Origin: Gemmatimonadota bacterium
GTDB lineage: Bacteria > Gemmatimonadota > Gemmatimonadetes > Gemmatimonadales > GWC2-71-9
Direction of reading: 5' to 3'
Assembly (NCBI GenBank): GCA_003221005.1
Contig: QHTZ01000055.1
Coordinates: forward strand, 33,896 to 49,844
DNA length: 15,949 nucleotides
Part shown: positions 1 through 15,949 of the stretch, piece by piece
Numbering within the stretch: position 1 is the first letter of the stretch
Layout: the number at the start of each line of letters is the position of its first letter
The notes under the pieces: model-generated
Database searches by the model: none
What the model was told of the DNA's origin: nothing
What the model saw: the letters and a program-made list of their open reading frames with translations, nothing else
Program-made: the position numbers and the translations under genes

Positions 1-793
1 CGCGCCCGCGGGCGAGCCCGCCCTCGGGCCGGTGGCATTCATGCATCGCCCGTCGGCCGAGAACGATCCCTTCGCGCCGATTTCGCATCACTGGCAGGAC
101 GCCACCCACATAACGTTCGGCGTCGTGACCGCCGGACTATTCACCCGGTCGGTGAAGCTCGAGGGGTCCTGGTTCAACGGTCGTGAACCGGACCAAAATC
201 GCTCCAGGCTAGAATACCGTAACCCCGATTCTTATAGCGCGCGCGTCACCGTCAACCCGGGGTCGCGCTGGAGCGTGTCGGCATGGTACGCCCACATCAA
301 CCGGCCGGAGGGGGGATTCCTCCCCAACATCCGCAAGTATGGAGTGTCCGTACTCACCACGCAGTCGTGGCGCAAGAGCGGGCACTGGGCGAGCGCGCTG
401 ATTTGGGGCGCGAACGCCCCGATCATTTACGAGACGGGGTCGAGCAGTTTCTTGCTGGAATCCAACCTCGATCTTGACGGAGTGAACGCCATCTTCGCTC
501 GTGCCGAGTACGTCAAGAAGCAGGCCCACGATATCATCCCCTTGTTCCTCGGCGTGCCGCCTCGGACCCTGTACGCTCTCTCGGTACTGGCGGTCGGCTA
601 CCATCGGGTGATCCTGACCCCGGGCCGGTTGAACGTGGGCCTCGGCTTCCGCGGCGCTGTAAACTTCGTGCCGGCGAGCCTCGAGAGCTTCTACGATTCG
701 CAAACCCCGGTGGGGGGCGCAATCTACCTGACCCTGCGACCTGGCAGCGTACCTGCGGGGGGCATGATGGACATGCCGGGGATGTCGCATTAG
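1..793 (+). CDS. Conserved hypothetical protein, probable outer-membrane beta-barrel (5' partial), with Met/His-rich C-terminal tail
   Basis: The frame is open from the window edge (APAGEPALGPVAFMHRPSA...HHWQDATHITFGVVTAG), so the true start is upstream. Alternating amphipathic beta-strand pattern; ends GGMMDMPGMSH, TAG at 791-793. Confidence 0.7.
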   Translation, partial: APAGEPALGPVAFMHRPSAENDPFAPISHHWQDATHITFGVVTAGLFTRSVKLEGSWFNGREPDQNRSRLEYRNPDSYSARVTVNPGSRWSVSAWYAHINRPEGGFLPNIRKYGVSVLTTQSWRKSGHWASALIWGANAPIIYETGSSSFLLESNLDLDGVNAIFARAEYVKKQAHDIIPLFLGVPPRTLYALSVLAVGYHRVILTPGRLNVGLGFRGAVNFVPASLESFYDSQTPVGGAIYLTLRPGSVPAGGMMDMPGMSH

Positions 794-880
794 CGATACA
801 CAAGCATCGCGCGACCGGTGGTCGATGTTGCCGTGGCGGCTCGAACTGGTGGACTATTGGGACGTGAGCGGGGCGAGGTA

Positions 881-903
881 TCGCGACCCTATTCGCAACC
901 GTT
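881..903. repeat. Degenerate tandem arm-like repeat TCGCGACCCTATTCGCAACCGTT
   Basis: 17/23 match to TCGCAACTGAAATCGCAACTGTT (1042-1064 and 4871-4893), with the same 12-bp period; lies on the opposite side of the tRNA fragment at 913-958. Confidence 0.5.
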
Positions 904-912
904 TTTCTACGG

Positions 913-958
913 CGATGCGCCAGGCGGGATTCGAACCCACGACCTTCGGCTCCGGAGG
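913..958 (-). repeat. 3' half of tRNA-Arg(CCG), att-like direct repeat
   Basis: 44/46 identical to 8025-8070. Homology ends just past the anticodon loop (CTCCGGAGG). The two differences are a compensatory T-stem pair. Confidence 0.9.
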
Positions 959-1064
959 GCGAGTTGGTCGGCGGTACGCAACGCCAGCCAACGTCGTATC
1001 AGCAGGTTAGCGCCAGCCAGCGCCGGTGGGCAACGCCCCCGTCGCAACTGAAATCGCAACTGTT
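941..1064. mobile_element. att-like end module Y, copy 1: tRNA core, IHF-like site (997-1009), tandem TCGCAACTG repeats (1040-1064)
   Basis: Colinear with 4767-4893 (by hand: 29 mismatches over 124 bp plus one 3-bp indel). The terminal 25 bp CGTCGCAACTGAAATCGCAACTGTT are identical. TATCAGCAGGTTA fits the IHF consensus WATCARNNNNTTR. Confidence 0.75.
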
Positions 1065-1151
1065 CGCGGCGCCGCCGCGGGCGGCGACGTCGAGCGAAGA
1101 TTGCCAGCGGCGCGCGTGCATCGTCGCTACCATGAGTCACCGCATTGGTCG

Positions 1152-1179
1152 TCACGGACCGGCAAACAAGTGGCAAACA
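1152..1179. repeat. Module X, copy 1: TCACGGACCGGCAAAC followed by a second GGCAAAC
   Basis: 16 bp identical to 5641-5656. Both copies continue with a second TGGCAARCA. Confidence 0.7.
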
Positions 1180-1383
1180 TCTGGCCGCCGGTGTGGGTGC
1201 CCCTGAGGGCTAGGGCTTGACAGGGGGCAGGCGAAGCCGTGGATCGGGATCTGCCACGCGCGCCTCAATGGGCGGCAAGGGCCGCGCCCACGAAGGTGCT
1301 GTACGTGGAGCACTACACCCGCGGTCCACACGTCCCCATCTTGCAGCGATCCTTCACCAACTCAAGCGCTCAAAGGGCCCAGC

Positions 1384-3096
1384 GTGATAGATGTGGGACG
1401 TGGCATAGACATGGGCGATCCCGCCGTCTTCCGCTCGGTTGTCGAAAAGCTCATGAGGACGCTGGGTGAGAAGTGGATCAGGGATCGGTTGGCCAAACTA
1501 TTGCGTAGCTCGAAGGCACCGCTCCCCAGAGACGAGGGATCGCGGTTGCTGGGTGCGCTGGCAGAGTACCCCGACATGCTCCGCGCCCTTGAGGCGGGAC
1601 AGGCACCCCGAGATCCCCACCTGCAGCTGTCTCTCGGGACGGTCGCTCGGGTGGTCTCGGAGTGTTCAGCGGTGCCCGGGGGTAAACGCTTGAGAAGAAG
1701 GCTCCGCCGCCACGCCCAGGCCGACCGGTGGGCCGAGTTCTTTGACACGCTCTTCGAAGGTGAGGCGGCGCTCTACTGGCGCAACCAGATGCAGGCGCGC
1801 GTGGAGTTCCCCGCCAAGGATCATCCGGACTTTCTCGCCGCCGTGAGCCTCGTCGGACACGAATTCTTCATACCGAACGAGTGCAAGCGGATTGAACCGG
1901 TGGAGAAGCGCGAATCCGAACTCGAGCAATTCGCTGCTGCACTGGATCCGGACGTACACGCGTGGGTTGTGGGCCATGCCCCGGTCAAGGTCGTAGTCTG
2001 GCTTCATGAGGAGGCAGCACGGATCTCACGAGTGGAGGTTGTAGGGCTGATAACCGACTTGGCCGCAAAGGCGGTAGAGCCCTCTGTTGGTGTGCGCTGG
2101 CTCACGGCGTCACACCCGAAGGGACTGTTCCAGGTGAGTGTCGCGAGTGCCGGCAAGGATGGAGAGGTCAAGGAGCGGCCGATTAAGATCAACGACATTC
2201 CTGCGGTGGGACCCCTCTTGGTGCGCACGAAGAGCGTCTATCGCGGTCAGCCACAGGATCCGGTCAGCCTCGTATACGCCGTGAGCGTCCGATCAGACGC
2301 CTTGCCCAATCGGATCGGCGCCCTCGAACGCAACCTCAATGAGGCGGTTGCGCAGGTCGCCGTCTCGACCACAAAGGCGCCTGGCGTCGTGAACGTTAGA
2401 ATCCGCCCTCCCCGAGCGTTGGGTGATCTCTATGAGGCGGACGCCATCGTGCGCCGCGTCTTGCGATCACTAGATGCAGAGCACATCGCGCTGGCAGTGC
2501 TCTTTTGGAACGAGAGCGAGCGGGAGGAGGGGGATTGGCAACAAGTGGAAGGCCAATCCCAGCGAGTCGTAACGGTCGGCTACGGTCTCATCCCGTATTT
2601 CATCGCCCACGGGCGCGCTCCGATCGACTTTTCGCCCATCGACTCGAGGGCGAGTCGTTTTGGTTCGGCAGCGGCCATACGAGATCCCGAGACCGGGTCG
2701 ATGGTTCCGGTGGACAGTCAGTTCTTCGAACAGTTGGAGCGCACACCGATGGTCGCAGGAGACCCTACAAGAAAGGAACCGGGAGCATGGATGTACTTCG
2801 AACTGGAGCAGCCGTTTCCAGAAGGGATCACCCGCCAAGCCATTCAGCCCATAAAGGCCGAGGGCCGGATTTTCCTTCCTATCTTCGATGATCAACAACA
2901 CGTTCGATTTGTCGAGTTTGTGGGGCGTGAGCCGGTTTGCGTCGCGACACTAGATCTCCGGGCTTGGCAGGGGCAAAGGGAGTTCTTGTTCACCGTACGA
3001 TGGGACGACGACCGGTGGAGTGTGAGTTCCCCTACGCCGGACGAGACCGCGCAAATCGTGGCGTTGAGTAGCCCTCTTAGGCCGGTGTTCCCGTAG
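1384..3096 (+). CDS. Hypothetical protein with PD-(D/E)XK nuclease-like motif (possible defence protein)
   Basis: 570-aa ORF (start could be ATG 1411). It contains FE.E...HPDF...ECKR (nt ~1755-1890), a restriction-endonuclease-fold signature. No family recognised. Confidence 0.6.
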   Translation: MIDVGRGIDMGDPAVFRSVVEKLMRTLGEKWIRDRLAKLLRSSKAPLPRDEGSRLLGALAEYPDMLRALEAGQAPRDPHLQLSLGTVARVVSECSAVPGGKRLRRRLRRHAQADRWAEFFDTLFEGEAALYWRNQMQARVEFPAKDHPDFLAAVSLVGHEFFIPNECKRIEPVEKRESELEQFAAALDPDVHAWVVGHAPVKVVVWLHEEAARISRVEVVGLITDLAAKAVEPSVGVRWLTASHPKGLFQVSVASAGKDGEVKERPIKINDIPAVGPLLVRTKSVYRGQPQDPVSLVYAVSVRSDALPNRIGALERNLNEAVAQVAVSTTKAPGVVNVRIRPPRALGDLYEADAIVRRVLRSLDAEHIALAVLFWNESEREEGDWQQVEGQSQRVVTVGYGLIPYFIAHGRAPIDFSPIDSRASRFGSAAAIRDPETGSMVPVDSQFFEQLERTPMVAGDPTRKEPGAWMYFELEQPFPEGITRQAIQPIKAEGRIFLPIFDDQQHVRFVEFVGREPVCVATLDLRAWQGQREFLFTVRWDDDRWSVSSPTPDETAQIVALSSPLRPVFP

Positions 3097-3172
3097 CCTG
3101 TACCCTAATCGCGGCCGCGCTCTGAGGGTACGGAAAGGCGCATTATCGTAGTCATCTTCAGGGCCGGCTCAT

Positions 3173-3213
3173 GGACCAGAAGGTCCCGGGTTCAAATCCC
3201 GGCGCCCCGACTA
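3173..3213 (+). repeat. 3' half of a tRNA-Pro (att-like fragment)
   Basis: GGACCAGAAGGTCCCGGGTTCAAATCCCGGCGCCCCGACTA versus resident tRNA-Pro GGACCAGGAGGTCGGAGGTTCAAATCCTCTCGCCCCGACTA. The T-arm is intact (CCGGG/CCCGG). No 5' half or D-arm. Confidence 0.75.
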
Positions 3214-3382
3214 TGGAAGTCGTTGCAACTAGTCCCGAGCTGGACGAGCAACCCACGTGCTCCACCGCCCCGATCCGCGCGCCAATTCGAGCGCAACCCT
3301 GGGGCTCCCCGCGGCCCCTGCTTGATACCTACTTGACTGGCCCGGCCGATCTTGCAAGCATACGACCAGCCTCGGAGACACG

Positions 3383-4648
3383 ATGCGTCCTGCGATTCTG
3401 CTTCTTTTTTCCGCATGCATTGGATGCGATCTCAACGAGACTCCACACGAGCCGACGTTCTTCTTCAGCGCGTACCCACGCGGCACGACGGTGGGGGCTG
3501 TTCTCACCCCGACGCCTCAGGTCCGGATCCTGGATTGGACGGGCTACCTGGACTCCAACGCGACCGACCTCATCACCATCAGCCTCTCTGGGAACCCCGG
3601 GGGAGGAACGCTTTCCGGCGCTACGACCGTGGCTGCGGCGAACGGTGTCGCGACCTTTCCGAACCTGAGCATTGACAAGCAAGGGGAGGGGTACGTGCTG
3701 ACCGCGGCACCAAGAGTATTGCCTGCCTCCAGATTCCCTGCCTTGGGCGGCGCCTTCAATGTGGCATGCGCGTGCTGGAGCAGTAAGGCGCCGATGCCGA
3801 CTGGGCGCCCCAGTCTGGGCGTTGGCGTAGCGAACGGCGTCCTTTACGCCATCGGAGGATACAGCCAAACCTCCCTGGCGACCGTCGAGGCCTATGACCC
3901 GGTGGCCAATACCTGGACGACCAAGGCACCGATGCCTACCTCGCGTTTTGCTTTGGCCGTCGGCGTCGTGAACGGCGTCGTCTACGCCATCGGTGGATTC
4001 AACTACAGCAGCGGTCTGATCCTACCGAGCGTCGCCTACGATCCGGTGGCGAACAGCTGGACGACCAAGGCGCCGATGCCCACCCCGCGCTCGGGTTTAG
4101 CAGTGGGCGTCGTGAACGGCGTTCTGTACGCCGTGGGAGGCGATAGTGGTGCTGCCGAAATACCCGTCGGGACGACAGAGGCTTACGACCCGTCGACGAA
4201 CAGTTGGACGACCAAGCCGTCGATGCCCACCCCGCGTTCCGGTTTGGCTGTTGGCGTGGTGAGCGGCGTCCTCTACGCCGTCGGCGGAACCGATGGAAAC
4301 TACTACCCCTCTGTATACGGCCCCCCCCTGACGACCGTCGAAGCCTATGACCCGGTGACAAACAGCTGGACGACCAAGGCGCCGATGCCGACCCCGCGTT
4401 ACGGTTTGGCGGTTGGCGTGGTGAGCGGCTTCCTCTACGCCGTCGGAGGCAGCGGCCCGACGGGGACCGTCGCGGTCTACGATCCGGCGGCGAATAGCTG
4501 GACGAGCAGGGGACCGATGCTGACGTCGCGGACCTCCCTGGGTGCCGGCGTTGTGAACGGCGTCCTGTACGCCGTCGGCGGATTACCCCTTTACAACGGC
4601 GCTGCCCTCGCGACCCTTGAGGCCTACGACCCGGCTCAGGACCGTTGA
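3383..4648 (+). CDS. Secreted/lipoprotein Kelch-repeat (six-bladed beta-propeller) protein with N-terminal Ig-like segment
   Basis: Signal-like N-terminus with a possible lipobox (MRPAILLLFSACIGC). The NGVATFPNLSIDK..GYVLTA segment is Ig-like. Six repeats of W..KAPMPT.R.GLAVGVVNGVLYAVGG...EAYDP. Confidence 0.9.
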   Translation: MRPAILLLFSACIGCDLNETPHEPTFFFSAYPRGTTVGAVLTPTPQVRILDWTGYLDSNATDLITISLSGNPGGGTLSGATTVAAANGVATFPNLSIDKQGEGYVLTAAPRVLPASRFPALGGAFNVACACWSSKAPMPTGRPSLGVGVANGVLYAIGGYSQTSLATVEAYDPVANTWTTKAPMPTSRFALAVGVVNGVVYAIGGFNYSSGLILPSVAYDPVANSWTTKAPMPTPRSGLAVGVVNGVLYAVGGDSGAAEIPVGTTEAYDPSTNSWTTKPSMPTPRSGLAVGVVSGVLYAVGGTDGNYYPSVYGPPLTTVEAYDPVTNSWTTKAPMPTPRYGLAVGVVSGFLYAVGGSGPTGTVAVYDPAANSWTSRGPMLTSRTSLGAGVVNGVLYAVGGLPLYNGAALATLEAYDPAQDR

Positions 4649-4766
4649 GGTCTGGCGGCCGGGCTCAGAGCAGCGGCAACTCGAGGCCGTCCTTATGATG
4701 CCTGCCGGCTGGCCTCGATGATGGTTTCCGAGCAGCCGACCGTGCCCCAGCGCTCAAACTTACAGG

Positions 4767-4893
4767 GACCTTCGGCTTCTCCGGAGGGCGAGTGAACCGG
4801 CGTCGGGCAGCGCGCGCTAACGCCTTCTCAAGGACTTAGCGTCGGCCAGCGCCCGCAAGCAACGTCTGCGTCGCAACTGAAATCGCAACTGTT
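4767..4893. mobile_element. att-like end module Y, copy 2 (degenerate tRNA-Arg core, IHF-like site 4826-4838, tandem repeats 4869-4893)
   Basis: GACCTTCGGC(TTC)TCCGGAGGGCGAGT...TCTCAAGGACTTA...CGTCGCAACTGAAATCGCAACTGTT, homologous to 941-1064. Confidence 0.75.
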
Positions 4894-4914
4894 TTAACAG
4901 CGGCTGCCGGCTAA

Positions 4915-5490
4915 TCACCGCCAGACCGACGCCTTCTTGGCCCATGTGCTGTCCTGATACCGCTGGGTGAAGGCGCGCGCGGTGTCCTTCAGCGACGCCC
5001 CGTCACCCGTCGCTTTGTAGGGCGCGACCCCCGCCCAGTAGAGTGCCTCCGCTGCCGCATCGGTATGCGGTAGCCGCTCCACAATCTCTCGGAAGCGCCG
5101 CTCTGCGTCGGCCCACCGCTCCTGCTTGAAGGCCATGTGCGCCAGGCCGAGCATCAGTTGCGCGAGGAAGTCGTCCGCGGGAAGAAATCCCTCCACGCGG
5201 TGGCGCTCGACGCCGTCGGCATCCAGCTCGAGAATCGTCGGGGTCCATGGCGCGCTGTAGCGCTCGCCGTAGCGCTTGAAGTCCCCCGGGTTTTCTTTCA
5301 CGTGCACCCGGGCAGGCAGGAAATGCTGGTTCACGAAGCGCACCACGCGTTCATCCGGCCACACCTCGGCATCCAGCCGAGCACAGCCGCTTCACATCGG
5401 AGCGGCGCTGAAGTCGAGGAGTACTGGTTTCTGCTGGGCCTTCGCGTCATTCAGCACCTGGTCAACGTCACGGCGAAATTGGATTGGCAT
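4915..5490 (-). CDS. Thioredoxin-fold plus TPR-like protein, probable selenoprotein (U33-S-G-C), 191 aa
   Basis: Extending ORF 4915..5364 upstream in frame gives MPIQFRRDVDQVLNDAKAQQKPVLLDFSAAPM-TGA-SGCARLDAEVWPDERV...WTPTILELDADG. The TGA (5392-5394) sits at the first Cys position of the Trx CxxC, and the cis-Pro motif WTPT is present. The C-terminal half is TPR-like (AEALYWAG). Confidence 0.85.
5356..5389 (-). promoter_or_regulatory. Bacterial SECIS-like hairpin
   Basis: Directly 3' of the UGA: CGGCUGUG-CUCGGC-UGGAU-GCCGAG-GUGUGGCCG. Perfect 6-bp upper stem, G-containing 5-nt loop starting 16 nt after the UGA, and a GC/GU lower stem. Confidence 0.75.
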
Positions 5491-5640
5491 CGCATGCTCG
5501 CGGGCGGATGTGACTTCGCTCCAAGATAGCCAAGCTCACAGATCTCCGGCACCGGCCTCCAAAGACGGCGGGTCGATGCGGGCCCGCCGTTCTTGTGCTC
5601 ACGCAGGGCCGTTGGGGACCACCAAATACCTCCACGTCCA

Positions 5641-5669
5641 TCACGGACCGGCAAACGGTATGGCAAGCA
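5641..5669. repeat. Module X, copy 2
   Basis: TCACGGACCGGCAAACGGTATGGCAAGCA versus 1152-1179 TCACGGACCGGCAAACAAGTGGCAAACA. Confidence 0.7.
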
Positions 5670-5974
5670 GGTTCCGCATCCGTTGGTCAGCTTTCAGGTC
5701 TCGCCTCCGGAGCAGGGGGATGAACCCGATTCCGATTCCCTCGATCTGGTGCGACCCCGAAGGCTTCCCCGAGAGCACCGCGGATTCCGTCGGCCCCACT
5801 GCCGCAACGTATAGCTGAGGATTGGGCCTCGCAGCGCGTGCGCCGCGCTATGAATCCGCCGGTGCAATGGACACGTCGTGCGGGCCCGCGCCGATGTCGG
5901 GTAAGTCAGTCGGAGCTTGGTTTGGGACGGGTCTTGGTGGGGCGGGTGCGGACTGCGCCAGTGCAACCGCGATC

Positions 5975-7411
5975 CTAGGCATCGGGCGCAGTGGGCGGGA
6001 TGTTCTTGTTCATTCGGAACACGTTGTTCGAGTCCCACTTCGTCTTGATCTCGACGAGCCGATCGTAATTCTCCCCGTACGCGGCGTGGACACGGTCGCT
6101 TCCCTCCTCCTCGGTCAGAAAGTTGACGTACGTGCCCCCCGTCGAAAACGGGCGCAAGTCTTCCCAGGCCGCCCGCGCCCACCCGATGTTCGCCTTGTCG
6201 TCGTCGGCCCGTTCCCACGATGCCGTGATGTTGAGGACCGAGGCAGCGTCGCGGTTCCCCGCCGGGGAGTGCTCGGCCGACAGTCGGTTCAGCGCTCCGT
6301 CGATCGGGAAGACCAGGATTGCGGAGTGGGGCGACGGGATCCGCTTCGCGTGCTCGATGACCTTGGCAAGCATGTCGGGCTCATGCCGTGGCAGGTACTC
6401 TGACTTCCAATAGTACCGCCTGCCCTTCGGTTGAGTCGCGTCGAGCAGGCTCTGCTGCGACACATATGGTCGCCACTGAATGATGTCGCCCACCGGCGAA
6501 CCGAACCTTTTGATCGGGGCGACCTGCCGCTCGCCCTCCGCACGCGGGCCCGTCTGACAGACGAAGATCGCCACGATGGGCTTGCCGTGGATCTCCTTGG
6601 GCAACCATGGCGCTGGCGGGGCGTTGCGCAGGACGGCGACGCAAGTGAGTTCGGGCGGCGCCTGCGCGGTCACGGTGCGGTACATCTCGAGCACCTCGTG
6701 CGCGTCCTCCGCGCGCCACGCCATGGCCCCCGCCATTACCTCCGGTCCGACGGGGTGAAGCTTGTATTCGAAGCTCGTCACGACCCCGAAATTGCCGCCT
6801 CCACCCCGCAGGCCCCAGAAGAGGTCGTGGTTCTCCCGGGCGCTCGCCCGCACAAACCGCCCGTCTGCCGTGACGACGTCCATCGAGAGCACATTATCGC
6901 AACTCCAGCCGAACCGGCGCGTGAGGTAGCCAAAGCCCCCCCCGAGCGTGAGCCCGGCAATGCCCGTGGTCGAAAGGAAGCCGAGGACTGCGGCCAGGCC
7001 GTGGAGCTGGGTCTCGCGGTCCAGGTCACCTAAGAGACAGCCAGCCTGGGCACGCGCCGTGCGCGCCGTCGAATCCACCCATACGCCACGCATGAGCGAC
7101 AGGTCGACCATCAGTCCGCCGTCGCAGACCGCGAGACCGGAGATGTTGTGCCCACCACCCTTGATCGAAACGGTGACGCCGTGCTCGCGAGCGAAGTTCA
7201 CGCACGTCACGACGTCGGCGACGCCGAGGCAGCGCGCGATGAGTGCAGGCCGACGGTCGATCATGGCATTCCAGATGGCCCGCCCGTCGTCGTAGCCAGG
7301 GTCGCCGGGGAGCAAGAGCGCTCCCCGCAGGTGGCCCCTGAGGTCCTCGACGGTGTTTCGCTCGAGCGTGACGACGGTGCCTTCGCTCGTCCTCACTGCC
7401 ACGCTTGTCAC
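5975..7411 (-). CDS. FAD-binding oxidoreductase, BBE/VAO-PCMH family (6-hydroxy-D-nicotine oxidase-like)
   Basis: WNAMIDRRPALIARC, KGGGHN (FAD-linking His), GIAGLTLGGGFG, DLFWGLRGGGGNFGVVT, and the C-terminal BBE motif YVNF...YGENYDRLVEIKTKWD.NNVFR. The start is uncertain; GTG 7411 preferred over 7507. Confidence 0.92.
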   Translation of the reverse strand: MTSVAVRTSEGTVVTLERNTVEDLRGHLRGALLLPGDPGYDDGRAIWNAMIDRRPALIARCLGVADVVTCVNFAREHGVTVSIKGGGHNISGLAVCDGGLMVDLSLMRGVWVDSTARTARAQAGCLLGDLDRETQLHGLAAVLGFLSTTGIAGLTLGGGFGYLTRRFGWSCDNVLSMDVVTADGRFVRASARENHDLFWGLRGGGGNFGVVTSFEYKLHPVGPEVMAGAMAWRAEDAHEVLEMYRTVTAQAPPELTCVAVLRNAPPAPWLPKEIHGKPIVAIFVCQTGPRAEGERQVAPIKRFGSPVGDIIQWRPYVSQQSLLDATQPKGRRYYWKSEYLPRHEPDMLAKVIEHAKRIPSPHSAILVFPIDGALNRLSAEHSPAGNRDAASVLNITASWERADDDKANIGWARAAWEDLRPFSTGGTYVNFLTEEEGSDRVHAAYGENYDRLVEIKTKWDSNNVFRMNKNIPPTAPDA

Positions 7412-7649
7412 ACGCACTTGATTATAGGAACAGGCACAAGGACTCGCCGCGGCGATGGGCCGGGCAATGTCAAAGGTCGCCCGGTACGCGGCGGCCGTCC
7501 AGAGCATGGCCCGAGCGACTGCGTGAATCCAGCGGCCCCCGCCGACGCGTCCCGGGAGGAACTGCGGCGAGCGTTACGGAACGCTCGCCGCTTGTCGTTT
7601 CATGCTGTTATCCGATTTAACCCCCGCCGCCTCATCGCTCAAACCGATA

Positions 7650-7788
7650 GTGGAACAACGCCGAGACAAGTTCGGAGACGGCGGGTCGCACGCTCCGGAG
7701 CGGCCAGGCGTTCGGTCGCGTGGCGACTGATGATCGCCAGGGTGCTCGTATCGGAGAACGGTGGCTCCCCTGCGAGCATTTCGTAGAT
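7650..7788 (-). pseudogene. Fragment of a Hanks-type Ser/Thr protein kinase gene
   Basis: The minus strand reads IYEMLAGEPPFSDTSTLAIISRHATER, then after a frameshift PLRSVRPAVSELVSALF, matching kinase subdomains IX-X. No N-terminal kinase lobe. Confidence 0.75.
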
Positions 7789-8027
7789 CCGCCGACACAC
7801 CCGCTCGCAGCGCGATCATGGCGAGGTGCCGATTGCTGCACAGTTGTCAGCGCCAGCTCGATAACTTGCGGAGTCATCGGCCTTGGTTGCCGGGTGGGCT
7901 TGCTGAGGAAGAGCGAGGAACTCGATACATCGCTGCACCCGCGGGGATTCGACCGCTGGGAGAGTCAAGGTCCCGCCGGGACCTTCGGCCTCGTTGGCCG
8001 AAACGTGAAACCGCGTCTGTAAGTCGA

Positions 8028-8101
8028 TGCGCCAGACGGGATTCGAACCCATGACCTTCGGCTCCGGAGGCCGACGCTCTATCCAGCTGAGCTACTGGCG
8101 C
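8028..8101 (-). tRNA. tRNA-Arg(CCG)
   Basis: GCGCCAGTAGCTCAGCTGGATAGAGCG-TCGGC-CTCCGGA-GCCGA-AGGTCATGGGTTCGAATCCCGTCTGGCGCA; full cloverleaf, CCA not encoded. Confidence 0.97.
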
Positions 8102-8197
8102 GTGTTGTGCCGCAACACCTAAGCCGACTGCGGGCGGCGGCGGGCCAGACCGATGGTTGCCGTAACGGCCTCATTGATGCTCCCGCACCGTGAGCTT

Positions 8198-8239
8198 GGC
8201 TCCGGAGGCCGACGCTCCATCCAGCTGAGCCACTGACGC
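8198..8239 (-). repeat. 5' half of tRNA-Arg(CCG), degenerate duplicate
   Basis: 39/42 identical to 8060-8101; ends just past the anticodon loop. Confidence 0.88.
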
Positions 8240-8317
8240 CCACTCGGTCGGACGTCGGAAGGAAAAGCACGGACGGTGTTGGCGTCCGGCAATCCGACCG
8301 TCCGACAGCAGGACTGT

Positions 8318-8394
<77 letters not shown>

Positions 8395-8426
8395 AAATGG
8401 TCCGACCGTCCGACAGTCCGACCGAG

Positions 8427-8500
8427 TGCGCCCAGAGGGAGTCGAACCCCCAGCCTTTTGGTCCGTAGCCAAACGCTCTATCCAGTTGAGCTATGGGCGC
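8427..8500 (-). tRNA. tRNA-Arg(ACG)
   Basis: GCGCCCATAGCTCAACTGGATAGAGCG-TTTGG-CTACGGA-CCAAA-AGGCTGGGGGTTCGACTCCCTCTGGGCGCA. Confidence 0.97.
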
Positions 8501-8508
8501 GCGCGGAG

Positions 8509-8582
<74 letters not shown>

Positions 8583-8588
8583 AAAAGA

Positions 8589-8717
8589 CTAGACGGGTAG
8601 ACGGCGAGACGGGTAGACGGGTAGCGGTTCGTAGTGATCAAAGGGGAGAGAACCACTCTCGCTTCTCCGCCCCACTCGCCGCTGTCCGTCTACCCGTCTG
8701 TCCGTCTACCCGTCTAG
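8589..8717. repeat. Inverted repeat built from 8-mer tandem units (AGACGGGT), CTAG at both ends
   Basis: 8589-8627 and 8679-8717 form a 39-bp inverted repeat with 4 mismatches. Confidence 0.85.
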
Positions 8718-8720
8718 CAG

Positions 8721-8794
8721 TAGCGGGGGTGGGATTTGAACCCACGACCTCCGGGTTATGAGCCCGGCGAGCTACCAGACTGCTCCACCCCGCG
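8721..8794 (-). tRNA. tRNA-fMet(CAT), initiator
   Basis: CGCGGGGTGGAGCAGTCTGGTAGCTCG-CCGGG-CTCATAA-CCCGG...CCCCCGCTA; unpaired C1 and three G-C pairs closing the anticodon stem. Confidence 0.96.
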
Positions 8795-8801
8795 TCGCCA
8801 T

Positions 8802-8890
8802 GGTCGGACCGTCGGACTGCTGGACGGTCGGACCGTACTTGGTGCTGCTCACCTCACTGTCTGACGGTCCGACTGTCCGACCGTCCGACG
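8802..8890. repeat. Inverted repeat of 8-mer tandem units (GTCGGACN / GTCCGACN)
   Basis: GGTCGGACCGTCGGACTGCTGGACGGTCGGACC ... GTCTGACGGTCCGACTGTCCGACCGTCCGAC. The same unit occurs at 8245-8306 and 8400-8424. Confidence 0.8.
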
Positions 8891-8895
8891 GGCAG

Positions 8896-8968
8896 AGCGG
8901 GAAACGGGACTCGAACCCGCGACCCCAACCTTGGCAAGGTTGTGCTCTACCAACTGAGCTATTCCCGC
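8896..8968 (-). tRNA. tRNA-Gly(GCC)
   Basis: GCGGGAATAGCTCAGTTGGTAGAGCA-CAACC-TTGCCAA-GGTTG-GGGTCGCGGGTTCGAGTCCCGTTTCCCGCT. Confidence 0.97.
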
Positions 8969-8973
8969 AAAGA

Positions 8974-9092
8974 CTAGACGTCGAGACGGGTAGACGGGTA
9001 GGAGGTATCCGCGTCCGTCAGGCTCGCCAGTCTTGCACCCCTGCCAACTGTAGCCAAACAACTCCTCGCCGTCTACCCGTCTACCCGCCTAG
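8974..9092. repeat. Second CTAG-bounded AGACGGGT tandem inverted repeat
   Basis: CTAGACGTCGAGACGGGTAGACGGGTAG ... CCGTCTACCCGTCTACCCGCCTAG. Confidence 0.8.
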
Positions 9093-9093
9093 C

Positions 9094-9169
9094 TGGTGGA
9101 GGCGAGGGGGATCGAACCCCTGACCTCGTGAATGCCATTCACGCGCTCTCCCAACTGAGCTACGCCCCC
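9094..9169 (-). tRNA. tRNA-Ala(GGC)
   Basis: GGGGGCGTAGCTCAGTTGGGAGAGCG-CGTGA-ATGGCAT-TCACG...CGCCTCCACCA; G3.U70 pair, CCA encoded. Confidence 0.97.
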
Positions 9170-9217
9170 ATTATATTGGGCGCCCCCCGCGGCGCCCCGG
9201 TTCGGCGGGAACACGCC

Positions 9218-9246
9218 ATCTTATCGGGGCGTTATGGAGGTGTCAA
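9218..9246 (-). promoter_or_regulatory. sigma70 promoter of the tRNA cluster
   Basis: TTGACA (9246-9241), 17-bp spacer, TAAGAT (9223-9218), followed by a GC-rich discriminator; about 50 bp upstream of tRNA-Ala. Confidence 0.85.
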
Positions 9247-9314
9247 GCGATTTTGTGCCCAGACGTGAACTTTTCCCCCCGCGGTCGGTATCAGGGGGGA
9301 CCCGAGATCCATAC

Positions 9315-10310
9315 ATGACCAAGCAGACGCGACGGAAGAAGACCACTCCCGCCTCTCGGGCGAAGCCCCGCGCCGCCGCCAAGCCGGTGGCCACGGGCGT
9401 GGCCGCGTCTGCCGCTAAGCCGAAGACCGGGAAGAAGCGCGGCCGCCGGCGTGGCCTGCTCGCCGGCCTCGGGCATCACGAGCACGAGCGCGACATCCTC
9501 GACCAGTATCTCCACGAGGTCTCCAAGACCCCGCTCCTCACGCAGAAGGAGGAGATCGCCCTCGCCCGCAAGGTGCGCGCCGGCGACCAGGAGTCGATGC
9601 AGGAGCTCGTCAAGCGCAACCTGCGGTTTGTGATCTCGGTCGCCAAGAAGTATCAGAACCGCGGCCTGCCGCTCACCGATCTCATCGGAGAGGGGAACGT
9701 CGGTCTGCTCACGGCAGCCCGGAAGTTCGACCCCGACCAGGGCGTGAAGTTCATCTCGTACGCCGTCTGGTGGATTCGGCAGGCGATTCTCGCTGCGCTG
9801 GCGCGACAGGGCCGCACGGTGCGCGTCCCGTTGAACCGGACCGCCGACCTCTCCCGCATCGTCCGCACGGCCGAGTACCTGCGGCAGACGTTGCGGCGCG
9901 AGCCGACGCCCGAGGAGATCGCGGAGGCCACGAAGCTCTCCCTGGAGGTGGTGCAGTCGCTCGCGGCCCTGAACACCGGCGACGTCCGCCTCGACGCGCC
10001 CCTGGATCCCGACGGGGACCGGTCGCTGATCGAGCGGTTCATCGCCGAAGACCTCCCGGACACCGAGGACCAGGCGATGGATCGGTTCCTCTCAGACGAG
10101 GTCGAGTCGGCGCTCAACACGCTGCAGCGGCGCGACGCCAAAGTGCTGCGCCTGTACTTTGGGCTGGACGGCGGCCGCGAGCACACGCTCGAGGAGATCG
10201 GCGGGATGCTCGGCGTGACGCGGGAGCGCGTGCGGCAGCTGCGCGACCGCGCCCTCAAGCGGCTGCGCGATGGCGATGTGGGAAAGGCGCTAGCCAGCTT
10301 CGCGGCGTAA
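9315..10310 (+). CDS. RNA polymerase sigma70 factor, RpoD/SigA family (short form without region 1.1)
   Basis: Region 1.2 LDQYLHEVSKTPLLT.KEE, region 2 NLRFVISVAKKYQNRGL..DLIGEGN.GL...KFDP..G.KFISYAVWWIRQAI, region 4 TLEEIG..LGVTRERVRQ. ATG 9315 preferred because ATG 9234 overlaps the divergent promoter. Confidence 0.93.
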   Translation: MTKQTRRKKTTPASRAKPRAAAKPVATGVAASAAKPKTGKKRGRRRGLLAGLGHHEHERDILDQYLHEVSKTPLLTQKEEIALARKVRAGDQESMQELVKRNLRFVISVAKKYQNRGLPLTDLIGEGNVGLLTAARKFDPDQGVKFISYAVWWIRQAILAALARQGRTVRVPLNRTADLSRIVRTAEYLRQTLRREPTPEEIAEATKLSLEVVQSLAALNTGDVRLDAPLDPDGDRSLIERFIAEDLPDTEDQAMDRFLSDEVESALNTLQRRDAKVLRLYFGLDGGREHTLEEIGGMLGVTRERVRQLRDRALKRLRDGDVGKALASFAA

Positions 10311-10320
10311 TCGCCGTTGT

Positions 10321-10409
10321 ACGTCGCTACGACGTTACGTTGTACGAACACGGCCGGTGGACATCCGTCGGCCGTTTCGCTTTCGGGGAACGTAACGACG
10401 TAGCGACGT
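10321..10409. repeat. Intergenic inverted repeat/hairpin after the sigma gene
   Basis: ACGTCGCTACGACGTTACGTT (10321-10341) versus AACGTAACGACGTAGCGACGT (10389-10409), 20/21 complementary, with an inner ACGGCCG/CGGCCGT stem. Confidence 0.8.
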
Positions 10410-10444
10410 GGCGACGTGTCACGTCGCACCGTAGGTTTCCCCCC

Positions 10445-11209
10445 GTGATCGACCGGATCGGCCGCAGGACTGTCGGCCTCATCCAGGCTGTCGGTCGCTG
10501 GGGCCAGTTCATGGCGGACATGGTGCGCGCCCTCCCCGACGTCACGACGTGGGGACGGCTCGCGCTCGTTCAGATGCGGCGCGTCGGCGTGGACTCGCTC
10601 CCCGTGGCGCTGTTCATCGCCGCCTTCACCGGCGTGGTGCTGGCCCTCCAGGCCTCCTACACCTTCACCGGCACCGTGCCGCTCTATTTCGTCGGCACCC
10701 TCGTCGGTAAGACCATGATGCTCGAGCTCGGCCCCGTGCTCGCGGGCCTCGCGCTCGCGGGTCGCGTGGGCGCGAGCATGGCCGCGGAGCTCGGCACGAT
10801 GAAGGTCACCGAGCAGGTGGATGCCCTCGAAACGCTGGCCTACGACCCGCAGAGCTTCCTCGTCGTCCCACGGGTCCTCGCCGGAACCGTCATGTTCCCC
10901 ATCGTCGTCGCCCTCGCGGTGCTCGTCGGAATCATGACCGGCTGGATGACGAGCCTCTGGCTCCTCAACCTCTCGACGCCGGAGTTCGTCAAGGGCCTGA
11001 GGCAATTTTATCAGTTCAAGGACACGTGGTTCGGTCTATTCAAGAGTGCGACCTTCGGCTTCACGATCACGACGGTCGGATGCGTGGTGGGGCTTTCCAC
11101 GCGCGGCGGGGCCGAAGGCGTGGGGCGGAGCACGACGCGAGCGGTCGTGTATTCGGCGGTCGCGATCCTGGTCCTCGACGCGTTCTGGGCAGCCGTGCTG
11201 CTGCGGTGA
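10445..11209 (+). CDS. mlaE: MlaE family lipid ABC transporter permease
   Basis: GVDSLP...FTGVVLALQ, ELGPVLAGLALAGRVGASMAAELGTMKVTEQVDALE, GGAEGVGRSTTRAVV. Start GTG 10445. Confidence 0.95.
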   Translation: MIDRIGRRTVGLIQAVGRWGQFMADMVRALPDVTTWGRLALVQMRRVGVDSLPVALFIAAFTGVVLALQASYTFTGTVPLYFVGTLVGKTMMLELGPVLAGLALAGRVGASMAAELGTMKVTEQVDALETLAYDPQSFLVVPRVLAGTVMFPIVVALAVLVGIMTGWMTSLWLLNLSTPEFVKGLRQFYQFKDTWFGLFKSATFGFTITTVGCVVGLSTRGGAEGVGRSTTRAVVYSAVAILVLDAFWAAVLLR

Positions 11210-11931
11210 TCCGCTTTGAGAACCTCCACAAGGCGTTCGGCGACAAGCAGGTTCTCGCCGGGCTCACCCTGGAAGTCCAGGACGGGGAGACGATGGTCGT
11301 CATCGGCTATTCCGGCACCGGGAAAAGCGTCGCCCTGAAGCACATCGTCGGGCTGCTCGACCCCGATGCGGGCGACGTGCTCGTGGACGGCCGCGCGGTC
11401 TCCACGCTGGACCGCGACGCCCTGAACGCGCTGCGGCGGGAGATCGGCTACGTGTTCCAGTTTGCGGCGCTGTTCGACTCCCTGACGGTGGCCGAAAACG
11501 TCGCCCTCGGGTTGCGCCGGCGCGGCCTCGATGACGACGAGATCGCCGAACGCGTGACGGAGGCCCTGGCGCTGGTGGATCTCACCGGCGCGGGCGAGCG
11601 CTACGCGGCCGAGCTCTCCGGCGGGATGCGCAAGCGCGTAGGGATCGCCCGCGCCATCGCCCTCCGCCCCCGCTATATCCTTTATGATGAGCCTACCACC
11701 GGCCTCGACCCCGTCACGTCCGCCGTGATCGATCGGCTCATGGTGCGGACGCGAGAGCACCTGGGGGTGACGGGGGTGGTCGTGACTCACGACATGCGCA
11801 GCGCCTACACGGTCGGTGACCGGATCGCCATGTTGCACGAGGGTCGGATCCGCCAGGTGGGGACGGTTGCGGAGGTGCAGGAGACCGACGATCCGGTGGT
11901 CCGCCAGTTCATCGAGGGGCGCCCAACATGA
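11206..11931 (+). CDS. mlaF: MlaF family ABC transporter ATP-binding protein
   Basis: Walker A GYSGTGKS, ELSGGMRKRVGIARAIA, LYDEPTTGLDP, VTHD. GTGA overlap with mlaE. Confidence 0.95.
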   Translation: MIRFENLHKAFGDKQVLAGLTLEVQDGETMVVIGYSGTGKSVALKHIVGLLDPDAGDVLVDGRAVSTLDRDALNALRREIGYVFQFAALFDSLTVAENVALGLRRRGLDDDEIAERVTEALALVDLTGAGERYAAELSGGMRKRVGIARAIALRPRYILYDEPTTGLDPVTSAVIDRLMVRTREHLGVTGVVVTHDMRSAYTVGDRIAMLHEGRIRQVGTVAEVQETDDPVVRQFIEGRPT

Positions 11932-12935
11932 AGCGCGAGAACGAGTTCGCGGTTGGCGTCGTGGTGATCGCCAGCTTCGCGGTGGTGGTGGCCGGGGCCC
12001 TCTGGCTCTCGGGGGCGCACCTCGGAAAAGCCGAGGCCGTCTACACCGCCCGGTTTCGCACGGTCGGTGGGCTCAGCGTCGGGACGCCTGTGGTGCTGCG
12101 GGGAGTGCGAGTGGGGCGCGTGGAAGGGATCCGCCTGGCGTCGGGAAACTGGGTCGAGGCGGACCTCAAGATCTATAGCGGCGTGACCCTGCCGCAAAAG
12201 CCGGCGGTGATCGCCGCCTCGGCCTCGCTGTTCGGCGAATGGGCGGCGACGCTCGTGCCGCAGGACCAGCTCCCGGACGATCCCAACATCCGTCAGGCGG
12301 TGGCGGAGGCGGCCGCGGGGGCGGGGACCAAGTGGCCGGGCGCTACGCTCCCCGACATCGGGCAGCTCACTGCACAGGCGAGTCGTATCGCGACCGACAT
12401 CGGGACCGTGGCGAACCGCGTCCAGAGCGCCTTCGATTCCGAGGCGGTCGCGGAGCTGCGACGCTCGATCAGGGATTTCGGGCAAGTCGCCCAGCGCCTG
12501 GCGCGGGTCACCAACGAACAGGCCGAGGTGCTCGGCTCGGTAGGGACGAACTTGCGCCAGGGTTCCGACCTCCTGGCGCATTCGGCGACGGATCTGTCTG
12601 CCACGCTGGGGCGTGTGGACTCGGCCACCAACCGGGGCCAGCTCGCCACGATCCTCAACAACTCGGCGGCGACGAGCCAGGACCTGCGAACGGCGTCTGC
12701 CAACCTGCGGGACCTGACGGAGGCCGCCCACAAGAACCAGGAGAGCCTCATCCGTGTGCTGGTCTCGGCCGATACGGTGATGTCCCGCATCGCCAACCGC
12801 ACCGGCACGCTCGGCCTCCTCGTTTCCGACTCGACGCTGTATCGGGAGACGACCCTCACCATGATTCAGCTGCGGCAGCTGCTTTCGGACATCCAGGCGA
12901 ATCCGCGCAAGTACTTCACGTTCAGCGTGTTCTGA
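11928..12935 (+). CDS. mlaD: MlaD/MCE family protein
   Basis: N-terminal TM helix, F.TVGGLSVGTPVVLRGVRVGRV MCE motif, helical region, GTLGLLVSD..LY...DIQANPRKY. ATGA overlap with mlaF. Confidence 0.93.
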   Translation: MKRENEFAVGVVVIASFAVVVAGALWLSGAHLGKAEAVYTARFRTVGGLSVGTPVVLRGVRVGRVEGIRLASGNWVEADLKIYSGVTLPQKPAVIAASASLFGEWAATLVPQDQLPDDPNIRQAVAEAAAGAGTKWPGATLPDIGQLTAQASRIATDIGTVANRVQSAFDSEAVAELRRSIRDFGQVAQRLARVTNEQAEVLGSVGTNLRQGSDLLAHSATDLSATLGRVDSATNRGQLATILNNSAATSQDLRTASANLRDLTEAAHKNQESLIRVLVSADTVMSRIANRTGTLGLLVSDSTLYRETTLTMIQLRQLLSDIQANPRKYFTFSVF

Positions 12936-12940
12936 CGTCG

Positions 12941-13408
12941 ATGCCAGCGAAACGCCGCCAGCCGCGAGCCGAGCGGGAGACGAGTGCCGGCGGCGTGGTG
13001 TTTCGGCGCGGCGCCGGGGGCGACGTCCGCTTTCTGCTGATCCGGGACTCCTACCGCAACTGGGGCTTCCCCAAGGGACACCTCGAGCCCGGCGAGCCTC
13101 CGGCCGACGCCGCGCGGCGCGAGGTGGCGGAAGAAACCGGCCTTGCGGAGCTGATCCTGCACGGACCGATCCAGGTGATCGACTGGTACTTCCGGTTCCG
13201 CGGCAAGACGATCCACAAGTACTGTCACTTCTTCCTGTTCGAGGCGCAGCACGGGGAGCCCGTGCCGCAGGTGGATGAAGGCATCACGGACTGCACCTGG
13301 CGCTCGCACGACGAGTCGCGCGAGATGATCTCCTACGACAATGCGCGGGGCGTGCTCGAGCGCGCGGCCGAAATGGTTCGCGCCATGGATGCGGAGCGCG
13401 CCTCGTGA
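12941..13408 (+). CDS. NUDIX hydrolase (Ap4A hydrolase-like)
   Basis: SAGGVVFR...WGFPKGHLEPGEPPADAARREVAEETG (Nudix box). Start ATG 12941. Confidence 0.92.
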   Translation: MPAKRRQPRAERETSAGGVVFRRGAGGDVRFLLIRDSYRNWGFPKGHLEPGEPPADAARREVAEETGLAELILHGPIQVIDWYFRFRGKTIHKYCHFFLFEAQHGEPVPQVDEGITDCTWRSHDESREMISYDNARGVLERAAEMVRAMDAERAS

Positions 13409-14181
13409 CAGCGGTGATCCCGGTGTTCAACCCGCGGCGCGACGCCCGCCGCTCGGTGCGGCAGGGCTATCCGCGGGGGATGGGCGGGGGGAGCGTACGC
13501 CTCTGCCGCGGGCTCGCCCAGGTCGAGCGTTTGCTGGCACAGCGCCTCGTGGATGCGGTCGTCCTCGACGTGAAGGCGGCTCCCGAGGCAGCGTTAGCGC
13601 TGCCGCCGCGGTTTCCCCGGATCCCGATGTACGCGCTCTCCGCGTTTCGGCCCGACGATGGCCCGCTGATCGCGGCCTGCTACGGCGCCGGGTTCACCGG
13701 AGTGCTGGTCGAAGGCGTAGACAGCGCGCTCTCGGGGGAGTGGGTCGCCGCGCGCTCCGCGCAGGTCGCCCGGCGGGAGGCGCTGCGCGACGCGCCCAAG
13801 CTGCTGCGGTTGACCGACCGGCTGCAGCTCGCGGCGTGGGAGGAAGTGTTGCGGCGGGTCGCCGCTCCCATCACCACGGGGCAGCTGGCCCACGCCCTGC
13901 GCGTCACGCGGGAGCACCTGTCGCGGGAGTTCGCGGCGGGGGGCGCCCCCAACCTGAAGCGGGTTATCGACCTCGCGCGCGCCGCGTGCGCGGCCGACCT
14001 GCTAGGAAATCCCGGGTACAGCGTTCACGGGGTGGTGCGGATTCTGGGGTACGCCTCGTCCAGCCACCTCGCGGCCGTGGGCCGGCGGGTGGCGGGCGCG
14101 ACGCCGCGCGAGCTGCGCCATCTCGGGCCGCGAGGAGTGCTGTGGCGGTTTATTAGAGGAAGGACGAGGTCGAGAGTCTGA
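13405..14181 (+). CDS. AraC-family HTH transcriptional regulator
   Basis: C-terminal TGQLAHALRVTREHLSREF...SVHGVVRILGYASSSHL...GATPRELR. GTGA overlap with the NUDIX gene. Confidence 0.8.
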   Translation: MTAVIPVFNPRRDARRSVRQGYPRGMGGGSVRLCRGLAQVERLLAQRLVDAVVLDVKAAPEAALALPPRFPRIPMYALSAFRPDDGPLIAACYGAGFTGVLVEGVDSALSGEWVAARSAQVARREALRDAPKLLRLTDRLQLAAWEEVLRRVAAPITTGQLAHALRVTREHLSREFAAGGAPNLKRVIDLARAACAADLLGNPGYSVHGVVRILGYASSSHLAAVGRRVAGATPRELRHLGPRGVLWRFIRGRTRSRV

Positions 14182-14187
14182 AAGGCG

Positions 14188-14299
14188 GAATTGGGAACGC
14201 GGAATGCGGAACAGATCGACCGATCGTCGAAACGCCGGCGGCCTCAGCGGATCGAACCTGCAACGCAATTCCGCACTCCCCATTCCGAATTCCGCATTC
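14188..14299. repeat. Inverted repeat of heptamer tandem units (GAATGCG / TTCCGCA)
   Basis: GAATTGGGAACGCGGAATGCGGAA ... AATTCCGCACTCCCCATTCCGAATTCCGCATTC. Confidence 0.75.
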
Positions 14300-14317
14300 T
14301 TGTGATAATTTTCACAA
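14300..14317. promoter_or_regulatory. Palindromic operator TTGTGATAATTTTCACAA (Rex- or CRP-type) overlapping an extended -10 (TGtGATAAT) upstream of atpA
   Basis: One mismatch from the Rex operator TTGTGAA-N4-TTCACAA and a perfect TGTGA-N6-TCACA. It is an AT-rich spot in GC-rich DNA, 18 bp before the atpA ATG. Confidence 0.75.
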
Positions 14318-14335
14318 ACTTCCACCCCCGATCCC

Positions 14336-15877
14336 ATGGCGACCGATTCCATCCTGAGACCTGGTGAGCTCAAAGAGATCCTGCTGAAGGAAATCCAGGC
14401 CGCCGACCTGGCAGAGATCGACGTCCGCGAGGTGGGCACGGTCCTCGAAGTGAAGGACGGCATCGCTCGCGTGTACGGCCTCACCCAGGCCATGGCGGGC
14501 GAGATGCTCGAGTTCGTCTCCTCCGAGACGGGGGAGCGGATCACCGGCCTCGCCCTGAACCTGGAGGAGGACAACATCGGGGCCGTCATTTTCGGCGACT
14601 ACCTCAAGCTGCGTGAAGGGGACGAGGTGCGGCGCACCGGGCGGGTGCTCGAGGTGCCCGTCGGGCCGGCGCTCGTGGGGCGCGTCGTGGACTCCCTGGG
14701 CCGGCCGGTCGATGGGCTGGGGCCCGTCAAGACGAGCACGAGCCGCAAGGTGGACGTGGTGGCGCCTGGAATCATCCGCCGCCAGCCGGTGAAGGAGCCG
14801 CTCCAGACCGGGATCAAGGCGATCGACTCGATGATCCCGATCGGGCGGGGCCAGCGCGAGCTGATCATCGGGGACCGCGGCACCGGCAAGACCGCGATCG
14901 CGATCGACACGATCATCAATCAGCGTGGCACGGGGGTGATCTGCGTCTACGTGGCGATCGGGCAGAAGAACTCAACCGTCGCGGCGGTGGTGGAGCGCCT
15001 GAAGGAGCACAGCGCGATGGATTACACCATCGTGGTGGTGTCCTCGGCCTCGGAGCCGGCGCCGATGCAGTACATCGCGCCCTACGCCGGCTGCACAATG
15101 GCCGAGTACTTCATGTTCGACGAGAAGAAGGCCACGCTGTGCGTGTACGACGACTTGTCGAAGCAGGCCGCCGCCTACCGGCAGCTCTCGCTGGTGCTGC
15201 GGCGTCCGCCGGGCCGGGAGGCGTACCCGGGGGATGTGTTCTACCTGCACAGCCGTCTGCTGGAGCGCGCCGCCAAGCTATCCGACGAAATGGGCGCGGG
15301 CTCGCTCACCGCGCTGCCGATCATCGAGACCCAGGCGGGCGACGTGTCGGCCTACATTCCCACGAACGTCATCTCTATCACCGACGGTCAGATCTTCCTC
15401 GAGACCGACCTGTTCTTCTCCAACGTGCGTCCCGCCGTGAACGTCGGCATCTCGGTCTCGCGGGTGGGCGGCAACGCGCAGATCAAGGCCATGAAACAGG
15501 TGGCCGGGCGGCTCCGCCTGGACCTGGCGCAATATCGCGAACTGGAAGCGTTCACCCAGTTCGCCACCGAGCTCGACCCGGCCACGCAGCGGCAGCTCGA
15601 TCGCGGTGCGCGCACGGTCGAGGTGCTGAAGCAGCCGCAGTACCAGCCGATGCCGGTGGAGCAACAGGTGATGATCATCTTCGCCGTGACGAATGGTTTC
15701 CTGGACGACGTCGCGGTGGACACGATCCGGGACTGGGAGCGCGGCTTCCACGAGTTCATGACGGCGCAGCACCGCGAAATCGGTGAGGAGATCCGCACCC
15801 GCAAGACGCTCTCCGAAGACCTTACGGGACAGCTGAAGCGCGCGATCGAGGAATACAAGGCCCTGGGGCCCCGCTGA
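14336..15877 (+). CDS. atpA: F0F1 ATP synthase subunit alpha
   Basis: [64 protein letters not shown]. Confidence 0.99.
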
Positions 15878-15878
15878 C

Positions 15879-15949
15879 ATGGCGAAGCCCCGGGAGCTGC
15901 GGCGCCGCATCCGATCAGTCCAGAACACGCGCAAGATCACGAAGACGAT
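15879..15949 (+). CDS. atpG: F0F1 ATP synthase subunit gamma (3' partial)
   Basis: MAKPRELRRRIRSVQNTRKITKT, starting 1 bp after the atpA stop. Confidence 0.93.
   Translation, partial: MAKPRELRRRIRSVQNTRKITKT

Follow-up and report, generated by a model that had tools for sequence, protein, structure and literature searches.

The stretch of DNA analysed here (hereafter the window; 15,949 nt, from contig C38 of a soil Gemmatimonadota MAG) holds a seven-tRNA cluster that opens with an intact tRNA-Arg(CCG) gene on the minus strand (8028–8101; ARAGORN, Rfam at 70.9 bits, and allele comparison). This gene anchors an array of cargo genes in mixed orientation. Farthest from it, on the plus strand (1384–3096), lies the gene for a 570-amino-acid protein of an orphan family, for which alignment and structure prediction suggest a restriction-endonuclease-like, PD-(D/E)xK core: 16 proteins matched it, the motif HPD149...E166-C-K168 is invariant, and the predicted model (pLDDT 84.9) gives VIA Z values of 10.3 and 9.9 to nucleases. 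The protein has no match in Pfam, PHROG or NCBIfam, and it is not a known recombinase. There follow, on the plus strand, a gene for a six-blade Kelch-repeat protein built of ~140-nt repeats (3383–4648; Kelch_1, E 1.8e-59) and, on the minus strand, 97 nt (4659–4755) that hold the last ~30 codons and the stop of a cimA/leuA-like gene. This fragment is 84% identical to a stretch of the same MAG (C61:17172–17267) and 76–80% identical to sequences in five relatives, and it is, as judged by alignment and reading frame, a scar of illegitimate recombination. The next gene (4915–5490, minus strand) encodes a thioredoxin-like protein; its reading frame is crossed by a TGA codon at 5392–5394, within a U-S-G-C motif. 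When this TGA is read as U, the Thioredoxin_2 score rises from 23.9 bits (a partial match) to 53.6 bits (the full profile), and a tRNA-SeC is present on contig C36 of the MAG; the protein is probably a selenoprotein. The last cargo gene, also on the minus strand (5975–7507), encodes an FAD-linked oxidase of the berberine-bridge-enzyme type (FAD_binding_4 and BBE, with a BagK/FevA1-like match below the cut-off), and the interval at 7508–7977 contains no recognisable gene, only small ORFs that lack coding-type GC3 and any family match.

Pieces of tRNA genes lie among these cargoes, and an earlier, sequence-only reading had noticed several of them. The Arg 3′ fragment that it placed, as near-perfect, at 913–958 is real and occupies 915–958 on the minus strand; it spans the tRNA from anticodon arm to 3′ end (tRNA positions ~31–74, a copy of 44–46 nt) and forms a distal, attR-like boundary. 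It matches the window's own gene (8028–8073) at 44/46 positions (95.7%) and the second tRNA-Arg(CCG) of the MAG, on contig C68, at 44/44. A compensatory pair in the T stem distinguishes the intact gene from the fragment (GACGGG...CCCAT versus GGCGGG...CCCAC), which argues that two functional alleles have been joined, not that one copy is decaying. Outside the fragment, 19 nt (897–915) resemble 8009–8027 at about 13/19 positions by manual count. The degenerate Arg piece, first given as 4767–4788, was likewise confirmed, at 4765–4790 on the minus strand; it is a truncated core that retains only the anticodon-arm part and carries a 3-nt insertion, and full-length versions of it occur in the metagenome loci L049 and L051. 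The outer att-like pair (8028–8101 with 915–958) is intact and this inner site is truncated. Less remains of a possible third Arg piece at 7941–7989, where 7978–7997 resembles the core at 14/20 positions by eye and the remainder shows no resemblance. This pseudo-core (GGGACCTTCGGCC) begins a tRNA-proximal arm (7978–8027) that also contains a hairpin, short GAAAC repeats and GTAAGTCGA, the last abutting the tRNA 3′ end. A homologous stretch, with the pseudo-core kept beside the tRNA, is found in C68, in locus L056 and in genome G215; together with the tRNA, it is 85.6% identical to C68 over 125 nt. A dead tRNA-Arg 5′ half (8198–8240, minus strand; tRNA positions 5–42, 38 nt at 94.7%) lies 96 nt upstream of the intact gene.

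The tRNA-Pro 3′ half that had been reported at 3173–3213 was recovered at 3173–3212 on the plus strand, in the opposite orientation to the Arg copies. This att-like copy is 40/40 identical to the intact tRNA-Pro(TGG) gene on contig C17, and the adjacent cluster's Pro(CGG) gene was rejected as its source. The presence of a tRNA-Pro(TGG) site within an Arg array is without a clean explanation.

Two recurring non-coding modules had also been proposed, and one of them, Y, is well borne out: an Arg fragment followed by Y occurs twice in the window. Y1 (959–1064), the arm adjoining the core, has an imperfect hairpin and a GCCAGC box, and the repeat TCGCAACTG occurs in it twice, 12 nt apart. Compared over 950–1064 and 4779–4893, the two copies are 75% identical and their last 25 bases are the same. 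Y2 (4791–4893) is 95.7–96.4% identical to its counterparts in L049 and L051, which also carry the selenoprotein thioredoxin; this identity takes in Y2 and the thioredoxin gene across three different left contexts. In a consensus fold of nine Y copies (RNAalifold), the supported pairs are confined to the tRNA part, with a covariation term of −0.42, and a conserved attC-type hairpin is absent from Y. Module X stands as an exact repeat, yet one that extends over only 16 nt (1152–1167 and 5641–5656). X1 (1152–1183) consists of TCACGGACCGGCAAAC and a second GGCAAAC 12 nt further on, and both X1 and X2 (5641–5672) have a second GGCAA(A/G)C at that distance. Two matches to X arose in 0/200 shuffles, and we estimate ~0.05 for any repeat of its length in the window.

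Comparison with relatives reveals that the region is inserted DNA. In two genomes of the same genus (G001 and G003), a MASE1-GGDEF gene ends 30–35 nt from tRNA-Arg, directly beside it, whereas 14.8 kb separate the two in this MAG. Two further relatives (G005 and G006) have other content beside tRNA-Arg, and the cargo downstream of tRNA-Arg(CCG), when compared among close relatives, is completely different. The GC content is 58–66% in the region and 68–70% in most contigs. With this break in synteny and with the repeats confirmed, the view that foreign DNA has settled at tRNA-Arg(CCG), bounded and subdivided by tRNA 3′ copies, is upheld. An Arg fragment at the tRNA locus was found in one of 15 relatives' loci that hold the tRNA (G015), and junction-type fragments are rare in the order (3/401 genomes, with a pattern that misses the C68 type).

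The sequence-only reading had suggested seeking Y beyond this genome, and there it recurs with unrelated cargo. A scan of metagenome contigs with the Y-end motif gave 19 loci, three of which are unrelated AT-rich matches; directly to the left of Y, the 16 that remain have a full Arg 3′ fragment (13), a truncated one (2) or none (1, L041). Y is also present in another GTDB MAG (L038), and a diverged Y with GTTGTTACC repeats follows the Arg fragment in C68, L056 and G215. The cargoes include an MFS transporter (L046/L053 and L048, 1.5 kb from fragment to tRNA), a response regulator (L047 type), a DUF4440 protein (G015, 0.65 kb) and, in C68, BTAD-TPR, S8 peptidase and RCC1 proteins and an OMP. 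Y is thus the arm of a family of cassettes whose cargo is unrelated and often a single gene. As in the window, a tRNA 3′ fragment stands as a direct repeat at the far end in C68, G015, L046, L048 and L056. The layout of a unit is a displaced tRNA sequence from anticodon arm to 3′ end, then Y (~105–125 nt), the cargo, and a second short arm at the tRNA 3′ end; Y ends in two short direct repeats 12 nt apart, and the tRNA-side arm has similar paired repeats. Other tRNAs of the MAG carry units as well, namely tRNA-Lys(CTT) on C42 (0.71 kb, with paired direct repeats ~11–12 nt apart in both arms) and tRNA-Trp on C129 (2.4 kb). At these other tRNAs of the MAG the fragments begin at tRNA positions 32–37, and those at six different tRNAs all begin at or near the anticodon loop (tRNA positions 31–37). 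Next to the 3′ end of tRNA-Lys(CTT) on C42, and of tRNA-Arg in G009, C68, L056 and G215, stands GTAACTCCA or a sequence close to it.

No intact integrase, transposase, replication or phage gene had been seen in the region, and the searches agree. Such families are absent among 18 ORFs scanned against Pfam and 16 scanned against PHROGs and NCBIfam, where only generic Kelch matches appeared. A six-frame search of the whole MAG with PF00589 gave five matches and none on C38; these are two Xer-like recombinases (C125 and C10), one frameshifted xis-int pair upstream of tRNA-Lys(CTT) on C42, and two weak remnants that adjoin tRNA-Ser (C34) and tRNA-Phe (C104). The serine recombinase profiles PF00239 and PF07508 matched nothing in the MAG, and the genes upstream of the tRNA (tRNAs, sigma-70, ABC/MlaD (Mla), NUDIX, AraC and ATP synthase alpha) include no resident integrase. 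Likewise, no recombinase was detected in any of the eight units with both ends on one contig (0.65–8.4 kb: the window, C68, G015, L046/L053, L048, the first unit of L056, tRNA-Lys(CTT) on C42 and tRNA-Trp on C129), where for L056 the statement rests on the size of the unit and its near-identity to L047 rather than on an ORF scan of its own. A set of 22 ORFs from the flanks of Y-bearing loci yielded none either, and PF00589 had no match on G215 C11/C3, G181 C77, G015 C30 or G009 C3. The metagenome contigs were read for 2 kb on each side, so that an integrase could lie further out where the end of a unit was not reached (L047, L049 and L051). The Y-end motif has no matches in IMG/VR, and the searches found neither an integrase that recognises these sites nor a parent element.

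We give a probability of about 0.6 to the reading that 915–8101 is a tandem array of att-bounded, integrase-less cassettes at tRNA-Arg(CCG) that arose through site-specific recombination in the anticodon arm and has since been scarred by deletions, much in the manner of the CIMEs discussed below. Because no recombinase was detected in any unit, integration and any excision must depend on a tyrosine-type integrase that is encoded elsewhere or has since been lost. Such an enzyme would integrate units at the tRNA anticodon arm, and the paired repeats of both arms may be its arm-type sites or binding sites for accessory proteins. Fresh units would enter at the tRNA and displace older units outward, and deletions and illegitimate joins would erode the array afterwards; signs of such erosion are the core cut short at 4765, the piece of cimA, the tRNA-Pro(TGG) site astray at 3173 and, at 8198, the dead 5′ half. 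Movement as a unit is indicated by L046 and L048, which are 96% identical across the 1596 nt that extend from the right-hand portion of Y, past the MFS gene, up to the tRNA; beyond this block their flanks do not align, and each has a different allele of the tRNA as its displaced fragment. Y2 with the thioredoxin gene, nearly identical in three left contexts, is a second such case. Against this, the block shared by L046 and L048 starts inside Y and not at the core, and Y is a mosaic, so that some of the shuffling may be due to homologous recombination between copies of Y, with no site-specific step. That the cassettes are mobilised in trans is plausible but unproven, since neither a cognate integrase nor an excised circle has been found. 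Of this strain, neither an excised circle nor an empty site was seen, nor any other order of the cargo; the independent contigs keep a single order, and the array may therefore be fixed. More tentatively, soil Gemmatimonadota may possess a family of miniature, recombinase-free cassettes, each one gene with a two-armed site around a tRNA anticodon arm, that propagate in this form, inserted and excised by the integrases of passing elements or by an unrecognised host recombinase. Their tRNA genes would then be gene-capture sites, integron-like in function, with lambda-type sites and no resident integrase. As a description of the locus itself, the label “integron-like” used earlier does not hold, given the lack of a flanking integrase, the mixed cargo orientation and the absence from Y of an attC kind of hairpin.

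The rival that survives best, although we judge it rather unlikely, is that these are ordinary decayed islands, once self-sufficient elements (prophage, ICE or IME) whose recombination and transfer genes were deleted independently, leaving an immobile remnant fixed in the chromosome. The sequence-only reading had named this alternative, and the scars that it would leave are present: the truncated core before Y2, the cimA-like piece and the dead 5′ half all speak of deletion or illegitimate joining. Integrase remnants do lie beside other tRNAs of the MAG (the frameshifted int on C42 and the weak matches on C34 and C104), the cargo order is constant in independent contigs of the strain, and elements with replication genes do target tRNA-Arg, as in the viral contig L060, where a D5-type primase adjoins an Arg core copy. 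However, no recombinase remnant was detected in any of the eight complete units, and several units are only 0.65–1.5 kb long with one gene, smaller than random deletion would usually leave them if both arms were spared. Furthermore, one integrase-less MFS cassette is common to two genomes and follows a different displaced tRNA allele in each, and Y and the proximal arm retain their paired repeats across unrelated cargo.

It is improbable that the shuffling arose mainly by homologous recombination between Y arms or tRNA copies after natural transformation or transduction, with the tRNA fragments as old relics and no site-specific system now acting. In its favour, Y is a mosaic, as L046 and G215 have the same 33 nt in the middle of Y despite differing end repeats; shared blocks start within Y (L046/L048 and L041); and the homology between the window and L049 ends exactly at X2, not at a core copy. 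Nonetheless, this reading leaves unexplained the origin of the fragments and of the two arms, the start of the fragments at tRNA positions 31–37 in six tRNAs, and the difference between displaced and resident alleles.

A chimeric contig, joined from several populations at tRNA-like repeats during assembly or binning, is very improbable: the MAG does contain the tRNA cluster a second time, in diverged form, on C68, and several of its tRNAs are duplicated, so that more than one population may be binned, but the repeats are only 40–125 nt long, the Y1–Y2 spacing of 3829 nt and the arrangement are reproduced in independent metagenome contigs (L043/L044 and L054/L055), identical joins and equal spacing occur in independent assemblies that are 98.5–100% identical over the 570-aa gene (L042, L043/L044, L052 and L054/L055), and twenty soil runs from 15 studies contain 57% or more of the words sampled from window positions 700–8300.

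The preferred reading, a cassette array at the tRNA, can be set beside known systems, and the array is a miniature form of known integrase-less islands. Elements that target tRNAs by tyrosine integrases likewise have a direct repeat of the tRNA 3′ part at their far end and are insertions absent from close relatives, but here no element-encoded integrase lies beside the att site. The CIMEs (cis-mobilizable elements, described with tandem accretion at att sites for islands related to ICESt1/ICESt3 of Streptococcus thermophilus) derive by decay from an ICE or IME and are mobilised in cis once they have accreted with a functional element. They similarly have attL and attR, lack integration and transfer genes, and lie in tandem at the 3′ end of a target gene. 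In contrast, the units described here are far smaller (0.65–8.4 kb, often one gene), are found in Gemmatimonadota and have the conserved arm Y in common across unrelated cargo; moreover, no parent ICE/IME or matching integrase is known for them, and their descent from a larger element would be conjectural. Elements of the IMEX type exploit the host XerCD recombinases at a dif-like site, and of such recombinases the MAG has the two Xer-like genes on C125 and C10. Prochlorococcus has hypervariable islands beside tRNA genes that include a number of partial tRNA repeats and in many cases lack an intact integrase, a likeness to the present array, although we know of no conserved arm module or single-gene unit structure described there. 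Integron cassette arrays are alike in their small, mostly single-gene units that lack a recombinase of their own and sit at one chromosomal site, and differ in that the present locus has no resident intI-type integrase, has two-armed direct-repeat sites instead of attC hairpins, and holds cargo in both orientations.

A further parallel is offered by the ssrA islands of Dehalococcoides, where several tandem islands lie downstream of one small-RNA gene (there the tmRNA gene), bounded by the gene or by direct repeats of its 3′ end, with strain-specific content and a conserved motif beside the repeat (PMC3146451). In 16 of those islands there is an integration module of six genes, among them one for a CcrB-like serine recombinase; the repeat measures 20 bp, and the authors suggest that some units without the integration module may be CIMEs (PMC3146451). 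Here, by contrast, the MAG has no serine recombinase, no unit has a detectable integration module, and the repeat is 40–46 nt, from the anticodon arm onward.

If the cassettes do move without a recombinase of their own, they would offer a poorly studied soil phylum a simple means, not described to date, of gaining single accessory genes at tRNA sites, and the genes gained in this way would include transporters, regulators, a selenoprotein and a predicted nuclease. If instead they are remnants now fixed in place, the locus still illustrates clearly how a tRNA hotspot accretes and erodes. In practical terms, island finders based on integrases miss such units, and the conserved arms with their paired 12-nt repeats provide concrete sequences against which candidate integrases can be set.

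The DNA downstream of tRNA-Arg(CCG) is inserted and forms a tandem array of cassettes bounded by att sites, members of a recurrent family with no detectable recombinase. It lies in the final 15.9 kb of contig C38 of the source metagenome-assembled genome (MAG; 2.79 Mb in 141 contigs, estimated completeness 93.9%, contamination 0.35%). ARAGORN and Rfam place seven tRNA genes at 8028–9169 on the minus strand, the last being tRNA-Arg(CCG) at 8028–8101. Core genes lie to the right of this cluster (sigma-70, an ABC/MlaD pair, NUDIX, an AraC-type regulator and ATP synthase alpha), and the array under study is on the downstream side of tRNA-Arg, at lower coordinates. In two relatives of the same genus (G001 and G003) a MASE1-GGDEF homolog ends 30–35 nt from tRNA-Arg(CCG), whereas in this MAG the corresponding distance is 14.8 kb; two further relatives (G005 and G006) have still other content beside this tRNA. 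Among the 15 tRNA-bearing loci (16 relatives' loci were examined), only that of relative G015 has an Arg fragment downstream of the tRNA. The GC content over 1800–6000 is 58–66%, compared with 68–70% in most contigs. The assembly is supported by independent metagenome contigs, whose joins and whose spacing between the two copies of module Y agree with those found here, and most of the stretch is present in 20 soil runs from 15 studies.

The sequence-only reading had described small cargo modules punctuated by pieces of tRNA and by two recurring non-coding modules, and as a whole this observation is real. The tRNA-Arg 3′ fragment that it placed at 913–958 is confirmed at 915–958, matching the window's own tRNA at 44/46 positions and the second tRNA-Arg(CCG) of the MAG, on contig C68, at 44/44; a compensatory pair differs between the resident and the displaced tRNA-Arg. 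The tRNA-Pro 3′ half proposed at 3173–3213 likewise stands, as a 40/40 match at 3173–3212 to the tRNA-Pro(TGG) of contig C17, and therefore does not derive from the neighbouring tRNA-Pro(CGG). Identity to the C17 gene stops 2 nt past the tRNA 3′ end. This piece faces outward, opposite to the Arg fragment, with the gene for a 570-aa protein in between, and a matching pairing of Pro-like and Arg fragments surrounds a response regulator in the metagenome locus L056. The degenerate Arg piece (4767–4788) is present at 4765–4790 and retains the anticodon arm alone, and the possible fragment at 7941–7989 reduces to a 20-nt pseudo-core at 7978–7997, which is kept at the same place in C68, L056 and relative G215. 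The two copies of module Y (959–1064 and 4791–4893) are 75% identical with their final 25 bases identical, and module X (1152–1183 and 5641–5672) shrinks to a 16-nt exact repeat; two matches to it were found in 0/200 shuffles, and by our own estimate the chance of any such repeat in the window is about 0.05. An Rfam scan of the window returned the seven tRNAs only and no family for Y or X.

Module Y also occurs outside this locus, where the earlier reading had suggested looking for it. A junction pattern recovered the structure of fragment plus Y in another Gemmatimonadales MAG (L038) and in G015, and a scan of metagenome contigs with the 22-nt end of Y returned 19 loci, three of which are unrelated AT-rich matches. 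A full Arg 3′ fragment lies directly left of Y in 13 of these loci; two have a truncated fragment, both from the window's own strain, and one (L041) has the right half of Y only. An order-wide pattern scan matched at least 3 of 401 genomes, a lower bound because the pattern leaves out junctions that continue with C, as that of C68 does. Alignment of nine copies shows Y to be a mosaic: a hairpin-prone stretch on the core side and a GCCAGCG box are accompanied by a pair of direct repeats, spaced 12 nt apart, which read TCGCAACTG or GTTGTTACC according to subfamily. The RNAalifold consensus fold of these nine copies has no covariation support for RNA structure, which speaks against a structured RNA; the likelier, putative role of Y is that of a protein-binding DNA arm.

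A second arm is found on the side proximal to the tRNA. In C38, C68, L056 and the relatives G009, G015 and G215, a stretch that reads GTAACTCCA, or closely resembles it, adjoins the tRNA 3′ end and is followed by two short direct repeats, and the proximal pseudo-core is also present in several of them; the empty sites of G001, G003 and G005 are without a GTAACTCCA-type proximal arm. A survey of all tRNAs in the MAG revealed 39–42-nt 3′ fragments of Lys(CTT), Trp, Ile, Ala(TGC, twice) and Pro(TGG), in every case starting at tRNA position 32–37. In the Lys(CTT) unit on contig C42 (0.71 kb), GTAACTCCA lies at the tRNA and each arm carries paired repeats; the Trp unit, on contig C129, spans 2.4 kb, and neither unit contains a recombinase. 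We consider site-specific integration at the anticodon arm to be the best-supported origin of these units, with a probability of roughly 60%.

Right of Y, each type carries cargo unrelated to that of the others. In this strain it encodes the 570-aa protein; in L049 and L051 it is a thioredoxin-like gene, with 95.7–96.4% identity to window positions 4765–5657; in L047, L050, L056, L058 and L038 it is a 163-aa response regulator; and in L046/L053 and L048 it is a 437-aa MFS transporter (metagenome loci were read to 2 kb on either side). An intact tRNA-Arg lies about 40–65 nt past the transporter gene in L046 and L048, so that the whole unit measures 1.5 kb, and the unit of G015 is only 0.65 kb, with a single DUF4440 gene. 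After the response-regulator unit of L056 come a tRNA-Pro-like 3′ piece and then a second Arg fragment with GTTGTTACC repeats on both sides, a tandem junction that recurs in G215.

Two of the cargo proteins of the window merit comment. The 570-aa protein (1384–3096, plus strand) belongs to an orphan family, with 16 proteins matched in 5.8 billion and no Pfam domain. Its invariant HPD...ECK residues, a structural model (pLDDT 84.9) with beta-rich domains following the core, and matches to PD-(D/E)xK nucleases at Z 7–10 in a wide VIA search (the highest being 10.3 for a CdiA-CT nuclease and 9.9 for PaqCI) together predict a restriction-endonuclease-like core. A Foldseek search against the PDB returned nothing at E <= 0.001. 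The VIA matches include the fold of an excision-controlling factor (2okf, Z 7.5); given the nuclease-type fold matches and the lack of a homolog at the other Y loci, this protein was nevertheless rejected as the cassette recombinase. It is cargo, a candidate new nuclease, perhaps with a role in defence. The thioredoxin-like gene (4915–5490, minus strand) contains an in-frame TGA at 5392–5394, which opens a U-S-G-C redox motif, with a 6-bp hairpin (CTCGGC TGGAT GCCGAG) about 13 nt downstream of it. With the TGA read as U, the Thioredoxin_2 match covers the full profile and scores 53.6 instead of 23.9 bits; a tRNA-SeC is present on contig C36, and L049 has the same TGA in its copy. The product is thus probably a selenoprotein, which gene callers would truncate.

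As had been noted from the sequence, the ORFs of the window include no family of recombinases, transposases, replication proteins or phage proteins. In six-frame searches PF00589 was absent from C38, and PF00239 and PF07508 from the whole MAG; a recombinase was detected in 0/8 units with both ends on one contig, and in none of 22 further ORFs flanking Y-bearing loci. Across 40 relatives, none of the 150 PF00589 places listed, with 83 further matches outside the listing, lies at a tRNA-Arg(CCG) locus, and PF00589 is absent from the contigs of G215, G181, G015 and G009 that bear Arg fragments or arms. The MAG has two Xer-like genes (contigs C125 and C10). Directly upstream of tRNA-Lys(CTT) on C42 (L087), and pointing toward it, is an HTH_17 excisionase-like ORF with a frameshifted tyrosine integrase (1492–2915; ORFs of 146 and 194 aa), the 0.71-kb integrase-less unit lying downstream of the tRNA; weak integrase remnants occur by tRNA-Ser (contig C34, at the same position before the tRNA) and by tRNA-Phe. 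Viral contigs of IMG/VR gave 0 matches to the Y-end motif and one to the Arg core pattern (L060), where a D5-type primase adjoins the core copy and the 3.8 kb examined holds neither Y nor an integrase. The GTTGTTACC paired-repeat motif had 21 viral matches, 0 with an Arg core. ORFs were scanned beside four non-coding-looking GTTGTTACC arrays (L063, L065, L073 and L075), in which TTGTTACC-type units are arrayed with a 12-nt period. Those of L063 and L065 look like iterons because they are situated within or next to genes of replication type (DUF1376, DUF927); ORFs by the L073 and L075 arrays had no Pfam match, and none of the four arrays showed a link to an integrase. The TTGTTACC-type unit is the paired repeat of one cassette-arm subfamily.

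Present-day mobilisation in trans is plausible and unproven, and we hold it only tentatively. The main rival to site-specific integration of such cassettes, the simple decay of ordinary islands that have lost their integrases, has in our view about the same, rather low, probability. The truncated core at Y2 is a sign of decay, as are the dead tRNA-Arg 5′ half and the cimA/leuA-like piece described below. The array is unusual in its small units, in a conserved two-armed site shared across unrelated cargo, in the use of several tRNAs in one genome and in its phylum. The ssrA islands of Dehalococcoides offer a close structural parallel, but a serine-recombinase module is present in the majority of those islands (PMC3146451). 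The comparison with integrons made in the sequence-only reading fails, as the array has no resident integrase, attC hairpins or uniform orientation. Our literature queries on comparable islands returned nothing on Gemmatimonadota or on such single-gene units; they named neither, so this silence does not show that the units are undescribed.

Further evidence on movement comes from comparing L046 with L048, which share a block of 1596 nt at 96% identity; it reaches from the right part of Y across the transporter gene as far as the tRNA, and the outer flanks cannot be aligned. Their displaced fragments carry two functional-looking T-arm alleles, GCCGCG...CGCGG and GGCGGG...CCCAC, both of which occur in resident tRNAs among the relatives. 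This sharing and these allele differences, together with the compensatory pair in the window itself, fit an incoming element that would have supplied a new 3′ half, and an origin of the fragments by local duplication is at odds with them. Similarity between the window and L049 breaks off precisely at the second copy of X. Like the proximal arm, X is built of a pseudo-core-like ACGGACCGGC and, behind it, two repeats spaced by 12 nt, and it may therefore perhaps mark a unit's inner end. A dead 5′ half of a tRNA-Arg is located at 8198–8240 (minus strand), 96 nt from the intact gene on its upstream side; it covers tRNA positions 5–42 and overlaps the displaced 3′ fragment (32–74) at the anticodon arm. 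The two may be remnants of one old tRNA, into which a 7.2-kb insertion with a tRNA-Arg allele of its own would have broken. At 4659–4755 (minus strand), the Kelch gene and the truncated Arg core are separated by a 97-nt stretch that copies the end of a cimA/leuA-like gene (its last ~30 codons and stop) and is 84% identical to the full gene of the MAG on contig C61. That the Kelch gene is a native neighbour of tRNA-Pro(TGG) was rejected, as it is found there in no relative and the tRNA and cimA pieces alone match.

Contig C68 holds a second, diverged copy of the tRNA cluster (Arg-Pro-Arg-Val-Met), with a homologous left flank at 70–77% nucleotide identity and a different insert of 8.4 kb, bounded by the tRNA and by a 44-nt Arg fragment of its own. 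The genes of this insert encode a BTAD-TPR regulator, an S8 peptidase, an RCC1-repeat protein and an outer-membrane barrel, with no recombinase. The copy represents either a paralogous locus or DNA of another, related population binned into the MAG.

Besides the doubled cluster the MAG has several other duplicated tRNAs, despite its estimated contamination of 0.35%. In the window, the spacers between the tRNAs (8284–8316, 8400–8424, 8584–8725, 8804–8899 and 8961–9108) are filled with tandem 8-nt units of GTCCGACC and GACGGGTA types, which recur inverted from spacer to spacer, and similar octamer runs lie behind other tRNAs of the MAG, on contigs C68, C80, C81, C88 and C118.

Follow-up and report, generated by a model that had tools for sequence, protein, structure and literature searches.

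The two copies of module Y, Y1 and Y2, found in the window (the whole stretch of 15,949 nucleotides analysed) are in all likelihood the distal arms of two lambda-type tyrosine-integrase islands, whose insertion point would have been the tRNA-Arg(CCG) anticodon loop and which have since decayed. They are best read as decayed, tandemly accreted remnants resembling CIMEs (cis-mobilizable elements). Three things were observed directly: the att geometry, the family to which the integrase belongs and, in relatives, the occurrence of arms together with integrase genes. This reading explains the 7-kb att-marked part of a variable region of about 15 kb. Orphan att arms at a tRNA are of a well-known kind; what is new here is the lineage and the link to a little-described integrase family.

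Probable att architecture of module Y

Global alignment of Y1 (941-1064) with Y2 (4767-4893) found 95 identical columns out of 127, or 95 of 124 ungapped (76.6%), and a single 3-bp gap located in the core, very close to the original prediction of two colinear copies with about 77% identity and one 3-bp indel. The similarity reached a BLAST E value of about 1e-17 against the genome. An invariant 25-mer holding TCGCAACTG twice at a 12-bp period, also predicted, was confirmed, with the word at 1042/1054 and 4871/4883. All five exact matches of this arm word in the window lie inside the modules, and only exact matches are informative: with one mismatch allowed, no enrichment was seen in the window (16 versus 11.2 expected). 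The other features are given in Table 1.

Table 1. Att-related features, cargo genes and tRNA sequences of the window
Feature	Position	Strand	Remarks
Integrase 3′-end vestige (last codons), from an older element on the left	835..880	+	835-914 aligns to L050 integrase 3′ end and proximal arm
Degenerate proximal (P′-type) arm pair, 12-bp period	881..901	+	Exact TCGCAACYG at 893; L050 alignment
Displaced tRNA-Arg(CCG) 3′ half	916..962	-	Allele differs from resident gene
Y1 core, anticodon stem-loop	946..962	.	Loop 951-957, putative 7-bp overlap; 950-957 palindromic
Imperfect 11-bp inverted repeat, 8-nt loop, between core and IHF-like site	963..992	+	Fold z = -4.0 in Y1
IHF-like site of Y1	997..1009	+	Exact consensus match
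Six RRCG tetramers (970, 980, 990, 1009, 1019, 1032)	970..1035	+	Offsets kept in Y2; candidate excisionase sites
Distal arm pair of Y1, TCGCAACTG twice	1042..1062	+	
Cargo ORF, 570 aa	1384..3096	+	Unnamed atlas clusters at 0.94; Pfam and NCBIfam searches without match
Kelch-repeat protein, cargo ORF	3383..4648	+	
Damaged Y2 core	4765..4791	.	3-bp insertion at left half-site/loop boundary; T-arm and acceptor copy absent
IHF-like site of Y2	4826..4838	+	One mismatch
Distal arm pair of Y2, TCGCAACTG twice	4871..4891	+	
Thioredoxin-like/TPR cargo gene	4915..5490	-	Travels with Y2
FAD-binding/BBE oxidoreductase, cargo ORF	5975..7507	-	
Degenerate proximal end, other arm type	7977..8027	+	Adjoins intact tRNA
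tRNA-Arg(CCG), intact	8028..8101	-	Integration target

The core had been taken for an anticodon loop, and comparison with the tRNA-Arg(CCG) gene revealed that it is the loop of this tRNA; the identity of Y1 to the gene stops at 958, one base beyond it. Y1 appears to have the core of a lambda-type site, in which inverted half-sites flank a 7-bp overlap that attB also carries, and crossover would fall within its loop; in Y2 the same arrangement is disrupted by the 3-bp insertion.

The Y1 sequence TATCAGCAGGTTA is the sole exact match within the window to WATCARNNNNTTR, the E. coli IHF consensus. With at most one mismatch, eight matches were found in the window against 3.6 expected, a number reached in 4 of 200 shuffles. 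In the IHF-like motif of the original prediction, Y1 and Y2 are identical at only 7 of the 13 positions, with the variation at N4. Genome-wide, 63 relaxed IHF-like sites were found, four of them followed by a tandem repeat within 80 bp downstream; all four are modules (Y1, Y2, C68 and C40), although the repeat detected in C40 is other than the arm word.

Fixed spacing with diverged spacers had also been predicted. The core-to-IHF spacing is indeed fixed, but the spacers are more than diverged sequence: they hold a covarying 11-bp inverted repeat and the six phased RRCG motifs, and 18 of 38 and 18 of 32 of their columns are invariant across three Y lineages. Codon periodicity of a coding type, named beforehand as evidence against an att site, was looked for and is absent (18/15/16 changes by frame), the variation being concentrated at N4.

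Comparison with homologues, proposed as a check of the prediction, found a constant core-to-IHF distance: all 12 named Gemmatimonadota loci have exactly 40 bp. The arm word varies by lineage, and the arm pair has a 12-bp period in 11 of the 12. From IHF-like site to arm there are either 32 or about 42 bp, two values that differ by one helical turn. Many homologous loci are near-identical copies and non-independent. Among 35 genome matches, 23 without a Gemmatimonadota title were left out of the counts (mostly intact tRNA-Arg genes with an upstream IHF-like site, or chance), and two of 25 metagenome matches (L052) were dropped as an unrelated repeat. The dyad-plus-IHF pattern had four genome matches, three modules and one by chance. 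When the Y arm pair was searched for across the order, 7 of 400 other genomes had a match, in no case close to a tRNA or an integrase, and scans of viral contigs gave one unrelated pattern match and otherwise only distant integrases. Empty tRNA sites are present in two genomes of the same genus. The stretch, whole or in part, is contained in 20 runs from 15 soil studies.

The cognate integrase family

Identification of the cognate integrase, a further check proposed at the outset, led to a tyrosine-integrase family whose intact elements have matched arm words at both ends. With the fixed geometry and the tRNA core, this supports the lambda-like att architecture first claimed for module Y. An integrase remnant beside a sister module, on contig C40 of the same genome, had matches in 45 of 201 family genomes, and a long match to the family integrase was found in 33 of 325 (about 10%). 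All eight family proteins tested scored above the cut-off of PF00589. R229, K259, R331, H359 and Y369 are invariant in 15 family sequences, the first H of HxxR being mostly K; the tyrosine recombinase catalytic set (R-K-H-R-H/W-Y) is thus present in the relatives and not in the window. Of 47 distinct integrase 3′ ends, 35 lie within 330 nt of a tRNA or of the 3′ half of one. A search with phmmer using XerD-like and integron-integrase baits had suggested that the Gemmatimonadales loci hold no recombinase, which was overturned by the family HMM: it detected a complete gene in L080, and L050 and L057 proved to hold remnants. A Xer/dif site was rejected, as dif symmetry, judged by eye, is absent.

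A core-free DNA profile located homologous arms at the distal end of five elements (L150, L153, L155, L223 and L224) that have a full-length integrase and matching arm words at their two ends. The same word also occurs at both ends in L050, C68, C40 and L089; in the window, L074, L053 and L048 the words are mismatched or degenerate between ends. In L220 the integrase is full-length too, and it lies at tRNA-Arg(CCG) in the same orientation as in the window. A single contig joining a full-length integrase to TCGCAACTG arms was sought and none was found. In the Y-type element of L050, an integrase C-terminus (E 7e-39), for which 429-aa relatives at 90% identity exist, directly precedes the matching arm pair. 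The alignment of window 835-914 to this region scored 53, equalled by 0 of 1000 shuffles, and full-length relatives terminate in the same residues as the vestige. The proximal pair next to it would make Y1 an attP-like junction of two elements.

The N-terminal domain of the integrase was modelled as strand-strand-(short helix)-strand-helix (pLDDT 91). Its nearest atlas clusters are all arm-binding families, lambda/Tn916-like (language-model scores 0.96 and 0.95). A fold search returned lambda Int arm-binding domains at Z 3.5-3.6, under unrelated matches of up to 4.5, and Foldseek, Pfam and PDB sequence searches with this domain gave no significant match. For the integrase model, the best Foldseek matches were Tn1549 Int and lambda Int. 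HTH_17 genes are present in four elements (L150, L153, L149 and L159), a relaxase in L150 and L145, and a capsid in the satellite-like L155. In the host, a single protein (contig C106) is IHF-beta-like and another is HU-like, and each scores below the NCBIfam equivalog cut-offs.

These data suggest how the islands may have been built. A lambda-type tyrosine integrase would insert them at the tRNA-Arg(CCG) anticodon loop, its catalytic domain binding the half-sites that flank the 7-bp loop and its N-terminal domain the arm pairs of 12-bp period, while a host IHF-like protein would introduce a bend 40 bp from the core and the phased RRCG motifs would be bound by an excisionase of the HTH_17 type. 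The islands would arrive separately and stack head to tail; the three different tRNA alleles within the window point to such separate arrivals. Deletion would then remove the integrase, the excisionase and the matching far ends, leaving CIME-like remnants with their cargo.

Probable decay of the islands and alternative explanations

The window has no match to the family HMM, with no trace of the integrase between Y1 and the tRNA. In the genome only fragments and no intact family integrase were found, in an assembly of 141 contigs and 94% completeness from which the gene could be missing. Among 10 window ORFs scanned, none has a Pfam match for integration or transfer genes, the loss of which characterises CIMEs. 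Both Y1 and Y2 lack an integrase as well as a partner end that matches, so that these two units are more decayed than a CIME as defined. The distal arms are intact; the proximal end on the right has degenerated and belongs to another arm type (for 7977-8071/8104, identity to the proximal ends of L006, L066, L074 and L089 is 83-89%), and the Y2 core is damaged where that of L054, L059 and L095 is intact. Y2 is probably dead. The Y1 junction looks intact and could be usable by the integrase of an incoming relative. The original prediction saw selection on protein-binding sites rather than a recent duplication; homologues and the integrase link bear out this choice, but the selection dates from active elements and the copies in the window look orphaned.

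Units without an integrase might instead be a pool of minimal cassettes, excised and re-integrated in trans by helpers of the same clade, integron-like at tRNA genes. Among 14 distinct elements with both ends within one retrieved locus, nine have no integrase trace, three a C-terminal remnant and two a full gene, and a full gene is found in 0 of 9 elements at tRNA-Arg(CCG), as this explanation would have it; the census is, however, biased to elements of <20 kb and to one tRNA core, and decay is expected to leave remnants cut off at differing points. Several units, such as C68 and L089, retain both attL and attR with matching arm words, and roughly one in ten family genomes has a long integrase match, but an intact integrase was found in only 1 of 5 module-bearing genomes, where its arm word differs from that of the module. 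The unit 4765-5700 (Y2 and the thioredoxin-like/TPR gene), 92-96% identical in other loci, sits behind four different left neighbours; since L050 retains an integrase remnant, independent integrations of a once-autonomous element explain this. Given also the damaged Y2 core and the different arm type at the right end of the window, we consider the cassette explanation rather improbable. Its broadest form is a speculation that we hold unlikely: soil Gemmatimonadales would permanently maintain a stock of cassettes of 1-8 kb that have complete arms but no integrase, moved in trans among tRNA genes by a helper clade (relaxase-bearing IMEs and phage satellites), the arm word serving as an address matched to the helper N-terminal domain and the palindromic CTCCGGAG loop allowing either orientation at tRNA-Arg(CCG). 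If true, this would be an integron-like system made from lambda-type att sites, invisible to integrase-based island finders.

Module Y could also be, in the main, an RNA structure or a terminator that goes with tRNA fragments and is conserved at the RNA level. RNA covariation had been named in advance as evidence against an att site, and it was partly observed: the 11-bp dyad between core and IHF-like site pairs in 86% of cells (18-50% when slid), with changes in both partners of 6 of the 11 pairs in 18 rows, although the rows are related and the shuffle control therefore overstates the dyad. In 20 rows, one of them unrelated, there are 16 G-U pairs on the + strand versus 10 on the - strand, and 3.9 T within 12 nt past the stem. 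But the repeat forms part of the att architecture and is no substitute for it. No Rfam family spans the module, a terminator scan made no call at the hairpin, the consensus fold leaves the arms and the IHF-like site unpaired apart from T bases, and in the Y2 lineage the hairpin is absent (z > 0 on the + strand) with the arms still invariant. The RNA explanation is thus very improbable, and the dyad is at most a sub-feature of the arm. Chance or local duplication without function, which the 3.8 kb between the copies in one decayed region might suggest, is scarcely credible, given the Y2 relatives in other genomes (far closer to it than Y1, at 76%), the different tRNA alleles of Y1 and Y2, the variation without codon phase and the integrase-linked homologues.

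Decayed lambda-type islands remain the preferred explanation, and exemplify accessory-gene gain at tRNA loci in an abundant, poorly studied soil lineage. For the compact integrase clade, core, IHF and arm sites can be predicted at several tRNA targets; its arm words vary between subclades, a ready test set for arm-site specificity, and it may offer an integration tool for Gemmatimonadota.

Comparison with known systems

Among the matches listed in searches of openly accessible articles, nothing relevant on such a system in Gemmatimonadota was found. The lambda-type att scheme, as outlined in PMC2951348 and PMC8138268, comprises a core, paired arm repeats, an IHF site, an arm-binding integrase and an excisionase. 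Lambda attP/attR, KplE1 IntS with TorI and Tn916/Tn1549 Int share with the Y family, as judged from its sequences, a core with a 7-bp overlap, arm-type repeat pairs on both sides, an IHF-like site, a three-domain integrase and an adjacent excisionase-like gene. The Y-family integrase differs in having only 14-17% sequence identity to these and no Pfam arm-binding match. Its arm pair lies in or just after the last integrase codons, the IHF-like site is about 40 bp from the core in both arms, and the distal arm has a dyad between core and IHF-like site.

Streptococcal CIMEs (PMC5704250, PMC7563491) have lost integration and transfer genes, keep their att ends, measure 1.2-13 kb with cargo and accrete in tandem at tRNA genes. 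The Gemmatimonadales elements, of 1-8 kb, are similar, and the intact relative L150 is an IME with relaxase, HTH_17 and integrase; they belong, however, to another phylum and integrase clade, and their intact relatives include the capsid-bearing L155.

Islander/TIGER islands, according to PMC4383910 and PMC12424338, have an intact tRNA and a displaced fragment at their ends, an anticodon-centred crossover and tandem arrays, all of which the Y islands share. These tools require an integrase gene, and integrase-less Y units would therefore be missed. Islands with a 5′ fragment make up 159 of 3919 in the same sources, whereas in the Y family 20 of 35 tRNA-adjacent integrase ends point into the tRNA 5′ end.

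Sequence features and relatives of module Y

Global alignment of the two copies of module Y (Y1 and Y2) gave 95 identical columns out of 127 and a single 3-bp gap, in keeping with the original prediction of about 77% identity and one 3-bp indel. The claimed positions also held up in alignment and pattern scans for the invariant 25-mer, for the arm word with its 12-bp period and for both IHF-like 13-mers. The attL/attR and P/P′ labels and the IHF consensus follow general convention; in the window, that consensus is matched exactly by the Y1 site only. Among 63 relaxed IHF-like sites across the genome (G000; 2.79 Mb in 141 contigs, 94% complete), four have a tandem repeat just downstream: Y1, Y2 and sister modules on contigs C68 and C40. 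The Y feature is real and no product of chance. A comparison of three Y lineages showed no change in the arms (21 of 21 columns invariant), a wholly variable IHF N4 (0 of 4 columns invariant) and no codon phase in the variation.

An exact arm-pair scan returned 25 matches in 22 metagenome loci, 23 being Y modules and two unrelated. The core lies at the same distance in 17 of the 23, four have deletions and two are Y2 itself; many of the metagenome modules are near-identical, so the set represents only a handful of lineages. The core-plus-IHF pattern matched 35 genome loci, 12 of them under Gemmatimonadales or Gemmatimonadota names. In each of these 12, core and IHF-like site are exactly 40 bp apart; 11 also carry a 12-bp-period arm pair, the word of which differs (TGTTACC, TGTTACTG, TGCTACTG and TCGCAACTG). 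Between IHF-like site and arm lie 32 bp in the Y class (arms with the module Y word) and about 42 bp in other classes, a difference of one helical turn, as would be expected of a bent-DNA complex.

In Vicinamibacterales genomes (L065, L069-L072, L075, L076 and other loci) an intact tRNA-Arg(CCG) is immediately preceded on its 5′ side by an IHF-like site and a TGCCAGCCG pair, often with other tyrosine recombinases within 10 kb.

The spacer between core and IHF-like site was found to be an 11-bp inverted repeat, which the original prediction had overlooked. In the aligned rows 86% of cells pair; sliding the repeat lowers this to 18-50%. Both sides have changed in six of the 11 pairs, a covariation that counts as suggestive, given that the rows are mutually related. 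The repeat folds well in Y1 (z = -4.0), not in Y2, and was not called by the terminator scan; it may end transcripts that run through the core, or serve as a dyad site for a protein. Six RRCG tetramers common to Y1 and Y2, in 10-13-bp steps with one 19-bp step spanning the IHF-like site, are candidate excisionase sites.

The cognate integrase family

A search of the loci with Xer and integron baits did not detect the family integrase, which was later found with another query. A remnant of 37 residues next to the C40 module had matches in 45 of 201 family genomes, and the clade defined from it comprises tyrosine recombinases of 410-450 aa, the genes of which terminate in or beside a 12-bp-period arm pair. 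Of 47 distinct integrase 3′ ends, 35 lie within 330 nt of a tRNA or of the 3′ half of one; 20 of these point into the tRNA 5′ end, and the other 15 are oriented as in the window.

With a DNA profile of the arms built without the core, a Y-like arm was found at the far end of elements that have a full-length integrase, the two ends agreeing in their arm word, in three loci at tRNA-Arg(TCT): L150 (with a relaxase, an HTH_17 gene and the integrase), L153 and L155 (with a capsid gene). At tRNA-Pro, L223 has a full-length integrase, a Y-like arm at the far end and identical arm words at both ends. For L224, with an Arg(CCG)-type core and a full-length integrase, the profile scored weakly and the assignment depends on the arm words; L220, oriented as in the window, has a full integrase gene at tRNA-Arg(CCG), its far end lying beyond the contig. 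Integrase-bearing relatives with matching arm words at both element ends thus support the lambda-like att reading first proposed.

In the Y class itself, the L050 element opens with a Y arm; at its other end come the integrase C-terminus, then an arm pair that matches, then the tRNA half. Full-length relatives exist at 90% identity. The alignment of window 835-914 to this same end scored higher than all 1000 shuffles, which makes Y1 an attP-like junction between two Y-type elements.

Structure prediction gave three strands and a helix for the N-terminal domain of the clade, and its closest atlas clusters were the lambda and Tn916 arm-binding families. Because structure searches with the domain did not single out these families, it is graded only as a likely arm-binding domain. 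Between the Y clade and other clades, identity is 34-37% in the N-terminal domain and 54-62% in the catalytic domain, while the other two groups share 53%. The divergence of the Y-clade domain fits a changed arm word, as a consistency and not an independent test.

tRNA-Arg setting and state of the elements

Features of the window around module Y
Position	Feature	Reading
835-914	Aligns to L050 integrase end	
916-962	Displaced 3′ half of tRNA-Arg(CCG)	
941-1064	Y1	
950-957	Perfect 8-bp palindrome, tRNA-Arg(CCG) loop region	
1152-1180, 5641-5670	Module X, after each Y copy: GGCAAAC-like pair, 12-13-bp period	Probably another arm pair
1384-3096	570-aa cargo protein, no family; closest atlas clusters unnamed	
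3173-3340	3′ part of tRNA-Pro(TGG), 40/40 identical to C17 gene, opposite orientation; CTTGA pair about 110 bp beyond	End of element from another tRNA, embedded in array
4767-4893	Y2	
5702-5848	Gene fragment, 79% identical to stretch on C118	Sign of decay
7545-7610	Core-like word, 12-pair hairpin, TCA-N5-TTA at same 40-bp spacing, arm pair absent	Possible third, degenerate arm copy; may simply be a terminator
7642-7800	Gene fragment resembling kinase C-termini	Sign of decay
8028-8101	tRNA-Arg(CCG), minus strand, first of 7 clustered tRNA genes	
8102-8239	Degenerate IHF-like word between tRNA-Arg gene and 5′-half copy	Gene-less remnant on tRNA-Arg 5′ side
8188-8239	Copy of tRNA-Arg 5′ half, 86 bp upstream of gene	
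8284-9092, 10321-10409	8-bp tandem units making long inverted repeats, between tRNA genes and after sigma-70 gene	

Identity of the half preceding Y1 to the tRNA gene stops 1 base beyond the anticodon loop. At Y2 just the final 12 bases of the half are left, and the core is damaged, with three inserted bases; the two halves and the resident gene are three distinct alleles. In two same-genus genomes a homologue of the gene at C38:25703-27151 directly adjoins tRNA-Arg. The DNA accreted at this site therefore comes to about 15 kb; the part marked by att arms is 916-8027.

No trace of the family integrase was found between Y1 and the tRNA by a family-profile search, and in this genome the integrase is present as fragments only (C73, C40). 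The right-hand end of the array is degenerate and of a different arm type. In a census restricted to loci of up to 20 kb, a second core was found inside the fetched locus for 22 of 57 arm matches, giving 14 distinct elements: nine without integrase, three with a remnant and two with the full gene. One of five module-bearing genomes has an intact integrase, and its arm word differs. Decay following tandem accretion explains all observed element states; that integrase-less cassettes are actively mobilized in trans is improbable.

No core was found for module X, which also occurs in L050 and L095, closing the 935-bp unit that they share with the window. The 7545-7610 feature was not detected by the arm profile. 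Family integrases at tRNA-Arg(CCG) occur in both orientations (one as in the window, four opposite). Because they do so at tRNA-Val(CAC) and tRNA-Ile(GAT) as well, the palindrome is no prerequisite. Elsewhere in the genome, tRNA-Gly(CCC) has on its 5′ side a 1-kb element (L011; C40:44300-45409) with arms that match each other, a remnant of an integrase and two small genes that, judged by eye, look like a PIN/RHH toxin-antitoxin pair. Further integrase remnants with 12-bp-period arm pairs lie beside tRNA-Lys, -Ser, -Phe and -Val on C42, C34, C104 and C73, and C10 has an integron-integrase-like gene. The assembly holds the Arg-Pro-Arg-Val-Met tRNA cluster twice (C38 and C68), with different islands at each copy, perhaps because the bin combines more than one strain.

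Comparison with known systems

Judged by layout, module Y works like an att arm of the lambda/KplE1 type, following the scheme outlined in PMC2951348 and PMC8138268. The 7-bp anticodon loop fits the lambda overlap as treated in PMC8371274; bacterial elements in that account seldom replace the tRNA promoter; the present integrase family often points into the tRNA 5′ end. The integrase-less tandem units match the concept of the cis-mobilizable element (CIME) as sketched in PMC5704250 and PMC7563491. Islander and TIGER would miss them, because both, as presented in PMC4383910 and PMC12424338, require an integrase gene. Among the papers listed by our literature searches, none is on this integrase clade. 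The Y1/Y2 observation as a whole was confirmed and its interpretation as att arms is supported; the kind of element is already known, and the Y modules add one more case.

Follow-up and report, generated by a model that had tools for sequence, protein, structure and literature searches.

The reverse strand of the window (the whole stretch of Gemmatimonadota DNA that was analysed, 15,949 nucleotides) carries at 5490-4915 a gene whose product is very probably a 191-residue cytoplasmic protein with a thioredoxin domain ahead of a TPR domain (Trx-TPR), made by recoding the UGA at codon 33 to selenocysteine (Sec). On this reading it is the genome's second copy of the gene, lodged on a degenerate island. 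The sequence evidence makes it almost certain that the gene is real and that its active-site UGA is read as Sec. What computation establishes is the reading frame, the fold, the pairing of Sec with Cys in homologues, the constraint at the RNA level and a genome equipped with the Sec machinery. The gene is an intact, mis-annotated selenoprotein gene, a further member or sub-family of the known UxxC thioredoxin-fold kind.

We propose the following mechanism. SelB carrying Sec-tRNA(Sec) would bind a 17-nt hairpin (5381-5365) that lies 10 nt behind the UGA, in frame. The resulting protein would have a thioredoxin fold of the DsbD-gamma/DsbH type with the motif Sec33-Ser-Gly-Cys36, and then a short TPR domain of the YbgF type. 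By analogy with thioredoxin-fold UxxC/CxxC proteins, Sec33 could attack a disulfide or an oxidised thiol of a client and form a selenosulfide with Cys36; that the TPR tail picks the client is speculation. This copy would sit at the end of a degenerate island, bordered by repeats derived from tRNA-Arg and lacking an integrase.

Reading frame and annotation

The gene and the two codons that decide how it is annotated are as follows.

4915..5490, reverse strand: coding sequence of the predicted Trx-TPR selenoprotein, from the ATG at 5490 through 191 codons to the TGA stop at 4917-4915
5392..5394, reverse strand: predicted selenocysteine codon UGA33, first residue of the redox motif U33-S-G-C36
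5362..5364, reverse strand: GTG (Val43), the start taken by gene callers, which gives a 149-aa product

Read-through translation from the ATG at 5490 gives a frame of 191 residues whose sole internal TGA is codon 33 (5394-5392). Its surroundings read ...KPVLLDFSAAPM-U-SGC..., also written ...VLLDFSAAPM-U-SGC-ARLDAEVWPD..., and the codon of Cys36 is 5385-5383 on the same strand. The earlier note on this DNA had claimed that the ORF track cuts the gene at 5364, that one in-frame TGA occupies the site of the first catalytic Cys with 32 codons upstream, and that a UxxC thioredoxin-fold/TPR selenoprotein was hidden there under a wrong annotation. The plain ORF list does start at the GTG (4915..5364, reverse strand, 149 aa), the read-through confirms the TGA and its position, and the selenoprotein reading is supported by the conservation of the TGA, the Sec/Cys pairing, selection, the constraint on the hairpin and selABCD, all presented below. 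Relatives at the genome loci share the same start Met. The window copy is intact and keeps its start codon, the TGA, the hairpin, the stop and every invariant residue. Since the gene's own terminator is also a TGA, the reading of UGA depends on context, with no change in the genetic code.

Public records are cut off at this point too. Among 5.8 billion proteins, a search returned 3,161 relatives at E <= 1e-3, and the best 120 of these are nearly all 149-aa calls; they cover 77-78% of the query and so share the truncation. The 149-aa database calls go under the names "thioredoxin," "TolA-binding protein" (often) and "hypothetical."

Conservation and selection at the UGA

A DNA search of species-representative genomes found 60 related loci, mostly in Gemmatimonadota, with one in Eisenbacteria and three in Acidobacteriota. 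Codon 33 is TGA in 59 of them and CGA in one, and the 32 upstream codons are in frame in all 60. Metagenome loci have TGA in 80 out of 80 cases (the best 80 of 543 confirmed loci). When 301 genomes of the phylum were sampled, the gene was present in 15, from 11 of 127 genera; this count takes in the unpublished genomes G057 and G157 and becomes 13 out of 299 without both. TGA stands in 15 of the 16 places found in this sample, and the remaining place ends short of codon 33. Among 301 genomes of Acidobacteriota, 30 have a match at E <= 1e-15 (including the unpublished G352 and G455, whose loci were left out of the analysis). They account for 34 places, 23 of which have one TGA, and reading by eye places TGA at the motif in 17 Acidobacteriota loci.

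A search without a profile, run exhaustively over 1.84 billion cluster representatives to find distant homologues, gave 3,930 relatives, and 46 rows of 175-260 aa out of 149 newly listed rows were aligned. The residue facing the UGA in these full-length distant representatives is Cys in 36, Ser in 4 and Asn in 1, with a gap or no character in 6; these add up to 47, one more than the rows aligned, since the query (P0001, read with C at the site) is counted as well. The distant homologues are continuous proteins with CxxC, and P0104 also has Cys at the site. Replacement of a catalytic Cys site by UGA, with Cys-bearing homologues, is the standard signature of a selenoprotein. Conserved TGA or Cys in homologues was the check named beforehand for this reading, and we found both, TGA in genome and metagenome loci and Cys in 36 of the 46 distant rows. 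The outcome named as fatal to it, a TGA unique to this sequence with Cys in all close homologues and a genome without selABCD, is contradicted by the 59 TGA codons in 60 loci and by the selABCD genes described below.

Selection was compared on the two sides of the UGA by pairwise Nei-Gojobori estimates over 59 sequences (the window and the loci, minus the broken L081 and the partial L082). Codons 2-32 have pS 0.63, pN 0.19 and dN/dS 0.16, and codons 44-190 have pS 0.62, pN 0.21 and dN/dS 0.18. The near-equal ratios upstream and downstream indicate that the stretch before the UGA is translated in the same frame.

A predicted SECIS hairpin under constraint

The candidate recoding signal is a single short hairpin.

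5365..5381, reverse strand: predicted SECIS hairpin of 17 nt, stem CUCGGC/GCCGAG (5381-5376 with 5370-5365), loop UGGAU (5375-5371)

It starts 10 nt 3' of the UGA, and its loop starts 16 nt after the UGA. In the bSECISearch model, as the earlier note gives it, the loop lies 16-37 nt past the UGA with a G among the first loop bases, and the window hairpin, with its loop UGGAU at 16 nt, agrees with the model so stated. The hairpin CUCGGC-UGGAU-GCCGAG had been proposed at exactly this position and with exactly this sequence, and we find that it is constrained at the RNA level. Synonymous change nearly vanishes over the hairpin codons 37-43 (ARLDAEV), where pS is 0.03 against 0.62. Normalised synonymous entropy averages 0.068 in these codons against 0.695 in 84 other conserved degenerate columns (Mann-Whitney p = 8e-6), and the lowest-entropy 7-codon window of the whole gene begins at codon 37. 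Across 61 sequences, CGG (Arg38), CTG, GCC and GAG are each used in 61, and GCT (Ala37) and GTG in 60; outside the hairpin, the same amino acids use 4-6 codons.

Across 157 loci (81 distinct 42-mers), little or nothing varies in five of the six stem pairs, and every loop reads UGGA-N. The stem changes are few: a single compensatory one among the 81 distinct sequences, from C-G to U-A, and in three sequences a C.A mismatch that affects the second pair. Covariation, one double change against three such mismatches, is therefore sparse because the stem hardly varies. A diverged subfamily with the motif PGULGC..MDAVTYP (six loci and L087) cannot form the CUCGGC/GCCGAG hairpin. It has another, GGAUGC-CGUGAC-GUAUCC, about 7 nt further on, with one compensatory change (A-U to G-C) and two one-sided changes.

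The folding energy of the 66-nt stretch is unexceptional for its G+C-rich composition (z = -0.84; 43 of 200 shuffles fold as well). Rfam gave no SECIS or other family on the hairpin, neither at the gathering threshold nor at E <= 10, apart from one row that is a chance miRNA match (E 2.5). An outer stem GGCU/GGCC seen in the predicted fold was dropped, because the Gly35 codon is GGC in 52 of 61 sequences without a matching change opposite. The nearest comparison is the minimal SECIS of Escherichia coli fdhF, which we take to be a small in-frame hairpin of ~17 nt, ~11 nt 3' of the UGA, with a G in its loop. The window hairpin resembles it in being an in-frame hairpin of ~17 nt shortly 3' of the UGA with a G in the loop. 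It differs in its sequence, in its UGGA-N loop and in having no predicted bulged U.

Selenocysteine machinery of the host

The genome (2.79 Mb in 141 contigs, 94% complete) has what Sec insertion needs. A check for selA, selB, selC and selD had been proposed, and all four are present over curated cut-offs: selC, the tRNA-Sec, with 82.5 bits and the anticodon TCA, selB with 311 bits against a cut-off of 242, selA with 533 bits and selD with 377 bits. The selD gene itself has one in-frame TGA. Within the phylum sample, selA exceeds its cut-off in 238 of 301 genomes and is present in all 15 holders of the Trx-TPR gene; it is also present in all three holders tested outside the phylum.

Fold, domains and location

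The protein divides into two domains.

5155..5490, reverse strand: thioredoxin-fold domain at the N-terminus, about residues 1-112, with the conserved loop W82-T83-P84
4918..5154, reverse strand: TPR-like domain at the C-terminus, about residues 113-191, made of helices (five in the model)

Pfam assigns the first domain over its cut-offs to PF13098 Thioredoxin_2 (53.6 bits, cut-off 27), PF13899 Thioredoxin_7 and PF03190 Thioredox_DsbH; on the tail there are weak TPR and YfiO matches. An AlphaFold model from a 39-row alignment has pLDDT 92.5 and pTM 0.90, with a dip in pLDDT to 63 around the active site (residues 31-40). In the model, the redox motif lies between the strand 23-28 and the helix 36-43, as in thioredoxin, and the invariant W82-T83-P84 precedes the strand 85-89, a position that we take, from knowledge of the fold, to be the cis-proline loop site of thioredoxins. 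In the thioredoxin fold, strand one, helix one and the first redox residue all come from codons 2-32 and the UGA, that is, from the part of the model that the 149-aa calls omit.

The nearest solved structures in a fold search are DsbD-gamma and DsbH (2fwg, 1uc7, 2ju5), which align with residues 1-120 at TM 0.71-0.79 on the target, rmsd 2.1-2.8 A and 16-30% identity. A profile search also matches the N-terminal domain to DsbD-gamma chains, and it matches the C-terminal 75 residues to YbgF (2xev, E 3e-10) and CpoB (6g5s, E 5e-8). Read by eye, the N-terminus MPIQFRRDVDQVLNDAK... has no hydrophobic signal, and hence the protein should be cytoplasmic. Its modelled fold suggests the role of a redox partner.

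No neighbour gene is conserved across the family: DUF5996 is found upstream in 12 loci and a Y-family polymerase downstream in 7, some loci have an amino-acid permease downstream, and the Kelch and FAD/BBE genes that are neighbours in the window adjoin the gene in at most 2 of 60 loci. Because the neighbours are not conserved, any client and pathway are guesses.

Relation to known families

The closest published relatives appear to be the selenoproteins of the PF13098/cd02953 class, where cd02953 ("Trx-like 2") is, we assume, the DsbD-gamma model. The Trx-TPR protein resembles them in reaching the PF13098 cut-off, in having UxxC with one Sec and in its DsbD-gamma-like fold; it is unlike the class as described in having no signal peptide and in carrying a YbgF-type TPR domain. 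A 2026 review (PMC13188914) counts the UxxC "Thiol:disulfide interchange protein" class among the high-confidence predicted bacterial selenoproteins, and the GOS survey (PMC2398784) gives that class 22 Sec and 2,098 Cys sequences. By domain, motif and fold, our protein fits the description of this published thioredoxin-fold UxxC class, whose representative is WP_011366075.1.

The review makes no mention of TPR or Gemmatimonadota, and the survey none of TPR. A wider look at the literature (PMC13188914, PMC12013277, PMC13326102 and PMC2398784) found no Trx-TPR or Gemmatimonadota selenoprotein, and the family may be in table S2 of BSepDB. The protein reaches no curated NCBIfam selenoprotein model. 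TsoB (NF045694), VPGUxxT types 1 and 2 (NF041382 and NF041383) and the Trx7/PDZ set (NF041199) were considered and set aside as weak local matches to the thioredoxin part, all below their cut-offs (51.6 bits against 805, 36.5 against 275, 25.5 against 350 and 16.4 against 300, respectively).

Each of the structural relatives differs in some essential respect. DsbD gamma and DsbH are periplasmic and have CxxC, whereas here there is Sec, no export signal and an additional TPR domain. YbgF/CpoB, alike by profile over the C-terminal 75 residues, works with Tol-Pal in the periplasm and lacks a thioredoxin domain. YbbN/CnoX (3qou, 3qdn) shares the order of a thioredoxin domain followed by TPR helices and a cytoplasmic location, and appears at ranks 15-16 of the fold search over about 205 columns. 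It differs in its rmsd of 10-12 A and TMq of 0.42-0.43, its other thioredoxin subfamily and its longer TPR part (about 284 residues in the whole protein against 191), and it has no match in the profile search. Membership among the CnoX/YbbN chaperedoxins was therefore rejected, the domain order alone being alike.

A second copy on an island remnant

The features around the gene are as follows.

4765..5700, reverse strand: shared 936-nt stretch, 96% identical to L081, a locus of another Gemmatimonadales genome, with unrelated flanks
4741..4914, reverse strand: att-like junction that follows the stop codon immediately, with an "element end" of about 125 nt and then a decayed tRNA-Arg 3' half
890..1090, reverse strand: second copy of the junction, better kept, with a complete tRNA-Arg 3' half
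8028..8101, reverse strand: intact tRNA-Arg(CCG), the first in a cluster of seven tRNA genes (8028-9169)

The 936-nt stretch holds only the Trx-TPR gene, flanked by about 210 nt on its upstream side and about 150 nt on its downstream side, and the window and L081 have no match in the flanks beyond 4765-5700. The other copies are far less alike: the second copy in this genome, on contig C129, also has TGA and is 83% identical to the window copy, and it is 82.7% identical to L024, the other copy in the genome of L081. In a protein tree (built without L081 and L082, which are too short), the window copy is joined to L023 with support 97/91, and the C129 copy stands elsewhere. Horizontal spread, suggested earlier for this gene, is thus borne out by near-identity over 936 nt between unrelated flanks, and the sequence of the window copy bears signs that it was transferred laterally not long ago, on what is now the remnant of a tRNA-Arg island.

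The tRNA remnant in the first junction (4741-4914) has an anticodon arm with a 3-nt insertion, and its decayed 3' half lies near 4741-4791. The element end of the second is 75% identical to 4779-4893, and its positions 897-962 are 86% identical to 8009-8074, with the tRNA 3' half repeat at 916-962; the first junction aligns with window 1090-890, with L081 3572-3780 and with the tRNA-Arg gene. Two marks of tRNA-targeted islands are a tRNA 3' half repeated directly where the inserted DNA ends on its far side, and the occurrence of the same DNA in another genome in a different context. Both are found here, and tRNA-Arg(CCG) at 8028..8101 is the probable integration target. Among the 60 related loci, the junction occurs only in L081, where it again comes after the 936-nt stretch and has pheA and ilvD behind it. 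There is no tyrosine integrase, either as a PF00589 match on contig C38 or among the long ORFs of the window. This layout fits two tandem island remnants at the tRNA-Arg, with the putative selenoprotein gene last in one of them. The proposal that the gene is a single cargo between att-like modules stands for its downstream border, which is att-like, and fails for the upstream one: there, the shared stretch adjoins a 43-residue fragment of a PLP-enzyme gene (identified by BLASTP to the full gene on contig C118; Pfam has no match on the 52-aa fragment), and an FAD/BBE oxidase gene sits between the Trx-TPR gene and the intact tRNA-Arg.

Such a setting leaves some room for the view that the family consists of true selenoproteins and that the window copy is a redundant recent import, silent or decaying. 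The C129 copy would make it redundant, it lies in an integrase-less remnant beside a gene fragment, and the gene is absent from both other genomes of the same genus that were searched. Its twin in L081 has CGA in place of the TGA and has lost 2 nt in the WTP codons; it is a pseudogene, and so island-borne copies can be dispensable. A simple scan upstream found no sigma-70-like promoter. That scan, however, covers one promoter type only, and the window copy is intact in every element of the gene listed above. We consider a silent or decaying copy unlikely and prefer an intact gene read through its UGA. A terminator scan gave nothing useful, and three RNA-library contigs (X15, X16 and X17, of which X15 and X17 come from one sample) cover 4906-5310, short of the UGA, in libraries of a kind that may contain DNA.

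Other readings of the UGA

Could the UGA be read as an ordinary amino acid, such as Trp, Cys or Arg, by near-cognate decoding? Two database proteins, P0036 and P0083, have W at the site, and two loci have CGA (Arg) at codon 33, one of them, L174, in an intact gene. Against this, the 80 metagenome loci nearest P0036 all have TGA and none has TGG, so that the W most likely comes from a gene-caller code in which TGA is Trp. Plain read-through would also leave unexplained a conserved hairpin under selection at the RNA level and a full Sec machinery, and Cys homologues at the site are what is expected of selenoproteins. We regard ordinary decoding as very improbable. That the TGA is a true stop, with a 149-aa product from the GTG at 5364 and 32 upstream codons that are untranslated or make a separate peptide, is the reading of all the public calls listed, and it has next to no chance of being right, as codons 2-32 evolve in frame under the same constraint as those downstream, the 149-aa product would lack the active site, with the first strand, helix and redox residue left upstream, and distant homologues run continuously through the position with CxxC.

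Wider significance

Decoding of UGA33 as Sec, the reading we retain, has consequences for annotation. Because the family is truncated in public records and has no curated NCBIfam model, the selenoproteomes of soil Gemmatimonadota and Acidobacteriota are undercounted. For selenoprotein specialists, nothing here is surprising in kind. Still, the family offers a natural set for working out the rules of bacterial SECIS elements, since its 17-nt hairpin is invariant, a sister subfamily has a hairpin of another type and UGA-to-CGA variants occur naturally, and the island-borne copy shows that a Sec gene with its own recoding signal can move between genomes that already have the Sec machinery.

A bolder interpretation is possible, although we hold it to be doubtful. 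The gene would be a self-sufficient cassette of ~0.9 kb, the last gene before the att junction of tRNA-Arg islands, moving among Sec-competent soil Gemmatimonadales. It would belong to an uncatalogued family of cytoplasmic Trx-TPR "seleno-chaperedoxins," with a SECIS frozen across three phyla and a 6-bp stem common to the SECIS of selD. If so, the common stem would point to a lineage-wide code of recognition by SelB. A scan of the genome for a TGA followed by the CUCGGC...GCCGAG stem found 10 places (the C129 copy, too close to its contig end, fell outside the scan), and the only ones that look coding are the Trx-TPR gene and selD.

Sec codon and hairpin among relatives and in selD

Two unrelated loci carry CGA (Arg) at the position of the Sec codon: L081 (3001-3571), from another Gemmatimonadales genome, and L174, from genome G481. 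Both retain the hairpin. Besides the CGA codon, L081 has lost 2 nt within its WTP codons, which shifts the reading frame. The gene of L174 is full length and intact.

A sister subfamily with the motif PGULGC..MDAVTYP (L087 and L186-L191), 30-35% identical, also contains Sec. Its hairpin (GGAUGC-CGUGAC-GUAUCC) is different and shifted, with compensatory changes. In the relatives with VYP after the motif, either of the two hairpins, which overlap, can form.

In the genome itself, selD (contig C46, near 15392, minus strand) encodes a selenoprotein as well, with the motif ...HGAG-U-ACKLG... Its hairpin lies 9 nt after the UGA and has the loop CCC and a 6-bp stem, CUCGGC/GCCGAG, identical to that of the hairpin in the window; over its two strands together, the genome has 48 occurrences of this stem.

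In the soil DNA run X1, the assembler contigs break at the hairpin (window 5354-5415) and form a pile of short contigs of 43-45 nt, with a summed depth of about 170 against about 7 alongside. Such a pile-up is as expected if an identical SECIS sequence were common to many species in the sample.

Neighboring genes and tRNA remnants

The features around the selenoprotein gene are listed below by window position.

Features of the window around the selenoprotein gene
2-793, plus strand: long ORF, 263 aa
1384-3096, plus strand: long ORF, 570 aa
3173-3213, plus strand: remnant, tRNA-Pro-like 3' end, 41 nt
3383-4648, plus strand: Kelch-repeat protein, 421 aa, six repeats of about 140 nt each
5692-5847, minus strand: fragment of a PLP-dependent enzyme (PALP family), 43 residues
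5975-7507, minus strand: FAD-binding/BBE-type oxidase, with the tRNA-Arg gene on one side and the selenoprotein gene on the other
8028-9169, minus strand: cluster of seven tRNA genes (Arg-CCG, Pro-CGG, Arg-ACG, Val-GAC, Met-CAT, Gly-GCC, Ala-GGC)
8166-8239: remnant, decayed tRNA-Arg copy, 64% identical

The PALP-family fragment is a gene remnant: it aligns, with 79% identity, to residues 196-238 of a 310-aa enzyme encoded on contig C118. It adjoins the sequence that the window has in common with L081, at its upstream border. A relative of the oxidase adjoins the selenoprotein gene at only two of the 60 loci (L082 and L070). The Kelch-repeat gene, convergent with the selenoprotein gene, lies inside the second island remnant, and neither long ORF matched Pfam at E <= 1e-5.

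The tRNA-Pro-like remnant is inverted relative to tRNA-Pro (8319-8394), with 83% complementarity. The spacers of the tRNA cluster are dense in 8-nt periodic repeats resembling GACGGGTA, which form long inverted repeats, e.g., 8589-8650 with 8656-8717.
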